A program made the position numbers and the translations under genes. The notes under the pieces are model-generated. The model did no database searches, was not told the DNA's origin, and saw nothing but the letters and a program-made list of their open reading frames with translations. Of a DNA stretch of 59,199 nt, positions 1 through 59,199 are shown piece by piece. Positions within the stretch are counted from its first letter, which is position 1. The number at the start of each line of letters is the position of its first letter. Source of the stretch: Candidatus Neomarinimicrobium atlanticum (GTDB taxonomy: Bacteria > Fidelibacterota > Marinisomatia > Marinisomatales > Marinisomataceae); NCBI GenBank assembly GCA_000402815.1, contig AQSA01000011.1:1-59199 (forward strand), written 5' to 3'.

Positions 1-95
1 TTTCCAATACCTCTTGATGCTCCTGTAACTAATGCTGTTTTACTTGAATGATTAAACATCTAAATATTCCTCTACATCATTATAGCTATTAAAAC
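1..95 (-). repeat. Exact inverted copy of 45695-45789 (fabD 3' end / fabG 5' start); probable chimeric junction
   Basis: Reverse complement of 1-95 is gttttaatagctataatgatgtagaggaatatttagatgtttaatc...gaggtattggaaa, identical to 45695-45789; identity breaks at 96. Confidence 0.95.
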
Positions 96-96
96 A

Positions 97-564
97 GAAA
101 AAACTAATTCTTGTTATGTCATTCTAGATCAAGTACAAGATCCTCATAATTTAGGTCAAATATTACGTATTTGTGCTGGAGCGAGTATAGATGGAGTTAT
201 TATCACTGAAAGGAATAGTGTATCTATGACTAGTGCTGTAGCTCAGGTAAGCCAAGGAGGTTTTGCAAAACTTCCTCTTTATTCTGTAACAAATATCAAT
301 CAAGCTATTACACATTTCAAAAAAGATGATTTCTGGATTACAAGTTTTGAAAATAATATAGATGCTAAGGATTGGTATAAAATAGACTTAAAAGGTCGTT
401 CAATATTAATCTTTGGCGGAGAAGGAAATGGTGTTAGCAAGCAAGTATTAAAAAATTCTGATTTTACTGCTACAATCCCTATGTCGAATCAAATGAACTC
501 TCTTAATGTTTCTTCTGCTGTAAGTGCTATAGTTTTTGAAAGATTAAGACAAGTTTCAACTTGA
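97..564 (+). CDS. rlmB: 23S rRNA (Gm2251) 2'-O-methyltransferase, SpoU/TrmH family; 5'-truncated
   Basis: Frame is open upstream of the called ATG: EKTNSCYVILDQVQDPHNLGQILR; also GGEGNG and SLNVSSA SPOUT motifs. N-terminal domain is replaced by the inverted copy. Confidence 0.85.
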   Translation, partial: EKTNSCYVILDQVQDPHNLGQILRICAGASIDGVIITERNSVSMTSAVAQVSQGGFAKLPLYSVTNINQAITHFKKDDFWITSFENNIDAKDWYKIDLKGRSILIFGGEGNGVSKQVLKNSDFTATIPMSNQMNSLNVSSAVSAIVFERLRQVST

Positions 565-1761
565 TTTAGCAAACTCTTCTGTAGCTTTCCAAACTCTCCA
601 AATATTTTTATAACATATTTTTTCAATATCTTCTTCTGAATATCCTCTTTTCAATAAATGGTATATTAGATTAGGAAAATCAGAAGGATCTTTCAAGTCA
701 TATGGAAGAGTATCACCTACTCCATCATAGTCTGACCCAAAAGCAACATGATCGATACCAACCAGGCTCACTACATGATCAAAATGGTCTGCTACATCGG
801 TTACATCACAGAATACAGGATTCTCTTGATTGACTTTCTTGGCAAAATCTTTAACATTCATATTGTCAGATGTAAGATTATTGTCTTGCATAAATTGATT
901 TACTACATCAGAATTTCTACTGCGCTTATCCTGTGATTCTTTTGTAACAAAGGATGAACCAAAATTAATTTGTATTACTCCTCCATTCTCTGCAAGACGT
1001 TTGATCATATCATCGCTCATATTACGCTCAAAACCTGGAGTAAAATGCCTAGCTGATGAATGTGAGGCTATCGCAGGAACTTCGGTAGCATCCATTATTT
1101 GATAAAATGCATCGTCTGATACATGAGAAATATCAACCATAATTCCAACACGATTCATTTCTTTTACAACCTGAGCACCAAAATCACTTAATCCTTGATG
1201 CGTTCTCTCTCCGAGATTATAAGAAGAATCACAAATATCATTATCTTCAGAATGTGTGAGTGTTATATAACTAATCCCTCTTTCACTAAAATATTTAAGG
1301 TTTGATAAGTCTCCTTCTAATGGAGCTCCATTTTCCATACCCATTGGAAGTGCTATTTTTCCTTCACTAATAATTCTTTCAGCATCTGCAACATTATGAG
1401 CTATCTCAAATTTATCGGGATGGTCCATTGTAATTCTTTCTACAGATTGAATTAGTTGCTCTGCCATTGCTTTTGCACCACCAGTAACTTGATAAGTAGC
1501 TGGTACATAAATAGACATGAATGGAGCGTCCAATCCACCTTCTTTTGCACGAATATAATCAAAATCTCCACCTGGAGTCCTTACAGATATATCCTCATAT
1601 CCACCCTTATGTAATCGCCAAGGGAGATCAATATGGCCATCAGTAATAATAAATTTTTGTGCTAATTCATTTGCTCTCTCCATCAATAAATCCTCGTTGT
1701 CATTACAATTAGTTAAGATTAGTGTTGAAATAAGAATAAGAATGATTTTTGATAATTTCAT
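556..1761 (-). CDS. Membrane dipeptidase (peptidase M19), lipoprotein
   Basis: Lipobox LTNC; DGHID, GMENG, ITLTH, DISHVS, ASHS and GSDYDG amidohydrolase motifs. Confidence 0.92.
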   Translation of the reverse strand: MKLSKIILILISTLILTNCNDNEDLLMERANELAQKFIITDGHIDLPWRLHKGGYEDISVRTPGGDFDYIRAKEGGLDAPFMSIYVPATYQVTGGAKAMAEQLIQSVERITMDHPDKFEIAHNVADAERIISEGKIALPMGMENGAPLEGDLSNLKYFSERGISYITLTHSEDNDICDSSYNLGERTHQGLSDFGAQVVKEMNRVGIMVDISHVSDDAFYQIMDATEVPAIASHSSARHFTPGFERNMSDDMIKRLAENGGVIQINFGSSFVTKESQDKRSRNSDVVNQFMQDNNLTSDNMNVKDFAKKVNQENPVFCDVTDVADHFDHVVSLVGIDHVAFGSDYDGVGDTLPYDLKDPSDFPNLIYHLLKRGYSEEDIEKICYKNIWRVWKATEEFAKSS

Positions 1762-1795
1762 ACTTGCCTGTCCTTTTGTTTAAATCGGAGGTTAG

Positions 1796-1869
<74 letters not shown>

Positions 1870-1889
1870 ATCATGTTTGTATAATAAGT

Positions 1890-1918
1890 AAAAAAAGAAA
1901 AAGGGGGAACCTTTTTTT
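1890..1918 (-). terminator. Possible weak intrinsic terminator downstream of atuD
   Basis: Minus strand AAAAAGG-TTCCC-CCTTTTT followed by CTTTTTTT; the stem is AT-rich. Confidence 0.4.
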
Positions 1919-2078
1919 AAAGAAAACATTAACTATAATGAGGAGCAGATTAAAATTTAAAAATTACCTCTTATTTCCTTTCATTTACCCTTGGTTAGGT
2001 TTTAGTTTGCTCCTCTGCCATTTCTATAATCCCATCTGACGAAGAGCTTTACCCTGAAGTAGTTTTTTAGTTTGCTGA

Positions 2079-3233
2079 TCAGCTTTTTTTAGGAAGAGTG
2101 TTCATGTATTTTGAAATAATTTGTAACATCACTTCATCAGATCCACCGCCAATAGAATGTAATCTACCATCTCTAAATTGCTGAGATACTGGATTTTCCA
2201 TTGTATATCCCATACCACCCCAAAATTGTAGACAAGAATCCGAAACTTCTCTAATCAATCTCCCGCTTTTTAATTTTGCCATAGATGCAAGCATTGTGAC
2301 ATCTTTACCATCAACAAACCTATCACAAGCTTTGTAGACTAATGCCCTTAAAGATTCTAGCTCTGTTTGATGTTCCGCTAGCTTAAAATGTATTACCTGG
2401 TTATCCAATAGAGGTTTACCGAAAGCTTTTCTTTCTTTACAGTACTCAATAGTATCTGTAATACAATTTTCCGTTGCAATTAATGTTGAAGCAGCAATGA
2501 ATAACCTTTCTTCCTGAAACTGTTGCATTTGCATGGTAAATCCTAATCCTTCATCACCAATTCTAAATGATTGAGGCACTCTTACATTGTCAAAATATAC
2601 AGGAGCTGTATCTGAAGATCTCATTCCAATCTTATCAATTTTTTCTCCAACACTTACACCCGGAGTATCAGCAGGTATGACAATTAATGATTTATTTTTA
2701 TGAGGTTGATCATTGCTCGTATTTACCAATGTACAAAAATAGTCAGCTTGTGTAGAATTTGTAATCCACATCTTTTGTCCATTGATTATGTAGTCATCTC
2801 CATCTTTTTTTGCAGAAGTTTTAATTGACGCCACATCCGAACCACTATTTGGTTCGCTAACGGCAACTGATGCAACATAATCACCTGAAATTGATGGTGC
2901 TAAAAATTCTTTTTTAATTAAATCTGAACCATATCTATCTATTGCTGGAGTTGCCATATCTGTTTGAACACCAATACCCATAACAACGGATGCATTACAT
3001 GAATGCCCTAATGCTTCAGCAAATACTATTGAATAAGAATAATCTAATCCCATTCCACCGTAATTAGGATTTTTTGTTATACCAAGTAAGTTTAAATCTG
3101 CCATTTTTTTAAAAAGTTCCTTAGCAGGATAAATACCAGCTTTTTCCCATTCTTCATTGAATGGTTTAATTTCTTTTTCACCAAATTCTTTAACTGTTTT
3201 ATAAAGCGCATGGTGCTCATCAGTAAATTTCAT
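2079..3233 (-). CDS. atuD: Acyl-CoA dehydrogenase, citronellyl-CoA dehydrogenase-like
   Basis: VSEPNSGSDVA, GQKMWITNSTQAD, GGMGY, SIGGGSDEVM motifs; atu context; AAGGAG RBS. Confidence 0.8.
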   Translation of the reverse strand: MKFTDEHHALYKTVKEFGEKEIKPFNEEWEKAGIYPAKELFKKMADLNLLGITKNPNYGGMGLDYSYSIVFAEALGHSCNASVVMGIGVQTDMATPAIDRYGSDLIKKEFLAPSISGDYVASVAVSEPNSGSDVASIKTSAKKDGDDYIINGQKMWITNSTQADYFCTLVNTSNDQPHKNKSLIVIPADTPGVSVGEKIDKIGMRSSDTAPVYFDNVRVPQSFRIGDEGLGFTMQMQQFQEERLFIAASTLIATENCITDTIEYCKERKAFGKPLLDNQVIHFKLAEHQTELESLRALVYKACDRFVDGKDVTMLASMAKLKSGRLIREVSDSCLQFWGGMGYTMENPVSQQFRDGRLHSIGGGSDEVMLQIISKYMNTLPKKS

Positions 3234-3252
3234 TTTATCTCCTTAATTAATT

Positions 3253-4059
3253 TTACTTTCTCCAATTAGGTTCTCTTTTTTCAACAAAAGATAATATTCC
3301 TTCTCTTCCTTCGCCATCAACAATCTGATCGACAAAGTTTTTACTAGCATAATCGATAAAATCTTGATTAATCCTTTCAAATGCTATATCAAGAATTTTT
3401 TTTGTTTCGATAATCGCTTTTGGCGCACAATGAAGAATTTGTTTTTTCAATTTTTTTTCAATTTCATTTAATTCATCCGTTGAATTAAATAAATAATCAG
3501 CAAGTTTGTACTCTTTTGCCTCAGCTCCAGTAAATCTTTCAGCTGTTATCATTATTTTTTTTGCGTTAGCAAAACCTGCTTTTTTAATAACATAAGGAGA
3601 TATTTGTGCTGGCGTTAATCCTATCATAGTTTCTGTTAAAGAAAATTTGGCTTTAGAATGAACTATTGAAATATCTCCTGCACACATAATTCCGAAACCA
3701 CCAGCCATAGCTGCACCTTCAACAACCATTATTGTTACCTGCGGTAGTGACTGAATTCTTTTTAAAAGTTTTCCAATACTTGTTGAAATATCATGGGCTT
3801 TAACTTTGGGGTCGCTTGATTCAAAGATTTCATTAATCTCTTTCAAGTTCGCTCCTGAACAAAACATTCCATTTGATCCTTTAAAGGAGATACCTCTTAT
3901 TTTATCACTACTTTCTATTTGGTCAAGAAAATTATTTAGATCATTTATCATATTTTCTGACAATGCATTTTTCGATGAAGGATCATTAAATTCGACATTC
4001 ACCCAAGATTCATTAAAATTAAAAATGCTGATATTATTAAATTTTCTATCTACTACCAT
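3253..4059 (-). CDS. atuE: Enoyl-CoA hydratase, isohexenylglutaconyl-CoA hydratase-like
   Basis: FCSGANL, AAMAGGFG, TETMIGL crotonase motifs; start placed at ATG 4059, just after the atuC stop. Confidence 0.75.
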   Translation of the reverse strand: MVVDRKFNNISIFNFNESWVNVEFNDPSSKNALSENMINDLNNFLDQIESSDKIRGISFKGSNGMFCSGANLKEINEIFESSDPKVKAHDISTSIGKLLKRIQSLPQVTIMVVEGAAMAGGFGIMCAGDISIVHSKAKFSLTETMIGLTPAQISPYVIKKAGFANAKKIMITAERFTGAEAKEYKLADYLFNSTDELNEIEKKLKKQILHCAPKAIIETKKILDIAFERINQDFIDYASKNFVDQIVDGEGREGILSFVEKREPNWRK

Positions 4060-4060
4060 T

Positions 4061-5686
4061 TTACATTCTCGCAATACCAAAAGTGTTGGACTTTAATTTT
4101 CTAGCTTTTGACTCCTTACAAGTTTGAAGTAAAAAGGCTAAAACCTTTCTAGTCTCTCTTGGATCAATTATTCCCATATCTAGTAATCTCCCTGAAGTGT
4201 AGAATGCGCTAGATTGATTATCAAAATGCTTTGAAATTTCTTTTTGTTTTTGATCAATTTGTTCTTGGTCAAAGCTATCCCCACGCTTCTTAGCAGCTGC
4301 GACCATAACTTGTGCCATTGTTGATGCAGCCTGCTGGCCTCCCATTACTCCCGTGACCGCATTTGGCCATGATAATAAAAAATCTGGATCATAAGCATAG
4401 CCACACATTCCATAATTACCTGCACCAAAACTTGCACCAACATAAAGCGAAATCTTAGGTACGGTAATATTTGTAACAGCTTGTATCATTTTTGAACCGT
4501 GTTTGATCATACCTGCCTGTTCATATTTCTTTCCTACCATAAAACCTGTAACATTATTCAAAAAAATTATAGGTATGTCAGATTTGTCACATAACTGAAA
4601 AAATTGCGCTGATTTTGTTGCACCATCTGTATCAATAGGTCCATTATTAGCAATAATTCCACAAGAATTTCCATTTATATCAGCCTGAAAGCAAAGAGTT
4701 GTAATACCATATCTGGGTTTAAATTCTATAAAGCTTGAATCATCAACTAATCTTAAAATTATCTCTCTCGCATCATATGGTTTTTTATAATCTAAATTCA
4801 CTATACCGGCTATTTCATCGATATCATACTTCGGTTCTATATAATCATTATCTTTTATAGTTGAAAACCCAGAATTCCAATCTAAGGCGTTAACAACATT
4901 TCTTGCGATGTCAATAGCATCTGAATCATCTTCAGCAAGATATTCAACCAATCCAGATACTGTAGCGTGCATTTCAGAACCACCCAACTCTTTATTTGAT
5001 GCAACTTCATTTGTTGCAGCCTTTAATAAAGCTGGGCCAGCTAAAGCAGCCATTCCATTTTTCTTAACTCCAATTACATAGTCACTCATACCAACATTAT
5101 AAGCTCCACCTGCAGTCGAAAGACCATGTAAAATAGTAATCGTAGGCACTCCAGCTGCGCTTAACTTAGCTAAACCTGCAAACATTCCTCCTGCTCTTGC
5201 CCAAATTTCAACTTTATAATTCATAAGATTAATACCAGCACTTTCAACTAAGTGAACAAATGGTAATTTCTTTTCAAGAGAAATTTCTAAACACCCGACA
5301 CATTTATCTACAGTTGTGCTAGTCGCTGCACCTGCATTTATTCCACTGTCATCAACCATAATCATACATCTAACACCTTTAATAAATCCTATTCCTGCTA
5401 TTACGCTTGCACCAGGAATACTAGTTTCAGGATTATTATCTTCAACTAAAAATCCAGCCATATTATATAGTTCTATAAATTCTGAATCGGGGTCAATTAG
5501 AGCATTCAATCTTTCTCTGGGAGTAAGTTGATTTCTATCTTCAAATTTTTTTCTTTTACTTTCAGATGCATTAAAGCTTCTTTTTTCTAAATTTCGCATT
5601 TCTTTAATTTTTTTAAGCATCTCTGCACGATTTTTTAAAAAACTTTCTGATTGAACATCAATTTTAGATTTGAATTCTTTTGACAT
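4061..5686 (-). CDS. atuC: Acyl-CoA carboxylase carboxyltransferase (beta) subunit, geranyl-CoA carboxylase-like
   Basis: LTPRERL, LVESAG, STAGGAY, ELGGSEMHATVSG, GFMVG, GASFGAGNYGMCG, FGIARM end. Confidence 0.85.
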   Translation of the reverse strand: MSKEFKSKIDVQSESFLKNRAEMLKKIKEMRNLEKRSFNASESKRKKFEDRNQLTPRERLNALIDPDSEFIELYNMAGFLVEDNNPETSIPGASVIAGIGFIKGVRCMIMVDDSGINAGAATSTTVDKCVGCLEISLEKKLPFVHLVESAGINLMNYKVEIWARAGGMFAGLAKLSAAGVPTITILHGLSTAGGAYNVGMSDYVIGVKKNGMAALAGPALLKAATNEVASNKELGGSEMHATVSGLVEYLAEDDSDAIDIARNVVNALDWNSGFSTIKDNDYIEPKYDIDEIAGIVNLDYKKPYDAREIILRLVDDSSFIEFKPRYGITTLCFQADINGNSCGIIANNGPIDTDGATKSAQFFQLCDKSDIPIIFLNNVTGFMVGKKYEQAGMIKHGSKMIQAVTNITVPKISLYVGASFGAGNYGMCGYAYDPDFLLSWPNAVTGVMGGQQAASTMAQVMVAAAKKRGDSFDQEQIDQKQKEISKHFDNQSSAFYTSGRLLDMGIIDPRETRKVLAFLLQTCKESKARKLKSNTFGIARM

Positions 5687-5687
5687 A

Positions 5688-7484
5688 TTATTTCCTCTTT
5701 AATAATTCATTATATATTTCTTTTGATACTGGAACCTTTATATCTAGAAGCTGTTGGGCATATGCCTTTCCTTGTGAATCAATGTTAAGGCTAGCCATAC
5801 CTCCTCCTCCCAATGAGTGCTTCAATAAAAAATTAAGTCCACAGATTCCTGGAACTTCCCAGCAATGCACATCACCTTTTGCAACATGAGAAAAATAATT
5901 TTTAACAACCTGATTTGTTAAATAATTTTTTATAAATGAAAAATATTCAGGCTTTCTTGAAATAACTCCAATATTACAATGATCTCCCTTATCTCCACTT
6001 CTTGCAAAAGCGAGTTTGTATAAAGGCACCTCATTTGTAAGTGATTTATTATCTAATGAACTATGAACAATTTCCTTTGTTAATTCAACATGATCGTCAT
6101 AATTATTATCAATAAATATTTCCATATTATTATTATCAATTTCAATTGATATGTTTACTTCTTTTTTCAATAAAAGAAATGAAAATAGTTTTATTGATGG
6201 AGATACTGAAGGTCTGGCTCCAAGCATATTTATAAACCCTGGAGTCATTCCAGTTGAACCTTGAGCAATTTCTCTAGATAGCAAAACTAATGCCTCTTTT
6301 TGTGAATGAGTAGCTATTATTCTCAATAAAACTTCCCTAGTATTTAGTTGTTGAGAATTATTTCCATACATTGCTTCGGTACCAATAATTGATACTTTTT
6401 TATCTGAAAAATCTTGCATACCGCTATCTTTTAACATCCTTGATACTTTCTTAAGAATTGCATCAGCGGTTATTTTTGCTTTTTGAGCTGCATTGATTCC
6501 ACCTATTACTACAGATGCTTGGGTTCTATATCCATTAAGATATGTTGCTGAAACTTTATATGTTTCTGTTGGTGGCTTACCTATAGCTCCACTAACAAAA
6601 ACTTTATCTTTCTCAATTTCTTTAATTGTTACATCTCTGAAGTCACAAACAACATCAGGTAAAATGTATGATCCTGGGTCTCCTATTTCATATAAAAACT
6701 GTTCTGCTATGGTTCCAAATGATATAAGGCCCCCAGTATTTTCAGGTTTAGAAACTGTAAAATCTCCATTTGAAACTACTTCAATTATTGGAAAGCCAAT
6801 GTTATCAAAATCTTTAACTAAATGCCAATCTGTAAAATTACCTCCGTTGCATTGAGCTCCACATTCAATAATGTGACCAGCTAAACTACCGGCAGCAAGC
6901 AGGTCATAGTCTGTTGATTTCCATCCAAACTCATACATTAATGGACCTAAAGTCACAGCACTATCAACACATCTTCCGGTAATAATGATGTCAGCACCCT
7001 CATCAAGAGCTCTCCTAATTGGTTCAGCGCCTAAATATGCATTTATACTTGTAACTGATTTTGGCATTTCACTATTTGTATCTATATCTTGAACTCTTTT
7101 TTTAAGGAAATTATCTTTTCGATGAAATAAGTTATCACCTTCAACAATAGCAATTTTAAAGTTAAGTCCTTGTTTATCAGCTTCTTTAACTAAAGCTTCT
7201 CTGCAGGCAATCGGATTTATTCCACCTGCATTACTTATAACTTTTATTCCCTGTGCTTTTATTTCACTTAATAATGGTCCAGTTTGACTAATAAAATCAG
7301 TAGCATATCCTAGGTCTGGATTTTTCATTTGTGAGGCAGCTAAAATTGACATTGTTACTTCTGCTAAATAATCAAAAACTAGATAATTGAGCTCATTACT
7401 ATTCACAAGCTGTGCAGCTGCATCATTTGAATCTCCCCAAAAAGCAGAGGCGCATCCAATTTTTATTTTTTTATTTTCTTCCAT
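5688..7484 (-). CDS. atuA: Acyclic terpene utilization protein AtuA
   Basis: IGCASAFWGDS, DYLAEVTMSIL, ITGRCVDSA, GHIIECGAQCNGGNF and C-terminal ARSGDKGD...DSQGK. Confidence 0.92.
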   Translation of the reverse strand: MEENKKIKIGCASAFWGDSNDAAAQLVNSNELNYLVFDYLAEVTMSILAASQMKNPDLGYATDFISQTGPLLSEIKAQGIKVISNAGGINPIACREALVKEADKQGLNFKIAIVEGDNLFHRKDNFLKKRVQDIDTNSEMPKSVTSINAYLGAEPIRRALDEGADIIITGRCVDSAVTLGPLMYEFGWKSTDYDLLAAGSLAGHIIECGAQCNGGNFTDWHLVKDFDNIGFPIIEVVSNGDFTVSKPENTGGLISFGTIAEQFLYEIGDPGSYILPDVVCDFRDVTIKEIEKDKVFVSGAIGKPPTETYKVSATYLNGYRTQASVVIGGINAAQKAKITADAILKKVSRMLKDSGMQDFSDKKVSIIGTEAMYGNNSQQLNTREVLLRIIATHSQKEALVLLSREIAQGSTGMTPGFINMLGARPSVSPSIKLFSFLLLKKEVNISIEIDNNNMEIFIDNNYDDHVELTKEIVHSSLDNKSLTNEVPLYKLAFARSGDKGDHCNIGVISRKPEYFSFIKNYLTNQVVKNYFSHVAKGDVHCWEVPGICGLNFLLKHSLGGGGMASLNIDSQGKAYAQQLLDIKVPVSKEIYNELLKRK

Positions 7485-7509
7485 GCTTATAACTCTTTAT
7501 AACTCTTTT

Positions 7510-8646
7510 TTAATGCCTCTTTAAATCATTCAACATAGTATCAATATATATTCTTTTTGGACGACTTCCAATTGCAGTTACTAGGACGTATGATGTAGAA
7601 TCAATGGTTTTAGCAATTTTATTTACTGGAATAGTCCCATGTTGATTGGAACCGAAAATTAATACTTCGTCTCCATATTTAATATCATTTGATCCAATAT
7701 CAATCATTAACTGATCCATACAAATCCTTCCAGCAATCTTCATCTCTTTATCCTTAAATTTTACAAATCCATCTACATACCAAGGGCGCGGCACACCATC
7801 AGCAAATCCTGCTTGTACTACAGCAATTCTGGTATTTTCTTTTGTAGTATATACTCCACCATAGCTAATATGAGTTCCTGCTTTAACATCTCTTATTTCT
7901 ACAACGGGTGCAGTAAATGTCATTACTGGCTTAATAGATATATTTTGAGGAACTTCATCTGATGGAAATCCTCCATATAGTAGCATGCCTGTACGGATTA
8001 GATTAAATCGTGATTCTGGTAAGTTTAAAATTGCTCCACTGTTACTACAGTGAACTAATACGGGATTAATATCTAATTCTTCTGCAATTGTTAATACTGC
8101 ATTAAACTTATCTAATTGAGATTTTGCATATGTTAAATCTCCTTCATCTGCAGTTGCAAAATGAGAATATAGCCCCTCAATTTCTATGTTATCAATATCT
8201 CGTGCTTGTCTGAAAAAATCTTCTGCATGATTGTGATCTACACCCAATCTTGTCATCCCAGTATCTATTTTTAAGTGCACCTTAAGTGTATGTTCTTGTA
8301 CATTATGTTGTTTTAATATTTCTAAATCATCAAAAGAAGAGATGTTTAAAGTAAGTTTATGTTTTATAGCGCCATCTATACCATGAGGATTTAGCTTTGA
8401 ATAAAGTAAAATGTCTGATTTGACTCCAGCTTCTCTTAATTCTATACCTTCTTCAATTGTAAAAACCGCTAAGTATCTAACTCCTTCTTTTTCTAAAGCT
8501 TTTGATACTTCGACAGAACCATGACCATAAGCATTAGCTTTTACTGTAGCCATAATAGGAATATTGCCGACTTCATTACTTAAAAGATGATAATTTTTCA
8601 CTAATTGCGTTAAATCAATATGTACTTTTGGTCCAATATAATGCAT
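7510..8646 (-). CDS. alr: Alanine racemase
   Basis: PLP lysine motif VKANAYGHG; KIDTGMTRLG, SHFATAD, GRICMDQ. Confidence 0.96.
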   Translation of the reverse strand: MHYIGPKVHIDLTQLVKNYHLLSNEVGNIPIMATVKANAYGHGSVEVSKALEKEGVRYLAVFTIEEGIELREAGVKSDILLYSKLNPHGIDGAIKHKLTLNISSFDDLEILKQHNVQEHTLKVHLKIDTGMTRLGVDHNHAEDFFRQARDIDNIEIEGLYSHFATADEGDLTYAKSQLDKFNAVLTIAEELDINPVLVHCSNSGAILNLPESRFNLIRTGMLLYGGFPSDEVPQNISIKPVMTFTAPVVEIRDVKAGTHISYGGVYTTKENTRIAVVQAGFADGVPRPWYVDGFVKFKDKEMKIAGRICMDQLMIDIGSNDIKYGDEVLIFGSNQHGTIPVNKIAKTIDSTSYVLVTAIGSRPKRIYIDTMLNDLKRH

Positions 8647-11360
8647 TAATGCGCCTCATACCAAGATGGACCAAAGCCACAATCAATTTCAATTGGGACA
8701 TCTAACTCAATTGCATTTTTCATATTTTTTAATACCATTTCTGATATATAATCTACTTCATCTTTATGAACCTCTAAAAGCAATTCATCATGAACTTGTA
8801 AAATCAATTTTGATTTTAAATTATTGTCTTTCAAATCTTTATATATTTTAATCATTGCAATCTTAATCATTTCAGCTGCCGTTCCTTGAATAGGCATATT
8901 AATAGCCATTCGCTCTGCAGCGTCTCTTCTAATCTTATTTTGACTATCTGAATCCCAGACAGCTCTCTTTCTTCCTAAAAGTGTTTGTACAGACTTCTCT
9001 GACTTAATGAGTAGTTTAGATTTTGCGATATAATCCTCTATGCCTTTATATTTATTAAAGTAAGCATCTTTTATTTTCTTAGCTTCTCCAAATGGAACAT
9101 CTAGCTCCTGACTTAGTCGAAATGGACCTGCGCCATACATAATTCCAAAATTTACTATTTTGGCAGTACGTCGCATCTCAGGCAATACATCTTCATCCTT
9201 ATCTATACTAAAAATATTCTTTGCTGTAAATGTATGAATATCTTCTCCGTTGTTTAAAGCCTGAATGAGTGCTTCATCTTGACTCAAATGTGCCATAACT
9301 CGCAATTCAACTTGGGAATAGTCTGCAGAAAAAATTTGGTAATCTGATGATTGAGCTCTAATAGCTTTCCTCACATCTTTTCCATCTTCTGTCCTTATAG
9401 GAATATTCTGAAAATTTGGACTACTTGAAGAAAGTCTACCAGTAGCCGTCATAGTTTGATTAAATGAAGAGTGTACTCGATTAGATATTGAATTAATGTT
9501 AGTGGGTATTGGGTCAAGATACGTATTTTTTAATTTAAATAATTTTCTATACTCCAAAACTAATTTTGGAAGCTCATGCTTATGTTTAAGTTCTGATAAA
9601 ACAGCCTCTGCTGTAGATCGTTTTTTAATCATGGGTAATTCTAATTTATCAAACAGTATCTGAGCAAGTTGTTGAGAAGAATTCACATTAAAATCTTGGT
9701 CCGCTAATTTTATAATTTCATTATGAAGGGCATCAATTTTTATACCAATTTCATCGGAACGTATTGCAAGGTAGTCTTTATCAACGAAAATTCCATTAAA
9801 CTGCATATCGATTAAAACAGGTAGCAAATCAATTTCAATTGCCATGAAATAATTATATAATTTTTGAGTTTTTAATTCTTTGAGAAAAATTTCAGTTAAT
9901 TCCATAACGACATCGGCGTCTTCAGCGGCATAAAAGGATATATCTTCTAAGGTAACTTGGTCCATTGTTATCTGATTTTTACCTGATCCAATTAAATCTT
10001 TTATAGGAACCATCTTATAGTTTAAATGAGATATAGAAAGATTATCTAACTTATATGACCTAGCATTTGGGCTAATCAAATGTGCAGCAATCATAGTATC
10101 AAAAGCAATCCCATCTAGATTGATACCATATCGCTTCATTATTAGTGCATCATATTTAATATTTTGACCTGTCTTAGGGATATCTGGGTTCTCCAATATA
10201 GGTTTTAGGATGTCAATAGCGGTCTGAAGGTCATCATCGCCAAATAAATTATCTTTCTTATCTTTGAAGCGTATTGGAACATATACTCCTGTATCTTTTT
10301 TCATAGAAAAACTAAATCCTACAATTTCTGCAACCATAGGATTAATTGATGTAGTTTCAAGATCAACAGATAGCCATTCGTTTTCTTTCACTGAGCTAAC
10401 AAAGGATGTCAATTGATCTATGGTTATAAGATTACTATAACTTTTTTCTCGTTTTACCGACTCAATATTTATTGATTCATTTGAACCAATTTTTTTGAGC
10501 AATCCCGAGAATTCTAATTCTTTAAAAATATCTTCCAGCTTACTAGAATCCATTTCTTTCTTCTCGAAATCATTGATAGTAGCATCAATTTTTACATCTG
10601 TTAGAATGGTTACTAATTGCTTACTTAATAAAGCATTGTCTTTACTATTTAATAGTTTTTCTCTCATTTTTTCATTGCTAATATTATCGATCTCTTCATA
10701 AATATTTTCAATAGATCCAAAATCTTGAATTAATTTTTTAGCTGTTTTAGGACCTACTCCTTGAACACCAGGAACATTATCTGAACTATCTCCCATCAAA
10801 CCTAATAAATCAATGATGTGCTCAGGACCAACTCCCCACTTTTCTAACACTTTTTTCTTATCAAAAATTTCTTTTGCGCGCTTTCTTGCTTGAGGAGCAT
10901 ATAGGAATGTTTTATCATTAATTAGTTGCATAAAATCTTTGTCACCACTTACAATATTGCACTGGAGATTTTCTTTATCACACATTTTTGCAACCGTTCC
11001 AATAATATCATCCGCCTCTACCCCACCCACTCTTAACATTGGGATATTCATTGCCTCCAGAAGTTCCCATAAATATGGAAGTTGTGTTTGTATTTCATCA
11101 GGCATTTCAGATCGATTTGCCTTATAGTCTGTGTAAAGTTCATGTCTAAAGTTTTTACCTTTAGAATCAAAAGCTGCGACAAGATAATCTGGCTTTTCAT
11201 CTTCAATTAATTGAAATACTTGATTGGCAAATCCAAAAACAGCACTAGTCGGTGTACCAGCAGTATTTGTTAGTGGATTTCTGATCAGAGCATAGTGCGC
11301 TCTGTATAAAGTGGCATAGCCATCAATAATGAATAATCTTTTTTGTTGTTTAGAACTCAT
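8646..11360 (-). CDS. polA: DNA polymerase I
   Basis: 5'-3' exonuclease (IDG, EADDIIGT, GVGPKTA), 3'-5' exonuclease (DLET, QNIKYD, YAAEDAD) and polymerase motifs (ADYSQVELR, RRTAKIVNFGIMYG, QVHDE). Confidence 0.98.
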   Translation of the reverse strand: MSSKQQKRLFIIDGYATLYRAHYALIRNPLTNTAGTPTSAVFGFANQVFQLIEDEKPDYLVAAFDSKGKNFRHELYTDYKANRSEMPDEIQTQLPYLWELLEAMNIPMLRVGGVEADDIIGTVAKMCDKENLQCNIVSGDKDFMQLINDKTFLYAPQARKRAKEIFDKKKVLEKWGVGPEHIIDLLGLMGDSSDNVPGVQGVGPKTAKKLIQDFGSIENIYEEIDNISNEKMREKLLNSKDNALLSKQLVTILTDVKIDATINDFEKKEMDSSKLEDIFKELEFSGLLKKIGSNESINIESVKREKSYSNLITIDQLTSFVSSVKENEWLSVDLETTSINPMVAEIVGFSFSMKKDTGVYVPIRFKDKKDNLFGDDDLQTAIDILKPILENPDIPKTGQNIKYDALIMKRYGINLDGIAFDTMIAAHLISPNARSYKLDNLSISHLNYKMVPIKDLIGSGKNQITMDQVTLEDISFYAAEDADVVMELTEIFLKELKTQKLYNYFMAIEIDLLPVLIDMQFNGIFVDKDYLAIRSDEIGIKIDALHNEIIKLADQDFNVNSSQQLAQILFDKLELPMIKKRSTAEAVLSELKHKHELPKLVLEYRKLFKLKNTYLDPIPTNINSISNRVHSSFNQTMTATGRLSSSSPNFQNIPIRTEDGKDVRKAIRAQSSDYQIFSADYSQVELRVMAHLSQDEALIQALNNGEDIHTFTAKNIFSIDKDEDVLPEMRRTAKIVNFGIMYGAGPFRLSQELDVPFGEAKKIKDAYFNKYKGIEDYIAKSKLLIKSEKSVQTLLGRKRAVWDSDSQNKIRRDAAERMAINMPIQGTAAEMIKIAMIKIYKDLKDNNLKSKLILQVHDELLLEVHKDEVDYISEMVLKNMKNAIELDVPIEIDCGFGPSWYEAH

Positions 11361-11393
11361 AATTTAGCGGGTATTATAACCCGCTAAATTATG
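11358..11393. promoter_or_regulatory. Perfect 15-bp inverted repeat overlapping the polA start codon; loop is TATAAT on the minus strand
   Basis: cataatttagcgggt-attata-acccgctaaattatg. Confidence 0.75.
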
Positions 11394-11404
11394 AAAATAA
11401 GACG

Positions 11405-13972
11405 TTAGAAACTATATGTTAATGACATTCCAATTTCTCTTGGAGGTCCAAAAGATTTGTATAGCTTCTCTTCAAATGGAGGTTCTAAAGCAAAAATGAA
11501 TCCTCTATCTGCGTAACTTTCATCTAGGATATTCTTTGCGTAGAATCCTAAGTCAAATTGATTGATTGAATGAGTGTAATATGCATTCAATAAGTGATAT
11601 GGCTCTGATTCAAATTCATCATGCGCAGAATCAAATACAAAACTATCTTTTCCTGAAATTTCAACCATCAAGGAATTGTTTAAAGTGAAATCATAGTTAA
11701 ATGATAAGCTGTAATTCCAGTTTGGTGAATGTGCTTTTTTACCGTGCGCATGTCCTGCATGATCATCCTCATCTCCGTGATCGTCATGACCGTCATCTCC
11801 GTGATCATCATGATCATCATCTCCGTGGTCCTCATCATGGTCATCATCGCCGTGATCTTCATCATGGTCATCATCGCCATGTTCATCGCCATGTTCATCG
11901 CCATGTTCATCATGACCACCCAACTCAACTTCAGAACTCAATAATCCTAAAGTAGCGTTAATAGTAAATTTATCAGTTATTCTAAACTCACCCATTGTTT
12001 CAGAACCATATTCATAGCCTGAATCAGCATTCTTCTTAAAGAAAGCAAATGCATTAGGATTCATTGGATCTAACTGTTCACTTGTTTCATAAATATGACC
12101 ATCATGCTCTAAGTAAAACAAAGAAGTAGATAACTTCATATTATCTGTATACCATCTTACTCCAGTAGTAACATCATGATAAATTTCTGCATCATATGTT
12201 TTTTCATCTCCCTCTAAATAAGGATTCTGATTTATACCTGCAGGATGATATCCTCTAGCATAATAAGTAAACCAATGAAGATTTTGAGCTGGATGTAATT
12301 CATATGAAACTTTAAATGAATTATCGAAATCGCCATCAATTTCAAAGCTTGCGCTTCTATTATTGAAATCGTCATATAACATATCTCTCTTTTCTGATCT
12401 AAATCCAAAAGATAGTGTTGAATTGTTATCAAAATTAACTGCTAATTCACCATAAACAGACTTTGAAGTGATATCATAGCCAGAAGCTAAATCTGTTGCA
12501 GAACCTCCAAAAATATATCCTGCGCCATCAGTTTTTTCTTCATAGCTTGAATGATACATTCCAATCACATAGTCAAATCTATTATCATTGGCAGAATTTG
12601 ATCTCAATCTAAAATCAACAGTTCTTGTATCGATATCTCTATCAAAAGAATCAAAGAAGTCGTAAGTCCTTGCATCAAATTCAACATGTTCCTCGTCATG
12701 ATGATCGTCATCATGATCATCTCCATGGTCATCATCATGATCGTCATCTCCGTGATCATCTCCGTGATCATCATCACCATCATGGTCATCATGATCTTCA
12801 TAATCCAACCAGAAGTCATAATTTCCCCAATCAGAATCATAGCTGTGTAATGTTTCATTATTAGACATACCAATATTTAAGTCAATGAAACCTTCACCTA
12901 CATCATAGGTGTAGTCTGCTATAAAAATCTGCGATTTTTGACTGTCTTTTCCTGGATTATCTGAATAAGTAATATTATCAGTATTATTGTCTGGAGCCCA
13001 ATTATCATATCCATTATCAAAATCAGAAGAGATAATTGTATATTTTTGAGTAAGATTATTTTCATCTTTTAGAAGCTTTGCTCTAAATGAGGTTTCATCT
13101 CTATTTGCAGATGCATAATCTATGCCTGAAGCAATATTATCTTTATATCCATCTGATACATTAGAATGACCAACTAATCTTAATTTCCAACCATTATCAA
13201 GAGGTAGATTATAAACAAGTCCATTTGTGTAGGTATTGTATGAACCAAACTGGCTCAAAACATATCCTTCTTTTTTGTCTGTTGGATCTTGGGTTTTAAA
13301 ATTAATCAAACCAGAAGATGCTGATGCACCAAATAAACTAGTTTGGACACCCATTAGTACTTCTACTTGCTGCATATCAAAAAGAGGTGTAATCATACCT
13401 AATTCTGATAAGTCCATTCCATCCAGGACTAATCCAACATAAGTACTTGGAGGTCCTTGGTCAGCATATCGACTCACAGAGCCCTCTCCTCTTATTTGGA
13501 AATATCTTGGTCTAGATGTTCCACCTGCATAGTTCAAATTTGGAACTTGTTGAATCAAGTCTGAAAAGTGTTGTCCTTTTCTAACTTCAAGCTCATCATT
13601 GAAAATCATTGCTGAACTAGCCAAATCACCTTCATTGACCTTACGAAGCGATGAGTAAACTTTTACTTCATCAAAAGATAAAGCCTCTTTCACAAGCTTA
13701 AACATCATGGACTGATTTAATAGTCCATCAGCAGTTGCATTTTTGTATCCAATAACAGATACTTCAACTGTTCCATTACTGCTAACACTTAGGACAAATT
13801 TTCCATTGTCATCTGTACTGGTTCCAGCAATGCTTGTTCCACTATCATCAAGAACAGATACATTTGCATCCTTTAGAGGAAGACCTGTTTTTTTATCAAC
13901 GACTAACCCAGTAATTGTTGACTGAGCAAAAGTCATGCCGATAAATAGTAATGTTAATATAGTATTTTTCAT
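11405..13972 (-). CDS. TonB-dependent receptor with N-terminal CarboxypepD-like domain and two His/Asp-rich inserts (probable Zn/Ni/Co uptake)
   Basis: Signal peptide; TITGLVVDKKTGLPL; plug motifs IQQVPNL, FQIRG, QVEVLMG; C-terminal PPREIGMSLTYSF. Confidence 0.92.
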   Translation of the reverse strand: MKNTILTLLFIGMTFAQSTITGLVVDKKTGLPLKDANVSVLDDSGTSIAGTSTDDNGKFVLSVSSNGTVEVSVIGYKNATADGLLNQSMMFKLVKEALSFDEVKVYSSLRKVNEGDLASSAMIFNDELEVRKGQHFSDLIQQVPNLNYAGGTSRPRYFQIRGEGSVSRYADQGPPSTYVGLVLDGMDLSELGMITPLFDMQQVEVLMGVQTSLFGASASSGLINFKTQDPTDKKEGYVLSQFGSYNTYTNGLVYNLPLDNGWKLRLVGHSNVSDGYKDNIASGIDYASANRDETSFRAKLLKDENNLTQKYTIISSDFDNGYDNWAPDNNTDNITYSDNPGKDSQKSQIFIADYTYDVGEGFIDLNIGMSNNETLHSYDSDWGNYDFWLDYEDHDDHDGDDDHGDDHGDDDHDDDHGDDHDDDHHDEEHVEFDARTYDFFDSFDRDIDTRTVDFRLRSNSANDNRFDYVIGMYHSSYEEKTDGAGYIFGGSATDLASGYDITSKSVYGELAVNFDNNSTLSFGFRSEKRDMLYDDFNNRSASFEIDGDFDNSFKVSYELHPAQNLHWFTYYARGYHPAGINQNPYLEGDEKTYDAEIYHDVTTGVRWYTDNMKLSTSLFYLEHDGHIYETSEQLDPMNPNAFAFFKKNADSGYEYGSETMGEFRITDKFTINATLGLLSSEVELGGHDEHGDEHGDEHGDDDHDEDHGDDDHDEDHGDDDHDDHGDDGHDDHGDEDDHAGHAHGKKAHSPNWNYSLSFNYDFTLNNSLMVEISGKDSFVFDSAHDEFESEPYHLLNAYYTHSINQFDLGFYAKNILDESYADRGFIFALEPPFEEKLYKSFGPPREIGMSLTYSF
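11744..11920 (-). repeat. In-frame His/Asp tandem repeats (DEHG x3, EDHGDDDHD-type units)
   Basis: gccatgttcatc x3 at about 11877-11912 plus imperfect repeats; encodes HDEHGDEHGDEHGDDDHDEDHGDDDH...HAGHAH. Confidence 0.9.
12685..12802 (-). repeat. Second in-frame His/Asp repeat tract
   Basis: Encodes EDHDDHDGDDDHGDDHGDDDHDDDHGDDHDDDHHDEEH. Confidence 0.9.
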
Positions 13973-14005
13973 TTTTTTTCTCCTTAAAATGAATTTAATA
14001 AATTT

Positions 14006-14024
14006 GATACCCTTTCGAGGTATC
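14006..14024 (-). promoter_or_regulatory. GAAA-tetraloop hairpin between the leader ORF and the receptor RBS
   Basis: Minus strand GATACC(T)C-GAAA-GGGTATC; AAGGAG RBS at 13980-13985. Confidence 0.55.
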
Positions 14025-14051
14025 GATCAATTGAATATTTTACTTAGTAAT

Positions 14052-14348
14052 TTAAGCTTGAGGTGGAGACTTGTTCGAAATACTATAGATATTATTAAAT
14101 AAATACGATTTGTTCTCAAATAAAGTCGAATTAAAAGAGAAGCTATTTATAGCAATGGAAGCATTGTCTACAATAAGACTATTAACACTTAGATTACATA
14201 TATCACATTCATATGTGTCGGTGTTTACAGATTTAGTAGAATGTTCACGTAAATCATGACCCAATGAGTTTAAATCATGACTATGCACATGAATATTCAT
14301 GAAGAATATTCCAATTGTTAATATATATGAAATGTATTTATTCAGCAT
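14052..14348 (-). CDS. DUF2946/CruR-like leader protein (putative metal-responsive upstream ORF)
   Basis: N-terminal hydrophobic segment, HVHSH..H..H, CDIC, C-terminal NKSPPQA; lies 79 nt upstream of the TonB receptor on the same strand. Confidence 0.7.
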   Translation of the reverse strand: MLNKYISYILTIGIFFMNIHVHSHDLNSLGHDLREHSTKSVNTDTYECDICNLSVNSLIVDNASIAINSFSFNSTLFENKSYLFNNIYSISNKSPPQA

Positions 14349-14445
14349 TTTTTATATTGTCCTTCCGCTAGCATTATCTAGGTCAAGTTATAGGGTATTT
14401 TCTCAGCAATTGCACCCCTCTTAAAAAATTTGTAAGTTGGAATCT

Positions 14446-16287
14446 ATGAAACAAGAAATTACAATAAAAGCATTTTTTCTCAGTATAATCTTATCTATCG
14501 TTCTCTCGTCTGCTATGGCTTATTTGGGACTATATGCTGGAATGACAATTTCTGCTTCTATTCCTGCTGCAATTATGTCAATGGGAATCTTAAAATTATT
14601 TCGTGAGTCAAATATTCTTGAAAATAACATTGTACAAACCGCTGCATCAGCTGGAGAATCACTAGCAGCTGGGGTAATTTTTACGATTCCTGCCTTATTA
14701 TTAATTGGCTATTGGGATACAATTGATTACTGGGAAGTCACAAAAATTGCAATGGCTGGTGGAGTTCTAGGCGCACTCTTCACTGTACCATTGAGACGTG
14801 CATTAATTTTAAAAGCAAATTTACGTTTTCCCGAAGGGGTTGCAACGGCCGCAGTATTAAAAACTGGGCATGAATCAGATGCTAAAAAATCGAGTGAAAG
14901 CTTAAAATTAATTGGTTTTTCAGCTCTTATTGGCGGTATTGTTAAGCTTGGAGAATTGGCATTTGGAATTTGGTCTAGTGCTGTAGGTGGAGCAATAGCT
15001 ATTAGAGGCGCTATTTTTGGAATGGGAGCAAGTCTTTCTCCTTCTCTTATTAGTGTAGGGTATATCGTTGGTCGAAATATTGGAATACTAGCATTTTCTG
15101 GTGGATTAATTTCATGGGCAGTAGCGATACCTATTTATTCTTATTTATATGGCTTTGAAGGAGAATCATTATTTGAGGGAGCAAATATTATTTGGAATGC
15201 AAAAATACGTTATTTAGGTGTTGGTGCAATGGTAGTTGGTGGAATCTGGTCTGTTATCCAATTAGCAAAACCTCTTGTTGAAAGTATACAATTGAGCTTA
15301 AAAACATTAGGAGAAAGTGGCGATGATATTCCACTGGAAGAAAGAGATTTACCTGTTAACTATGTCTTTATGGCTATTTTGTTAATGCTAATTCCAATAT
15401 CATTTACATACTTTGATATTATTTCATCTTGGACTTCAGCAATAACACTATCTATTATTATGTGTGTATTTGGATTTTTATTTTCTGCTGTTGCAGCTTA
15501 TATGGCAGGAGTAGTTGGATCTTCAAATAACCCTATATCTGGTGTAACAATTGCTACAATACTTTTTAGCTCATTGCTAATTATTACTTTCTTTGATATT
15601 GATTCTTCTAAAGGAGCTGCTGCTGCTATTTTAATTGGCGCTGTAGTATGTTGCGCTGCTGCAATTGGTGGTGATAACTTACAAGATCTTAAAACCGGTA
15701 ATATTGTTGGAGCTACACCATGGAAACAACAAGTAATGCAGTTAGTTGGTGTTGTTAGTTCAGCTCTAACATTAGGAATTGTCTTAACGCTTCTACATGA
15801 AGCTTATGGTATAGGAAGCTCAGACTTACCTGCACCTCAAGCAGTATTGATGACTAGTGTAGCAAATGGTGTATTCTCCGGTAATCTAGAATGGGGCATG
15901 ATTTATGCTGGAGCAGTATTGGGTGTATTAATCATTATGCTCGATCAGTATCAATTAAAAAGGGGGGCAGAATTTAGAGTTCCTATACTAGCAGTAGCGA
16001 TTGGTATTTATCTTCCTATTGAATTAACTCTTCCAATTTTTGTTGGTGGAATGCTTAATCATTTTGCTGGAAAAACTGCTTCTGAAACAGGAAAAAATAA
16101 TGGTTTATTGCTAGCTTCAGGTTTAATTACAGGAGAAGCATTGATGGCTATATTTATTGCGATACCATTATTCTATGATAAAAATTTCTGGCCTGAATAT
16201 GCCTTACCAGCTCCTTATAATGACATCGTAGCATTAGCTCTAATATCAGCTATTATTGTTGGATTATATCGAGTAGCAAAAAAATAA
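14446..16287 (+). CDS. OPT-family (oligopeptide/YSL-like) transporter
   Basis: AYLGLYAGMTISASIPAA, ENNIVQTAASAGES, FPEGVATA, SNNPISG, DNLQDLKTG, APQA; ATG at 14446 preferred over TTG at 14437. Confidence 0.92.
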   Translation: MKQEITIKAFFLSIILSIVLSSAMAYLGLYAGMTISASIPAAIMSMGILKLFRESNILENNIVQTAASAGESLAAGVIFTIPALLLIGYWDTIDYWEVTKIAMAGGVLGALFTVPLRRALILKANLRFPEGVATAAVLKTGHESDAKKSSESLKLIGFSALIGGIVKLGELAFGIWSSAVGGAIAIRGAIFGMGASLSPSLISVGYIVGRNIGILAFSGGLISWAVAIPIYSYLYGFEGESLFEGANIIWNAKIRYLGVGAMVVGGIWSVIQLAKPLVESIQLSLKTLGESGDDIPLEERDLPVNYVFMAILLMLIPISFTYFDIISSWTSAITLSIIMCVFGFLFSAVAAYMAGVVGSSNNPISGVTIATILFSSLLIITFFDIDSSKGAAAAILIGAVVCCAAAIGGDNLQDLKTGNIVGATPWKQQVMQLVGVVSSALTLGIVLTLLHEAYGIGSSDLPAPQAVLMTSVANGVFSGNLEWGMIYAGAVLGVLIIMLDQYQLKRGAEFRVPILAVAIGIYLPIELTLPIFVGGMLNHFAGKTASETGKNNGLLLASGLITGEALMAIFIAIPLFYDKNFWPEYALPAPYNDIVALALISAIIVGLYRVAKK

Positions 16288-16291
16288 ACCA

Positions 16292-16942
16292 TTAGTGTCC
16301 AGATATAATAAAATCAATATCCTTCTTTTTTAGCTTCTCAGCATGCTTTTTAATAGAGTTATACGATTTAATATTACCGCTTCTGACGTAATAAATCATT
16401 TTTCCTCTATTCATGACCTGACTTACTTGAATATCTCTTAAGCCATCTTCCACTAAAGATTCTTTCAAAATTTCTGCGCTGTCCTTTTTGCTATAAGCAC
16501 CGAACTGTATAAACCATACTTTATTTTTATTTGTGATAGTTTTTGATTTTTTTGAAGATACTGATCTATTCAACTTTTTTTGATAGATCCTTAAAGAGTC
16601 TATTTGACCAGCAGCTGTTAGAGATTTAAAAAATAAATCCCTTGTATCCTCCGTTACTAAATATCCCGGTGCATCGAGATTAAACTCTCTAAATAAAGCT
16701 GAAGCAGAGATATATGAACCTATAGCATAATTGAGCTCCGCTTTCTTCAGTACTGATAACCAGTAATAATCGGACTTGCTATTTGATTGAATAATTTTGT
16801 CATAAATTTCAGAAGCTTTATCTGCATCGATAGTATTGATAGCTTCCTGATACAGAACTGCTGAATCTGTTGTTTGACTAAATAATATGTTTATAAAACA
16901 AACTAATATAAAAATCTTTTTAGTTAATATTTTCATTCTCAA
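16292..16942 (-). CDS. Exported TPR + SPOR-domain protein
   Basis: Signal peptide; C-terminal WFIQFGAYSKKDSAE...YYVRSG SPOR pattern. Confidence 0.75.
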   Translation of the reverse strand: MRMKILTKKIFILVCFINILFSQTTDSAVLYQEAINTIDADKASEIYDKIIQSNSKSDYYWLSVLKKAELNYAIGSYISASALFREFNLDAPGYLVTEDTRDLFFKSLTAAGQIDSLRIYQKKLNRSVSSKKSKTITNKNKVWFIQFGAYSKKDSAEILKESLVEDGLRDIQVSQVMNRGKMIYYVRSGNIKSYNSIKKHAEKLKKKDIDFIISGH

Positions 16943-17966
16943 TTATATCATTACAAAAGCTTGATAAAGCTTTTCTTATATCAAAACTATCTGAATCTAT
17001 TTTCATGCGGTTTAATCGTATTACATATGACTTATTAGAACTTTTTGAGTGGTAGTCAAATCTTGGCATAAATTTTTCGATCAATTCTGAAGCTTCATCT
17101 TTTTCATTTTTCTCAAGATAAATATCTATTAATCGATTAAAGGCATAACTATTGAAATCTTGATCTAAAATTTTTATATATAAACTCTCTACATCATCAA
17201 ATCTTTTCTCATCAAATAAAATATGTTCAATTTTTTTAAAAGCTGTAACACTTCCGCTTGGGTTAGCTTTAGAGAATTGAATAAGATACTCCATTGCTAA
17301 ATCTGTATTATCGATATGGTGCGAGGATAGCTCTAAATAAGACTCACTATACACATAATCTCCTTTGATACTTTTATTTAAATAGTACAGATAATTTTTT
17401 TCATTTTTTTTATCTTTATAGTCCATAGCAACAAAGTAATTTAGCTTCGATTCATCTCTCTTTTTTATCTCAGGGTAGTACTTTATTAGTTTTTTTTCAT
17501 ATTCAAGAGCGTCATTCCATGACCTATTATCAGTGGCAATGTTTTTTAACATTCCTAAGGACCATTTATTTTTTGCATCTATTTCTAACATCTTCTTAAA
17601 CTCATCTTCTGCTCTAACAGTATTTCCAAGGTCTAAGTAATCTAAACCTAAGGCTTGATGAATCTGAATTTTTAGATCATTCGATAACTTTGGTCTAACA
17701 ATAATAGTTTGATGAATCTTAGTAGCCTGATCAATATCTCTATCTCTTAGAAGATTTCCTAAAAGTAGATATGCCTCTGTATTGTTTGAGTCTTTAGCTA
17801 TAATACCTTTTAAGATTTTATATGCTTTCTTATGATTATTATCAATAATTGCCTTTAAGGCCTGATTATATACTTCAATATCACTTGGTTGTTGTGATGG
17901 TCTTCTATTAATGAAGTAGAAAGCAAGGACTGCAATAAAAATGAGAAGGAAATAAATAGTATTCAG
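16920..17966 (-). CDS. lapB: LPS assembly protein B (TPR); extended to a CTG start; lacks the C-terminal rubredoxin domain
   Basis: Frame is open 125 codons upstream of the called ATG: TM segment, EAYLLLGNLLR, ATKIHQTIIVRP, ALGLDYLDLG; AAGGAG 8 nt before CTG; follows lapA. Confidence 0.8.
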   Translation of the reverse strand: MNTIYFLLIFIAVLAFYFINRRPSQQPSDIEVYNQALKAIIDNNHKKAYKILKGIIAKDSNNTEAYLLLGNLLRDRDIDQATKIHQTIIVRPKLSNDLKIQIHQALGLDYLDLGNTVRAEDEFKKMLEIDAKNKWSLGMLKNIATDNRSWNDALEYEKKLIKYYPEIKKRDESKLNYFVAMDYKDKKNEKNYLYYLNKSIKGDYVYSESYLELSSHHIDNTDLAMEYLIQFSKANPSGSVTAFKKIEHILFDEKRFDDVESLYIKILDQDFNSYAFNRLIDIYLEKNEKDEASELIEKFMPRFDYHSKSSNKSYVIRLNRMKIDSDSFDIRKALSSFCNDIIENENIN

Positions 17967-17971
17967 GATAC

Positions 17972-18283
17972 TTACTCCTTTTCAGTGAAACTAAACTCTT
18001 CGCCAACAGCTACATTTCGTAGGCTATCAAGCTCTTCTGAAATTTCTTTATTAGTCTTGACAAGATTTGATATTTCTGATCGATAAGAAAATACAGATTT
18101 CAATGAAATTACATATCCAACCACAACACCAATCATTATAAATACTATATAAAATATAAATCCAGGTAATGTTATATCATTTTTGAAAAAATATATTGTA
18201 ATAGGATTCATATTCAAGTGAAATAACCAATATGTTCCTCCCAATGCACCCAATAAAAATAATACTCTTAATACTCTAAACAT
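17972..18283 (-). CDS. lapA: LapA-family membrane protein
   Basis: Two TM segments, NMNPITIYFF, coiled-coil tail; directly upstream of lapB. Confidence 0.75.
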   Translation of the reverse strand: MFRVLRVLFLLGALGGTYWLFHLNMNPITIYFFKNDITLPGFIFYIVFIMIGVVVGYVISLKSVFSYRSEISNLVKTNKEISEELDSLRNVAVGEEFSFTEKE

Positions 18284-19608
18284 TATGCTCCTGTTATTTC
18301 TTTTCCACGTAAAATTACTCCACTAGCCTCTGTAATCTCTACTGGAATAATATCCTTAATTTTACTATGATTTTTTTCTACAATCACCCATTCATTTGAA
18401 TCCGTTCTTCCAGCCCAATGGTCTGCAGATTTCTTACTTTCTTTTTCTATTAAAACTTGTTCAAAGTTTCCAACTTTTTGCAAGTTCAATTCAAGGGTAT
18501 GCTTTCGTTGCAATATGAGCATCTCATCCAATCTATCTTTCTTAACTTGTTCTGAAATTTGATTTGAAAATTGCTCTGCTCTTGTATAAGGCCTAGAAGA
18601 ATATTTAAAAGTGAAAGCAGTATTAAATTTAATTTTTTCCATCAAGTCTAACGTCTCTCTAAACTGTTCATCAGTTTCTCCTGGAAATCCTACTATAATA
18701 TCTGTGGATAGACCGCAATTAGGCATGATTTCTCTTATTTTTTCAGCCATATAATAAAAATGTTCTCTAGTATATGTTCGATTCATGCGCTTTAGCAACT
18801 CATTTGATCCTGACTGCATCGGGAAATGAACATAGTTGCAAATATTATTTCTTGATGCCATAACCTCTAGTAGCTCCACATTAATGTCCTGTGGATGAGG
18901 AGATGTATATCTAATTCTTTTAACACCTGGGATATCGGATACTGCTAATAATAAATCTGCAAAAGACTGTTTTTCATGCTTATAAGAATTTACGTTTTGC
19001 CCTAAAAGTGTTATTTCAACAAAACCTTGATCAACTGCCTTTTTTACTTCTGTTACAACACTCTCAACACTCCTACTTCTTTCTCTTCCCCTAGTAAAAG
19101 GTACAATACAAAAAGAGCAAAATTTATCGCATCCTCTCATAATAGAAACCCATGCATTAAATGTGTCTCCTCTACTTGGAAACATATCTTCATAGACTTC
19201 ATATCTTGAAAGCTTAGTATCAACAATACTCTTCTTTTCGGTAAGATGTCTATTCATAAGTTTTGGAATATTTCTGTATGAATCAGGACCTAGAATAATA
19301 TCAACATATGGCTTATTCTTTAATAGGTCATCCTTTAAATTTTGAGCCATACATCCAAGTACTCCAATAATCAAGTGTGGCTTTGAACGCTTTATCTTAT
19401 GGAGATTTCCTAGACGCGAATGAACTTTCACCTCTGCATTTTCTCTAATTGCACAAGTATTGAGGAAGATTGCATCAGCATCATGTAAATCTTGTGTTTT
19501 TTCTAACCCTAAGTTTAACAATATCCCCTCTACAAGTTCAGAATCGGCTGTATTCATTTGACAGCCATATGTCTCAAGGACAAATTTTTTAATGGGCAAT
19601 GGTTGCAT
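18283..19608 (-). CDS. miaB: tRNA-2-methylthio-N6-dimethylallyladenosine synthase
   Basis: TYGCQMN, NTCAIRE, radical-SAM GCDKFCSFC, QNVNSY, TRAM domain. Confidence 0.96.
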   Translation of the reverse strand: MQPLPIKKFVLETYGCQMNTADSELVEGILLNLGLEKTQDLHDADAIFLNTCAIRENAEVKVHSRLGNLHKIKRSKPHLIIGVLGCMAQNLKDDLLKNKPYVDIILGPDSYRNIPKLMNRHLTEKKSIVDTKLSRYEVYEDMFPSRGDTFNAWVSIMRGCDKFCSFCIVPFTRGRERSRSVESVVTEVKKAVDQGFVEITLLGQNVNSYKHEKQSFADLLLAVSDIPGVKRIRYTSPHPQDINVELLEVMASRNNICNYVHFPMQSGSNELLKRMNRTYTREHFYYMAEKIREIMPNCGLSTDIIVGFPGETDEQFRETLDLMEKIKFNTAFTFKYSSRPYTRAEQFSNQISEQVKKDRLDEMLILQRKHTLELNLQKVGNFEQVLIEKESKKSADHWAGRTDSNEWVIVEKNHSKIKDIIPVEITEASGVILRGKEITGA

Positions 19609-20505
19609 TTATTTGATATTTCCTGTGAAGAAATGTTTTATTGGATCTACGGTCTTTTTATTTTTATGCACTTCATAGTGTAAATGAAATCCAGCAGCTC
19701 TCCCACTATTTCCAGACTTACCAATGACATCGCCACGCTTAACTTTCTGACCTTTTTTAACCTTAATCTTATATAAGTGAGCATAAACTGTTTCATAGCC
19801 ATATCCATGATCAATTTTTATATATCTTCCCCATCCAGAATCATATTGAGCCTTTTTTACAACTCCATCTCCAGTAGCTAGTACATCCGTATTAAGATTT
19901 ACTGCAAAATCTAGACCAGAGTGCATTCTTCTTTTTCCGTCGATAGGATCTGTTCTATAGCCATATTTTGATCCAACATACCCTTTAACGGGTGAAATGG
20001 ATGGAATATGCGAATACATTTTTTCATTAGATTTAATTTTATTAAAGATAGTACTATAACTATCTTTTTCAACATTCACAGCATAGGATAGTGAATCAAT
20101 TTTATCTTTTAATTGAAATAAAATACTTGAAGGATCTTTATCTTCAATAGTTATTTCTTCTACAGAACCTCCAGTACCTTGAATCTTAATATCCTCACTT
20201 AGAGGTGGTATAGCAGCATATGTTCTAAGCTCTTTATCTCTTTCTTCAATTAACACTAACTCTTGTTCAAGTTCAGCTATTTTAGTTAAAAGCTCTTGAG
20301 ATACATCTGCATATTTTTCATCTGTTTCTTTTAATTTATCTTTATAATACTGACTAGAAAACTCTAAAGACAGATAGTAATTAGCTCCAATAAAAACAAA
20401 AACAATTAAAGCAAGACTGGTAACAATATTTAGTACTGAAAAATTTACTTGATGTAATCTTTCTGAGGATAAATATTGAAAAGAGAAGAATTTTTTCTTT
20501 ATCAC
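19609..20505 (-). CDS. M23-family metallopeptidase with TM anchor and coiled coil
   Basis: HSGLD, YAHL, FHLHYEV motifs. Confidence 0.92.
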   Translation of the reverse strand: MIKKKFFSFQYLSSERLHQVNFSVLNIVTSLALIVFVFIGANYYLSLEFSSQYYKDKLKETDEKYADVSQELLTKIAELEQELVLIEERDKELRTYAAIPPLSEDIKIQGTGGSVEEITIEDKDPSSILFQLKDKIDSLSYAVNVEKDSYSTIFNKIKSNEKMYSHIPSISPVKGYVGSKYGYRTDPIDGKRRMHSGLDFAVNLNTDVLATGDGVVKKAQYDSGWGRYIKIDHGYGYETVYAHLYKIKVKKGQKVKRGDVIGKSGNSGRAAGFHLHYEVHKNKKTVDPIKHFFTGNIK

Positions 20506-20508
20506 AAT

Positions 20509-20826
20509 CTACTCTTCCTCTTTAGCTACTTCTTTATTGTCGTGATTCATAGCTTGTTTCTTATCTGCAATTCTCTTTTTTATTTCTTCTACATTTTCAA
20601 CGAGTCCAAGATAGCGTTTATCTCCAACGAAATTGAGAACATTTTTTTCCTGTGTTTTAGCAAATACATATAATCCTAACTTAACATATAGCCCAGATAA
20701 TTTTCTCTCAAGCTGTAGAATATCTATACGAAGCTTACTAGTATGAGTAAATTCTTCTGCCTTCTCTGAAGCAACTACGCTCCATTCAGAAATATTGTTT
20801 TTGAATTCTTCCCAAAATTTATTCAT
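20509..20826 (-). CDS. Hypothetical helical protein
   Basis: 105-aa ORF in operon position with an upstream promoter-like sequence; no family recognised. Confidence 0.7.
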   Translation of the reverse strand: MNKFWEEFKNNISEWSVVASEKAEEFTHTSKLRIDILQLERKLSGLYVKLGLYVFAKTQEKNVLNFVGDKRYLGLVENVEEIKKRIADKKQAMNHDNKEVAKEEE

Positions 20827-20833
20827 AGCTTAG

Positions 20834-20862
20834 AATTTATACGATGAAAACAAATATAGCAA
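20834..20862 (-). promoter_or_regulatory. Putative sigma70 promoter TTGCTA-N17-TAAATT, 7 nt before ATG
   Basis: Read directly from the sequence; lies just downstream of the ftsZ terminator. Confidence 0.45.
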
Positions 20863-20873
20863 AGAGTTAAAGA

Positions 20874-20903
20874 GGCTCCCAAACTAAGGATTAGTTGGGA
20901 GCC
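20874..20903 (-). terminator. Intrinsic terminator of the dcw operon
   Basis: GGCTCCCAACTAA-TCC-TTAGTTTGGGAGCC (one bulge) followed by TCTTTAACTCTTT. Confidence 0.8.
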
Positions 20904-20929
20904 ATCTCGTTTATTGGTAGCCAACCAAA

Positions 20930-22120
20930 TTATCTTTGTTTTCTAATATAGGCAGGAACATCTAAATCAGCGCTTTGATCAAAATCATCAAACACTAAAG
21001 TAGGTCCATCTTCTTTATTACTACCATTTTTTTCATGGTCATCCATTTGAAAACCTGATTCTGGATTATTTTCTTGATATAAAGTTGTATTAGGTGAATC
21101 CATAAGATCCTCACTATTTCTACTTTGAGAAGTGCGCATATCTACTTTCTCTTCAATAGGCTGACGATTAAATCCAGTGGCGATAACCGTTACTTGTAAC
21201 TGGTCTTGCATATTTTCATCAACACGAGCACCAAAAATTACATCCACATTATCTCCAGCCTCTTCATGAATAAGTTTCATTGCAGTATTTACTTCCATTA
21301 AGCCCATTTGCTTATTACCGGTGATATTTACTAAAACCTTTTGAGCTCCGCTAATTGAGTGAGAATCTAACAATGGACTACAAATAGCTTGTTGTGCTGC
21401 GAGAACAGCTCTTTCTTCACCCCTTGCAGTTCCTGCGCCTATAACTGCATCTCCCATACCGCTCATAACTGATTTAACATCCGCAAAATCAATATTTACA
21501 TTACCCTTCTTATTAATTAAATCTGATATACTTCTAGCTGCTTGCAATAAAATGGCATCTGACTCTTTAAATCCATCTTCAAAGGTCGTAGCATTGTCCA
21601 CAACTGAAATTAATTTCTCATTTGGAACTACGATCAAAGTATCACAGAAATTTCTCATTGAAGCGACACCCTTACGTGCTGCATTCATTTTCTTTGAACC
21701 TTCAAATTCGAATGGTAGAGTAACAATACATACGGTTAATATGCCTAAATCTTTACAGACTTTAGCTACTACTGGAGCTGCACCAGTACCTGTACCTCCA
21801 CCCATCCCAGCGGTTACAAATACTAAATCCGATCCAGCTACTAATGCTTTTAAAGCATCAGTATCATGCATGATAGCTTTACGCCCAATTTCTGGCTTTG
21901 CTCCAGCACCTAACCCTTTCGTTAAATCTTTTCCAATCTGAAGCTTAGTTTCTGCTGGGTTACTTCCTAAATCTTGGGCATCAGTATTAATAGCGATAAA
22001 CTCTACTCCATCCATACCTGAAGTAATCATTCTATTAATTGCATTACCTCCAGCACCTCCAACCCCTAAAACCTTAATCCTCGCTCGCTGGCTTGCTAAC
22101 TCATCAAATTCAAATAACAT
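20930..22120 (-). CDS. ftsZ: Cell division protein FtsZ
   Basis: GVGGAGGNA, GGGTGTG, NIDFAD, DVPAYIR tail. Confidence 0.98.
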   Translation of the reverse strand: MLFEFDELASQRARIKVLGVGGAGGNAINRMITSGMDGVEFIAINTDAQDLGSNPAETKLQIGKDLTKGLGAGAKPEIGRKAIMHDTDALKALVAGSDLVFVTAGMGGGTGTGAAPVVAKVCKDLGILTVCIVTLPFEFEGSKKMNAARKGVASMRNFCDTLIVVPNEKLISVVDNATTFEDGFKESDAILLQAARSISDLINKKGNVNIDFADVKSVMSGMGDAVIGAGTARGEERAVLAAQQAICSPLLDSHSISGAQKVLVNITGNKQMGLMEVNTAMKLIHEEAGDNVDVIFGARVDENMQDQLQVTVIATGFNRQPIEEKVDMRTSQSRNSEDLMDSPNTTLYQENNPESGFQMDDHEKNGSNKEDGPTLVFDDFDQSADLDVPAYIRKQR

Positions 22121-22143
22121 AGTAATCTCCTTTTTATATTTTT

Positions 22144-23385
22144 TTACTCAAAAAAACCTTTCCATATACTGGAAATATTTTTTGTAATTGATTTAAAATT
22201 TTTAACTCCAACAGTTGGACTGCTATCTTCTGTATTAAAGATTGGCCATGATAAAAGACCAATTAGAGTAGATAGTTCTCTACGATCTTCCAGGTTTTCT
22301 TTAAATACAGTATTGCTTATTGACAAATATTCACACTTTGTACCCTCAAAATGCTTTTTAAATAATAAATCTAAATTTCTGACATTAGATCCACCGCCTG
22401 TAATTTTAATACCTGATCTTATATCAGACATATCCATACGTAATAATTTCATTTCAGATTTAATTTGATCTATAATATCCTCATATCTCAATTCTGCAAT
22501 TTCAGATATCTCTTTCTGATTTATACTCTTTGTTAAATCGTCATTTTCGATTGGTAGTTCAAAATTAGATTCAGGATCTGCAAAATCTGATAATGCAGAA
22601 ACATGTTCATGCTTAATTGATTCTGCTCGTTTTATAGATGTTTGAAGATAAGCAGCTATATCTTTTGTAACAGATTTTGACCCTATTGGAATAACTTTAG
22701 AGTGAATTAAGTAATTATCTTTATAGAGAAGCATGTTTGTTTTATCCGCTCCTACATCGATAAACATAACTCCTAAATCTTGATCATCTTTACTTAGACT
22801 TCCTAATGCTGCTGCTAGGCCATCAAAAATTGGATTAACATGAATACTTAAATCATCTCTAAAGCAATGGTCAATTTGCAATAGATTAAAATTTTTGATA
22901 TGAATAACATGTGATTTTGCATCAATAGACCTGCCAATCATTCCCAAGGGATTTCGTATAAGAGATGAACCATCTATAAAAAATCCTCTTTTGATATTAT
23001 GAAGAACATACCTATCAGAGGAAACTTGAATATCAGCGCATTGTGTTAATAATTTTTGTTCAGTAGTCTCATCAACTTCAAATTCAGAATTATCTTTTGA
23101 CCTAATTCTAGTTGATGAATTTATGGATTTAATATTTTTACCAGACACTGAAACCCATGCATCTTCATCAATATTAATTTTAGCATCTTTTTCCATTTTT
23201 TCGATTAAGTATTCTAGGCTGTTTAGCAATGATTCTTTATCTACAATATCTCCGCTATCTATACTATCCGTTTTTATGGAACGAATAGATAGAATCTCTA
23301 TTTGATTTTCATTTATTATTCTTCCAACAGCTCCTTTAATACTAAAAGATCCTAAGTCAAAAGCTACTTGTATTCTATTCTTCAT
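22144..23385 (-). CDS. ftsA: Cell division protein FtsA
   Basis: DLGSFSIKG, IDVGADKT, ITGGGS; between ftsQ and ftsZ. Confidence 0.92.
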   Translation of the reverse strand: MKNRIQVAFDLGSFSIKGAVGRIINENQIEILSIRSIKTDSIDSGDIVDKESLLNSLEYLIEKMEKDAKINIDEDAWVSVSGKNIKSINSSTRIRSKDNSEFEVDETTEQKLLTQCADIQVSSDRYVLHNIKRGFFIDGSSLIRNPLGMIGRSIDAKSHVIHIKNFNLLQIDHCFRDDLSIHVNPIFDGLAAALGSLSKDDQDLGVMFIDVGADKTNMLLYKDNYLIHSKVIPIGSKSVTKDIAAYLQTSIKRAESIKHEHVSALSDFADPESNFELPIENDDLTKSINQKEISEIAELRYEDIIDQIKSEMKLLRMDMSDIRSGIKITGGGSNVRNLDLLFKKHFEGTKCEYLSISNTVFKENLEDRRELSTLIGLLSWPIFNTEDSSPTVGVKNFKSITKNISSIWKGFFE

Positions 23386-24137
23386 TATATTTCTTCCACC
23401 ACTATTTGTCTCTTATATCTTAAATCTATATATCTATAACTTTCTAATGTCTTTTCAGGAGGTAGCACTGTTGCAAACGCATTTAAGTTGTCTATCTTTG
23501 CAAAAATATTATCGCCACCTAATAATATTTTTGTTCTTCCATTTTTTAAAATAATTTCATACTCACTATTTTCATTAAATACAAACTCTGAGATATTCAT
23601 ATATAATGAATCAAAATTTTCTTTAGAATATTTAATGACATCAATAGATTTTAAAACATTTGAAGACTTAGTTTTCTTGCCTTTCTCATACAGCTCTTGA
23701 TTATTTTTAAAATTTGAAAGAATAGGTAATGAAATTTCACAGTATTCAACAGGCAAACATATCCCCTCAGAATCAAGGATAATCAAATCATTTGCACTGA
23801 TCATAGCTAAAGGCTCTCTTTCGTAAACTTCTACCTTAACAGTACTAGGAAAAACCCTTGATATCTTACAACCTTTTATATGGTCTAATGACTCTATATC
23901 GCTTTTATAACCTTTTAGATTGGATAAGAAAATATTCTGATCTTTTATACTTTTTTTATATTCTATCAATACGGTATCATCAAAATAATTAATACCTTCA
24001 ATTTTTACATCTTTTACAATAAAGGTTTTATTGAATTGTGCCCATTTAATAGACCCAAAAAGTGAAATTCCTATCAGGATTAAGCATAGTAGTGGCTGAT
24101 GAACGACATTATAGATTTTTATCAAATTATTCTTCAT
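23385..24137 (-). CDS. ftsQ: Cell division protein FtsQ/DivIB
   Basis: TM + POTRA (SRVFPSTVKVEVYEREP), C-terminal YIDLRY. Confidence 0.88.
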   Translation of the reverse strand: MKNNLIKIYNVVHQPLLCLILIGISLFGSIKWAQFNKTFIVKDVKIEGINYFDDTVLIEYKKSIKDQNIFLSNLKGYKSDIESLDHIKGCKISRVFPSTVKVEVYEREPLAMISANDLIILDSEGICLPVEYCEISLPILSNFKNNQELYEKGKKTKSSNVLKSIDVIKYSKENFDSLYMNISEFVFNENSEYEIILKNGRTKILLGGDNIFAKIDNLNAFATVLPPEKTLESYRYIDLRYKRQIVVEEI

Positions 24138-25063
24138 AACGCATTAATCTCCTCAGCACTAAAACCTAATAATTTAACTTCTAGCTCTAATTCGATATCA
24201 AACTTTTCTTTCACAGTATGTTTTGCTTCTTTTATAAGTTTCATCATATCATCAGCTTTTGCATTTCCATTATTTACAAAAAAATTTGCATGCTTGTTAG
24301 AAATCTGAGCATCTCCTCTTTTCAAACCCTTCAATCCTGATTGATCAATTAACATACCTGCAGAGTGTTTAGAAGAAGGATTTTTAAATACGCTACCAGC
24401 AGAACGATAATTCAATGGTTGTGTACTCTTTCTACCAGATTTTGCTAATTCAAAGTTATCTTGAATAATTTCTTTTGGTGATTTTTTGAGCTTGAATGTA
24501 GCTGAAAGTAAAATAGTATTTTTATTGAAAGAAGAAGACCTATAAGCAAAATCAATATCTGATTTAGAGATTAATTGAATTTCATTTTTTTCATCTAAAA
24601 GCTCTACTGTTTGTAAATTTTCTGATATTTCTCCGCCCCAAGCACCTGCATTCATCATTAATGCTCCGCCTAATGTTCCAGGAACTCCAATAAGATTTTC
24701 CAGTCCTTTTAAATCATGCTTCATGGACTCTTTTACTATTTTTCCTAGCATAATTCCACATTCCACATAAATTTCATCTGTATCAATATTAATCTCTCTT
24801 AAACAATGCTTAATTGACACTACAACTCCCTTAATACCTTCATCGCTTATTAATAAATTTGATCCTGAACCTATAATAGTTACTACTTCTTTATGTTCTT
24901 TAGATAACTTGACAACCTCAATCAGGTCTTCTTTATTTGATGGCAAGACAAATAGCTCAGCTGGCCCTCCAATTCCATATGTTGTATGTTTTTTCATTGG
25001 TTCATTAATTGATACAGTAGCATTCGTTGTATTTAAAATCTTATCGCTTAAAGAATGAATCAT
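24134..25063 (-). CDS. murB: UDP-N-acetylenolpyruvoylglucosamine reductase
   Basis: GSGSNLL, GVPGTLGG, MNAGA, SAGSVFKNP, HANFFVN. Confidence 0.96.
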   Translation of the reverse strand: MIHSLSDKILNTTNATVSINEPMKKHTTYGIGGPAELFVLPSNKEDLIEVVKLSKEHKEVVTIIGSGSNLLISDEGIKGVVVSIKHCLREINIDTDEIYVECGIMLGKIVKESMKHDLKGLENLIGVPGTLGGALMMNAGAWGGEISENLQTVELLDEKNEIQLISKSDIDFAYRSSSFNKNTILLSATFKLKKSPKEIIQDNFELAKSGRKSTQPLNYRSAGSVFKNPSSKHSAGMLIDQSGLKGLKRGDAQISNKHANFFVNNGNAKADDMMKLIKEAKHTVKEKFDIELELEVKLLGFSAEEINAL

Positions 25064-26427
25064 TGCATACTCTCACTTAGTTTATCAGCAAATCTCCAAA
25101 TATTACCTGCTCCGACTGTTAAAATAATGTCACCTTTCATGTACTTACTTTTTACATCTGTTATCAGAGATTCAGTAGTAATATTAAAAACATTATTGTG
25201 ATTTAATTCTTTAAGATATTTCACAATCTTTTCTGAGGTAATAGAAGCATCTATTTTTTCTCTAGAAGCAAAGATTTCTGTTACAAAAACTAAATCAGCA
25301 TCTTGTAAAGCTTCTGCAAATTCTTTATAAAATTGCTTAGTTCTTGAATAGAGATGAGGTTGAAAAATTACAAGAAGCCTTCTATCCCAATTACTCTTAA
25401 TTGCTTTAATAACACTTGATACTTCTACTGGATGGTGAGCATAGTCATCAATAATCATCAAATCATTATTTTGAATCTTAATATCAAATCTTCTTTTTAC
25501 ACCTGAAAACATTTTTAAGCTGCGGCTAATATCTTCTAAAGATAGGCCCATAGTTTTACATACAGAGATAGCTGCTAGAGCATTAAAAATATTATACTCT
25601 CCTGGAACATTCATTGAAAATGGATAGCTTTGCTCTTTAAAAATCAGATCAAATACGACTTTCCCATTATTATGAACTATGTTAATTGCTCTAAAGTCGA
25701 CATCATCAGACTCTATACCGTAAGTAACAATTGGCTTATCAATTGACGGTATAATAGCTGCAGCATTTTCTGAATCCTTACAAATACTGACCATGCCATA
25801 AAAAGGAACTGAATTAGCAAACTCAATAAATGCACCTTTAAGGTCATCTATGTCTTTATAGCAATCAATATGCTCCAAATCAATATTGTTAATTACTGCT
25901 ATAGTTGGAGATAGTTGTAAAAAAGTTCTATTAAATTCATCAGCTTCTACAACAAAGGTATCTCCGGATCCTAGCACAGAATTGGTATTGATAGATTTCA
26001 CTACTCCTCCAACAATAATAGTAGGATCTAAGTTGGAATCTTTCAATATCGATCCAATCATAGATGTTGTTGTGGTCTTTCCATGTGTTCCAGAAATTCC
26101 TACTGTAGAACTTTTTAACTTCGCTAGCTGAGATATTATTTGTCCTCTAGAGTAACATTGAATATTTCTATCATTTGCCTCAATCAATTCAACATTATCT
26201 TTTGGGATAGCATCAGAGTAAACTACAATTTCGGCTGATGAAATATTGCTTCTATCATGTCCAATTGATATAGGAATATCTAATTTTTTTAGCCTATCTG
26301 TATTTGATGATTCCGATAAATCTGAACCAGTAATCTTAAAATTTTGATTAAATAAAAGCTCAGCAATTCCACTCATACCAATTCCACCGATACCAATAAA
26401 ATGTATTCTGTTTATACTAGACAGCAT
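25060..26427 (-). CDS. murC: UDP-N-acetylmuramate--L-alanine ligase
   Basis: IGIGGIGMSGIA, GTHGKTTT, EADE, DDYAHHP, FQPHLYSRT. Confidence 0.97.
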   Translation of the reverse strand: MLSSINRIHFIGIGGIGMSGIAELLFNQNFKITGSDLSESSNTDRLKKLDIPISIGHDRSNISSAEIVVYSDAIPKDNVELIEANDRNIQCYSRGQIISQLAKLKSSTVGISGTHGKTTTTSMIGSILKDSNLDPTIIVGGVVKSINTNSVLGSGDTFVVEADEFNRTFLQLSPTIAVINNIDLEHIDCYKDIDDLKGAFIEFANSVPFYGMVSICKDSENAAAIIPSIDKPIVTYGIESDDVDFRAINIVHNNGKVVFDLIFKEQSYPFSMNVPGEYNIFNALAAISVCKTMGLSLEDISRSLKMFSGVKRRFDIKIQNNDLMIIDDYAHHPVEVSSVIKAIKSNWDRRLLVIFQPHLYSRTKQFYKEFAEALQDADLVFVTEIFASREKIDASITSEKIVKYLKELNHNNVFNITTESLITDVKSKYMKGDIILTVGAGNIWRFADKLSESMQ

Positions 26428-27505
26428 ATAAATGCTCCATAATTTTCTTGCTTATAATATTTACTGAATCTGGAATATCTATTTTTTGAATATTGTCTTT
26501 CATTGAATTATATATTCTATCATTTTCACAAATTTCATTAATTTTTGATGATAACAAGGTACAATCTAAATCTTTCTCCTGAATTAATAATGCCGCAAAC
26601 TTTTCTTGTAAATATTTTGCATTAAACACTTGATGATCTTCTGCTGAAAACCTAAAAGGAATAAGAATTGAAGGCTTCTTGAATTGTAAAATTTCAGAAA
26701 CTGTCATTGCGCCAGATCTAGAAACTATCAAGTCACATTTATCGTATAAATATGGCATATTATCTACGAAAGATAGCACTTTAATTGAATTTGTATTATA
26801 GTGCTTATACTTATCATAGTTCTTAAGACCTGCAATCCAGATAATATTAATATTATTTAATATCTCATTATCAATACATTCTGAAATAATATCATTAAGC
26901 AGTACTGATCCTTGACTTCCTCCCAATATCAGTAATGTTCTTTTTTTATGATCTAGTGATATAGAGATATCTTTTTGACTATGATTGTAAATTGGATTAC
27001 CTGTAAACAGGGTATGACTGCTCTTTAAGTAATTTTTAGCATTTTCAAAACCAAGGAATACTTTTTCTGCTTTAGATCCAAACATTCTAGTTACTAAGCC
27101 AGGGAATGAATTTTGTTCATGTAAAAAGTATGGAACATTGAATATCTTTGCAATCTGAAGAGGTATAAATGAAGCATATCCGCCAGTTGCAATAATCAAG
27201 CTAGGTTTATTCTTAATGAAGAATAGACTAACTCTAATTAGACCAAAAAATAATTCAAAGAATACTAAGCAATTTCTTGCAATTGCATACAAAGAAAAAG
27301 ATCTGTTAATCCCCTTTATAGGTATCAATAAGCTTTTTATATTTTCAGAATTAATCTTCTTTGATTCGATTCCATATTTTGATCCGATATAGTATAAATT
27401 TTTGTTATCTACTTTTTTTGAAATTTCATTTTTGATAGACATCAAAGGATAGTAATGTCCACCAGTTCCTCCTCCACAAAAAATAATATTATACTTATCC
27501 ATCAA
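26417..27505 (-). CDS. murG: Undecaprenyl-PP-MurNAc-pentapeptide GlcNAc transferase
   Basis: GGGTGGH, TGGYAS, HEQN, GGSQG, SRSGA, HQVFNA. Confidence 0.96.
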   Translation of the reverse strand: MMDKYNIIFCGGGTGGHYYPLMSIKNEISKKVDNKNLYYIGSKYGIESKKINSENIKSLLIPIKGINRSFSLYAIARNCLVFFELFFGLIRVSLFFIKNKPSLIIATGGYASFIPLQIAKIFNVPYFLHEQNSFPGLVTRMFGSKAEKVFLGFENAKNYLKSSHTLFTGNPIYNHSQKDISISLDHKKRTLLILGGSQGSVLLNDIISECIDNEILNNINIIWIAGLKNYDKYKHYNTNSIKVLSFVDNMPYLYDKCDLIVSRSGAMTVSEILQFKKPSILIPFRFSAEDHQVFNAKYLQEKFAALLIQEKDLDCTLLSSKINEICENDRIYNSMKDNIQKIDIPDSVNIISKKIMEHLYAV

Positions 27506-28628
27506 CTCGGAGTCTCCATTTTTTAACTTTGAATTTTCGCTGAGCTTTGCTGATATTCAACAAAATTGCTATCATAAGTAGATTAATAATCAATGAAGAT
27601 CCACCATAACTTATGAATGGAAGTGGCACTCCTGTAACCGGTATAATACCAATCACTACACCAATGTTTATTAAGGCATAGAATGAGATACTTAAACCAA
27701 AGCCTATAGAAAGAATGATCCCAAAAATATCGTTTGATTTTTTAGAAATTTGAATCGCTCTAAACAATATGACTATATAAGCTAGCATTACCATAACACC
27801 CACTACAAAACCTAACTCTTCGCCAATGATGGCAAATATAAAATCGGTATGTGTTTCAGGTAAATATGAATGCTTTTGAATACTTTCTCCAATACCCATA
27901 CCTGTGATACCTCCCTGTCTTAAACCGATTAAAGCCTGACTGGATTGATATCCTACATTTCCTGCTGCGCTAGGATCGAGAAATGAAAGTATTCTACTTA
28001 AGGCATAGTTATTAATATTTAAGATAAAAATACCAATTGCTCCAACTGATAGAACGCCTATAGTTCCTATTTGAGGTAATGATACTCCTCCAATAAATAA
28101 TAAAGCAAATACAATTGTAAGTAAGATTATTGTTGTTGAATTATCTGGCTGCATAATAATCATTAAGCAAATAGGCAGTATCCAGCATAGTGGGATTAAA
28201 ATTCCCTTAACAAACTGATGCATATATTTATAATTTCTATCTATATAGTCAGCTAAGAAAAGGATAACTGAGAATCTTGCTAAATCAGATGTTTGAAAAG
28301 AAATTGGACCAATTGATAGCCATCTACAGGAATCTCCATCACAACCTTGAACTCGTGTATATACTAGAAGTACGAAAGATCCAACCATCAAAACTGGAGC
28401 TAAATATTGTAGCTTTCTATAGTTAAAATGAGACGCAATAAAAAAGACTATTATCCCTGGAATAAATTTAAATAATTGGTTTTGTAAGAAATACATTCTG
28501 GAAGCACCCTCGGTTATTTCAAGAGATTTAATCCAGCTTGCACTAAATAAGATTGATAAACCAAAAATAACTAATAATACCACTGTCCATAACAACCACT
28601 TATCTTGATTTCTTTCTTTTATATTCAT
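27495..28628 (-). CDS. ftsW: SEDS protein FtsW
   Basis: RWLSIGPISFQTSD, QPDNST, LPETHTDFIF, PFISYGGSS; start set at the ATGA overlap with murD. Confidence 0.93.
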   Translation of the reverse strand: MNIKERNQDKWLLWTVVLLVIFGLSILFSASWIKSLEITEGASRMYFLQNQLFKFIPGIIVFFIASHFNYRKLQYLAPVLMVGSFVLLVYTRVQGCDGDSCRWLSIGPISFQTSDLARFSVILFLADYIDRNYKYMHQFVKGILIPLCWILPICLMIIMQPDNSTTIILLTIVFALLFIGGVSLPQIGTIGVLSVGAIGIFILNINNYALSRILSFLDPSAAGNVGYQSSQALIGLRQGGITGMGIGESIQKHSYLPETHTDFIFAIIGEELGFVVGVMVMLAYIVILFRAIQISKKSNDIFGIILSIGFGLSISFYALINIGVVIGIIPVTGVPLPFISYGGSSLIINLLMIAILLNISKAQRKFKVKKWRLRVDG

Positions 28629-29968
28629 GAATAATGCCTTTCGACTATATCTTTGAAGCAATCTCCTCTTTCCTCAAAATTATTAAACTGGTCGTAGCTA
28701 GCACAACCAGGAGACATTAATACAGAGTCCCCTCTTTCTGCCAATTGTATCGCAGAAGTAATTGCTTTTTCAAATTTGTTAATTTTTATTACTTCATATG
28801 AATCAGATAATGAATTATATATATCATTTGAACCTACACCATATGCAATTATCGATTTTACTGATCGAGTATACTCTATGATTGCTGAAAAATCTGATTC
28901 TTTTGGGAGACCTCCCATTATTAGTATAATATTTTTATCAATAGACTCTACTGCAACTTTAACTGATGCAATATTTGTTGATTTAGAGTCATTGATGAAC
29001 TTTATATTATCAACTTCTTTAAACATTTCAAATCTATGCTCTAAGCCTTCAAATATTTTTAATGCTTCAAAAATTTCTCTATCTTTCAATCCTAGTTGTG
29101 AAGCAATTGTAGCTACACCTATGAAATTAGATATATTATGAATTCCTGATAGCTTACAATCATTTATATCCAATGAATGATTGCTTTGAGATGATTCAAT
29201 TTTTTTATTTTTTAAATAAAATGAGCTGAACTTTTCATCTAAAGAATATTCTATAAATTTTTTGTCTATTTTTTCTATTTCAGCATATAATATTTTATCA
29301 TCACGATTGTAAATTATTAAATCATCATCGCTCATGTTTTTGAAAAGATTGATTTTTGATTTACAGTAATCTAGGAAATCTTTATATCTGTCTAAATGAT
29401 CATGTGAAATATTTAAAATCATTGCTATATCAGGTTTGAACGTATCAATATCATCAATTTGAAAACTGGATAACTCGAGAATACAAAAATCAGTTTTTAA
29501 ATATTTTCCTCTATTTTCATTATAAATAATTTCTGAAAATGGAGTACCTATATTTCCGCTTTTTACAACATTAAATTTTTTCTTCAATACCTCATATAGG
29601 CATGTAACTGTAGTAGTTTTTCCATTAGTACCTGTCACAGCAATAATTTTTAAATTTGATAACCTGTAAGCAAATTCAATTTCACTAATTATTTCAATAT
29701 TACTTGAATATAAATTTTGAATAATATGAATATCCCTTGGTATTCCAGGCGATTTTATAACTAAATCTGAATTAAGAATTTTTTTAGAATGACACCCTAA
29801 CTCTACATCAATCCCTAGGCTTATTAATTCTTTAGTATATTTATTATTTATATCCAATTTACTATCTGAAATAAAGACATTAGCACCCATAGATTTAGCT
29901 AATTTAGCTGCCCAATAACCACTAATTCCCAATCCAAGAATACCGATATTTTTTTTATCTATATTCAT
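28625..29968 (-). CDS. murD: UDP-MurNAc-L-Ala--D-glutamate ligase
   Basis: GLGISG, TGTNGKTT, ELSSFQ, DHLDRY, NDSKSTN, SPGCASYDQF. Confidence 0.96.
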   Translation of the reverse strand: MNIDKKNIGILGLGISGYWAAKLAKSMGANVFISDSKLDINNKYTKELISLGIDVELGCHSKKILNSDLVIKSPGIPRDIHIIQNLYSSNIEIISEIEFAYRLSNLKIIAVTGTNGKTTTVTCLYEVLKKKFNVVKSGNIGTPFSEIIYNENRGKYLKTDFCILELSSFQIDDIDTFKPDIAMILNISHDHLDRYKDFLDYCKSKINLFKNMSDDDLIIYNRDDKILYAEIEKIDKKFIEYSLDEKFSSFYLKNKKIESSQSNHSLDINDCKLSGIHNISNFIGVATIASQLGLKDREIFEALKIFEGLEHRFEMFKEVDNIKFINDSKSTNIASVKVAVESIDKNIILIMGGLPKESDFSAIIEYTRSVKSIIAYGVGSNDIYNSLSDSYEVIKINKFEKAITSAIQLAERGDSVLMSPGCASYDQFNNFEERGDCFKDIVERHYS

Positions 29969-31896
29969 GACTTAATTTCTGCCTTCAATTCTACCCTAGT
30001 CCCTTTTTCAATTTTTTGTCCGGGATCAATAGATTGAGAAATTATTACTCCCATACCAGACACTATTTTTGGATTTAATCCCTTCTTTGCCAATGTCATA
30101 AATGCGCTATTAACATTCTTACCTATCACATTAGGCATATCAACTATTTCAATATTTTGAGATTTTTTAATATTTTTCTGAATTAAGATTGGATCAGAAT
30201 TCTTGGGTTTTAACTTCTTGGTAGACTTTTTGTTTGTTATATCTGAATCAATATTAATAATACGTTTCATCACAGAATGAAATACAGGAGCAGCTGACAT
30301 TGAACCCCAATGATAATTACTTGAAGCTGATGCACCGTCAATAATAATTAATGCTAGTAGCTGAGGATCTTCTTTTGGAAAGAATCCTACAAAACTAGAT
30401 ATAAATTCTGATTCTGAATATTCACCATTAATAATTTTTTTAGATGTACCTGTCTTTCCAGATACATCCCAGCCAGCCAGCTTGGCTTTTTTTCCACTAC
30501 CATTTTCAACTGTATAAGCTAACATGTCCTTTAATATCTCTGCATCTGACTGAGATAGAATTCTTTTTCTAAATCTTTTTTCATTTTTTAAAATTGTGTT
30601 GTCACTTTTTCTAACTTGATCTACCATATATGGTTTCAATAAAAATCCTCCATTTGCAATTGCTGCATATGCCATAGCAATTTGTATAGGAGTTGCAGTG
30701 AGTTCATAACCTAGGGGGAAACTGTGCATAGATGACTTGCTCCACTTCTTAGTTTCATAAACTATACCACTTTCTTCGCTTGTGGGATTAAGGCCGGTTT
30801 TAGAGCCAAAACCAAATTCTTTCGCTTGATTATAAATCTTATCTTTTCCTAATGATTCGGCAATTTTTATTGTACCTATATTGCTAGAATAAGCTAAAAT
30901 TTCTTTCACAGTTAATACGGAATGTGGCTCAGAATCCTCTATCATTTTAATATTATGAAAATTATACGGACCCTCTACATTATATTCTTTCATTGGATTT
31001 ATATCGCTTTTAAGAGCAGCGGCAATAGTAACTACCTTAAAGGTTGATCCAGGCTCTATTGTATCGAGAAGCAATCTGTTCTTCTGAAATTCTGTTTCAA
31101 AATCTTTTGGATTATTAGGATTGAAATCTGGCACGCTTACCATCGATACTATTTCTCCTGTTTGAGGATTTAATATGATTCCCATAGCAGAAGATGCTTC
31201 AGTTTTTTCTACTTGATCAATTAATTCTTCTCTTAAAATTGCCTGATATTCTTTATTCATAGTTAAAAAGATATCAGAACCATTTTTAGGTGCCTCATAT
31301 GCTAATGTTGGATCAGCAATGCGCTTACCAAATCCATTTCTTTTAAAAACTCTTGATCCAGTTTTTGGTTCTAAATATTTGTTATATTGAGATTCTAATC
31401 CAACAATTCCAATATCATCTACATTTGTAAAACCAACAATTTGACTAAATAAATTTTCTTCTGGGTAATAGCGTTTATAGTCTTGATTGATGACTATTGC
31501 ACTACCATAGCTTGATTTTAATTCTTCACAATTTCTTATAGTTTTTTTCTCAAGCTGTATATAAGATTTTGAAATATTAAACTTTGAATTATAAATCTCT
31601 AAATCAGTACCTGTACAATTTGATAAATCTCTTAAAAAAATTTCTTTATTAGCAATTTTTTTTGGATGAACTCCAATGTTGTAAAAAGTTAAATTTTGAG
31701 TAATATTACTTCCTTTTACATCAAAAATATTTCCTCTTTTACCTTTAATCATTTCTACTTTCATTCCCTGAGGATTATCAACCCTATCAATGATTTGAAT
31801 TGTAAATAACTTGTAAATGAATACCAACCAAACACACATTACCAGCGTGCTTACAATTCTAATTCTACGTTTAAATTTTAAATAGTTTTTAGTCAT
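29965..31896 (-). CDS. ftsI: Class B penicillin-binding protein with C-terminal PASTA domain
   Basis: Catalytic STFK, SSN and KTG motifs; MPNVIGK PASTA. Confidence 0.93.
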   Translation of the reverse strand: MTKNYLKFKRRIRIVSTLVMCVWLVFIYKLFTIQIIDRVDNPQGMKVEMIKGKRGNIFDVKGSNITQNLTFYNIGVHPKKIANKEIFLRDLSNCTGTDLEIYNSKFNISKSYIQLEKKTIRNCEELKSSYGSAIVINQDYKRYYPEENLFSQIVGFTNVDDIGIVGLESQYNKYLEPKTGSRVFKRNGFGKRIADPTLAYEAPKNGSDIFLTMNKEYQAILREELIDQVEKTEASSAMGIILNPQTGEIVSMVSVPDFNPNNPKDFETEFQKNRLLLDTIEPGSTFKVVTIAAALKSDINPMKEYNVEGPYNFHNIKMIEDSEPHSVLTVKEILAYSSNIGTIKIAESLGKDKIYNQAKEFGFGSKTGLNPTSEESGIVYETKKWSKSSMHSFPLGYELTATPIQIAMAYAAIANGGFLLKPYMVDQVRKSDNTILKNEKRFRKRILSQSDAEILKDMLAYTVENGSGKKAKLAGWDVSGKTGTSKKIINGEYSESEFISSFVGFFPKEDPQLLALIIIDGASASSNYHWGSMSAAPVFHSVMKRIINIDSDITNKKSTKKLKPKNSDPILIQKNIKKSQNIEIVDMPNVIGKNVNSAFMTLAKKGLNPKIVSGMGVIISQSIDPGQKIEKGTRVELKAEIKS

Positions 31897-32197
31897 TGCT
31901 AATTTTTACAATAAGTGTTTCGGGTTTACTTGCTACTAATCCAATTTTTTTTGCCTTCTTTGATATAACATCTGCTCGTTTCATTTTTTCTACAGAATTA
32001 ATTTTCAAAGTAAGATTTTCATTTAATTGATCTAAAGTCTTACGATTAAAATCGATTGTAGTTTGTGTTTTATCTATTTCTATAAATGCAGCTAAATACA
32101 AGGAAATCGTAGTAACAGTCATTATAAACATAATGGTCCATTTTATATTTTCTCTTTTTGCAATCTGTGCTTTCGTTAACCTTTTTTTTCTAGCCAA
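31889..32197 (-). CDS. ftsL: Cell division protein FtsL-like
   Basis: Basic N-terminus, TM, coiled coil; between rsmH and ftsI. Confidence 0.7.
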   Translation of the reverse strand: MARKKRLTKAQIAKRENIKWTIMFIMTVTTISLYLAAFIEIDKTQTTIDFNRKTLDQLNENLTLKINSVEKMKRADVISKKAKKIGLVASKPETLIVKISND

Positions 32198-33080
32198 TTT
32201 TTTCCCCTACTCTCATTTTTGCGCTTCTGGATCTCTTATTGTCTAATATTTCCTGTTCAGTAGGTATTAGAGGTTTCTTTGTTAGAACATTTAACTCTTT
32301 ATTTAGCTTAAGATCTTTAAACTTATGTTTTACCATTCGATCTTCCATAGAGTGATAACTGATAATAACAATTCTACCTTTAGGCTTAAGAAACTTCATA
32401 AAGTCATTCAAAAATAATTCTAAATGATCTAACTCATTGTTAGTTTTGATTCTGAGTGCTTGAAAAATTCTTGAGTATGTTTTGATTCGATATTTATAGG
32501 CTGTTTTTCTACTTATAATATTAACAAGTGTATCAGCATTTATTTCTTCATTTGATTCTTTAATTGCTCTAGCAATTCTAAACGAATTTCTTTCTTCTCC
32601 AAATTCATTAAAGATATTAGTTAAGTCTCGTATAGATGAGTTTTCAATAATCTCTGCAGCTGTTAACCCACTATCTTTATCATCAAATCTCATATCTAAA
32701 GACGAGTCATATCGATGCGAAAACCCTCTTTGATTATCCTCTAGCTGATAAGAGGAAAGTCCCAAGTCTAAAAGCATTCCATCAACTTGCTTTATATTTA
32801 ATTTATTACAACTATCTTCTAATTGAGTATAGCTAGAATGGATTAGCTCAAAATTACTAAATTCATGGAGCCTCTTTTGTGCAATTTTTATTGAATTTGA
32901 GTCTCTATCAAATCCTAATAGAAAACCTTTTTTAACATGCTCAAGAATTTTAATTGAATGACCACCAAGACCTACCGTGCCATCTATATAATATCCATTC
33001 TGTTTTATATTTAGATTATTAATTGATTCCGTCAGCATAACTGGGTAATGGCTATAGCTTTTTGACGAAATCGAAGTCAT
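32190..33080 (-). CDS. rsmH: 16S rRNA m4C1402 methyltransferase
   Basis: HYPVM, DGTVGLGGHS, DLGLSSYQL, FQALRI, SYHSMEDR, RSRSAKMR. Confidence 0.96.
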   Translation of the reverse strand: MTSISSKSYSHYPVMLTESINNLNIKQNGYYIDGTVGLGGHSIKILEHVKKGFLLGFDRDSNSIKIAQKRLHEFSNFELIHSSYTQLEDSCNKLNIKQVDGMLLDLGLSSYQLEDNQRGFSHRYDSSLDMRFDDKDSGLTAAEIIENSSIRDLTNIFNEFGEERNSFRIARAIKESNEEINADTLVNIISRKTAYKYRIKTYSRIFQALRIKTNNELDHLELFLNDFMKFLKPKGRIVIISYHSMEDRMVKHKFKDLKLNKELNVLTKKPLIPTEQEILDNKRSRSAKMRVGEKIG

Positions 33081-33538
33081 CAGATATTGACTCTCTTGGA
33101 AAGCTCTTCATAGGAATCTTCATCAATACTCTGCTTACTATCGGATTTCTCCAAAGTAGCATTATCCCATATTTCAATTTTATTTAAAACGCCTATGATG
33201 GTTATATCTTTTAAAATATTTGCGTATTCAATTAAGTTTTTTGTTAAAATCAATCTTCCTTGTTCATCTGAAGATACTATTTTAGCATGCCTTAAATGAT
33301 TTCTTAAAAAAATACGATTCGTTTTAGACAAAGAAGATAGTTGACTTAATTCTCTTTCAATTTTTTCCCATTCGCCTAAAGCATAAACCCAAATACAACG
33401 ATCAATTCCTCTAGTTATTACAAAAGTATTTTTGTCAGACTTATGAAGCTGTTTACGAAATATAGATGGAATATTGATTCGATTTTTTGAATCAATAACG
33501 AAATCATATTGTCCTGTAAATGTATATTGGCTACGCAT
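33080..33538 (-). CDS. mraZ: Transcriptional regulator MraZ
   Basis: IDSKNRINIP and DEQGRL repeats, IIGVLNKIEIW; head of the dcw operon. Confidence 0.93.
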   Translation of the reverse strand: MRSQYTFTGQYDFVIDSKNRINIPSIFRKQLHKSDKNTFVITRGIDRCIWVYALGEWEKIERELSQLSSLSKTNRIFLRNHLRHAKIVSSDEQGRLILTKNLIEYANILKDITIIGVLNKIEIWDNATLEKSDSKQSIDEDSYEELSKRVNI

Positions 33539-33544
33539 AATAAA

Positions 33545-33611
33545 CGGGAATTAAGGGATTTTAACCCACAATTCACCACTTATCTTAATGTATATGTAGC
33601 ATCTATGTCAA
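33545..33611 (-). promoter_or_regulatory. dcw promoter TTGACA-N18-TAAGAT and MraZ boxes
   Basis: -35 at 33606-33611, -10 at 33582-33587; GTGGT (33575-79) and GTGGG (33565-69) spaced 10 bp, just downstream of -10. Confidence 0.65.
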
Positions 33612-33678
33612 TAAATTTGTTATAAATTGGATAAAAAAATGATAAAAAAATAATCGAATACAAAAAGGTTTTTTAAAA

Positions 33679-34500
33679 CTATCTATTTTTTGGGATATAC
33701 TTGGTGATAGAAACTGATAGGGGGTCTGATATTAGATCTACTTTAACTGGAAAATCATTTGTAATACTGTCTGAAAAATCACTAAAAGTATCTTCTGAGA
33801 AAAAAATCAATTCAAAGTCAACTGTATTGGCAATCAAGAAAGTTTTATTATCTCCATTCCAAATCTCAGAAAAAGAATTGGATTGTACATTATTTTTCTC
33901 TTCAAATATAAAGTATTCTTTTCCTGAATCTTTGTCTGAATATTCAATATAATTTTCATTATTTGATTTAAATCGTATCGTTATTGGAAAAGAAAAAGCT
34001 TGTTCACTCAAAATCTCCTGAGTTCTTATAGCATAAAGATTTTCTATGTCAGATTTAGATATTCTAAGTTCGTTTTCTTTATCTGTATCAGAAATTGCAG
34101 AAGAACTGTTAAGGAAAAAACTTAATAAAACTAAAATTATAAAAACTACTAAACCTATTAAAATATTTGGATTAAATACATTATCAGTGTTGATGATATC
34201 TACAAATTTTAAACTTTTGTCATTATCTTCTTTTTTATTCTTTTTAACTCTTACTTTTTTTATAGGATTTTTTTGATTAAGAAATTCATCTAATTCTTCT
34301 ATTCCATCATCAACATCTATACCTATTTCTTTCAGGTATGCTTTAAAAAATAATCGTACATATACATTAGAAATTTCAGAAAATTTACCTGCTTCAATAG
34401 CCTTTAGACTAATGAGATCTATTTTAGTTCTACGTTGAATATCCTCAAGCGATATTTTGTTCTCTAGTCTAAATTTTTTATATCTAGAGTAAAAAATCAT
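33679..34500 (-). CDS. RodZ-like HTH + TM protein
   Basis: N-terminal HTH (ISLEDIQRRTKI..AIEAG..YVRLFFKAY), single TM. Confidence 0.75.
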   Translation of the reverse strand: MIFYSRYKKFRLENKISLEDIQRRTKIDLISLKAIEAGKFSEISNVYVRLFFKAYLKEIGIDVDDGIEELDEFLNQKNPIKKVRVKKNKKEDNDKSLKFVDIINTDNVFNPNILIGLVVFIILVLLSFFLNSSSAISDTDKENELRISKSDIENLYAIRTQEILSEQAFSFPITIRFKSNNENYIEYSDKDSGKEYFIFEEKNNVQSNSFSEIWNGDNKTFLIANTVDFELIFFSEDTFSDFSDSITNDFPVKVDLISDPLSVSITKYIPKNR

Positions 34501-35063
34501 AGATTTTCTAGTATTATTTTTATCTTACTCATTTTGAATTTCTTTAAGGGAAAACCTACGATATTATTATAACATCCGTCAATATGTTTAATTAAAATAT
34601 TTTCAGCATCTTCAATATTATAAGCGCCAGCTTTGTCTAAAACATCAAATGATTCAATATAGTTCTGTATGACATCTTCTGACAAGTCCTTGAAAGTAAC
34701 ATTAGTCTTATCAAAGATAGTGATAGCTTTATTATTATAAAAAAGACTTAAACCACTTATTACCGAATGGGTATGATTTGAGAGTGTTTGAATAATCTTA
34801 AATGCTTCGCCATTTGAAGATGGCTTACCTATTATTTTGCCATTAAAATCAATAATAGTATCTCCTGATAGAACATGACTACCCTGGTTATTGTTCCAAA
34901 CATGAGATCCCTTACTTTCAGATACGTTTACCACATAATCAACTGGTTTTAGATTACTGCTATTTGTCTCATCTATATTTGGCGATATGCAATCGAAGTT
35001 ATAACCTAAATCTTGGAGAATTCTCTTTCGTCTTGGAGAACTTGATGCTAATATTAAACCCAT
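34497..35063 (-). CDS. maf: Maf nucleoside-triphosphate pyrophosphatase
   Basis: ILASSSPRR, SGDT, GKP, DKAGAY, GCYNNIVG; start placed at MGLILAS. Confidence 0.9.
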   Translation of the reverse strand: MGLILASSSPRRKRILQDLGYNFDCISPNIDETNSSNLKPVDYVVNVSESKGSHVWNNNQGSHVLSGDTIIDFNGKIIGKPSSNGEAFKIIQTLSNHTHSVISGLSLFYNNKAITIFDKTNVTFKDLSEDVIQNYIESFDVLDKAGAYNIEDAENILIKHIDGCYNNIVGFPLKKFKMSKIKIILENL

Positions 35064-35117
35064 TGTTTTAGTTATTTTTTTTGTAATTAAATTTAAATAA
35101 TTTAGGGAGGATAAATA

Positions 35118-37376
35118 ATGGACCAAACTAAAATAGTTAAAAAAACATATTCACAGTATATGAAGTCTCTTCCTGTTGCTAGAGATTTCTTCAATCGACC
35201 ATTAACTTATACCGAAAAAATTTTGTTCTCACATTTGAGTGAACCGCTAGAATCTATTCCAGAAAGAACAAAAACATTTTGTTGTATAAAACCAGATAGA
35301 GTAGCTATGCAAGATGCAACAGCTCAAATGGCACTACTTCAATTTATTAACGCTGGAATGGAAACAACAGCCGTTCCCAGCACTGTACATTGCGATCATT
35401 TGATTACTGCTATTAGTGGAGCAAAAGATGATCTAGACAATGCACTTATTACGAATAAAGAAGTTTATAATTTTTTAATATCTGTATGTGAAAAGTATGG
35501 AATTGGTTTTTGGAAACCAGGTGCAGGAATTATCCACCAAACTATTCTAGAAAATTATGCATTTCCTGGATCTTTGATGATTGGAACTGATTCACATACT
35601 CCAAATGCCGGAGGCTTAGGTATGATTGCAATTGGTGTCGGTGGAGCCGATGCTGTAGATGTAATGACCGATTCACCATGGGAAGTAAATTGGCCTGGCG
35701 TTATAGGCGTAAAACTAGTTGGTGAGTTAAAAGATTGGGCATCTCCAAAAGATATCATATTAAAATTGGCTGGTATTTTAACAGTTAAAGGTGGTACTGG
35801 AAAAATTATTGAATATTTTGGGGAAGGAACAAAAACAATAAGTTGTACAGGTAAAGCAACCATAACTAATATGGGTGCTGAAGTTGGAGCAACTACCTCA
35901 TTATTTCCCTATGATGAGAAAATGTTTGAATATTTAGTTGCGACTTCAAGATCTGATATTGCATCATTAGCTGATGAGCTAAAAGATCATCTAAAAGCAG
36001 ATGATGAAGTAGCAGAAAATCCAGAACAATACTATGATGAGGTGATTGAAATTAATCTATCTGAATTAGAACCTCATATTGTTGGGCCATACAGTCCCGA
36101 CCTTTCTAGAAAAGTATCAGACATGCCATTAGCTATCAAGAAAAATAATTACGATGATGATTTAAAAGTTGGCTTGATTGGAAGTTGCACTAATTCTTCA
36201 TATGAAGATATTGAAAAAGCTGCCCATGTTGCAAAACAAGCATTAGATAGAGGTTTAACAGCTAAGTCAGAATTTTATATCACTCCAGGATCTAATCAAA
36301 TTAAGGCTACCATGGAACGCGATGGCTATACAGAAATTTTTCATAAATTAGGTGGTAAAGTGCTTGCGAATGCTTGTGGGCCATGTATTGGACAATGGAA
36401 AAGATCTGGCATTCAAGATGGAGAAAAAAATACTATAATAACATCATTTAATAGAAATTTTGCAAAGAGGAATGATGGAAATGCAGCTACTGAATCTTTT
36501 GTAGCAAGTCCCGAGATTGTTACTGCGCTTGCTATTGCAGGTAAACTAAGTTTTAACCCTTCAAAAGACTCTATCACTTTGAAAGATGGAAATAAATTTA
36601 TGTTTGATGCCCCTATTGGTTCAGAACTACCTTCTGATGGTTTTGAAGAGATAGATTGTAATGATTTTCTAGCAGGTAAATTGAATCCATCTGCTGAAAT
36701 TATTATTGATCAGGACAGTAAACGCCTACAAAAGTTAGAGCCTTTTAAGGCGTGGAATAATAAAGATATTCAAGGCTTAAGGGTTTTACTTAAAGCTGAA
36801 GGAAAATGCACTACTGACCATGTATCTCCAGCTGGACCTTGGCTAAAGTATAGAGGCCATCTTGAAAATATATCTCAAAATATGTATTCAGGTGCATTAA
36901 ATGCATATACTCAATCTACTGGAGAAGCAATAAATACCGACACCAAAGAAAAAGGTGATATCTATGAAGTTGCAAAGTATTATAGCTCAAATGTCATTGA
37001 TTGGATAGCGGTTGCTGATGAAAATTATGGTGAAGGATCTAGTAGGGAACATGCTGCGATGGAACCTAGATTTATGGGTTGTAAAATTGTTTTAGCTAAG
37101 AGTTTTGCAAGGATTGCTCAAACAAACTTAAAGAAGCAAGGTGTTTTACCTTTGATATTTGAAAATAAATCAGATTATGATAAAATTGAAGCCTTCGACA
37201 CCATATCAACTCTAAATTTAAATGAGTTTGGTCCACAAAATAATATCAATTTAAGCCTTCAGAAACCTGACGGCTCAACTTATATCATTAAAACCATTCA
37301 TACATTTTCAGAAAATCAAATTTCATGGTTTAAAGCTGGATCTGCTCTAAACTTAATTGCAGATCAAGTAAATTGA
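35118..37376 (+). CDS. acnA: Aconitate hydratase, mitochondrial-type family
   Basis: RVAMQDATAQMALLQF, HCDHLI, GTDSHTPN, GSCTNSSYED, ANACGPCIGQW, GEGSSREHAA. Confidence 0.95.
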   Translation: MDQTKIVKKTYSQYMKSLPVARDFFNRPLTYTEKILFSHLSEPLESIPERTKTFCCIKPDRVAMQDATAQMALLQFINAGMETTAVPSTVHCDHLITAISGAKDDLDNALITNKEVYNFLISVCEKYGIGFWKPGAGIIHQTILENYAFPGSLMIGTDSHTPNAGGLGMIAIGVGGADAVDVMTDSPWEVNWPGVIGVKLVGELKDWASPKDIILKLAGILTVKGGTGKIIEYFGEGTKTISCTGKATITNMGAEVGATTSLFPYDEKMFEYLVATSRSDIASLADELKDHLKADDEVAENPEQYYDEVIEINLSELEPHIVGPYSPDLSRKVSDMPLAIKKNNYDDDLKVGLIGSCTNSSYEDIEKAAHVAKQALDRGLTAKSEFYITPGSNQIKATMERDGYTEIFHKLGGKVLANACGPCIGQWKRSGIQDGEKNTIITSFNRNFAKRNDGNAATESFVASPEIVTALAIAGKLSFNPSKDSITLKDGNKFMFDAPIGSELPSDGFEEIDCNDFLAGKLNPSAEIIIDQDSKRLQKLEPFKAWNNKDIQGLRVLLKAEGKCTTDHVSPAGPWLKYRGHLENISQNMYSGALNAYTQSTGEAINTDTKEKGDIYEVAKYYSSNVIDWIAVADENYGEGSSREHAAMEPRFMGCKIVLAKSFARIAQTNLKKQGVLPLIFENKSDYDKIEAFDTISTLNLNEFGPQNNINLSLQKPDGSTYIIKTIHTFSENQISWFKAGSALNLIADQVN

Positions 37377-38827
37377 ATACCATAGAAAAAATTAATAAAG
37401 ATTGGGATTTTGTAATTGGAATAGAAGTACATGTACAATTAGAAACAAAATCAAAGATGTTTAGTACATGTGAATACAACTACGATCAAAGCCCAAATAC
37501 ACTCACCTGCCCTACTTCAATTGGATTACCTGGCGCATTACCTTCAATCAATCAAAAAGCGATAGATTTTGCTATTAAATTTGGAGGTGCAGTAAATGCT
37601 ACAGTACATTCGTCTTTCTCTTTTGCTAGAAAGCATTATTTCTATCCAGATTTACCAAAAGGATATCAAATATCGCAGTTTGATAAACCTATAGTTACAG
37701 GTGGCATTGTTCCTATTTGGTGGGATAATAAAAAATATGATATTGAACTAACAAGAGCTCACTTAGAAGAAGATGCTGGTAAATCGACTCATAATTCTTC
37801 AAAAAATAATAGTCAGGTAGATTTTAATAGAAGTGGTGCTCCTTTAATAGAAATTGTAACTGAGCCCGTTCTAACACACCCAATTCAAGCAAAGATCTTT
37901 ATTCAAAGGATAAAGCAGATTGTTAACTATATAGCAATTTCTAATGCCGAAATGGAGCAAGGAAAATTGAGATGTGATGCTAATATATCACTTAAGAAAA
38001 AAGGTATAAAAAAATTTGGTACTAAAACAGAGATTAAAAACATTAATTCATTTAGAAATGTACAAAAGGCAATTGAATCTGAAATCAAAAGACAACATCA
38101 TCTCCTTGAAGATGGAAAAGAAGTAGTACAAGCAAGTCTTACTTGGAATAATGAAAAAAATATTGCAGAAATTATGCGAGTTAAGGAGAATGCTGATGAC
38201 TATAGATATTTTCCAGATCCTGATTTACCTCCAGTTATAATTTCAGAATCTAAGATAGATTCAATCATAAAAGATTTACCTTTCTTACCATTTGAATTTG
38301 AAAATAGGTGGATAGATGAATATGATTTTAAACCTGACGAAGCAATAACTCTTGCTAGTACAATACATATTGCTTCTTACTTTGAAAAAATGATTAAGTA
38401 CGATGTTACTCCTAAAAATGCAAGTAAATGGATAACAGGTGAATTATTTCGATTATTCAATGAGATAAATATACCCTTTGATGAAGATAGAGTTTTAGCG
38501 AAAGATTTAGCAAAAGTTATTTCTCTAAGCGATTCAGAACAAATTACTACAAATTCTGCTAAGGAAATCTTAAGAAAATTATTTATTTCTGATAAATCAA
38601 TAGATTCTATAATTAGCGACGATAACTATCTTGATAATACTGATAATACTATAATAGATATTATTAATAAAGTTTTAGATCAGAATCCAAATGAAGTTGA
38701 TAGATTTAAAAATGGAGAAGAGAAACTATTAAGCTATTTTATGGGTAAAGTAATGAAGGAATCTAAAGGCAAGATAAGTCATAAAATTATCATTCAAGAA
38801 TTGAATAACAAACTTAGAAACTCTTAA
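37373..38827 (+). CDS. gatB: Asp/Glu-tRNA amidotransferase subunit B
   Basis: [50 protein letters not shown]; TTG start. Confidence 0.96.
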
Positions 38828-39060
38828 AATTTTCTTCCGTTAGCAGCCATCTCTCTAATTACCGAATCAATACCTTTTTTATCAATAATTTTAAGACCTT
38901 TTGCAGAAACTTTAAGTGTAACAGATTTTTTCAGACTATCTACCCAAAAAGTTTTTTTCTGTAGATTTACATCGAATCTTCTTCTAGTTTTGTTATTAGC
39001 ATGACTTACGTTGTTGCCATACATTACTTTTTTACCTGTTACTTCACAAACTCTTGACAT
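38824..39060 (-). CDS. rpmB: 50S ribosomal protein L28
   Basis: [28 protein letters not shown]. Confidence 0.97.
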
Positions 39061-39139
39061 TTTTTAACCTTTTATGTTTAAGTTTAATTAAACTCCGGCA
39101 AATTTAAACCAATAATTGAACCGAACAAACAAAAAGAAT

Positions 39140-40120
39140 ATGATTGATTTAAATAAAAAAATAGAGATTGGATCTTTAACATTAGACTTTCCTTTTTTTC
39201 TAGCTCCTATGGCAGGAGTTACTGACTATGCATACAGAGTAATTGCTAAAGAATTTGGTGCAGGTATTGTCTATTCTGAATTTGTATCAGCGCATGGCAT
39301 TATAAGAAAAAATGAAAAGACCTTAAAAATGATTGAATTCTCAAACTTTGAAAGGCCAATTGGTATTCAAATATTTGGAGATACTCCTGAGGTCATGGAA
39401 AAAGCAGCTCGCTTAGTATATGAACAGTTTAAACCGGACCTTATTGATATCAACTATGGCTGTCCTGTTCCAAAAGTAACTAAAAAAGGCGCTGGATCTG
39501 CAGCTTTAAAAGATTTATGTCTAATGGAAGATATAACTGCTGCAGTTGTTGAGTCTGTTAAGGAAGTTCCTGTGACTGTTAAAATGAGAGCAGGATGGAA
39601 TTCAGAAAATATTGTAAGTACAGATGCAGGTATAAAACTAGAAAAAATTGGTATTAAAGCTATCACATTACATCCAAGAACAACTGTTCAAATGTATAGA
39701 GGAAAAGCTGATTGGTCCCTTATTAAAGAATTAAAAGAAAATGTGAAGATTCCCGTAATAGGTAATGGTGATATACAAACAATTCAAGATATTGAAAAAA
39801 TGTTCTCATTAACAAAGTGTGATGGAATTATGATTGGAAGAGCTGCACTTGGCAATCCTTGGTTTTTTACCCAGATTAAAAAGTATATGAAAAATGAGGA
39901 TTTTAATGAGATAAGCTTGAATGAAAGATTGGATGTTTGTAATAAACATCTTGAGCTACTTGTTCAAACACATGGAGAAGTAGTTGGAACAAATAATATG
40001 AGAAAACACTTTGGTTGGTACTTCAAGGGCTTTAAGCATGCTTCTGGATTGCGAAAAAAATTAGTTTTAGTAAAGAATTATTCTGAAATGAAAGATATTT
40101 TATCTAATATTAGGCACTAA
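39140..40120 (+). CDS. dusB: tRNA-dihydrouridine synthase
   Basis: LAPMAGVTD, QIFG, DINYGCP, KMRAGW, GNGDI, MIGRA; ATG at 39140 preferred. Confidence 0.92.
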   Translation: MIDLNKKIEIGSLTLDFPFFLAPMAGVTDYAYRVIAKEFGAGIVYSEFVSAHGIIRKNEKTLKMIEFSNFERPIGIQIFGDTPEVMEKAARLVYEQFKPDLIDINYGCPVPKVTKKGAGSAALKDLCLMEDITAAVVESVKEVPVTVKMRAGWNSENIVSTDAGIKLEKIGIKAITLHPRTTVQMYRGKADWSLIKELKENVKIPVIGNGDIQTIQDIEKMFSLTKCDGIMIGRAALGNPWFFTQIKKYMKNEDFNEISLNERLDVCNKHLELLVQTHGEVVGTNNMRKHFGWYFKGFKHASGLRKKLVLVKNYSEMKDILSNIRH

Positions 40121-40137
40121 AAACAAAAGGAAAAATT

Positions 40138-41754
40138 ATGGACAAAAATTTTAAAGCAGTAAATGCACCAATACTAGATTTTGAACCCGGTTCAAAGCAT
40201 AGAGAAGAATTATTAAAAGAGATTGAAAGACAATCCAATAGACAGAAAGAAGTTCCAGTAATTATTCATGGTAAAGAATATTTTACAGGCAATATTCAAA
40301 AATGCACAAAACCCCATGATCATCAACATATTTTAGGAACATATCATGAAGCTGGAGAGAAAGAGATTCAAATGGCCATAGATTCTTCTCTAGAAGCATG
40401 GAAAACTTGGTCAAATACTTCTCTCGAATATAGAGCTTCAATCTTTAAAAAAGTTGCTGATTTAATTGATGGCCCATATAGATATAAAATTAATGCTGCA
40501 GCAATGCTTGATATTGGAAAAAGCGTTTTCCAAGCTGAGGTTGATGCATCATGCGAACTTATAGACTTTTTAAATTTTAGCATTGAGTTTGCTTACAAAA
40601 TGGAAGATACATTTACCCCCATTTCTCCGGAAGGAATGCACAATGCTTTAGAATTCAGACCTCTCGAAGGATTTGTTTTCGCTATTGCTCCATTCAACTT
40701 CTTTAGCATTGGAGGAAATTTAGCTATCGCTCCTGCTATTGTAGGTAATACAGTATTATGGAAACCAGCACCAAGCGCTGTTTATTCATCTCATATTATT
40801 ATGGAGCTATATAAAGAAGCAGGACTTCCTGATGGAGTAATTAATTTTATTCCAGGCGATGGTCCTAAAATTGGTGATCAAGTACTTGCTCATAGAGACT
40901 TAGCTGGAGTACACTTTACTGGATCAACTAAAACATTTAAGCATTTATGGAAAGGTGTATCTAATAATTTAGATACATATAAAAGCTATCCTAAAGTCGT
41001 TGGTGAAACTGGAGGTAAAGACTTCTGTATCGCTCATGAATCTGCTAATATTGATAGCCTTGTAACTGCTATGGTAAGAGGAGCATTTGAATATCAAGGA
41101 CAAAAGTGCTCTGCTATGTCTAGAGCCTACCTCCCTTCTACTAAATGGGATGTTATTAAAGAAAAACTAGTAGCGCAAATTGACACAATAGAAGTTGGAC
41201 CTCCCGAAGATTTTAAAAACTTTGTAAATGCAGTTATTGATGAAACTGCGTTTGATAAAATATCTTCCTACATAGACTATGCACATGAATCAAATGATTG
41301 TGAAGTTTTGTGTGGCGGTACATATGATAAATCAAAAGGCTATTTTGTTCAACCAACTGTAATAGTAACTACCGATCCACATTTTAAAACATTGGAAGAA
41401 GAAATATTTGGTCCTGTATTAACTATTTATGTATATGATACATCTCAATGGTCCGAGACTTTAACGTTAATTGATTCAACATCACCTTATGCATTAACTG
41501 GATGTGTTTTCTCTGAAGATAGAGATATTGTAGAAGAAGTACGCTCTACATTAAGATTCTCAGCAGGTAATTTTTATATTAACGACAAACCAACTGGTGC
41601 TGTTGTAGGTCAACAACCATTTGGAGGGAGTAGAGCTTCTGGAACAAATGATAAGGGCGGTTCTATGCTTAATCTGCTAAGATGGACCTCACCCAGAACC
41701 ATTAAAGAAACTTTCGAACCACCTAAGGACTATCGTTACCCTTATATGGATTAA
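40138..41754 (+). CDS. pruA: 1-pyrroline-5-carboxylate (glutamate-semialdehyde) dehydrogenase
   Basis: PLEGFVFAIAPFNF, FTGST, GETGGKDF, FEYQGQKCSAMSR, EEIFGP, NDKPTGAVVGQQPFGG. Confidence 0.94.
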   Translation: MDKNFKAVNAPILDFEPGSKHREELLKEIERQSNRQKEVPVIIHGKEYFTGNIQKCTKPHDHQHILGTYHEAGEKEIQMAIDSSLEAWKTWSNTSLEYRASIFKKVADLIDGPYRYKINAAAMLDIGKSVFQAEVDASCELIDFLNFSIEFAYKMEDTFTPISPEGMHNALEFRPLEGFVFAIAPFNFFSIGGNLAIAPAIVGNTVLWKPAPSAVYSSHIIMELYKEAGLPDGVINFIPGDGPKIGDQVLAHRDLAGVHFTGSTKTFKHLWKGVSNNLDTYKSYPKVVGETGGKDFCIAHESANIDSLVTAMVRGAFEYQGQKCSAMSRAYLPSTKWDVIKEKLVAQIDTIEVGPPEDFKNFVNAVIDETAFDKISSYIDYAHESNDCEVLCGGTYDKSKGYFVQPTVIVTTDPHFKTLEEEIFGPVLTIYVYDTSQWSETLTLIDSTSPYALTGCVFSEDRDIVEEVRSTLRFSAGNFYINDKPTGAVVGQQPFGGSRASGTNDKGGSMLNLLRWTSPRTIKETFEPPKDYRYPYMD

Positions 41755-41755
41755 T

Positions 41756-42922
41756 ATGAAAATTCACGAATACCAAGCCAAAGAAATCCTTAAAAAGTTT
41801 AATATTCCTATTCAGGAAGGTTATGCCATTGAAAATAGTGGAGATATTGATAGTACTATTAAAAAAGTACAATCTGATTTTAACTGTGAAGCTGTAATTG
41901 TCAAAGCTCAAATTCATGCTGGAGGTCGAGGAAAAGGTGGTGGAGTTAAGTACTGCCCTACTTTTAAAGATGCTCAAGGCGCTGCTAATACAATTTTAGG
42001 GATGAACCTGATTACTCATCAAACAGGTCCTGAAGGAAAAATGGTCAATAAAATCCTTATTACTGAAGCCTTAGATATTGAAAAAGAATATTATTTTGCT
42101 ATTACCTTCGATAGATCTAAAAATTCTGACGTGTTTATAGTCTCAAGTGAAGGTGGTGTGGATATTGAACAAGTAGCAGAAAATAATCCTGATCAGATTA
42201 TTAAAGCTTGGATTGATGACTCTCCTAATGCTCTAGAAAATGCAGTAAAAAAGATTATCCTATCTCTATCACTTCAAAAGTTTGAAAATGTAGAACAAAT
42301 GTTCAAAGACCTATACAAATGTTACATTGAATCAGATTGCTCCCTTCTAGAAATAAATCCTTTAGTATCAACGACTAGTAATCAGATTATAGCTTTAGAT
42401 GCAAAAGTAGATATTGATTCAAATGCTCTTTTTAGACATCCTGAAATTGCCGCTTATCATGATAAATCAGAAGAAGACCCACTAGAACTGAAAGCTGCTG
42501 AATATGGATTAAATTATATCAAACTAGATGGTAATGTAGGATGTATGGTAAATGGAGCGGGATTAGCAATGGCTACAATGGATATAGTGAAACATTGTGG
42601 AGGTGAACCTGCTAATTTCTTAGATGTAGGAGGAGCTGCTAATGTAGAAACTATTAAAAATGGTTTTAAAATTATTTTGTCTGATAAAAATGTGAAGTCC
42701 ATTTTAATCAATATATTTGGTGGAATTGTTCGATGTGATAGAGTGGCTAACGGCGTAATACAAGCTGTAAAAGAACTAGATCTGGATGTTGTAGTGGTTG
42801 TAAGATTGCAAGGCACTAATGCAAAATTAGCTAAAAAAATTCTCGATGAATCAGATATTGAATTAATCAGTGCAGAAACTATTAATGAAGCTGCAACAAA
42901 AGCTGTGGAGATGATAAAATAA
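41756..42922 (+). CDS. sucC: Succinyl-CoA synthetase beta subunit
   Basis: MKIHEYQAK, KAQIHAGGRGKGGG, GCMVNGAGLAMATMD, NIFGGIVRCD. Confidence 0.97.
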   Translation: MKIHEYQAKEILKKFNIPIQEGYAIENSGDIDSTIKKVQSDFNCEAVIVKAQIHAGGRGKGGGVKYCPTFKDAQGAANTILGMNLITHQTGPEGKMVNKILITEALDIEKEYYFAITFDRSKNSDVFIVSSEGGVDIEQVAENNPDQIIKAWIDDSPNALENAVKKIILSLSLQKFENVEQMFKDLYKCYIESDCSLLEINPLVSTTSNQIIALDAKVDIDSNALFRHPEIAAYHDKSEEDPLELKAAEYGLNYIKLDGNVGCMVNGAGLAMATMDIVKHCGGEPANFLDVGGAANVETIKNGFKIILSDKNVKSILINIFGGIVRCDRVANGVIQAVKELDLDVVVVVRLQGTNAKLAKKILDESDIELISAETINEAATKAVEMIK

Positions 42923-42923
42923 T

Positions 42924-43799
42924 ATGTCAATTCTATTAAATAAGAATACAAATATACTAGTTCAAGGAATTACTGGATCTGAAGGATCATTTCATGCAGA
43001 ACAAATGATGGAATATGGCTCAAAAGTTGTCTGTGGTGTCACTCCAGGAAAAGGTGGCCATACTGCAACAATAAACAAACTGCCTGTATTCAACTCGATT
43101 AATGAAGCAAAAAAAGAATTTCAAATTGATGCTACTGTTATTTTTGTACCTCCAAGGTTTGCAGCAAAAGCAATAATAGAGGCTATTGAAGCAAGTGTTC
43201 AATTAATAGTATGTATATCTGAAGGGATTCCTGCTAGAGATATGGTTACAGTGAAGAATATGCTAGATAAATCTTCTAGTACTTTAATAGGACCAAATTG
43301 TCCTGGATTAATAACAGCAGAGGAATCAAAGATTGGTATTACACCAGGATTTATATGTAAAAAAGGATCTGTGGGTATACTCTCAAGATCTGGAACATTG
43401 ACCTATGAGGCTATAGATCAAGTAGTCAATGTTGGGTTAGGCATTACAACTGCGGTTGGTATCGGAGGAGATCCCGTTATAGGATCAAGTATGATAGATA
43501 TATTAAAACATTTCGAAAATGATGATGACACAAAAGGGATTGTTATGATTGGTGAAATAGGTGGAAATATGGAAAATGATGCTGCTAGGTGGGTGAAAGA
43601 CAATTTAAATAAACCTGTAGTTTCCTTTATAGCAGGACAAACCGCACCAAAAGGTAAAAGAATGGGTCATGCTGGAGCAATAATATCAGAAGGATCTGAA
43701 ACAGCTGAAGCTAAAATTAAAATACTTAAAGAATGTGGAATTTCAGTAGCAAATACTGTATCTGAAATTGGCATTACAATGAAAACATTAATAGGATAA
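42924..43799 (+). CDS. sucD: Succinyl-CoA synthetase alpha subunit
   Basis: QGITG, GPNCPG, SRSGTLTYE, GIGGD, RMGHAGA. Confidence 0.97.
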   Translation: MSILLNKNTNILVQGITGSEGSFHAEQMMEYGSKVVCGVTPGKGGHTATINKLPVFNSINEAKKEFQIDATVIFVPPRFAAKAIIEAIEASVQLIVCISEGIPARDMVTVKNMLDKSSSTLIGPNCPGLITAEESKIGITPGFICKKGSVGILSRSGTLTYEAIDQVVNVGLGITTAVGIGGDPVIGSSMIDILKHFENDDDTKGIVMIGEIGGNMENDAARWVKDNLNKPVVSFIAGQTAPKGKRMGHAGAIISEGSETAEAKIKILKECGISVANTVSEIGITMKTLIG

Positions 43800-43803
43800 A
43801 AAT

Positions 43804-44205
43804 ATGAAAAATACACTTGCAATTATTAAACCAGATGCGATGAGAAAAGGTCATCTTGAAGATATTAGAAAAGATATCTTAGATAATGGATTTGATATCG
43901 TAGAAGAAAAAACTTTAAATCTTTCAAATGAACAAGCTTGTTCTTTTTATGACATTCATCAAGATAAGCCTTTCTTTGATGAACTTGTTGAGTTTATGAC
44001 TTCCTATGAATGTCATGTGATGAAACTAGAAAAAGAAGATGCTGTAGTCGAATGGAGAAATCTAATGGGCGCAACAGATTCTCAGAAAGCTGATACTGGT
44101 ACTATTAGGCAAAAATATGGTACTGACATTTCTATGAATGCTACTCATGGATCAGATAGTAACGACAATGCACATAAAGAGATTGAATTCTTTTTCAATG
44201 ATTAA
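43804..44205 (+). CDS. ndk: Nucleoside diphosphate kinase
   Basis: TLAIIKPDA, WRNLMGAT, NATHGSDS. Confidence 0.96.
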   Translation: MKNTLAIIKPDAMRKGHLEDIRKDILDNGFDIVEEKTLNLSNEQACSFYDIHQDKPFFDELVEFMTSYECHVMKLEKEDAVVEWRNLMGATDSQKADTGTIRQKYGTDISMNATHGSDSNDNAHKEIEFFFND

Positions 44206-44596
44206 ATATTCTTTATTAATAATTGGTTTATCTTCTACTCTCTTTTCTCAAGAATTAAATGATGAATGGCTAAATACTACTTTAGAAAAAAGTATACCAG
44301 AGATAGCAGTAGTAAATACTGCTGAAGTACCAAATCAACCATTAGAACAACAAAAAAATACTTACTTCACCATACAAGTAGCAGCTAAAGCTACTTTTGC
44401 GGATGCAGAAGAACTTGTAAAAATATTGAATAATTATAATTTAGAAGCTTTTATACAAAAAAATGATTCCAATGAAAAATTAAAGTATCGCGTTAGATAT
44501 GGAAGTTTTTTATCTAAAGAAGATGCTTCTATGACGGCAAAAGATATTAAAAATGAGCTAGGATATGATTGCTGGGTAGATAAAATAGAATTATAA
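44198..44596 (+). CDS. Exported SPOR-domain protein
   Basis: Signal peptide from ATG 44198; FTIQVAA..., YRVRYGSF. Confidence 0.8.
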   Translation: MIKYSLLIIGLSSTLFSQELNDEWLNTTLEKSIPEIAVVNTAEVPNQPLEQQKNTYFTIQVAAKATFADAEELVKILNNYNLEAFIQKNDSNEKLKYRVRYGSFLSKEDASMTAKDIKNELGYDCWVDKIEL

Positions 44597-44653
44597 AAAT
44601 TATTTTATTTCAAAGATTTATTTGTTTATATTGACCCTAGTTAAGGAAAGAAA

Positions 44654-44830
44654 ATGTTACCTAAAAAAAGACAGTCTAAAACAAGATCAAAAAAGAGAAG
44701 AACTCATTATACTTCTTCCCTAGTGCATACAGTTACCTGTAAAAACACTGGAGAAGAGCATCTACCGCATCATGCGTACTATCATGATGGAATCCTGTAT
44801 CATAAAGGAAAACCAGTCGATCAAAACTAA
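44654..44830 (+). CDS. rpmF: 50S ribosomal protein L32 (missed by the ORF track)
   Basis: MLPKKRQSKTRSKKRRTHY...CKNTGEEHLPHHAYYHDGILYHKGK; AAGGA RBS; stop overlaps the fabD ATG. Confidence 0.9.
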   Translation: MLPKKRQSKTRSKKRRTHYTSSLVHTVTCKNTGEEHLPHHAYYHDGILYHKGKPVDQN

Positions 44831-45738
44831 TGAGTGATTGCTTTATTTTTTCAGGACAAGGTTCTCATCGTCCTGGAATGGGATTAAAACTTTATCAACA
44901 CTCTACAATTGCCAAAGATAAAATTCATTTATCTAATCAAATTCTTGGATATGATATATCTGATATTATGTTTGATGATAATGAAGCTACTCTCAGACAG
45001 ACTAATTATGCCCAGGTAGCAATCTATATTTATTCTTGTATTATTTTTGATATTATTAAAAATACTAATCATTCACCTACGGCAGTCGCAGGACATAGCC
45101 TTGGTGAGTTTTCTGCTTTATATGCCAATAACACCTATACATTTGAAACAGGCCTTAGAATTGTAGATATTCGCGCTAAAGCAATGCATAGATGTGAAAA
45201 AAATAATGAAGGAAAAATGAGTGCTGTAATAGGAATGAGTAAAGATAAAATTATAGATATTTGTGAAGGAACAGATACTCAAATAGCTAATATTAATTCA
45301 GATCAACAAGTTGTTATTTCAGGAACAGCAGAATCTATTCAATCTATATCTGAACAATTAAAAACTAATGGAGCAAAACGTATTATTGCCCTTCCTGTCA
45401 GCGGTGCATTTCATTCAAAACTAATGTCAGATGCAAAGCCTGAACTAAAAAAAATTATTTCAAATGCGACGTTCAATCAACCAACCATTCCTATTGTATC
45501 AAATTATGATGCAGTGTTACGATCAAATCCAGATGAAATTAAAAAAGCTTTGACAGAACAAATCGACAATCCTGTTTTATGGCTCGACAGTATTAAAACA
45601 TTAGGTAAAATAAATAATAATTTTATAGAGATAGGACCTAAAAAAGTATTATCAGGAATAATCAAAAAAATAGATGAATTGTTTCATATTTCTAGTTTTA
45701 ATAGCTATAATGATGTAGAGGAATATTTAGATGTTTAA
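44830..45738 (+). CDS. fabD: Malonyl-CoA:ACP transacylase
   Basis: FSGQGS, QVAI, GHSLGE, VSGAFHS, EIGPKKVL. Confidence 0.95.
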   Translation: MSDCFIFSGQGSHRPGMGLKLYQHSTIAKDKIHLSNQILGYDISDIMFDDNEATLRQTNYAQVAIYIYSCIIFDIIKNTNHSPTAVAGHSLGEFSALYANNTYTFETGLRIVDIRAKAMHRCEKNNEGKMSAVIGMSKDKIIDICEGTDTQIANINSDQQVVISGTAESIQSISEQLKTNGAKRIIALPVSGAFHSKLMSDAKPELKKIISNATFNQPTIPIVSNYDAVLRSNPDEIKKALTEQIDNPVLWLDSIKTLGKINNNFIEIGPKKVLSGIIKKIDELFHISSFNSYNDVEEYLDV

Positions 45739-46462
45739 TCATTCAAGTAAAACAGCATTAGTTACAGGAGCATCAAGAGGTATTGGAAAAACAATTTCAA
45801 TGATGCTTGCAGCTAATGGCATAAAAGTTATTGGCGTAGCAACGTCAGAAGAATCTCTTAAGTCAATTCAGAATATCGATAATATCATTCCTTTTTGTTG
45901 CGATATATCAAATGAAAAATCTGTAGAACAGTTATATAATTTTTCAAAAGAACACTTCGATTCAATTGATATTTTAGTAAACAATGCTGGAATCCATATG
46001 GACAATATTTTATTAAGAATGAAAACAGATGAATGGCAAAAAGTTTTAGACGTTAATTTGAATGGGCCATTTTATTTAACAAGAATCTTATTAAAAGACA
46101 TGATTAAAAGCAAAAGTGGAAGAATTATCAATATTTCTTCTATTTCAGGTACCGATGGAAATAAAGGACAAAGTAATTATTCTGCATCTAAGGGAGGTTT
46201 ACTTGCATTTACAAAGTCACTTGCCAAAGAAGTAGGTCGAAGAAATATTACGGTTAACTGTATTGCTCCAGGTGTAATTGAAACGGACATGATTGCACAT
46301 TTAACTGATACTGTAAAAAAGAATTACTTAGATAGAATACCATTGAAAAAATTTGGAAAACCAGAAGATATTGGTAAAATGATTTTGTTTTTATCTTCCG
46401 ATGAAGCCAGTTATATTACTGGGCAAACATTTTATATTGATGGTGGAATATCATTAAACTAG
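45731..46462 (+). CDS. fabG: 3-oxoacyl-ACP reductase
   Basis: TGASRGIG, NNAGI, YSASK, APGVIETDM. Confidence 0.95.
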   Translation: MFNHSSKTALVTGASRGIGKTISMMLAANGIKVIGVATSEESLKSIQNIDNIIPFCCDISNEKSVEQLYNFSKEHFDSIDILVNNAGIHMDNILLRMKTDEWQKVLDVNLNGPFYLTRILLKDMIKSKSGRIINISSISGTDGNKGQSNYSASKGGLLAFTKSLAKEVGRRNITVNCIAPGVIETDMIAHLTDTVKKNYLDRIPLKKFGKPEDIGKMILFLSSDEASYITGQTFYIDGGISLN

Positions 46463-46477
46463 ATAGGAGTATGAACT

Positions 46478-46711
46478 ATGTCATCGAACGATAAAGTAAA
46501 AAATATTATTATAGATAAATTAGGTGTTGATGAATCAAGAGTTGTAGCTGAAGCAAGCTTCCTTGATGATTTGGGTGCAGATTCATTAGATACCGTAGAA
46601 TTGATTATGGAATTTGAAGAGGAGTTTGATCTAGAAATTCCAGATGAAGATGCAGAAAAAATCACCACAGTAGGTGCTGCATTTGAATACATTAACAATC
46701 ACGCTAAATAA
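46478..46711 (+). CDS. acpP: Acyl carrier protein
   Basis: [14 protein letters not shown]. Confidence 0.97.
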
Positions 46712-46713
46712 TC

Positions 46714-47934
46714 TTGTCAAATAGAGTTGTTATTACTGGAGAAGGTAGTATTTCTCCTCTAGGATTATCATCCAAAGAACTTTGGAATAACCTTATTCAT
46801 GGTAAATCAGGCATCAAGCTAATTCAAAATTTTGATACTGAACAATTTAATGTTAAGATTGCTGGAGAGATTACAGATTTTGATCCTTTAGTGTTTTTTG
46901 ACCATAAACAATCTAGGAAGTTAGACCGTTATACCATGTTTGCTATGATAGCTGCAGATCAAGCTATTAAAAGTTCTGGAATTGAATCTTCAAATATAGG
47001 TGTTATTTTAGGTACTGGCGTAGGCGGTATGCATACCCTAGAAGAAGAACAAACCAAACTATTAGATAAAGGTCAAAGAGGTGTATCTCCTCATTTTATT
47101 CCAAAAATGATTCCAAATATTGCAGGTGGTCAAATTGCTATTAAACATGGATTTAATGGACCAAATTTTTCTCTTTCTACTGCTTGCTCTTCTGCTAGCG
47201 ATGCTATAGGAATGGCATATAGATTAATTCAATCTAATCAAATACATGCAATGGTATGTGGAGGATCAGAGGGAGGAATAACTCCTTTAACATTATCTGG
47301 ATTTTCAAATATGAAAGCATTGTCAAAAAATAATGAAAATCCACAAAGCGCATCTAAGCCTTTTGATAAAAATAGAGATGGATTTATTATGTCTGAAGGA
47401 TCAGCAATGTTGGTTTTAGAATCATTAGATAGTGCCAAAAAAAGAGGTGCTAATATTTTAGCAGAGATAATAGGTTATGGAATTACAAATGATGCTTATC
47501 ATATTACTCAACCTCACAATGAAAGCAAGGGCGCTACAAGTGCTATCGATTTAGCTTTACGAGATGGAAAAATCAATAAAGATGAAGTAAACTACATTAA
47601 TGCACATGGAACATCGACATATTACAATGATATGTTAGAAACTCAAGCGATTAAACAAGTCTTTGGTGATAATGCAAAAAACTTACCAGTGAGCTCTACG
47701 AAGTCAATGACAGGTCATATGCTAGGCGCTACAGGTGCGATTGAAGCAATTAGCTGTATATATGCTATAAATAATGGGATAATCCCTCCTACTATCAATT
47801 ATGAGACTCCTGACCCTGAATGTGATTTAAATTATGTTCCAAATAAGAGCATTGAATTGGATTTAAATGTCACTATTAGTAATTCTTTTGGATTTGGTGG
47901 ACATAATTCTGTTTTAGCTATTAAGCAATTTTAA
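46714..47934 (+). CDS. fabF: 3-oxoacyl-ACP synthase II
   Basis: STACSS, EGSAML, INAHGTST, KSMTGH, NSFGFGGHN; TTG start. Confidence 0.95.
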   Translation: MSNRVVITGEGSISPLGLSSKELWNNLIHGKSGIKLIQNFDTEQFNVKIAGEITDFDPLVFFDHKQSRKLDRYTMFAMIAADQAIKSSGIESSNIGVILGTGVGGMHTLEEEQTKLLDKGQRGVSPHFIPKMIPNIAGGQIAIKHGFNGPNFSLSTACSSASDAIGMAYRLIQSNQIHAMVCGGSEGGITPLTLSGFSNMKALSKNNENPQSASKPFDKNRDGFIMSEGSAMLVLESLDSAKKRGANILAEIIGYGITNDAYHITQPHNESKGATSAIDLALRDGKINKDEVNYINAHGTSTYYNDMLETQAIKQVFGDNAKNLPVSSTKSMTGHMLGATGAIEAISCIYAINNGIIPPTINYETPDPECDLNYVPNKSIELDLNVTISNSFGFGGHNSVLAIKQF

Positions 47935-48890
47935 GCTAATTTTTTTTTAAGAATGTCAATTGATTCAACGGCGTCAATATCAACATTATTTAAGTGTCCG
48001 CACCAGTAACTGAACCAATCCAGGTAATTTAATAAGTAGAATAATCCGCTAAGGTCATTTTTAAGTTTTGATGGAATTTGAATATGGTGGTTTGAAGAAG
48101 TTTTATGTTTTAATATTTCATTAGTAATATTCATCCTCTTAACATTTTGAGGCCAAGTAATATCAATCCAAATCAAAGAAAAGAAGCTTTTATCAATTAA
48201 TTTATTTTCCCACCCTATAATGTCATTATGATTCATCTCTGGTAAAGTAACATTATAAGATAACATTTTACTATTCTCATTCAATTGACACTTTAAGCGA
48301 TATCCAATAGAAGATAAATCTTCCTCCGTAATAATAACTGGAAATGTAGAATGAGTTTTCTTAGCTAAAGCAAATACTTCAGAACTCTCTAACGAAAATT
48401 TATTAGAGTATTCTTGAAGAAGTTCTATATTAAGCAATTCAAGTAATTCATCTTCATCTAAAAGTTTTATTAATACTGCAAGAGTATATCCAAGAATAGA
48501 TCTTGGAGGGTATCCTTGAGGAAGAATGTGAAAATCATGATTATCTTTCTTTAAAGATTCTAAGAGCTCTCCCCCAGATGTTATTCCAAAGATATTTTTT
48601 GTAAAACTTGATGCATGCCTATAATACGAAAGAGCTTCTTCTGTATTTCCAGAATAAGAAGAGATAATCAATAAGGTATGTTCATCTATTATAGCATTTG
48701 GAAAATAATTTCTTTCAACTATGATTTCAAGGTGAGGAGAAATATCTTTCATTATCGATCCAGCAATAGCTGACCCTCCCATGCCCATAATTACAATCCT
48801 ATGAATCTTACCTAAATCTAATGATAGATCTTTAGTATCGTTAATTGCATCAGCTACTTGAGCTGGAAAATTTTTTATTTCATTAAACAT
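47931..48890 (-). CDS. Bifunctional phosphoglucose/phosphomannose isomerase (SIS fold)
   Basis: GMGGSAIAG, SSYSGNTEE, QLNENSK, PEMNHN. Confidence 0.88.
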   Translation of the reverse strand: MFNEIKNFPAQVADAINDTKDLSLDLGKIHRIVIMGMGGSAIAGSIMKDISPHLEIIVERNYFPNAIIDEHTLLIISSYSGNTEEALSYYRHASSFTKNIFGITSGGELLESLKKDNHDFHILPQGYPPRSILGYTLAVLIKLLDEDELLELLNIELLQEYSNKFSLESSEVFALAKKTHSTFPVIITEEDLSSIGYRLKCQLNENSKMLSYNVTLPEMNHNDIIGWENKLIDKSFFSLIWIDITWPQNVKRMNITNEILKHKTSSNHHIQIPSKLKNDLSGLFYLLNYLDWFSYWCGHLNNVDIDAVESIDILKKKLA

Positions 48891-48891
48891 G

Positions 48892-49851
48892 TTATTTCTC
48901 TCTTTTTAAAATCATATTTAGCAATGATATCATGTTATCTTGAACTTCATTAGGAAGAGATTTTATTATATCCTTACATTTATTATCAAAATTTAGTAAC
49001 AATTCCTTTGATTTTTCAATAATACCAGAATTTTTATAATATTCTTTCAGTAATTCCTTTTTTTCTACAATAGAACGGTTTTTTATTTCTTCTTGAAGCT
49101 TGTTCCAAGCGTCTTTATCTTGGTCCAACGCCATACTTGATAAAATTGTTTTTTTACTTCTTTCTATGTCAGAATTAGTTCCTTTTCCCATATTTTCTGA
49201 AGAAGTTGACATTTCAAGTATATCATCTTGCATTTGAAAAATTACTCCAAGATTTCTACCTATTTTTTTAAATTGAGGTTTAAACTGTAAATAATCATCA
49301 CTTATTAAACATGATATTTCAAAGCATAGCTCAAACAAAGAGCCTGTCTTTTTTTCACTCATTAAAATATATTCATCTACAGAAACATTTCTTGATTCAA
49401 ATTCCATATCATATGCTTGGCCTTCACATATCTCTAATATCACTTGGTTATATCTGATTAAAATTTCTAATGTATTCTTTTTAATTTTTCCAATAAAAAT
49501 TGGTCCAAGCGCCCCTAGGCCATCTCCAGATAGAACAGCATGGGCATTATCCCATTTTTTATGAATAGTAGCTACGTTATGCCTTAAATCATCTCCATCC
49601 ATTATATCATCATGTACTAATGTGAAATTATGTAACAATTCTACACCCATTGCACCGTTGATAGTATCTTTTGGATTATTATTGAACACATCTCCTAAGT
49701 ACTGCACTATAAGTGGCCTTAATCTCTTTCCTTCAGAATTTATGATGTATTTAATAGGATCATAAAGATATGATGGACCTTCCAATTCTTGCAGTTTTGC
49801 TAGTTCTTTTAGAAAAAGATTTTTGTAATCTTGATTGCTTTTAACTCTCAT
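48892..49851 (-). CDS. Short-chain polyprenyl diphosphate synthase (FPP/GGPP type)
   Basis: GKRLRP, FTLVHDDIMD (Phe five residues before the first Asp), GQAYD, KTG, QMQDD. Confidence 0.9.
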   Translation of the reverse strand: MRVKSNQDYKNLFLKELAKLQELEGPSYLYDPIKYIINSEGKRLRPLIVQYLGDVFNNNPKDTINGAMGVELLHNFTLVHDDIMDGDDLRHNVATIHKKWDNAHAVLSGDGLGALGPIFIGKIKKNTLEILIRYNQVILEICEGQAYDMEFESRNVSVDEYILMSEKKTGSLFELCFEISCLISDDYLQFKPQFKKIGRNLGVIFQMQDDILEMSTSSENMGKGTNSDIERSKKTILSSMALDQDKDAWNKLQEEIKNRSIVEKKELLKEYYKNSGIIEKSKELLLNFDNKCKDIIKSLPNEVQDNMISLLNMILKREK

Positions 49852-50581
49852 TTAATTCTTCTAATATTTTTTGTGTGTCCTTGTAGCCATCTTCAGCTGA
49901 GGGCTCTCCGGCTTGATATACAGAACAATTTGGCATTTCATTCATAATCTTAGCTAATGGATAATCATTACCACCCTCCATTGTTCTATCTCCTATAAAA
50001 ATATACTCTTCATCTGAATAGAATTTTTTAACCTCACTTAATACTTGAGACTTATTCATACCTCTAGGTGTAATATCAATAGATATTTGTCCACCTATTA
50101 CAGCATCGAGGTTATCCCACTTAGTTATAATTTGAATAGCAATATCTGCTCTTTCTTGGCTTTTTACATCATATTCAAAATAATCCAATCTTTCCTCTAA
50201 AGAACAATCTCTGCCTACAATACTAAAGTTTAACATTGAACCTCTATCTTCAATGTGATTGCCAGATCGTACTGGATACTTGCTTTTTTTTATTTCTTCT
50301 TTTAAAAAAGACAATAACTCTTCTGATGGTTTAAACTCATGATTATAGGATAATTGATTGTTTAACCACAATTGATTACCCCCACATGTAAATACTCCAT
50401 CTGAAAGGTCAAGAATATATTGAGGAACTTGTTCTTGAATTTTCTCTAGATTACTTCCACTAACAAGGAAAAAAATGTGTTCATTTGCCCATTTAGAAAA
50501 AAACTGTTCAAAATCAGGGGTCATTTCTCTTCTTGATGGAGTAAGCGTTCCATCCATATCAAAAATATAAATTTTTTTCAT
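49841..50581 (-). CDS. HAD-IIB phosphomannomutase, eukaryotic PMM2/Sec53 type
   Basis: FDMDGTLTPSR, VSGSN, RGSMLNFSIVGRDCSLEER, GGQISIDITP, FIGDRTMEGGNDYP. Confidence 0.85.
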   Translation of the reverse strand: MKKIYIFDMDGTLTPSRREMTPDFEQFFSKWANEHIFFLVSGSNLEKIQEQVPQYILDLSDGVFTCGGNQLWLNNQLSYNHEFKPSEELLSFLKEEIKKSKYPVRSGNHIEDRGSMLNFSIVGRDCSLEERLDYFEYDVKSQERADIAIQIITKWDNLDAVIGGQISIDITPRGMNKSQVLSEVKKFYSDEEYIFIGDRTMEGGNDYPLAKIMNEMPNCSVYQAGEPSAEDGYKDTQKILEELNES

Positions 50582-50596
50582 TTTTTAGCTCTATGA

Positions 50597-51958
50597 TTAA
50601 ATAGTTTTAAAATATCTTTTAGCCTCTTTTTTAATATGAGGCGATAAGTAAATTGCTGATATCATAGTAGGAAAAGCCATTAAAGCAAACATTGCATCTA
50701 CGATATTAACAGCTAAATCTAATGATAGCACAGAACCAAGAACAAGCGTTATAACGTAAAAAATTCTATAGTATACTTTTGAACCTGTACCAAACAAATA
50801 AGATGCACATTTACATCCATAGTAAGAATATCCAAACATAGTAGACAGTGCAAAAGTTGCTACTGAGAAAATAAGAATAAAGTCGCCAACTACTCCAAGA
50901 TGATTAGCAAAAGATTTCTGTGTTAAACTAACCCCAGAAAACTCTCCTGTCATCCAATCACCAGATAACAATATAACAATTCCTGTTATAGTACATACGA
51001 TGATTGTATCAATCACTGGTCCTATCATTGCTACAAGACCAGATCTAATTGGCTCATTATTTTTCGATGCTCCAATAGCCATCACTTCTGTACCCATGCC
51101 AGCTTCATTTGAAAATGCAGCTCTTCTAAAACCCTGGCTAATTACTACAGCCGTTCCTACGAAACCTCCAGCTACTGAACTTCCGTTAAAAGCACTGCTT
51201 ATAATTAAATTAAAAATTGATGGTACCAATTCAATATTTGTAAAAACTATAAATAATCCAGCAGACATATAAATCACCACCATAAACGGAACAATTCTAG
51301 AGGCAACATCAGCAATACGTTGAAGACCCCCAAATATTACTACCGATACAATTAATGCAATTATAATTCCTATAGTTAAGTCTAACGGAATTGATGAAGC
51401 AATATTTGGATTTGTTTTAATCAATTGATCTGATAGTATTTGAGTTAACTGATTTACCTGCAACAGAGATAAACATCCAACAAGTCCAGCAATACTAAAC
51501 CAATATGAAAGGAATTTAAATTTCTTACCCATACCTTGCTCAATAACATACATAGGACCGCCCTGCAATTCACCATCAGAATCATGACCTCTAAACATGA
51601 TCCCTAATGAGCAGGTAAAAAATTTAGTCGCCATTCCAACTATAGCGCTAATCCACATCCAAAATAATGCTCCAGGACCTCCTAGAGATATAGCAACAGC
51701 TACACCAGCAATATTTCCTATTCCTACGGTACTTGAAAGCGCTGTGGATAGGGCTTGAAAGTGCGAAATTTGACCATCATCGTTTGGATCGTCATACTTG
51801 CCTAAAAGTATGTCAAAGGCATGCTTAAAGTATCTAAATGGAGTTAATTTTGAATAAAATAGAAAAAATATACCTCCGCCAATAACTAGATTGGCTACTC
51901 CAAAGTTTCCCCAAAGGAAATTTGATAAATTTGCAAAAAAATTATTAATTAAATCCAT
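50597..51958 (-). CDS. Alanine/glycine:cation symporter (AGCS)
   Basis: STVGIGNIAGVA, GGPGALFWMW, GGPMY, RAAFSNEAGMG; start placed at MDLINN. Confidence 0.93.
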   Translation of the reverse strand: MDLINNFFANLSNFLWGNFGVANLVIGGGIFFLFYSKLTPFRYFKHAFDILLGKYDDPNDDGQISHFQALSTALSSTVGIGNIAGVAVAISLGGPGALFWMWISAIVGMATKFFTCSLGIMFRGHDSDGELQGGPMYVIEQGMGKKFKFLSYWFSIAGLVGCLSLLQVNQLTQILSDQLIKTNPNIASSIPLDLTIGIIIALIVSVVIFGGLQRIADVASRIVPFMVVIYMSAGLFIVFTNIELVPSIFNLIISSAFNGSSVAGGFVGTAVVISQGFRRAAFSNEAGMGTEVMAIGASKNNEPIRSGLVAMIGPVIDTIIVCTITGIVILLSGDWMTGEFSGVSLTQKSFANHLGVVGDFILIFSVATFALSTMFGYSYYGCKCASYLFGTGSKVYYRIFYVITLVLGSVLSLDLAVNIVDAMFALMAFPTMISAIYLSPHIKKEAKRYFKTI

Positions 51959-51980
51959 GATTAAGTAAGTTAACAATATA

Positions 51981-53075
51981 ATGAAAAAAATTGACTATTA
52001 TATCCTTCGAGAATTTTCGATCACATTTCTATTTGTATCTCTGTTCTTTACACTTATTTCACTTATTGTTGATATTTTTGAAAATCTAAATAAATTTATA
52101 GACAATGAAGTAACTAGTTCTGTCTTAGTTGAATACTACATAGCTGCCATTCCTTCAATGATTAGCGTTACTATTCCTGTAACATGTCTTGTAGCATCTG
52201 TATTCACATATGGAATGATGGTACAAAAAAAAGAATGGTTAGTTTTTAAATCATCAGGGCTAAGTCTTTATCGATTATCAATACCTATATTATTTTTGGG
52301 GCTATTATTAAGTATTGGATCATTTTTTTTTGACAACACCGTAGTTATAAAAAATAATAAGATACAAAACGAAATAAAGAAAAATTATTTACAGAAAAAT
52401 AAAAGTGTTCGTAAAGATAAGTCAATTTTTGAAAATGTTTATTTTCAAAAAAATCAAAGCGAACTCATCGCAATTGATAAATACAATAGTATGAATCAAG
52501 TAATCATGAATTTAAATCTAATGGAACTCAACGATGGGAAGATGCAAAAACGAATAGATGCAAAAAAAGGTGTTTGGGATTCAGAAAAATCTAAATGGAA
52601 TCTCAGAAATTTTTCTATAAGAGAATTTGATGATTTAGGATATGAAACTATTCTAGCTAGATCTAATCAAGACTCTTTGATAAGTTTAAATTTTTCTCCT
52701 GAAGATATAACGCAAACAAGCGGATCATCGGAAGAACGATCCTATAACGATCTAAGAGATCAAATTGCAACATTGAAAAGTAATGGAGTAAATACTTTAA
52801 AATGGGAAGTTGATCTACATTACAAACTAGCATACTCATTCATTAGTCTGATTGTAATTTTTTGTGGGATACCCCTATCTGTTTTTAGATCTAATACAAC
52901 ACTAGCATTTGGTGGGGGACTAAGCTTAGCAACAATATTTGCTTATGTAATTATATTAAAATTTGGACAGTCTCTTGGCTATGCAGGTGTACTTTCACCT
53001 TTCATGGGAGCGTGGTTATCAAATATAATCTTTATAGGTATTGGGCTATACTTGATGATTAACGCACGTAAATAG
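51981..53075 (+). CDS. LptF/LptG-family LPS export permease
   Basis: MKKIDYYIL, KKEWLVFKSSGLS, periplasmic beta-jellyroll, LHYKLAYSF, AWLSNII. Confidence 0.9.
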   Translation: MKKIDYYILREFSITFLFVSLFFTLISLIVDIFENLNKFIDNEVTSSVLVEYYIAAIPSMISVTIPVTCLVASVFTYGMMVQKKEWLVFKSSGLSLYRLSIPILFLGLLLSIGSFFFDNTVVIKNNKIQNEIKKNYLQKNKSVRKDKSIFENVYFQKNQSELIAIDKYNSMNQVIMNLNLMELNDGKMQKRIDAKKGVWDSEKSKWNLRNFSIREFDDLGYETILARSNQDSLISLNFSPEDITQTSGSSEERSYNDLRDQIATLKSNGVNTLKWEVDLHYKLAYSFISLIVIFCGIPLSVFRSNTTLAFGGGLSLATIFAYVIILKFGQSLGYAGVLSPFMGAWLSNIIFIGIGLYLMINARK

Positions 53076-53079
53076 ATAA

Positions 53080-53958
53080 ATGAATAAAATTCAAAATCCT
53101 TATGCTACTGCACTTGATGGACTAGTAATAAATGATCCTGTGTCTGCTTTTTTTGATTTTTGTCGTCAAAGAGAAAAAATTCGCTTAAAAAGAGAAAGTG
53201 GTGCTCCATATCCATGGACAGATGACCCTATTTTTCAACAAGGTCGCTTCCTAAATATTTTTCGAGAAGATGATCGTGGTAGCAAAGCAATTCTATCCTT
53301 TGCTAAAGATCTAGAAAACGATTTACCTATGCTAATTCATTCTTTGTTTTTTGCTCGATGGTGTAATAGGTCAGAAACTTTAAATCGAATATCCTCAGAT
53401 ATGTTACTTCATCCAGAAAAATTGATTCAAACACTAAAAACCTTTGACCCTTGGTGCAATATCAATGCCTACCCTGTTGAATCAATATATTGGAATGGAA
53501 TGCAACATAGCCGATTGGATGCAGCCACAGCATTATTTAGAGATATCAAAGAATCGTTAGCTAAAATTATTATAGAATCTAAAGGAGATGTGATCAAGGC
53601 TACACACTCAATTAATTCTCTTTTTAAAATGCAAAATAATTTTCCTATTTTTATGGCTATTATTGACTTGGCTTGGTTTCGCCCAGATATTATAAACCCA
53701 TCAAGTGATGTTCCAACAGGGATTGGTGCGGTTGCTTATCTAGACAGATTACAAAAATATCTTGAATTAGAAAATCACCAAGAAACGTGTAATAAGATGA
53801 TTGAATTGCAAAAAAAATATTGGCCTGAAGCTAAAAGAGAATTTAAACCTATTGATATTGAATATCTATCTTGTGAATGTAGAAAATATCATAGTTACAT
53901 AAATGGTACAAAATTATTTGAAGGAAAAAATATTTTTCAGCCATCTAAAACATCTTAG
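53080..53958 (+). CDS. 5-hmdU DNA kinase helical-domain homologue (aGPT-Pplase1-like)
   Basis: FCRQREKIRLKRESGAPYPWTDDPIFQQGRFLNIFREDDRGS and C-terminal DIEYLSCECRKY resemble this family's signature; recognised by motif only. Confidence 0.7.
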   Translation: MNKIQNPYATALDGLVINDPVSAFFDFCRQREKIRLKRESGAPYPWTDDPIFQQGRFLNIFREDDRGSKAILSFAKDLENDLPMLIHSLFFARWCNRSETLNRISSDMLLHPEKLIQTLKTFDPWCNINAYPVESIYWNGMQHSRLDAATALFRDIKESLAKIIIESKGDVIKATHSINSLFKMQNNFPIFMAIIDLAWFRPDIINPSSDVPTGIGAVAYLDRLQKYLELENHQETCNKMIELQKKYWPEAKREFKPIDIEYLSCECRKYHSYINGTKLFEGKNIFQPSKTS

Positions 53959-53964
53959 TATTGA

Positions 53965-54231
53965 TCATTTCTGCTTAGATGCCCATATAGCATATTTTTT
54001 AATAAGAGGATCTGATATTAGAGAATCTAAATTATTATAATTTCTTCCTAATTCTTTTTCAGAAAATTTCTTATGAATAAATTTGTGACATAAATGACAA
54101 AGATTTAGACCTCTTTCTCTCATTTCTTGCTTGGTAAATCTTTTTATGAACCATTTATTTCTATGATTCTTTCTAGGGATTAGATGGTGGAAAGTTAAAG
54201 GTTTTTCTCGATTACAAATTTGACAGTTCAA
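53965..54231 (-). CDS. Small HNH endonuclease-like protein (YisB-like)
   Basis: CQIC..TFHHLIPR...LCHLCHKFIH. Confidence 0.8.
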   Translation of the reverse strand: MNCQICNREKPLTFHHLIPRKNHRNKWFIKRFTKQEMRERGLNLCHLCHKFIHKKFSEKELGRNYNNLDSLISDPLIKKYAIWASKQK

Positions 54232-54233
54232 AT

Positions 54234-54713
54234 TTATTCTGCAGGGATTTTGTCAATTGCAGTGATAGTAAATTTTGTATCATTGCCTTGGATTTCTAAT
54301 GTAAAATCCTCATTAACCTTTTTTCCAATTATAGCCCTAGCAAAAGGTGATTTGTAGGTTACAGCTAATGGATAAAGATCTAATTCAGATTCGATAGGAC
54401 CTAAGATATAATAGTCTTCAGCTTTTTCTTTACCTTCCTCAAGTATAGCAACTTTATTACCAAATCCAACACTTTCATTATCGATATCGTTATCACCAAT
54501 CATCTTGAATGGAGCATGGGACTGCATTAATTGTATTTTATATACTAGTAAGCTCTGATGCTCTCTAGCTGCATGATATTCTGCATTTTCTTTAAGATCT
54601 CCCTGATCAGCAGCTTCTCTAATTCTTAAAGAAGTCTCTCTCTTCTCTTTATTAAGAGCTTCAATTTTTTCTATCAATATTCGATGTGTATCTTTTAAAA
54701 TTAAAGTTGCCAT
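54234..54713 (-). CDS. greA: Transcription elongation factor GreA/GreB
   Basis: GDLKENAEYHAARE, SPFARAIIGKKV. Confidence 0.92.
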   Translation of the reverse strand: MATLILKDTHRILIEKIEALNKEKRETSLRIREAADQGDLKENAEYHAAREHQSLLVYKIQLMQSHAPFKMIGDNDIDNESVGFGNKVAILEEGKEKAEDYYILGPIESELDLYPLAVTYKSPFARAIIGKKVNEDFTLEIQGNDTKFTITAIDKIPAE

Positions 54714-54715
54714 GT

Positions 54716-56320
54716 CTATAATCCTCCTGATTGAGTTTTTGGACCTGAATTTAAAATGTCTGAATCTGAAATGTTAAATTTCTGAAAATTCTTATTAAAT
54801 AATTCAGTAAGCATATTACCTGTCTTAAAATATTCATCAATGTTTTTCCAGCCTTGATCAGGAACTAAGAAATCATTATCGAAGCCTTCAAGATTGATGG
54901 GAATATCAAAATTAAAAAACTTATCTTTTACTGAATCATTAAAATCTAATTTATTATCTGTAATTAAATCAATAATACGTTTTGTAAGTTTTAAATCAAT
55001 TCTTTTAGAGCCTGAAGTAGCGTTAGATCCAGACCAACCAGTATTCACGAGATATATCGGGGCTTTATACTTTGATAATTTTTCTTGTAATAGCTTTGCA
55101 TAAACTAATGGATGCAAAGTTAAAAATGGTCCACCGTAGCATGGTGAAAATGTTGCTATGGGATCAACTATTCCTGTTTCAGTTCCTGCCATTTTGGCCG
55201 TATATCCACTAATAAAATGGTACATCGCTTGATTTGCATCAAGCCTAGCTAGTGGTGGCAAAATACCATAGGCGTCACAAGTCAAGAAAATAACAGCATT
55301 AGGATGTGGCCCTGCACTAGGCAATTCTTTAGAACCCAAAGAATTTTCAATAAAATGAATTGGATAGCATATCCTTGAATTTTCACTTTTTGCATTATCA
55401 TCAAAATCTACTTCTTTTGTTTCTAGATCATAGACAACATTTTCTAAAAGTGTTCCATGTTGAATGGCATTATAAATTTCTGGTTCTTTATTTCTATCTA
55501 AATTAATTGCTTTTGCATAACAGCCACCCTCAAAATTAAAAATTCCATTGTCAGACCATCCATGCTCATCATCTCCAATTAAAGGTCGGTTAGCATTAGT
55601 ACTTAAAGTTGTCTTTCCAGTACCAGATAATCCAAAGAATAGCGTTGATTCACTTAAGTCTTTTGAAACATTTGCTGAACAATGCATTGATAATACATTT
55701 TTAAGTGGTAGGTAATAATGCATTATAGAAAAAATCCCTTTTTTCATTTCTCCAGCATATTCTGTTCCACCAATAATTGCAATTTTCTTTTTCAGATTAA
55801 ATACAATGAAGTTTTCTGAATTAAGACCATATTTCTTCCAATCTTTCTCTTTAACATCATAAGCATTAATAATAGTGAAGTCTGGAGAAAAGTTTTCTAG
55901 ATCTTCTTTTTTAGGTCTGATAAACATATTGTTTACAAATAAAGACTGCCATGCTTTCTTTGTAACCATTCTTACATTAAGGTTATTGTCTTTATCATCA
56001 CCAGCAAATCCGTCGAAAACATAAAAGTCATTATCTAAATCGTTGTATGTTTCAGTCACCTTATCTAATAAATAATCAAAATTTTCTTCAGAGATTTTTT
56101 GATTTATATTTCCCCACCAAATATTTTTAGATGAGCCATCTTCATCAACAATAAATTTATCGTTTGGAATCCTTCCAGAAAATTCACCTGTATCTACCAT
56201 TAATGCGCCGTTTAGCCCAATGACGCCTTCTTTAAGATTAATAGAATCTTCAACTAGTTGATCGGCGCTAGAGTTACGATTATAACAACTATTCTTAATA
56301 TTTAAATAATCTAGATTCAT
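54716..56320 (-). CDS. pckA: Phosphoenolpyruvate carboxykinase (ATP)
   Basis: YAGEMKKG, MHCSAN, GLSGTGKTT, IGDDEHGW, NFEGGCYAK, FISGYTAK. Confidence 0.97.
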   Translation of the reverse strand: MNLDYLNIKNSCYNRNSSADQLVEDSINLKEGVIGLNGALMVDTGEFSGRIPNDKFIVDEDGSSKNIWWGNINQKISEENFDYLLDKVTETYNDLDNDFYVFDGFAGDDKDNNLNVRMVTKKAWQSLFVNNMFIRPKKEDLENFSPDFTIINAYDVKEKDWKKYGLNSENFIVFNLKKKIAIIGGTEYAGEMKKGIFSIMHYYLPLKNVLSMHCSANVSKDLSESTLFFGLSGTGKTTLSTNANRPLIGDDEHGWSDNGIFNFEGGCYAKAINLDRNKEPEIYNAIQHGTLLENVVYDLETKEVDFDDNAKSENSRICYPIHFIENSLGSKELPSAGPHPNAVIFLTCDAYGILPPLARLDANQAMYHFISGYTAKMAGTETGIVDPIATFSPCYGGPFLTLHPLVYAKLLQEKLSKYKAPIYLVNTGWSGSNATSGSKRIDLKLTKRIIDLITDNKLDFNDSVKDKFFNFDIPINLEGFDNDFLVPDQGWKNIDEYFKTGNMLTELFNKNFQKFNISDSDILNSGPKTQSGGL

Positions 56321-57234
56321 TTTTCACCTCTTGGATGAGATTTTTTTATTGTTTCTTGAAGCTTTCCAAGACTTACGTGGGTATAAATTTGAGTAGATGC
56401 TAAATTTTCATGACCTAATAAAGATTTGATAGCACTAAGGCCTACCCCACTATTTAAAAGATGCGTGGCAAATGAATGTCTCAATGCATGAGGCCCATAT
56501 GAATTCAAAGTTAATGTTTTTAAATTTTTCATTACTAAATATTGAATGTTATCTCTTGATAAATTTTTATCTTTTTCATCGACGAACAAATTATTATTGA
56601 AGTTTGTCTTAATCAAAGGATATTTTTTTAAAATTGTTAAATATCTAATAAGAAAATCTTTGGTGTCTCTGTCAAAATTTGCTAATCTCGTTTTATCACC
56701 TTTTCCTAGGACTCTTATTCTCTTATTAGAAAAATCTATATCTTTTAATTGAATAGATTTTAGCTCCGCTAATCTTAATCCTGATGAAAAAAAGAGCATG
56801 ATAATAGATTGATCTCTTAGTTTAATAATATCTGATAATTTTTCATTTTTATTAATCTGATCCAATACTTGAGAAATTTGATTCATAGATAAAAAAGTTG
56901 GGATTGATTTCTTGTATTTTGGAGAAGGATATGATTTAATCTCATTTAATACAATATCATCAATTACTCCCTCTGTATGTAAAAATTTATAAAAGGTCCT
57001 TAAAGCTGATAACATTCTAGAAAAAGATCTTGGACCAACAGAACTATTTAGACTGGCATGAAAATCAAAAATCAAATCTTTATCGATGTTAGAAAATTGA
57101 ATTTTATTTTTGTAAACGAAGTCAGAATATTGATCTAAATCAGATTTATAAAATTGAATAGTTCTATGCGAATATCCTCTTTCAAGCTCTAGGAATAATA
57201 AAAATTCTTTTTTATGGCTTTCAAATTTCATCAT
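56317..57234 (-). CDS. xerC: Tyrosine recombinase XerC/XerD family
   Basis: GLRLAE, GKGDK, PHALRHSFATHLL, LLGH, TQIYTHV. Confidence 0.88.
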   Translation of the reverse strand: MMKFESHKKEFLLFLELERGYSHRTIQFYKSDLDQYSDFVYKNKIQFSNIDKDLIFDFHASLNSSVGPRSFSRMLSALRTFYKFLHTEGVIDDIVLNEIKSYPSPKYKKSIPTFLSMNQISQVLDQINKNEKLSDIIKLRDQSIIMLFFSSGLRLAELKSIQLKDIDFSNKRIRVLGKGDKTRLANFDRDTKDFLIRYLTILKKYPLIKTNFNNNLFVDEKDKNLSRDNIQYLVMKNLKTLTLNSYGPHALRHSFATHLLNSGVGLSAIKSLLGHENLASTQIYTHVSLGKLQETIKKSHPRGEK

Positions 57235-58189
57235 TTAATATTGCGTCATATATTGTATTAAAATTTTTATTTGGATTAACTGAAAACTTTACTTTTTTTA
57301 ACGATGATGGATGTTCAAATTCTATAGATTGGGCATGCAAACAATGCCCTTGAACTAGTGAAAAATAATCATCTAATTTTGACTTAGTATCTTTCATAAA
57401 CTCTTTAGATTTTTTAATTCCACCGCCATATAACTCATCTCCAAAAATAGGAAATCCAAATTCTTTACAATGCACTCTAATTTGATGGGTTCTACCAGTT
57501 TTTGGAAAAAATCGAACTGCGGATAGATACTCTCCAGATTTAATTAATTCAAAGTGTGATAATGCTCTTTTTCCAATATCAGATGATTCAAATTGTATTG
57601 GATTTCTTTTATTACGACCTAAAGTATTTTCTATTATACCAGATTGCTCTTTCCACTGACTCCATGTAAGCGCTATATATTCTTTCTGTATTGTTCTATC
57701 TTTAAATTGATCAGAAATTTTCCAATGTGCATGCTCATTTAGAGCAATAATCATTATACCGGTTGTATCTTTATCTAGCCTGTGAACAATACCTGGTCTT
57801 GAAGGATCTATTGCATTTTTTAATTCTTTGTCAAATCGATGTAGAAGTATATTTACTAAAGTTTTATCATGATTTCCTTGAGCTGGATGTACTATAATTC
57901 CTCTAGGCTTATCAATTATAGCAAAGTCTTTATCCTGATATAATATATCTAATGGATAGTCCCATTTTTCTAAAGAAACCTTTTTTTTATCTACTTTGCT
58001 TGTAAGATCAATATCTATATTATCGCTATAGCTTAACCTAAAATTCTTTTTAACTTTTTCTTCATTTACTAAGATTAATCCATTAGAAATCATTTTTTGA
58101 ATATTAGTTCGTGAAAACTGAACTAATCTTTTGGATAAAAAACTATCGAGTCTTTTTAGTTCATCTGATGAAGAGACGGATATTTTCAT
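57221..58189 (-). CDS. rluD: RluA-family pseudouridine synthase with S4 domain
   Basis: RLD S4 domain, DKPRG, IVHRLDKDTTG, TGRTHQIRVH. Confidence 0.9.
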   Translation of the reverse strand: MKISVSSSDELKRLDSFLSKRLVQFSRTNIQKMISNGLILVNEEKVKKNFRLSYSDNIDIDLTSKVDKKKVSLEKWDYPLDILYQDKDFAIIDKPRGIIVHPAQGNHDKTLVNILLHRFDKELKNAIDPSRPGIVHRLDKDTTGIMIIALNEHAHWKISDQFKDRTIQKEYIALTWSQWKEQSGIIENTLGRNKRNPIQFESSDIGKRALSHFELIKSGEYLSAVRFFPKTGRTHQIRVHCKEFGFPIFGDELYGGGIKKSKEFMKDTKSKLDDYFSLVQGHCLHAQSIEFEHPSSLKKVKFSVNPNKNFNTIYDAILNDEI

Positions 58190-58196
58190 AATATAT

Positions 58197-58643
58197 TTAC
58201 TTCTTAATGATTATAGAGCTATACAACAAGAATAACAATCCTATTGTTACAGCTGAATCTGCAATATTGAAAACATACCAATGATTTCCATTAATATGAA
58301 AATCTATGAAATCAACTACATATCCACGAAATATTCTATCTAATATATTACCAATAGCTCCTCCAATAATAAGATATAAAGCTATCTGAGATGAATTATC
58401 TTCAAATTCCTTATTTTTGAGAAGTGAAATTAAATAAAAGGTGATTAGGATTGGAAATATGATAAAGAAAATTTTACCACCTGCGAAATTAATACCAAAT
58501 GCAATACCTTCATTTCTTATATATGTAAAATCAAGTAAAGAAGGGATAACTGGAAACGAATCATAAAGGCTCATACTAGAATGAACAATGAATTTTGAAA
58601 GTTGGTCTAAAACAACAATCAAAACTGAAAAATATTTCATCAT
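58197..58643 (-). CDS. lspA: Lipoprotein signal peptidase II
   Basis: DQLSK, NEGIAFG, GAIGNILDR, VVDF, FNIADS. Confidence 0.95.
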   Translation of the reverse strand: MMKYFSVLIVVLDQLSKFIVHSSMSLYDSFPVIPSLLDFTYIRNEGIAFGINFAGGKIFFIIFPILITFYLISLLKNKEFEDNSSQIALYLIIGGAIGNILDRIFRGYVVDFIDFHINGNHWYVFNIADSAVTIGLLFLLYSSIIIKK

Positions 58644-59017
58644 ATGAGATTTAATTTTTTCTTCTCTTTAAAAACAACACTTTTGGTGGCATTAGGAACT
58701 TCCATTAATCTTTCTTTTGATATCAATTCACCAGATATTTCGCATATACCATATGTACCGTCTTTAATTCTTTGAAGAGCTTTTTCTAAATTTACAAGAT
58801 AGTCAGACTCTCGCGACATTAATAAAAAACTTTTTTCTACTTCATGTGCTTCAGTACCTTCATTATGGTCCTCTGTATTATTTTCTAAAAAAACAGAACT
58901 CTTACTGGATGATGTAGATCGAACAGCGCTTATATTATCGGTAATTTCACTAATTTTACTAAGTATATTCTTTTCAAACTTTTTTAATTCTGCTTTAGTG
59001 TATTTTGTTTTAGCCAA
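58640..59017 (-). CDS. dksA: DksA/TraR-family protein with a single-Cys finger
   Basis: Coiled coil, then ALQRIKDGTYGICEISGELISKERLMEVPNAT; TTG start. Confidence 0.88.
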   Translation of the reverse strand: MAKTKYTKAELKKFEKNILSKISEITDNISAVRSTSSSKSSVFLENNTEDHNEGTEAHEVEKSFLLMSRESDYLVNLEKALQRIKDGTYGICEISGELISKERLMEVPNATKSVVFKEKKKLNLI

Positions 59018-59028
59018 TTTTATACCCC

Positions 59029-59199
59029 TTATAATTTTTTCTTTATCAATATGTCAAATTTTTCTGATTTATACTTAAAAAGAGAATTATAATCAGAATT
59101 ATCTAAACTTTCCACAATATCTACACATAAAATTTCATTCATGAAATATTCTTTGTGTGAAGTAACTGCATTTTTTATTTCGTCAGATAAGTTTCCAGA
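59029..59199 (-). CDS. ileS: 3' end of probable isoleucyl-tRNA synthetase (partial, cut by the window edge)
   Basis: Open frame SGNLSDEIKNAVTSHKEYFMNEILC...ILIKKKL*; ileS-dksA-lspA synteny is typical of FCB genomes. Confidence 0.7.
   Translation of the reverse strand, partial: SGNLSDEIKNAVTSHKEYFMNEILCVDIVESLDNSDYNSLFKYKSEKFDILIKKKL

What the first reader, a model, noticed from the sequence alone, without database searches (positions are those of the whole stretch)
14052..14348. Candidate metal-sensing ribosome-arrest leader with a non-canonical KSPP motif controlling a His-rich TonB receptor
Seen: a 98-aa ORF directly upstream of the receptor with an export/TM segment, His cluster HVHSH..H..H, CDIC (14196-14207), a low-complexity spacer and terminal N-K-S-P-P-Q-A (KSPP at 14061-14072). 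Known: DUF2946 leaders such as Bordetella CruR have this signal + CxxC + RAPP layout, precede TonB receptors and regulate them post-transcriptionally in response to copper; RAPP/RGPP-type motifs stall ribosomes. Inference: a divergent member in a deep marine lineage, with K-S replacing R-A/G and an added His cluster, which may sense Zn/Ni/Co rather than Cu. I saw no obvious Fur/Zur box upstream, so this leader may be the main control. With the receptor and the divergent OPT this is the best candidate for an undescribed system here.
Basis: partly seen in the sequence, partly recalled or inferred. Interest (0 to 1): 0.8.

Follow-up and report, generated by a model that had tools for sequence, protein, structure and literature searches.

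The report
Thiamine-gated leader peptide before a receptor
A small conserved gene in front of an outer-membrane import receptor looks like a metal-sensing "stalling" leader peptide with a previously undescribed lysine-type stall motif.

Summary
It belongs to an unnamed family of about 80 protein clusters in Marinimicrobia (SAR406) and Bacteroidota (Chitinophagaceae). The family invariants are a signal-anchor helix, HxH, CxxC and a C-proximal N-[K/R]-[S/G]-P-P. The CxxC-to-motif linker is 41-44 aa long (43 in all 50 Bacteroidota members) but only about 21% identical. The motif codons vary synonymously, and AlphaFold is confident only about the N-terminal helix. Downstream genes are TonB receptors of several subfamilies or an ABC ATPase. 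This is the CruR/CutF (DUF2946) design, but the ORF fails the Pfam model; three relatives score just under threshold. Lys replaces the Arg that experiments found irreplaceable in RAPP arrest peptides. A TPP riboswitch (14343-14429; 53.4 bits here, 57-60 bits in orthologues) abuts the leader's start codon and holds its Shine-Dalgarno sequence in helix P4. Stalling, the ligand (metal, and which one) and the coupling mechanism are inferred, not shown. Verdict: a new variant of a known kind, of moderate to high interest.

The parts
14343..14429 (-). TPP (thiamine pyrophosphate) riboswitch aptamer forming the 5' leader of the small ORF. Its 3' end overlaps the ORF's start codon.
   Evidence: Rfam RF00059: 53.4 bits (gathering score 54.3), E 5e-10, full model 1-105, with the THI-box core GGGGUGC..CUGAGA..ACCCU..GAUAAUGCUAGCG.AAGGA. 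The same position in orthologous loci scores above gathering: L037 59.7, L008 57.3 and L034 57.1 bits. The consensus fold gives P2, P4 and P5, with the AAG of the Shine-Dalgarno sequence AAGGA paired in P4.
14052..14348 (-). 98-aa leader ORF (uORF) of the receptor operon, stop codon included.
   Evidence: About 80 homologous clusters were found in Marinimicrobia and Bacteroidota. The full-length N-terminus M-x-N-K-Y-I-S is conserved in distant members, which supports the ATG at 14348 rather than M17.
14286..14345 (-). N-terminal signal-anchor or transmembrane helix (residues 2-21), preceded by Lys4.
   Evidence: AlphaFold2 with a 50-sequence alignment gives a helix at residues 2-21 with pLDDT 82-89. 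It is the only confident element of the model. The hydrophobic segment is conserved in all full-length members.
14277..14285 (-). Conserved HxH (H22, H24) just after the helix.
   Evidence: H22 is invariant and H24 is at least 90% conserved in 50 sequences. The Bacteroidota members read W-H-H-H.
14196..14207 (-). CxxC (C48-D-I-C51), the candidate ligand-sensing motif.
   Evidence: Both Cys residues are invariant in 50 sequences.
14073..14195 (-). 41-residue linker (residues 52-92) of fixed length and poorly conserved, low-complexity sequence.
   Evidence: The spacing from CxxC to [KR][SG]PP is 41-44 in 82 proteins and 43 in all 50 Bacteroidota members, whereas the HxH-to-CxxC spacing ranges from 8 to 35. 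Linker pairwise identity is 21%. pLDDT is 52-66.
14061..14075 (-). N-K-S-P-P (residues 92-96), the candidate ribosome pause or arrest motif.
   Evidence: P95 and P96 are invariant; N92 and K93 are at least 90% conserved. Variants seen are NKGPP, NRGPP and YRGPP. The codons vary synonymously: AAC/AAT, AAG/AAA, Ser TCT/TCC/AGC/AGT, and all four Pro codons.
14052..14060 (-). Two-residue variable tail (Q-A) and the stop codon.
   Evidence: The tail after PP is 2 aa in 48 of 82 members and at most 10 aa in all, with variable sequence.
14006..14024 (-). Conserved hairpin GAUACCU-cgaaa-GGGUAUC in the leader-receptor spacer. It is terminator-like but has a weak U tract.
   Evidence: It is the only terminator-like site in the region, against 0.2 expected. 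It is present in 7 of 9 distinct Marinimicrobia spacers, with one compensatory C-G to U-A change, and is absent in L011 and L041.
13980..13985 (-). The receptor's own Shine-Dalgarno sequence, AAGGAG.
   Evidence: Read directly from the sequence. It is conserved in all Marinimicrobia loci.
11405..13972 (-). TonB-dependent receptor (855 aa), the regulated gene.
   Evidence: Pfam CarboxypepD_reg, Plug and TonB_dep_Rec_b-barrel. The best solved-structure match is the plug of the pesticin receptor FyuA, at E 4e-11 only.
12686..12799 (-). His/Asp-rich insert 1 of the receptor (residues 392-429).
   Evidence: It is absent in the L008, L009 and L034 orthologues.
11759..11920 (-). His/Asp-rich insert 2 of the receptor (residues 685-738).
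   Evidence: It is present in all Marinimicrobia orthologues and absent from the Bacteroidota receptors that follow family members.
14446..16287 (+). Divergent OPT-family transporter. It is a syntenic neighbour and has not been shown to belong to the system.
   Evidence: Pfam OPT 7.6e-103 and TIGR00733. It is adjacent in all Marinimicrobia loci but absent next to the Bacteroidota family member examined.

Best explanation
The ORF is a translated cis-regulatory leader (uORF) for the TonB-dependent receptor. It belongs to an undescribed Marinimicrobia/Bacteroidota family built on the same plan as the DUF2946 leaders CruR and CutF.

Proposed mechanism (inferred):
1. The nascent chain is anchored or exported by its N-terminal helix.
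2. The HxH and CxxC residues bind a ligand, most plausibly a thiophilic or borderline metal, or report thiol redox state.
3. Because CxxC lies a fixed 41-44 residues before N-K-S-P-P, ligand binding happens while the ribosome is decoding the two Pro codons. Binding changes how long the ribosome pauses or arrests there.
4. Ribosome occupancy at the end of the leader then decides whether transcription or translation continues into the receptor. This would work by Rho-type polarity as in CruR, or by mRNA remodelling as in CutF.

In this window a TPP riboswitch is stacked on top. Its P4 helix contains the leader's Shine-Dalgarno sequence and it abuts the AUG. High TPP should therefore block leader translation and, through the same coupling, receptor expression.

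Shown here: the conservation pattern, the fixed spacing, the lack of predicted structure, the synteny and the riboswitch. Inferred: the arrest itself, the ligand, the direction of the response and the coupling mechanism.
For: - Family and invariants. Homologues span two phyla at 18-47% identity, yet only HxH, CxxC and N-[KR]-[SG]-P-P are invariant or nearly so.
- Linker. The length is fixed at 41-44 aa (43 in 50 of 50 Bacteroidota members) while its sequence is about 21% identical and the upstream spacer varies from 8 to 35 aa. This matches the 45+/-2 rule shown to matter functionally in CruR (PMC9426467) and the same 45-residue spacing discussed for CutF (PMC9973294).
- Selection acts on the peptide, not the RNA. 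Every third position of the motif codons varies, and Ser uses both codon families.
- Position of the motif. It lies 2-10 residues from the stop and the tail is variable.
- Structure. AlphaFold2 is confident only about the N-terminal helix, as was reported for CruR.
- Downstream genes. They differ while the leader stays the same: 7 receptors of different Pfam barrel types, with or without the CarboxypepD_reg domain, and 3 ABC ATPases.
- Link to RxPP motifs. K/R and S/G interchange at the R and A/G positions of RAPP/RGPP. Gly at the Ala position fully supports arrest and Ser partly supports it in ApdA and ApdP (PMC12992588).
- Remote similarity to DUF2946. A sub-threshold, full-length Pfam DUF2946 match was found (P0067: 20.4 bits, profile positions 7-117 of 117). 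A collinear weak hhalign match to a profile of CzcI-type proteins, some annotated DUF2946, gave E 7.5e-4 over 61 columns.
- Rut-like tract. The 40 nt after the leader stop in 18 Bacteroidota loci are pyrimidine-rich and G-poor. C minus G is +4.8 against 0.0+/-1.0 in controls, and none of 5000 resamples reached the observed value.
- Riboswitch placement. The riboswitch acts on the leader's ribosome-binding site, 376 nt upstream of the receptor's own Shine-Dalgarno sequence. That placement makes sense only if leader translation matters for the receptor.
Against: - No experiment or expression data support any step.
- Lys occupies the position where saturation mutagenesis found that no other residue could replace Arg in ApcA, ApdA, ApdP and SecM (PMC12992588). 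If arrest occurs it must differ mechanistically, be weaker (an EF-P-sensitive S/G-P-P pause as with CutF's GPPP), or depend on the ribosomes of this lineage.
- The ORF itself fails the DUF2946 model. hhalign probability is only 25-66%.
- In the window, the spacer hairpin starts about 27 nt beyond the stop codon, which is out of reach of a ribosome paused at the Pro codons. The spacer is also A-rich rather than C-rich. No concrete coupling element is therefore identified here.
- A predicted pairing between the KSPP codons and the receptor's Shine-Dalgarno sequence is not conserved.
- A TPP input to a receptor with metal-type His/Asp loops has no obvious physiological logic.
- The riboswitch is absent from four sister lineages.
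Confidence: 0.6

Rival explanations
1. The ORF encodes a stable, membrane-anchored periplasmic metal-binding or accessory protein, such as a chaperone or receptor partner, that acts in trans. On this view the C-terminal NKSPP is a protein-interaction or processing motif, not a translational signal.
For: The signal-anchor, HxH and CxxC are conserved, which is a His2Cys2-type ligand set. The gene is usually linked to a TonB receptor. Lys replaces the Arg that is essential for known RAPP arrest. The profile weakly matches zinc-finger chains in the PDB, at E 0.0045.
Against: The 41-44-aa linker is fixed in length but about 21% identical and low in complexity. No confident fold is predicted beyond the helix, even with a 50-sequence alignment. 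The downstream partners belong to different receptor subfamilies, or are an ABC ATPase, so no single partner surface is conserved. The tail after PP varies from 2 to 10 aa. A pyrimidine-rich tract follows the stop codon.
Confidence: 0.2
2. The TPP riboswitch is the only real regulator here and the receptor imports thiamine or a precursor, like Bacteroides OMthi. The small ORF is merely a translated spacer that passes riboswitch control downstream, and its motifs have no sensing role.
For: The riboswitch is clear in the window and in orthologues. TPP-riboswitch-controlled TonB transporters are established (OMthi BT2390; PMC5613172). The riboswitch controls the leader's ribosome-binding site.
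Against: The leader and receptor occur without any riboswitch in L001, L011, L039 and L041 and in all Bacteroidota loci searched. Even so, HxH, CxxC, the spacing and NK[SG]PP stay invariant there. A passive spacer would not conserve them across phyla. The receptor's His/Asp-rich loops do not suggest a thiamine ligand.
Confidence: 0.13
3. The ORF is a spurious, non-coding open frame in an AT-rich intergenic region.
For: Gene callers disagree on the start: many database entries are 82-aa versions beginning at M17. No Pfam or NCBIfam family matches.
Against: It is conserved as an ORF across two phyla, with amino-acid-level selection and synonymous substitutions. A riboswitch is positioned on its ribosome-binding site.
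Confidence: 0.02

Closest known systems
CruR (Bp2923) of Bordetella pertussis, Pfam DUF2946 (PMC9426467)
   Same: Both are small first ORFs with an N-terminal export signal, an invariant CxxC, a fixed-length spacer to a C-proximal x-x-P-P motif, and 2-3 residues before the stop. Both are predicted to be unstructured, are followed by a non-coding spacer and then a TonB-dependent receptor, and belong to families that head varied transporter operons.
   Different: The motif is N-K-S-P-P rather than R-A-P-P. The spacer is 41-44 aa rather than 45+/-2. A conserved HxH is added. The intergenic region is 79 nt and A-rich, against 162 nt and GC-rich in CruR. The host phyla differ: the authors' list of CruR homologues contains no Bacteroidota or Marinimicrobia. 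The ORF fails the PF11162 model. A TPP riboswitch lies upstream. Cu dependence, arrest and Rho involvement are shown for CruR and untested here.
CutF of Rhodobacter capsulatus and 'CutF-like' proteins (PMC9973294; bioRxiv 10.1101/2025.02.05.636593)
   Same: Both are exported leaders with a Cys motif about 45 aa upstream of a C-terminal proline motif (CutF: EGPPPRL). That motif is not RAPP and stalls weakly in an EF-P-dependent way. Both have two residues after the prolines. The authors report that 40% of CutF-like proteins come from Bacteroidota and that TonB-like genes are common neighbours.
   Different: CutF has CxxxC and a cleavable Sec signal, and precedes a multicopper oxidase behind a hairpin that masks the Shine-Dalgarno sequence. 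In the window the conserved hairpin does not include the Shine-Dalgarno sequence. I could not check whether this NK[SG]PP family is among the authors' jackhmmer-derived list, because the list is not among the supplements held.
RAPP/RGPP arrest peptides (ApdA, ApdP, ApcA, SecM; PMC12992588, PMC10951233)
   Same: A basic residue, a small residue and Pro-Pro lie near the C-terminus of a small secreted or membrane protein upstream of a regulated gene. Gly or Ser occupies the Ala position. Some family members carry a true RGPP.
   Different: About 90-95% of members, including the window ORF, have Lys where no other residue could replace Arg in the tested peptides. An invariant Asn precedes the Lys. 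No arrest data exist.
CzcI of Cupriavidus metallidurans pMOL30 and related proteins, some annotated 'DUF2946 family protein' (L043-L048)
   Same: The similarity is collinear but weak: a signal sequence ending in P-x-Q, then a His cluster, then D-C-x-x-C-H (hhalign E 7.5e-4, 61 columns). Both are first genes of metal transporter operons.
   Different: The CzcI-type proteins end in P-[ED]-R-P and have no PP pair. They precede RND efflux genes. hhalign probability is only 25%.
TPP-riboswitch-controlled TonB transporter OMthi (BT2390) of Bacteroides thetaiotaomicron (PMC5613172)
   Same: A THI-box riboswitch lies in the 5' leader of an operon that encodes a TonB-dependent outer-membrane transporter.
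   Different: In the window a 98-aa leader ORF lies between the riboswitch and the receptor, and the riboswitch acts on that ORF's ribosome-binding site. The receptor's similarity to BT2390 could not be tested. The receptor carries His/Asp-rich inserts.
NCBIfam NF047702 'LIC10965 family protein' (Leptospira)
   Same: Eight of 50 family members match weakly, with a best E of 3.4e-5. LIC10965 is a small hypothetical protein numbered next to the TonB receptor LIC10964 and is induced together with it (PMC3953431).
   Different: All scores fall far below the curated cut-off of 130 bits. The window ORF itself scores 13.7 bits (E 0.057). The motif content of LIC10965 was not examined.

Membership tests
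Pfam DUF2946 (PF11162; CruR/CutF family) | Scores at or above the PF11162 gathering threshold of 23.7 bits. | tested here: not met
   The window ORF gives no hit at E<=10. Of 50 relatives, 3 hit below threshold: P0067 at 20.4 bits (E 9e-4, profile 7-117 of 117), P0072 at 19.0 bits and P0059 at 13.9 bits.
Pfam DUF2946 (PF11162; CruR/CutF family) | An N-terminal signal peptide or an N-in/C-out transmembrane segment, present in more than 95% of members. | tested here: met
   There is a hydrophobic segment after Lys4, and AlphaFold2 gives a helix at residues 2-21 with pLDDT 82-89. It is conserved in all full-length relatives. No dedicated signal-peptide predictor was available.
Pfam DUF2946 (PF11162; CruR/CutF family) | An invariant CxxC motif. 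| tested here: met
   C48 and C51 are invariant in 50 sequences.
Pfam DUF2946 (PF11162; CruR/CutF family) | [quoted passage not shown] | tested here: not met
   The position and the Pro-Pro pair are met, with 2 residues after PP. The motif, however, is N-K-S-P-P, and the family consensus is N-[KR]-[SG]-P-P with Lys in about 90-95% of members.
Pfam DUF2946 (PF11162; CruR/CutF family) | Spacing between CxxC and the proline motif conserved to within 1-2 residues (45 in DUF2946). | tested here: met
   The spacing is constant but shorter: 41 in the window, 41-42 in Marinimicrobia, 43 in 50 of 50 Bacteroidota members and 44 in one protein.
Pfam DUF2946 (PF11162; CruR/CutF family) | First gene of an operon for a TonB receptor or metal-homeostasis genes, with a long intergenic spacer. 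| tested here: met
   The window has a 79-nt spacer and then a TonB receptor. Relatives have 44-276-nt spacers followed by TonB receptors or an ABC ATPase. Operon structure itself was not verified.
Pfam DUF2946 (PF11162; CruR/CutF family) | Metal-dependent control of the downstream gene in cis through ribosome arrest. | not testable with these tools
   This needs toeprinting, reporter assays or ribosome profiling.
RAPP/RGPP-type ribosome arrest peptides | An Arg three residues before the A-site Pro, found irreplaceable by mutagenesis. | tested here: not met
   The window has Lys93. Arg occurs in a few relatives only: P0077, P0078, L018, L029, L030 and L031. The requirement is taken from PMC12992588.
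RAPP/RGPP-type ribosome arrest peptides | A small residue (Ala or Gly; Ser partly permissive) followed by Pro-Pro, near the C-terminus of a small exported or membrane protein upstream of the regulated gene. | tested here: met
   The window has Ser94-Pro95-Pro96 two residues from the stop. Gly replaces Ser in at least 13 relatives.
TPP riboswitch (Rfam RF00059) | A covariance-model score at or above the gathering score of 54.3 bits. | tested here: inconclusive
   The window scores 53.4 bits, which is 0.9 below gathering, with E 5e-10 and a full-length match. The orthologous elements score 59.7, 57.3 and 57.1 bits.
TPP riboswitch (Rfam RF00059) | THI-box core sequence and P2/P4/P5 helices, in the 5' leader on the same strand as the regulated gene. 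| tested here: met
   The alignment to the model and the consensus fold of five orthologues show these features. The Shine-Dalgarno sequence AAGGA lies in P4 and the AUG follows 11 nt later. P1 is poorly formed in the model alignment.
TonB-dependent receptor | A Plug domain plus a 22-strand barrel domain. | tested here: met
   PF07715 at 4e-10 and PF00593 at 8e-9, plus an N-terminal CarboxypepD_reg domain.
NCBIfam LIC10965 family (NF047702) | A score at or above the curated cut-off of 130 bits. | tested here: not met
   The window ORF scores 13.7 bits (E 0.057). The best relative reaches E 3.4e-5.

The most novel reading that the evidence does not exclude
N-K-[S/G]-P-P is a genuine ribosome-arrest core specific to this lineage group (Fibrobacteres-Chlorobi-Bacteroidetes and relatives), with Lys doing the job of the supposedly irreplaceable Arg of RAPP. 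In SAR406 it is wired in series with a TPP riboswitch. The receptor would then be made only when the cell is both low in thiamine and in the right metal or redox state: a natural RNA-sensor plus nascent-peptide-sensor AND gate.
Probability: 0.3. Interest if true: 0.8.

Novelty: new variant of a known kind. Interest (0 to 1): 0.62.

Why it matters
Metal-sensing arrest leaders (CruR, CutF) have been studied experimentally only in Proteobacteria, and motif mining has keyed on RAPP/RGPP.

This family would extend the principle to Bacteroidota and to uncultured, ocean-abundant SAR406. Its Lys-type motif would be missed both by RxPP searches and by the DUF2946 HMM. That gives a direct test of whether the 'Arg is irreplaceable' rule holds for all ribosomes.

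The fixed 41-44-residue ruler is an independent replicate of the 45-residue rule, and it bears on where the sensor sits (tunnel exit or SecY) at the moment of arrest.

A riboswitch acting on the start site of an arrest leader would be an unusual two-layer cis-regulatory design.

For annotation, the riboswitch changes how the receptor should be described: it is thiamine-responsive, not simply a 'Zn/Ni/Co receptor'.

Tried and rejected
- **Direct DUF2946 membership.** No Pfam or NCBIfam hit for the ORF or for 18 relatives. Only sub-threshold hits appeared among 50 relatives.
- **Exhaustive profile search.** A search of 1.84 billion representative proteins with the close-homologue profile found only 3 clusters. 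The family was widened through word-indexed profile searches instead.
- **Solved structures.** Only chance-level zinc-finger matches were found.
- **Obtaining DUF2946 sequences for a profile-profile test.**
  - CruR Table S1 holds accessions only.
  - The CutF supplements held do not include the protein list.
  - tblastn of P0067 against plasmids gave nothing useful.
  - I fell back on CzcI-type proteins from plasmids. hhalign was weak: probability 22-66%.
- **Anti-Shine-Dalgarno idea.** The window's MFE fold pairs the S94-P95 codons (GUCUC) with the receptor's Shine-Dalgarno sequence. This pairing is not in the consensus structure of 9 spacers, so I rejected it as a conserved feature.
- **Spacer hairpin as the direct target of a stalled ribosome.** Rejected on geometry, because the hairpin starts about 27 nt beyond the stop codon.
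- **Sigma-70 promoter scan.** Hits were no more frequent than in shuffled sequence. No Fur or Zur box search was attempted, because the intergenic region is filled by the riboswitch.
- **Metagenome locus search.** The full alignment A4 failed for lack of a conserved stretch. It was redone with the Bacteroidota subset.
- **A wasted NCBIfam scan.** A scan of ten members chosen to see the LIC10965 alignment picked members that do not hit it.
- **Literature.** Searches for the motif strings found nothing relevant.
- **OPT as part of the system.** It is syntenic only within Marinimicrobia, where the whole neighbourhood is syntenic, so this is uninformative.
Full report
**1. Observation**

The ORF at 14052..14348 (minus strand) encodes 98 aa, with CDIC at residues 48-51 and KSPP at residues 93-96. 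Two residues (QA) and a TAA stop follow. After a 79-nt spacer comes an 855-aa TonB-dependent receptor (11405..13972) with CarboxypepD_reg, Plug and barrel domains. It carries two His/Asp-rich inserts, at residues 392-429 and 685-738. An OPT-family transporter diverges upstream.

The window has 31.6% G+C. Its long ORFs (17,473 residues) contain no [KR][SGA]PP, 12 PP and 3 CxxC. No other ORF of 40 aa or more, in any frame, ends with such a motif.

**2. Source organism and synteny**

The locus is 94% identical at the protein level to a 'Candidatus Neomarinimicrobiota' (SAR406) genome assembled from a metagenome. Across SAR406 contigs the neighbourhood miaB-like / LapA / TPR / SPOR / OPT (opposite strand) / small ORF / receptor / polA is syntenic.

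**3. The family**

Close homologues keep SNKSPPQA invariant.
- An exhaustive profile search of 1.84 billion representative proteins found only three clusters.
- Two word-indexed profile iterations then reached about 80 clusters. They come from Marinimicrobia and from Bacteroidota, mostly Chitinophagaceae: Ferruginibacter, Agriterribacter, Pseudobacter and Flavihumibacter.
- A metagenome scan added 21 loci.

In a 50-sequence alignment with 11-47% identity to the window ORF, the invariant columns are H22, C48, C51, P95 and P96. H24, N92 and K93 are at least 90% conserved. The motif variants are NKSPP (majority), NKGPP, NRGPP and YRGPP. No member carries a precomputed Pfam domain, and sources name them 'hypothetical protein' or nothing.

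**4. Signatures of a leader rather than a folded protein**

- **(a) Fixed spacing.** The distance from CxxC to [KR][SG]PP is 41 (window clade), 42 (other Marinimicrobia), 43 (all 50 Bacteroidota proteins) or 44 (one protein). The HxH-to-CxxC distance ranges from 8 to 35 in the same proteins, so the search did not simply exclude indels.
- **(b) Unconstrained sequence.** The 43-aa linker is 21% identical pairwise, and most of its positions have no preferred residue.
- **(c) No predicted fold.** AlphaFold2 with the 50-sequence alignment gives pLDDT 82-89 for helix 2-21 and 41-66 elsewhere, with pTM 0.27.
- **(d) Variable tail.** The tail after PP is 2 aa in 48 of 82 members and never more than 10. 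Its sequence varies.
- **(e) Peptide-level selection.** The motif codons vary at every synonymous site. Ser uses TCT, TCC, AGC and AGT, and Pro uses all four codons. Selection therefore acts on the peptide, not on an RNA motif.
- **(f) Varied downstream genes.** The gene downstream changes while the leader does not. In Bacteroidota loci it is a TonB receptor with a PF00593 or PF14905 barrel, with or without the CarboxypepD_reg domain (7 of 10 scanned, plus L010), or a 233-aa ABC ATPase followed by an 829-aa ORF (3 of 10).
- **(g) Pyrimidine-rich tract.** In 18 Bacteroidota loci the 40 nt after the leader's stop are pyrimidine-rich and G-poor. Mean C minus G is +4.8, against 0.0+/-1.0 for random windows, and no resample out of 5000 reached the observed value. 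The windows after the stops of other long ORFs average -0.7. This composition is what is expected of a Rho-loading site.

**5. Comparison with the literature**

CruR is defined by an export signal, CXXC and RAPP three residues from the end. It has 45 intervening residues conserved to +/-1-2 and shown to matter functionally. It is predicted to be poorly structured. It controls a TonB receptor through relief of arrest and Rho termination (PMC9426467), and arrest at its Pro-Pro codons has been shown in vitro (PMC12992588).

CutF uses CxxxC, the same 45-residue spacing, and EGPPPRL. Its stalling is EF-P-dependent and melts a hairpin that masks a Shine-Dalgarno sequence (PMC9973294; bioRxiv 2025.02.05.636593). 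The family described here reproduces this plan.

The differences are the motif, a ruler 2-4 residues shorter, a conserved HxH, and the host phyla. The CruR homologue table contains no Bacteroidota or Marinimicrobia entries. The CutF authors do report many jackhmmer-derived 'CutF-like' proteins in Bacteroidota, and I could not check whether this family is among them.

The main counter-evidence is that saturation mutagenesis found that no other residue could replace the Arg of R-A-P in ApcA, ApdA, ApdP and SecM. Gly at the Ala position fully supports arrest and Ser partly supports it.

**6. Formal membership**

The window ORF and its 17 nearest relatives give no PF11162 hit at E<=10. Three of 50 members hit below threshold. 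The best is P0067 at 20.4 bits against 23.7, aligned over the full profile.

A profile of six CzcI-type proteins taken from plasmids, two of them annotated 'DUF2946 family protein', aligns collinearly with the family profile. The aligned features are a signal sequence with P-x-Q, a His cluster and D-C-x-x-C-H. Support is weak: E 7.5e-4 at 25% probability, or 66% for the N-terminal part alone.

I therefore treat the family as working like DUF2946 leaders and probably being remotely related to them. It is not a demonstrated member.

NCBIfam's LIC10965 family matches 8 of 50 members weakly. LIC10965 is numbered next to the TonB receptor LIC10964 in Leptospira and is induced together with it.

**7. 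The riboswitch**

An Rfam scan of the region found a TPP riboswitch at 14343-14429 on the leader's strand. It scores 53.4 bits (gathering 54.3) with E 5e-10 over the full model. The orthologous elements in L037, L008 and L034 score 59.7, 57.3 and 57.1 bits.

The consensus fold places the AAG of the leader's Shine-Dalgarno sequence AAGGA in helix P4, and the AUG follows 11 nt later. By the usual logic of compact translational riboswitches, TPP binding should block initiation on the leader.

The receptor has its own Shine-Dalgarno sequence (AAGGAG, 13980-13985), 376 nt downstream of the leader's start codon. A riboswitch placed on the leader makes regulatory sense only if leader translation is coupled to receptor expression. 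This is indirect support for the leader model.

The riboswitch is a clean presence/absence polymorphism. The gap between OPT and the leader is 94-98 nt where it is present and 22-37 nt where it is absent (L001, L011, L039-L042). It was not found in the Bacteroidota loci.

TPP-controlled TonB transporters are known (OMthi), but without an intervening leader ORF as far as I could find.

**8. What remains unexplained in the window**

The spacer holds a conserved 7-bp hairpin (14006-14024). It has one compensatory change among 7 spacers and a weak U tract. It starts about 27 nt past the stop codon, beyond the reach of a ribosome paused on the Pro codons.

The spacer is A-rich (36 A, 8 C, 10 G, 25 T), unlike the Bacteroidota tracts. 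The coupling element in SAR406 is therefore not identified.

The ligand is unknown. HxH plus CxxC is a generic His2Cys2 set. The receptor's His/Asp inserts suggest a divalent metal, but they are specific to Marinimicrobia. Why thiamine status should gate such a receptor is unclear.

**9. Verdict**

The ORF is a real, conserved, CruR/CutF-like leader with a new Lys-type proline motif, stacked behind a TPP riboswitch. My confidence in the cis-regulatory leader reading is about 0.6.

The rivals are a trans-acting accessory metal-binding protein (0.2), riboswitch-only control with a passive ORF (0.13), and a spurious ORF (0.02).

The novelty class is a new variant of a known kind.

Noticed in passing
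window 14343-14429 (-); L037 3923-4008; L008 732-820; L034 3920-4008: A TPP riboswitch lies directly upstream of the small ORF and overlaps its start codon, with the ORF's Shine-Dalgarno sequence inside helix P4.
   Followed up: yes
L001, L011, L039-L042 compared with window, L002-L006, L008, L009, L034-L037: The riboswitch is a presence/absence polymorphism among closely related SAR406 lineages. The OPT-leader gap is 22-37 nt without it and 94-98 nt with it, in a patchy pattern that implies repeated loss or gain. Loci without it also lack a recognisable Shine-Dalgarno sequence before the leader ATG.
   Followed up: partly
window 14429-14439 (-): An 11-nt block, CAACTTACAAA, is conserved in all Marinimicrobia loci with or without the riboswitch. 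It sits immediately 5' of the riboswitch, or of the leader ATG where the riboswitch is absent. It could be a promoter -10-like element shared by the divergent genes.
   Followed up: no
window 14437-14448 (+): The ORF lister starts the OPT gene at TTG 14437 (616 aa). Orthologues are called as 612-613 aa beginning MKQEIT, so ATG 14446 is the likelier start.
   Followed up: partly
window 12686-12799 and 11759-11920 (-); orthologues in L004, L008, L009, L034-L041: The receptor's His/Asp-rich inserts are length-polymorphic low-complexity tracts, giving receptor lengths of 791-860 aa. Insert 1 is missing in L008, L009 and L034. On the opposite strand the tracts create long spurious ORFs rich in His, Arg or Met.
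   Followed up: partly
18 Bacteroidota loci (L010, L013, L014, L016-L020, L022, L023, L025-L031, L033), 40 nt after the leader stop: A pyrimidine-rich, G-poor tract (for example TCCTCCATTCTTTCC or CCTCCTCCTTATTTTTTC) immediately follows the leader ORF. Its composition is rut-like, or it may be another conserved RNA feature.
   Followed up: partly
L018 519-1217; L027 3076-3774; L030 4443-5141 and 5192-7681: In three Bacteroidota loci the leader precedes a 233-aa ABC ATPase, followed in L030 by an 829-aa ORF that was not scanned and may be the permease. These leaders therefore do not head only receptor operons.
   Followed up: partly
P0006-P0013, P0021 (database entries): Many public gene calls truncate the ORF to 82 aa starting at Met17. 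This removes the signal-anchor helix, so automated annotation hides the family's architecture.
   Followed up: partly
P0016 and P0024: P0016 reads SNKSQPLV, with the first Pro replaced by Gln. P0024 diverges in frame after residue 62 and lacks the motif. These may be sequencing errors or natural loss-of-function variants.
   Followed up: no
NCBIfam NF047702 (LIC10965 family): Eight of 50 family members weakly match this Leptospira family. LIC10965 is numbered next to the TonB receptor LIC10964 and is induced together with it, so similar leaders may exist in Spirochaetota.
   Followed up: partly
L043 15176-15523 (pMOL30 czcI) and L044-L048: The CzcI-type proteins, two of them annotated 'DUF2946 family protein', end in a conserved P-[ED]-R-P-x-W motif, and CzcI itself contains R-A-P-D. 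These look like decayed or alternative versions of the RAPP position.
   Followed up: no
window 1796-1869 (-): A tRNA gene is the only other Rfam family in the window that reaches its gathering score.
   Followed up: no

Follow-up and report, generated by a model that had tools for sequence, protein, structure and literature searches.

The genome of Candidatus Neomarinimicrobium atlanticum encodes a 246-aa HAD-type protein of the phosphomannomutase (PMM) family in an operon slot that sister families fill with an unrelated 456-aa PgmG-like alpha-D-phosphohexomutase. We think it likely that this protein (P0001) is an alpha-phosphohexose mutase that replaced the PgmG-like enzyme in the ancestor of the genus. 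Its gene belongs to a clade dominated by phage sequences. The case draws on the family membership, conserved residues and fold of the protein, on the displacement in situ and its restriction to one lineage, and on the phage clade and the manC/gmd linkage of relatives in other lineages. The genus belongs to SAR406/Marinimicrobia, very small ocean bacteria with genomes of 0.7-1.1 Mb. The window that we analyzed is the whole of contig AQSA01000011.1 (59,199 nt, forward-strand coordinates) from the 96%-complete assembly GCA_000402815.1.

The mutase-like gene lies in a co-directional run headed by a same-strand symporter gene 15 nt upstream, which adjoins it in all genus loci, and the gene order at the locus is the same in every genus genome examined (Table 1). 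The layout described in the initial annotation is correct: the mutase and prenyl synthase genes overlap by 11 nt, making translational coupling probable, and a single base separates the synthase stop from the ATG of the SIS-type phosphoglucose/phosphomannose isomerase (PGI/PMI). At the far end, fabF is convergent with the PGI/PMI gene, the two gene ends overlapping by 4 nt, and this flank marks the conserved neighborhood. Across the genus, the mutase proteins share 70-95% identity, compared with 53-87% among the synthases and 48-79% among the PGI/PMI proteins. In one relative (G012) the mutase gene appears truncated, which we regard as an assembly indel artifact because the adjacent synthase gene is broken as well.

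Table 1. Features of the mutase operon and its flanks in the window.
Feature	Coordinates	Strand	Basis
fabF	46714..47934	+	TIGR03150, 590.8 bits
Bifunctional phosphoglucose/phosphomannose isomerase, SIS type (P0003), 319 aa	47931..48890	-	TIGR02128, PF10432
Probable short-chain trans-isoprenyl diphosphate synthase (P0002), 319 aa	48892..49851	-	PF00348, 201 bits
Overlap of mutase stop and prenyl synthase start, 11 nt	49841..49851	-	ORF coordinates and sequence
HAD-IIB mutase-like gene (P0001), 246 aa, phage/prokaryote subfamily of PF03332 (phrog_29277)	49841..50581	-	Profiles, PMM2 alignment, model
Sodium:alanine-family symporter (AGCS)	50597..51976	-	PF01235, 402 bits; TIGR00835, 412 bits

The cap motifs of PMM2/Sec53 that had been read in the HAD protein are all in its translation, which holds RGSMLNFSIVGRDCSLEER, GGQISIDITP and GDRTMEGGNDY. 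It scores 101.5 bits against PF03332 (cut-off 22.4), the profile proposed as a check, and all 80 relatives scanned also match that profile. The NCBI name for the bacterial copies is only "HAD-IIB family hydrolase". Among solved structures, human and mouse PMM2 match it best (E 1e-29, 107 bits, ~30% identity), a similarity far beyond chance. The HAD motifs (DxDxT, Ser/Thr, Lys and GDxxxxGGND) are represented by D8, D10, T12, S43, K177, D198, N205 and D206, which are invariant or nearly so in the 80 relatives. Aligned to human PMM2, catalytic residues D8/D10, K177 and D198/N205/D206 correspond to D12/D14, K189 and D209/N216/D217, and in the cap R17, R113, N118, R124, R131 and S167/D169 correspond to R21, R123, N128, R134, R141 and S179/D181. 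These cap residues are the ones that, going by the PMM1 and PMM2 structures, we take to bind the second phosphate as well as the sugar, and all of them are present in the aligned protein. Fourteen of the PMM2-aligned positions are invariant across the 80 relatives.

The AF2 model of the protein (pLDDT 96.2, pTM 0.91) retrieves only PMMs at PDB ranks 1-22 in Foldseek, with PMM1 and PMM2 at the top (E 1e-17 to 1e-21, TM up to 0.85), and the next fold classes, including T6PP and Cof-type proteins, follow at E 1e-8 to 1e-10. The Cof model TIGR00099 gives 46.4 bits, far short of its 137-bit cut-off, the SPP models are likewise far under their cut-offs, and the match to the Lactococcus alpha-phosphoglucomutase (alpha-PGM) 4bnd is 40.6 bits at 20% identity, which puts the protein outside the PgmH/APGM subfamily. 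Profiles and model together support the earlier assignment to the PMM family rather than to the Cof-type HADs. We consider it improbable that the protein is instead a hexose-bisphosphate or sugar-phosphate phosphatase, along the lines of the IMP-stimulated glucose-1,6-bisphosphatase activity of mammalian PMM1 or of other HAD-IIB phosphatases. Many phosphatases share its fold, as the T6PP and Cof-type matches illustrate, and a nucleotidyltransferase for the product was not seen in most genus genomes. However, every PMM2 second-phosphate cap arginine is conserved, the Cof and SPP scores are low, the gene occupies the slot of a true mutase that has been lost from the genome, and relatives are linked to manC, a place that calls for a mutase. 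As a mutase, the protein would be Mg2+-dependent and would form an aspartyl-phosphate on Asp8, with the cap arginines gripping a hexose-1,6-bisphosphate intermediate.

In sister families, all 15 loci have the order PgmG-like mutase (470 bits), prenyl synthase, PGI/PMI, with a convergent fabF beside the PGI/PMI. At 14 of the 15, the ones paired by script, the called ORFs of mutase and synthase overlap by 11-32 nt. Because the same operon slot holds a PgmG-like mutase in 15/15 sister loci, we conclude that the HAD-type gene is an in-situ non-orthologous replacement for a ManB-type/PgmG-like enzyme, and the idea of a non-orthologous substitute for bacterial ManB is supported. Genomes of the genus have one PF02878 gene and those of the sister families two; the retained gene is GlmM (TIGR03990), and the PgmG-like gene is gone. 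A PF03332 gene is present in 30/34 genus genomes, versus 1/348 genomes elsewhere in the phylum. We also considered whether the gene has a chimeric 3' end left over from the displaced one, and ruled this out by the absence of C-terminal similarity. The swap would have taken place in the ancestor of this one streamlined genus, with the phosphoglucosamine mutase GlmM retained through it.

The other two operon genes are inherited. The PGI/PMI, whose identity was correctly recognized at the outset, scores 215.5 bits against the equivalog model TIGR02128, a narrow margin over the cut-off of 213.9, and 110 bits against PF10432. A profile search of the genome found no PF00342-type PGI, leaving this enzyme as its only PGI, and PGI/PMI was found in 24/24 sister-family genomes searched. 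Its adjacency to the mutase gene was inherited from the displaced gene and so adds no information on which sugar is preferred. The prenyl synthase is the only PF00348 gene in the genome, a duplicate on a 1.5-kb contig aside. Its best NCBIfam models are GGPP, IdsA and FPP synthases, every score being below the equivalog cut-off; the FARM is DDIMD with Phe at -5, and the SARM is DDxxE rather than DDxxD, which is conserved across the whole order. The initial annotation had seen in this gene a hint of lipid-linked mannosylation, a suggestion we do not retain: since it is the sole PF00348 gene and has the same, ancestral position in the operons of all sister families, it is not specific evidence for such a pathway. 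Two polyprenyl-phosphate-sugar-synthase-like GT2 genes are located elsewhere in the genome, one of 307 aa (ArnC/PgfS-like) and one of 237 aa (AglJ-like).

[quoted passage not shown] Together with the PGI/PMI it would lead from fructose-6-phosphate through mannose-6-phosphate or glucose-6-phosphate to a hexose-1-phosphate, which may feed strain-variable envelope-glycan pathways; here the demand would come from the genes for dTDP-rhamnose and from an island with a GDP-mannose 4,6-dehydratase. Members of the same clade adjoin manC and/or gmd in Thermodesulfobacteriota, Melainabacteria, Rickettsiaceae, Alphaproteobacteria, Hyphomicrobiales, Paceibacterota and Promethearchaeota, and this linkage supports a phosphomannomutase function. 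The adjacent manC genes score 330-619 bits against TIGR01479 (cut-off 373 bits), the Rickettsiaceae copy falling short at 330 bits.

In Ca. N. atlanticum itself, rmlA, rmlC and rmlB are present, and gmd (421.9 bits, cut-off 415) lies within an O-antigen-like island along with GmhA-like and HddA-like genes. Only some genus genomes have gmd, and rmlA was found in 6/36 of those searched (G000 included). Searches of this genome recovered neither a mannose-1-phosphate guanylyltransferase nor GalU, and near-closed relatives gave the same negative result; one of these is a single-contig genome of 0.97 Mb in which PF00483 matches just one gene, for a GlmU N-terminal-like protein. A search for consumer enzymes with PF00483, PF12804 and TIGR01479 returned only RmlA, the GlmU N-terminal-like protein and IspDF. 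Of the route from fructose-6-phosphate through mannose-6-phosphate to mannose-1-phosphate proposed in the initial annotation, the non-orthologous mutase beside a PGI/PMI stands, but the end of the route is missing, manC being absent from the hits in this genome and its near-closed relatives. This exposes a gap, in that PGI/PMI and a hexose-phosphate mutase are kept, yet no recognizable enzyme to activate mannose-1-phosphate or glucose-1-phosphate was found in near-closed genomes.

These gene contents bear on two other choices of sugar. It is unlikely, though worth weighing, that the protein is mainly an alpha-PGM like PgmH of Lactococcus lactis, making glucose-1-phosphate for dTDP-rhamnose or UDP-glucose, with mannose having little or no role in the genus. 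RmlA, RmlC and RmlB are encoded here and ManC was not found, the best model of the displaced enzyme is a bifunctional PGM/PMM, the downstream isomerase is the sole PGI of the cell, and L. lactis offers a precedent for a HAD-type alpha-PGM as a bacterial PGM (PDB 4bnd title). On the other hand, the protein is much nearer the PMMs (107 bits) than the L. lactis enzyme (40.6 bits) and falls outside the APGM-like clade, its relatives elsewhere are tied to manC/gmd and not to glucose-1-phosphate genes, RmlA is confined to a few genus genomes, and gmd, a GDP-mannose consumer, is in this genome. Least probable of the readings of function is that the enzyme acts on a different sugar phosphate, as a mutase taking either D-glycero-D-manno-heptose 7-phosphate to 1-phosphate (bypassing a kinase and phosphatase) or GlcNAc-6-phosphate to GlcNAc-1-phosphate for a stand-alone GlmU-type uridylyltransferase. 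The GmhA-like and HddA-like genes of the glycan island, a GlmU represented just by a 241-aa uridylyltransferase-like protein, the position of the displaced mutase in sister families after murQ and anmK, which yield GlcNAc-6-phosphate, and the lack of a recognized core hexose-1-phosphate consumer in the genus would all fit such an enzyme. Set against them are sugar-binding residues that match PMM2, the retention of GlmM, and an island not known as core to the genus.

In the phylogeny, the protein falls within a clade (support 97) whose 95 rows come from phages and prokaryotes, while 12 eukaryote PMMs and TM6 form a separate clade (support 99) and an APGM-like CPR clade also excludes it. The description of the gene as eukaryote-type has to be abandoned, given this placement and the manC linkage in several bacterial and archaeal lineages, and the tree, which includes real eukaryotic PMMs, rules out a recent eukaryote-to-bacterium transfer. 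The best-scoring profile for the protein is phrog_29277 (199.9 bits), annotated as "unknown function", and its relatives are encoded on at least 552 IMG/VR contigs. The genus and P0126 are sister to five phage contigs and P0127 (support 99). The five contigs, which carry the protein's nearest labelled relatives, are pieces of large myophage genomes, 15-26% complete, with ~30% GC as in the Ca. N. atlanticum genome; a myophage-type primase neighbors the mutase gene on the five contigs, and no terminase was found on them. Direct descent from T4-like cyanophages is ruled out, as P-TIM68 and S-SSM7 are in another subclade.

The proposal of a viral origin is supported in part: phage contigs carry the closest labelled relatives, and a large marine myophage is the probable donor of the gene. 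Host-to-phage capture also has some probability, since the phage sequences nearest to the bacterial clade form its sister group instead of enclosing it. We give somewhat less credence to the converse history, in which the gene is cellular, phages of low-GC marine bacteria (perhaps of this genus) took it from their hosts, and the genus obtained it from another bacterium. The GC content of the five phage contigs, their sister position and the several cellular clades within the family would agree with this. However, phage rows outnumber cellular rows in the phage/prokaryote clade and occupy most of its deep branches, a test rejects the grouping of every cellular row in a single clade (delta lnL 204, p-AU 2e-61, for a group named after the tree was seen), and the gene is missing from nearly all of the rest of the phylum.

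Our fullest account, which we offer as plausible but tentative, is that a phage auxiliary metabolic gene for a phrog_29277 PMM/PGM entered a streamlined SAR406 ancestor and displaced the core 456-aa mutase in its slot, the smaller 246-aa analogue being fixed during genome reduction, and that the family is a very common unannotated phage gene that reroutes host hexose phosphates. If true, virus-to-host transfer would have provided the smaller enzyme. Literature searches for a phosphomannomutase encoded by phages, or for the gene in Marinimicrobia, gave nothing relevant, and we know of no assayed enzyme from this clade. New here are the in-situ displacement, its restriction to the genus, the phage/prokaryote placement, and the manC/gmd linkage elsewhere. 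The displacement is an unusually clean natural one, with the same operon, slot and downstream overlap and an unrelated fold of half the size, and it is fixed in a genus heavily sampled by metagenomes (1,786 homologous clusters at 90% identity). It also suggests a testable function, phosphomannomutase/phosphoglucomutase, for a phage family found on IMG/VR contigs and in cultured cyanophages.

Eukaryotic PMM2, PMM1 and Sec53 (PF03332; PDB 2amy, 7o0c, 2fue, 8b5v) share with the protein the HAD-IIB core-plus-cap fold (TM 0.73-0.85), the DxDxT, Ser, Lys and GDxxxxGGND motifs, the cap Arg, Asn, Ser and Asp residues, and a similar length, but they are only ~30% identical to it and lie outside its phage-dominated clade. 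TM6 is a genuine eukaryote-type bacterial copy, with 295 bits to the Leishmania PMM, compared to 107 bits between our protein and PMM2. PgmH of L. lactis, which we take to be the sole, essential PGM of that bacterium and to stand in for an alpha-D-phosphohexomutase, would be a precedent for such a displacement. It too is a HAD-type mutase from a bacterium and belongs to the PMM family (PDB 4bnd), although distant in sequence, and the APGM-like sequences, for example those of CPR bacteria (109 bits to 4bnd), group in a different clade. Members of phrog_29277 include hypothetical proteins of the cyanomyophages P-TIM68, S-SSM7 and S-SSM6a; the cyanophage copies are 41.5% identical to the Ca. N. 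atlanticum protein and belong to a different subclade from its nearest sequences, and unlike the phage copies its gene belongs to the chromosome of a cell, is part of a housekeeping operon and is fixed across a genus. With the ManB/PgmG-type alpha-D-phosphohexomutases (PF02878) the protein would share its reaction, and it does share the operon position, but those are four-domain enzymes of 456 aa that use a phosphoserine, whereas this is a 246-aa HAD protein with a predicted aspartyl-phosphate, and the two have unrelated folds and no sequence similarity.

In the window, the gene for P0001, a HAD-IIB phosphomannomutase (PMM)-like protein, lies in a minus-strand run of four genes with almost no spacing: a symporter, P0001, the prenyl synthase P0002, and P0003, a bifunctional PGI/PMI that scores 215.5 bits on TIGR02128 against an NCBIfam cut-off of 213.9. 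The P0001 and P0002 genes overlap by 11 nt, P0003 starts two bases past the P0002 stop, and fabF is convergent on the far side of P0003. The source genome, G000, is a 1.13 Mb assembly of 45 contigs (96% complete), the homologues at 95% identity bear NCBI names of Candidatus Marinimicrobia, and a single-cell genome, SCGC AAA160-B08, is among the related loci; the genomes we compared are mostly MAGs. A single-contig genome of the same genus (969,550 bp) has the identical gene order. We also noted that part of the prenyl synthase and PGI/PMI locus is duplicated on a 1567 bp contig of G000 (C45; L032), probably owing to strain heterogeneity or to the 3.6% contamination of the assembly.

Coordinates of the operon genes (window positions) and of related features in other contigs and loci
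Feature	Location	Strand	Model score
Sodium:alanine-family symporter	50597-51976	minus	
P0001, HAD protein, 246 aa	49841-50581	minus	PF03332, 101.5 bits
P0002, polyprenyl synthase, 319 aa	48892-49851	minus	PF00348, 201 bits
P0003, SIS-type isomerase, 319 aa	47931-48890	minus	TIGR02128, 215.5 bits
PMM-family HAD gene, cyanomyophage P-TIM68	L044:5974-6720		
PMM-family HAD gene, cyanomyophage S-SSM7	L045:5992-6684		
RimK-type ligase genes, two phage contigs	L101:4106-5008; L102:4106-5008		
Eukaryote-type PMM, TM6 bacterium	L081:3911-4732		
PF03332 gene of another family in the phylum	G178:C57:131115-131672 (L180)		
GlmU-like protein of G000, 241 aa	C9 74431-75156 (L004:1477-2202)		
O-antigen-like island of G000	C18 3617-15300 (L181)		

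The cap motifs quoted in the initial annotation are all found in the P0001 translation, and the PF03332 profile bears out its placement in the PMM family. Cof, SPP and other HAD-IIB models in Pfam and NCBIfam score it far under their cut-offs. In sequence comparisons with solved proteins, PMM2, PMM1 and the PMMs of parasites and fungi come closest (E 1e-29 to 1e-21), and the Lactococcus alpha-phosphoglucomutase 4bnd is a far weaker match (2.6e-9). In the alignment with PMM2, the nucleophile and acid/base aspartates D8 and D10, the motif lysine K177, the Mg2+ motif D198, N205 and D206, and the cap residues R17, R113, N118, R124, R131, S167 and D169 all match their counterparts, and 14 positions are invariant across the 80 relatives compared. 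We built an AlphaFold model of P0001 on this alignment (pLDDT 96.2, pTM 0.91) and searched it against the PDB with Foldseek: PMMs took the first 22 places (TM up to 0.85), with the Lactococcus enzyme next, and about eight orders of magnitude followed before the trehalose-6-P phosphatases and Cof-type HADs. Given this order and the large gap, P0001 does not nest among the Cof-type HADs.

PF03332 was detected in 30/35 other genomes of the genus (0.7-1.1 Mb), the five that lack it being 67-84% complete, and in 0/24 genomes of 1.8-3.2 Mb drawn from 15 further families of the order. Phylum-wide, the count was 30/34 in the genus versus 1/348 elsewhere. The single match elsewhere shares 37% identity with P0001; it comes from another family, with a genome of 2.4 Mb, and its gene context differs, which suggests that it was acquired independently. 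Nearly all of the sister-family genomes (23/24) have two PF02878 alpha-D-phosphohexomutase genes, and the genus has one, a TIGR03990 phosphoglucosamine mutase that corresponds in type to one of the two sister-family copies. The second copy in the sister families is on the same strand as the PGI/PMI gene, about 2.9 kb upstream of it. In 15/15 fetched sister loci, a 454-457-aa mutase is followed by the prenyl synthase and the PGI/PMI with a convergent fabF alongside, often with murQ and anmK upstream, and in some the same symporter is found further up. The best model for this mutase is the PgmG phosphoglucomutase/phosphomannomutase (470 bits against a cut-off of 600), and its gene overlaps the synthase gene by 11-32 nt in the 14 loci where our ORF script paired both. 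No C-terminal similarity was found between this displaced mutase and the HAD protein. Within the genus, the HAD protein is the best conserved of the three (70-95% identity), compared with 53-87% for the synthase and 48-79% for the isomerase. The HAD enzyme thus occupies the slot of a former PGM/PMM, and by inference it also took over the job. The proposed non-orthologous replacement was largely right, as an in-place swap for a PgmG-like mutase, and this slot takeover is the strongest functional evidence of a non-assay kind for P0001. Among the annotated sister loci, the PgmG-like mutase is preceded by murQ in L016, L018 and L019 and also by anmK in L016 and L019; these cell-wall recycling genes are missing from the corresponding locus in the small-genome genus.

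In G000, P0002 is the sole trans-prenyl synthase gene, and its position between mutase and isomerase predates the displacement, so the initial suggestion that it hints at lipid-linked mannosylation was mistaken. Its FARM of DDIMD without insertion and its Phe at -5 would suit a short-chain enzyme, and no long-chain (quinone side-chain) synthase was seen in G000. P0002 is best read as a housekeeping FPP/GGPP synthase that would be co-transcribed with the sugar-phosphate genes for general envelope synthesis. Its second Asp-rich motif (SARM) is DDxxE, not DDxxD, in 25/25 genomes checked across the order (window, L005-L030). P0003 is likewise the only PGI of G000 and is ancestral to the order.

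P0001 scores 199.9 bits on the PHROG phage family phrog_29277, twice its PF03332 score; this family, listed with "unknown function", could be annotated as PMM-family HAD enzymes. The cultured cyanomyophages P-TIM68, S-SSM7 and S-SSM6a have copies 41.5% identical to P0001 that are annotated as hypothetical proteins; the P-TIM68 copy is AIR93462 and the S-SSM7 copy SSSM7_237. A scan of IMG/VR found relatives on at least 552 confirmed viral contigs. Among 50%-identity cluster representatives, the 150 listed matches (138-274 bits) are all above the best solved eukaryotic PMM (107 bits). Of these, 80 were scanned against Pfam, and none reached a eukaryote-grade PF03332 score (best E-value 2.4e-36). 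Cellular copies at about 40% identity are scattered, and include alphaproteobacterial MAGs, Elusimicrobia, Melainabacteria, Flavobacteriales, Thermodesulfobacteriota and Promethearchaeota.

We built a tree of 122 rows (IQ-TREE quick search, SH-aLRT support, without bootstraps), including 12 real eukaryotic PMMs fetched through the eukaryote-like copy of a TM6 bacterium. It has three groups: eukaryotes with TM6 (99), an APGM-like CPR group whose best match is 4bnd, and a clade of 95 rows from phages and prokaryotes (97). Inside this last group the Marinimicrobia genus is recovered as monophyletic (99), and it pairs with the metagenomic sequence P0126, followed by five IMG/VR contigs and P0127 (99). 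The virus link that had been proposed was largely right, with relatives in a phage clade, but "eukaryote-type" was wrong in the strict sense, as P0001 falls outside the eukaryote and TM6 clade. Forcing all cellular rows of the phage and prokaryote clade together, a group defined after seeing the tree, cost 204 log-likelihood units (p-AU 2e-61), and the pattern fits repeated virus-cell exchange. The pattern favours a phage source for the gene of the genus; since the phage rows form its sister group and are not paraphyletic around it, transfer in either direction would be compatible with it. The five nearest phage contigs, 26-56 kb long, are fragments with completeness ratings of 15-26%, indicating genomes of roughly 170-220 kb. 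Next to the mutase they encode a primase that shares 42% identity with the Flavobacterium myophage immuto primase and 40% with the Microcystis phage Mel-JY01 primase. In two of these contigs, the primase and PMM-like genes are separated by one for a RimK-type ATP-grasp ligase. The TM6 (Dependentiae) copy is genuinely eukaryote-type, scoring 295 bits against Leishmania PMM and grouping with the eukaryotes; it probably reflects a separate transfer from a eukaryote to a bacterium. In the CPR bacteria L084, L086, L087, L088 and L094, each Lactococcus-APGM-like gene has after it one for a small protein, about 116 aa long, resembling the cupin (PMI) end of ManC.

In other lineages, clade members directly adjoin ManC (330-619 bits on TIGR01479, the Rickettsiaceae copy at 330 being under the 373-bit cut-off) and/or GDP-mannose 4,6-dehydratase (gmd; 555-597 bits on TIGR01472). 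The order is manC, mutase, GT2, gmd in a Thermodesulfobacteriota MAG, mutase, manC in Melainabacteria, gmd and then manC, mutase in a Rickettsiaceae MAG, and manC, mutase in four Hyphomicrobiales/Rhizobiaceae MAGs and one Paceibacterota genome; two Promethearchaeota have a ManC-like gene beside the mutase. A position beside manC or gmd is the classical place of manB, and with its members in that place the most likely activity of the family is that of a phosphomannomutase. Those HAD-type PMMs that have been characterised convert glucose phosphates too (Plasmodium HAD5, PMC8808168).

Possible consumers in G000 are rmlA, rmlC and rmlB, and the O-antigen-like island, which has a gmd (421.9 bits against a cut-off of 415), a Gmd-like reductase, DegT aminotransferase, GalE, nucleotide-sugar dehydrogenase, Wzx, Wzy and Wzz, along with GmhA-like and HddA-like (GDP-heptose-type) genes. 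Neither ManC nor GalU was found in G000 at 96% completeness, and no guanylyltransferase was found anywhere in its assembly. In most genomes of the genus, the single-contig one included, the PF00483 content is only a 241-aa GlmU N-terminal-like protein. The PF12804 matches are this protein, IspDF and RmlA, and gmd is absent from 4/5 near-closed relatives. Three explanations are compatible with this: the activating enzyme may be hidden in poorly assembled glycan islands, the GlmU-like protein may be promiscuous, or the mutase may have a different conserved role. The 241-aa uridylyltransferase-like protein, without an acetyltransferase domain, is the only GlmU representative in G000; the short form is found genus-wide and in some sister families, and the 157-aa ORF after its gene matches no NCBIfam model.

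Three points are new and merit work at the bench: the in-place displacement, the phage-dominated clade without an assigned function, and the missing downstream enzyme. As a protein, P0001 is an added member of an already known family.
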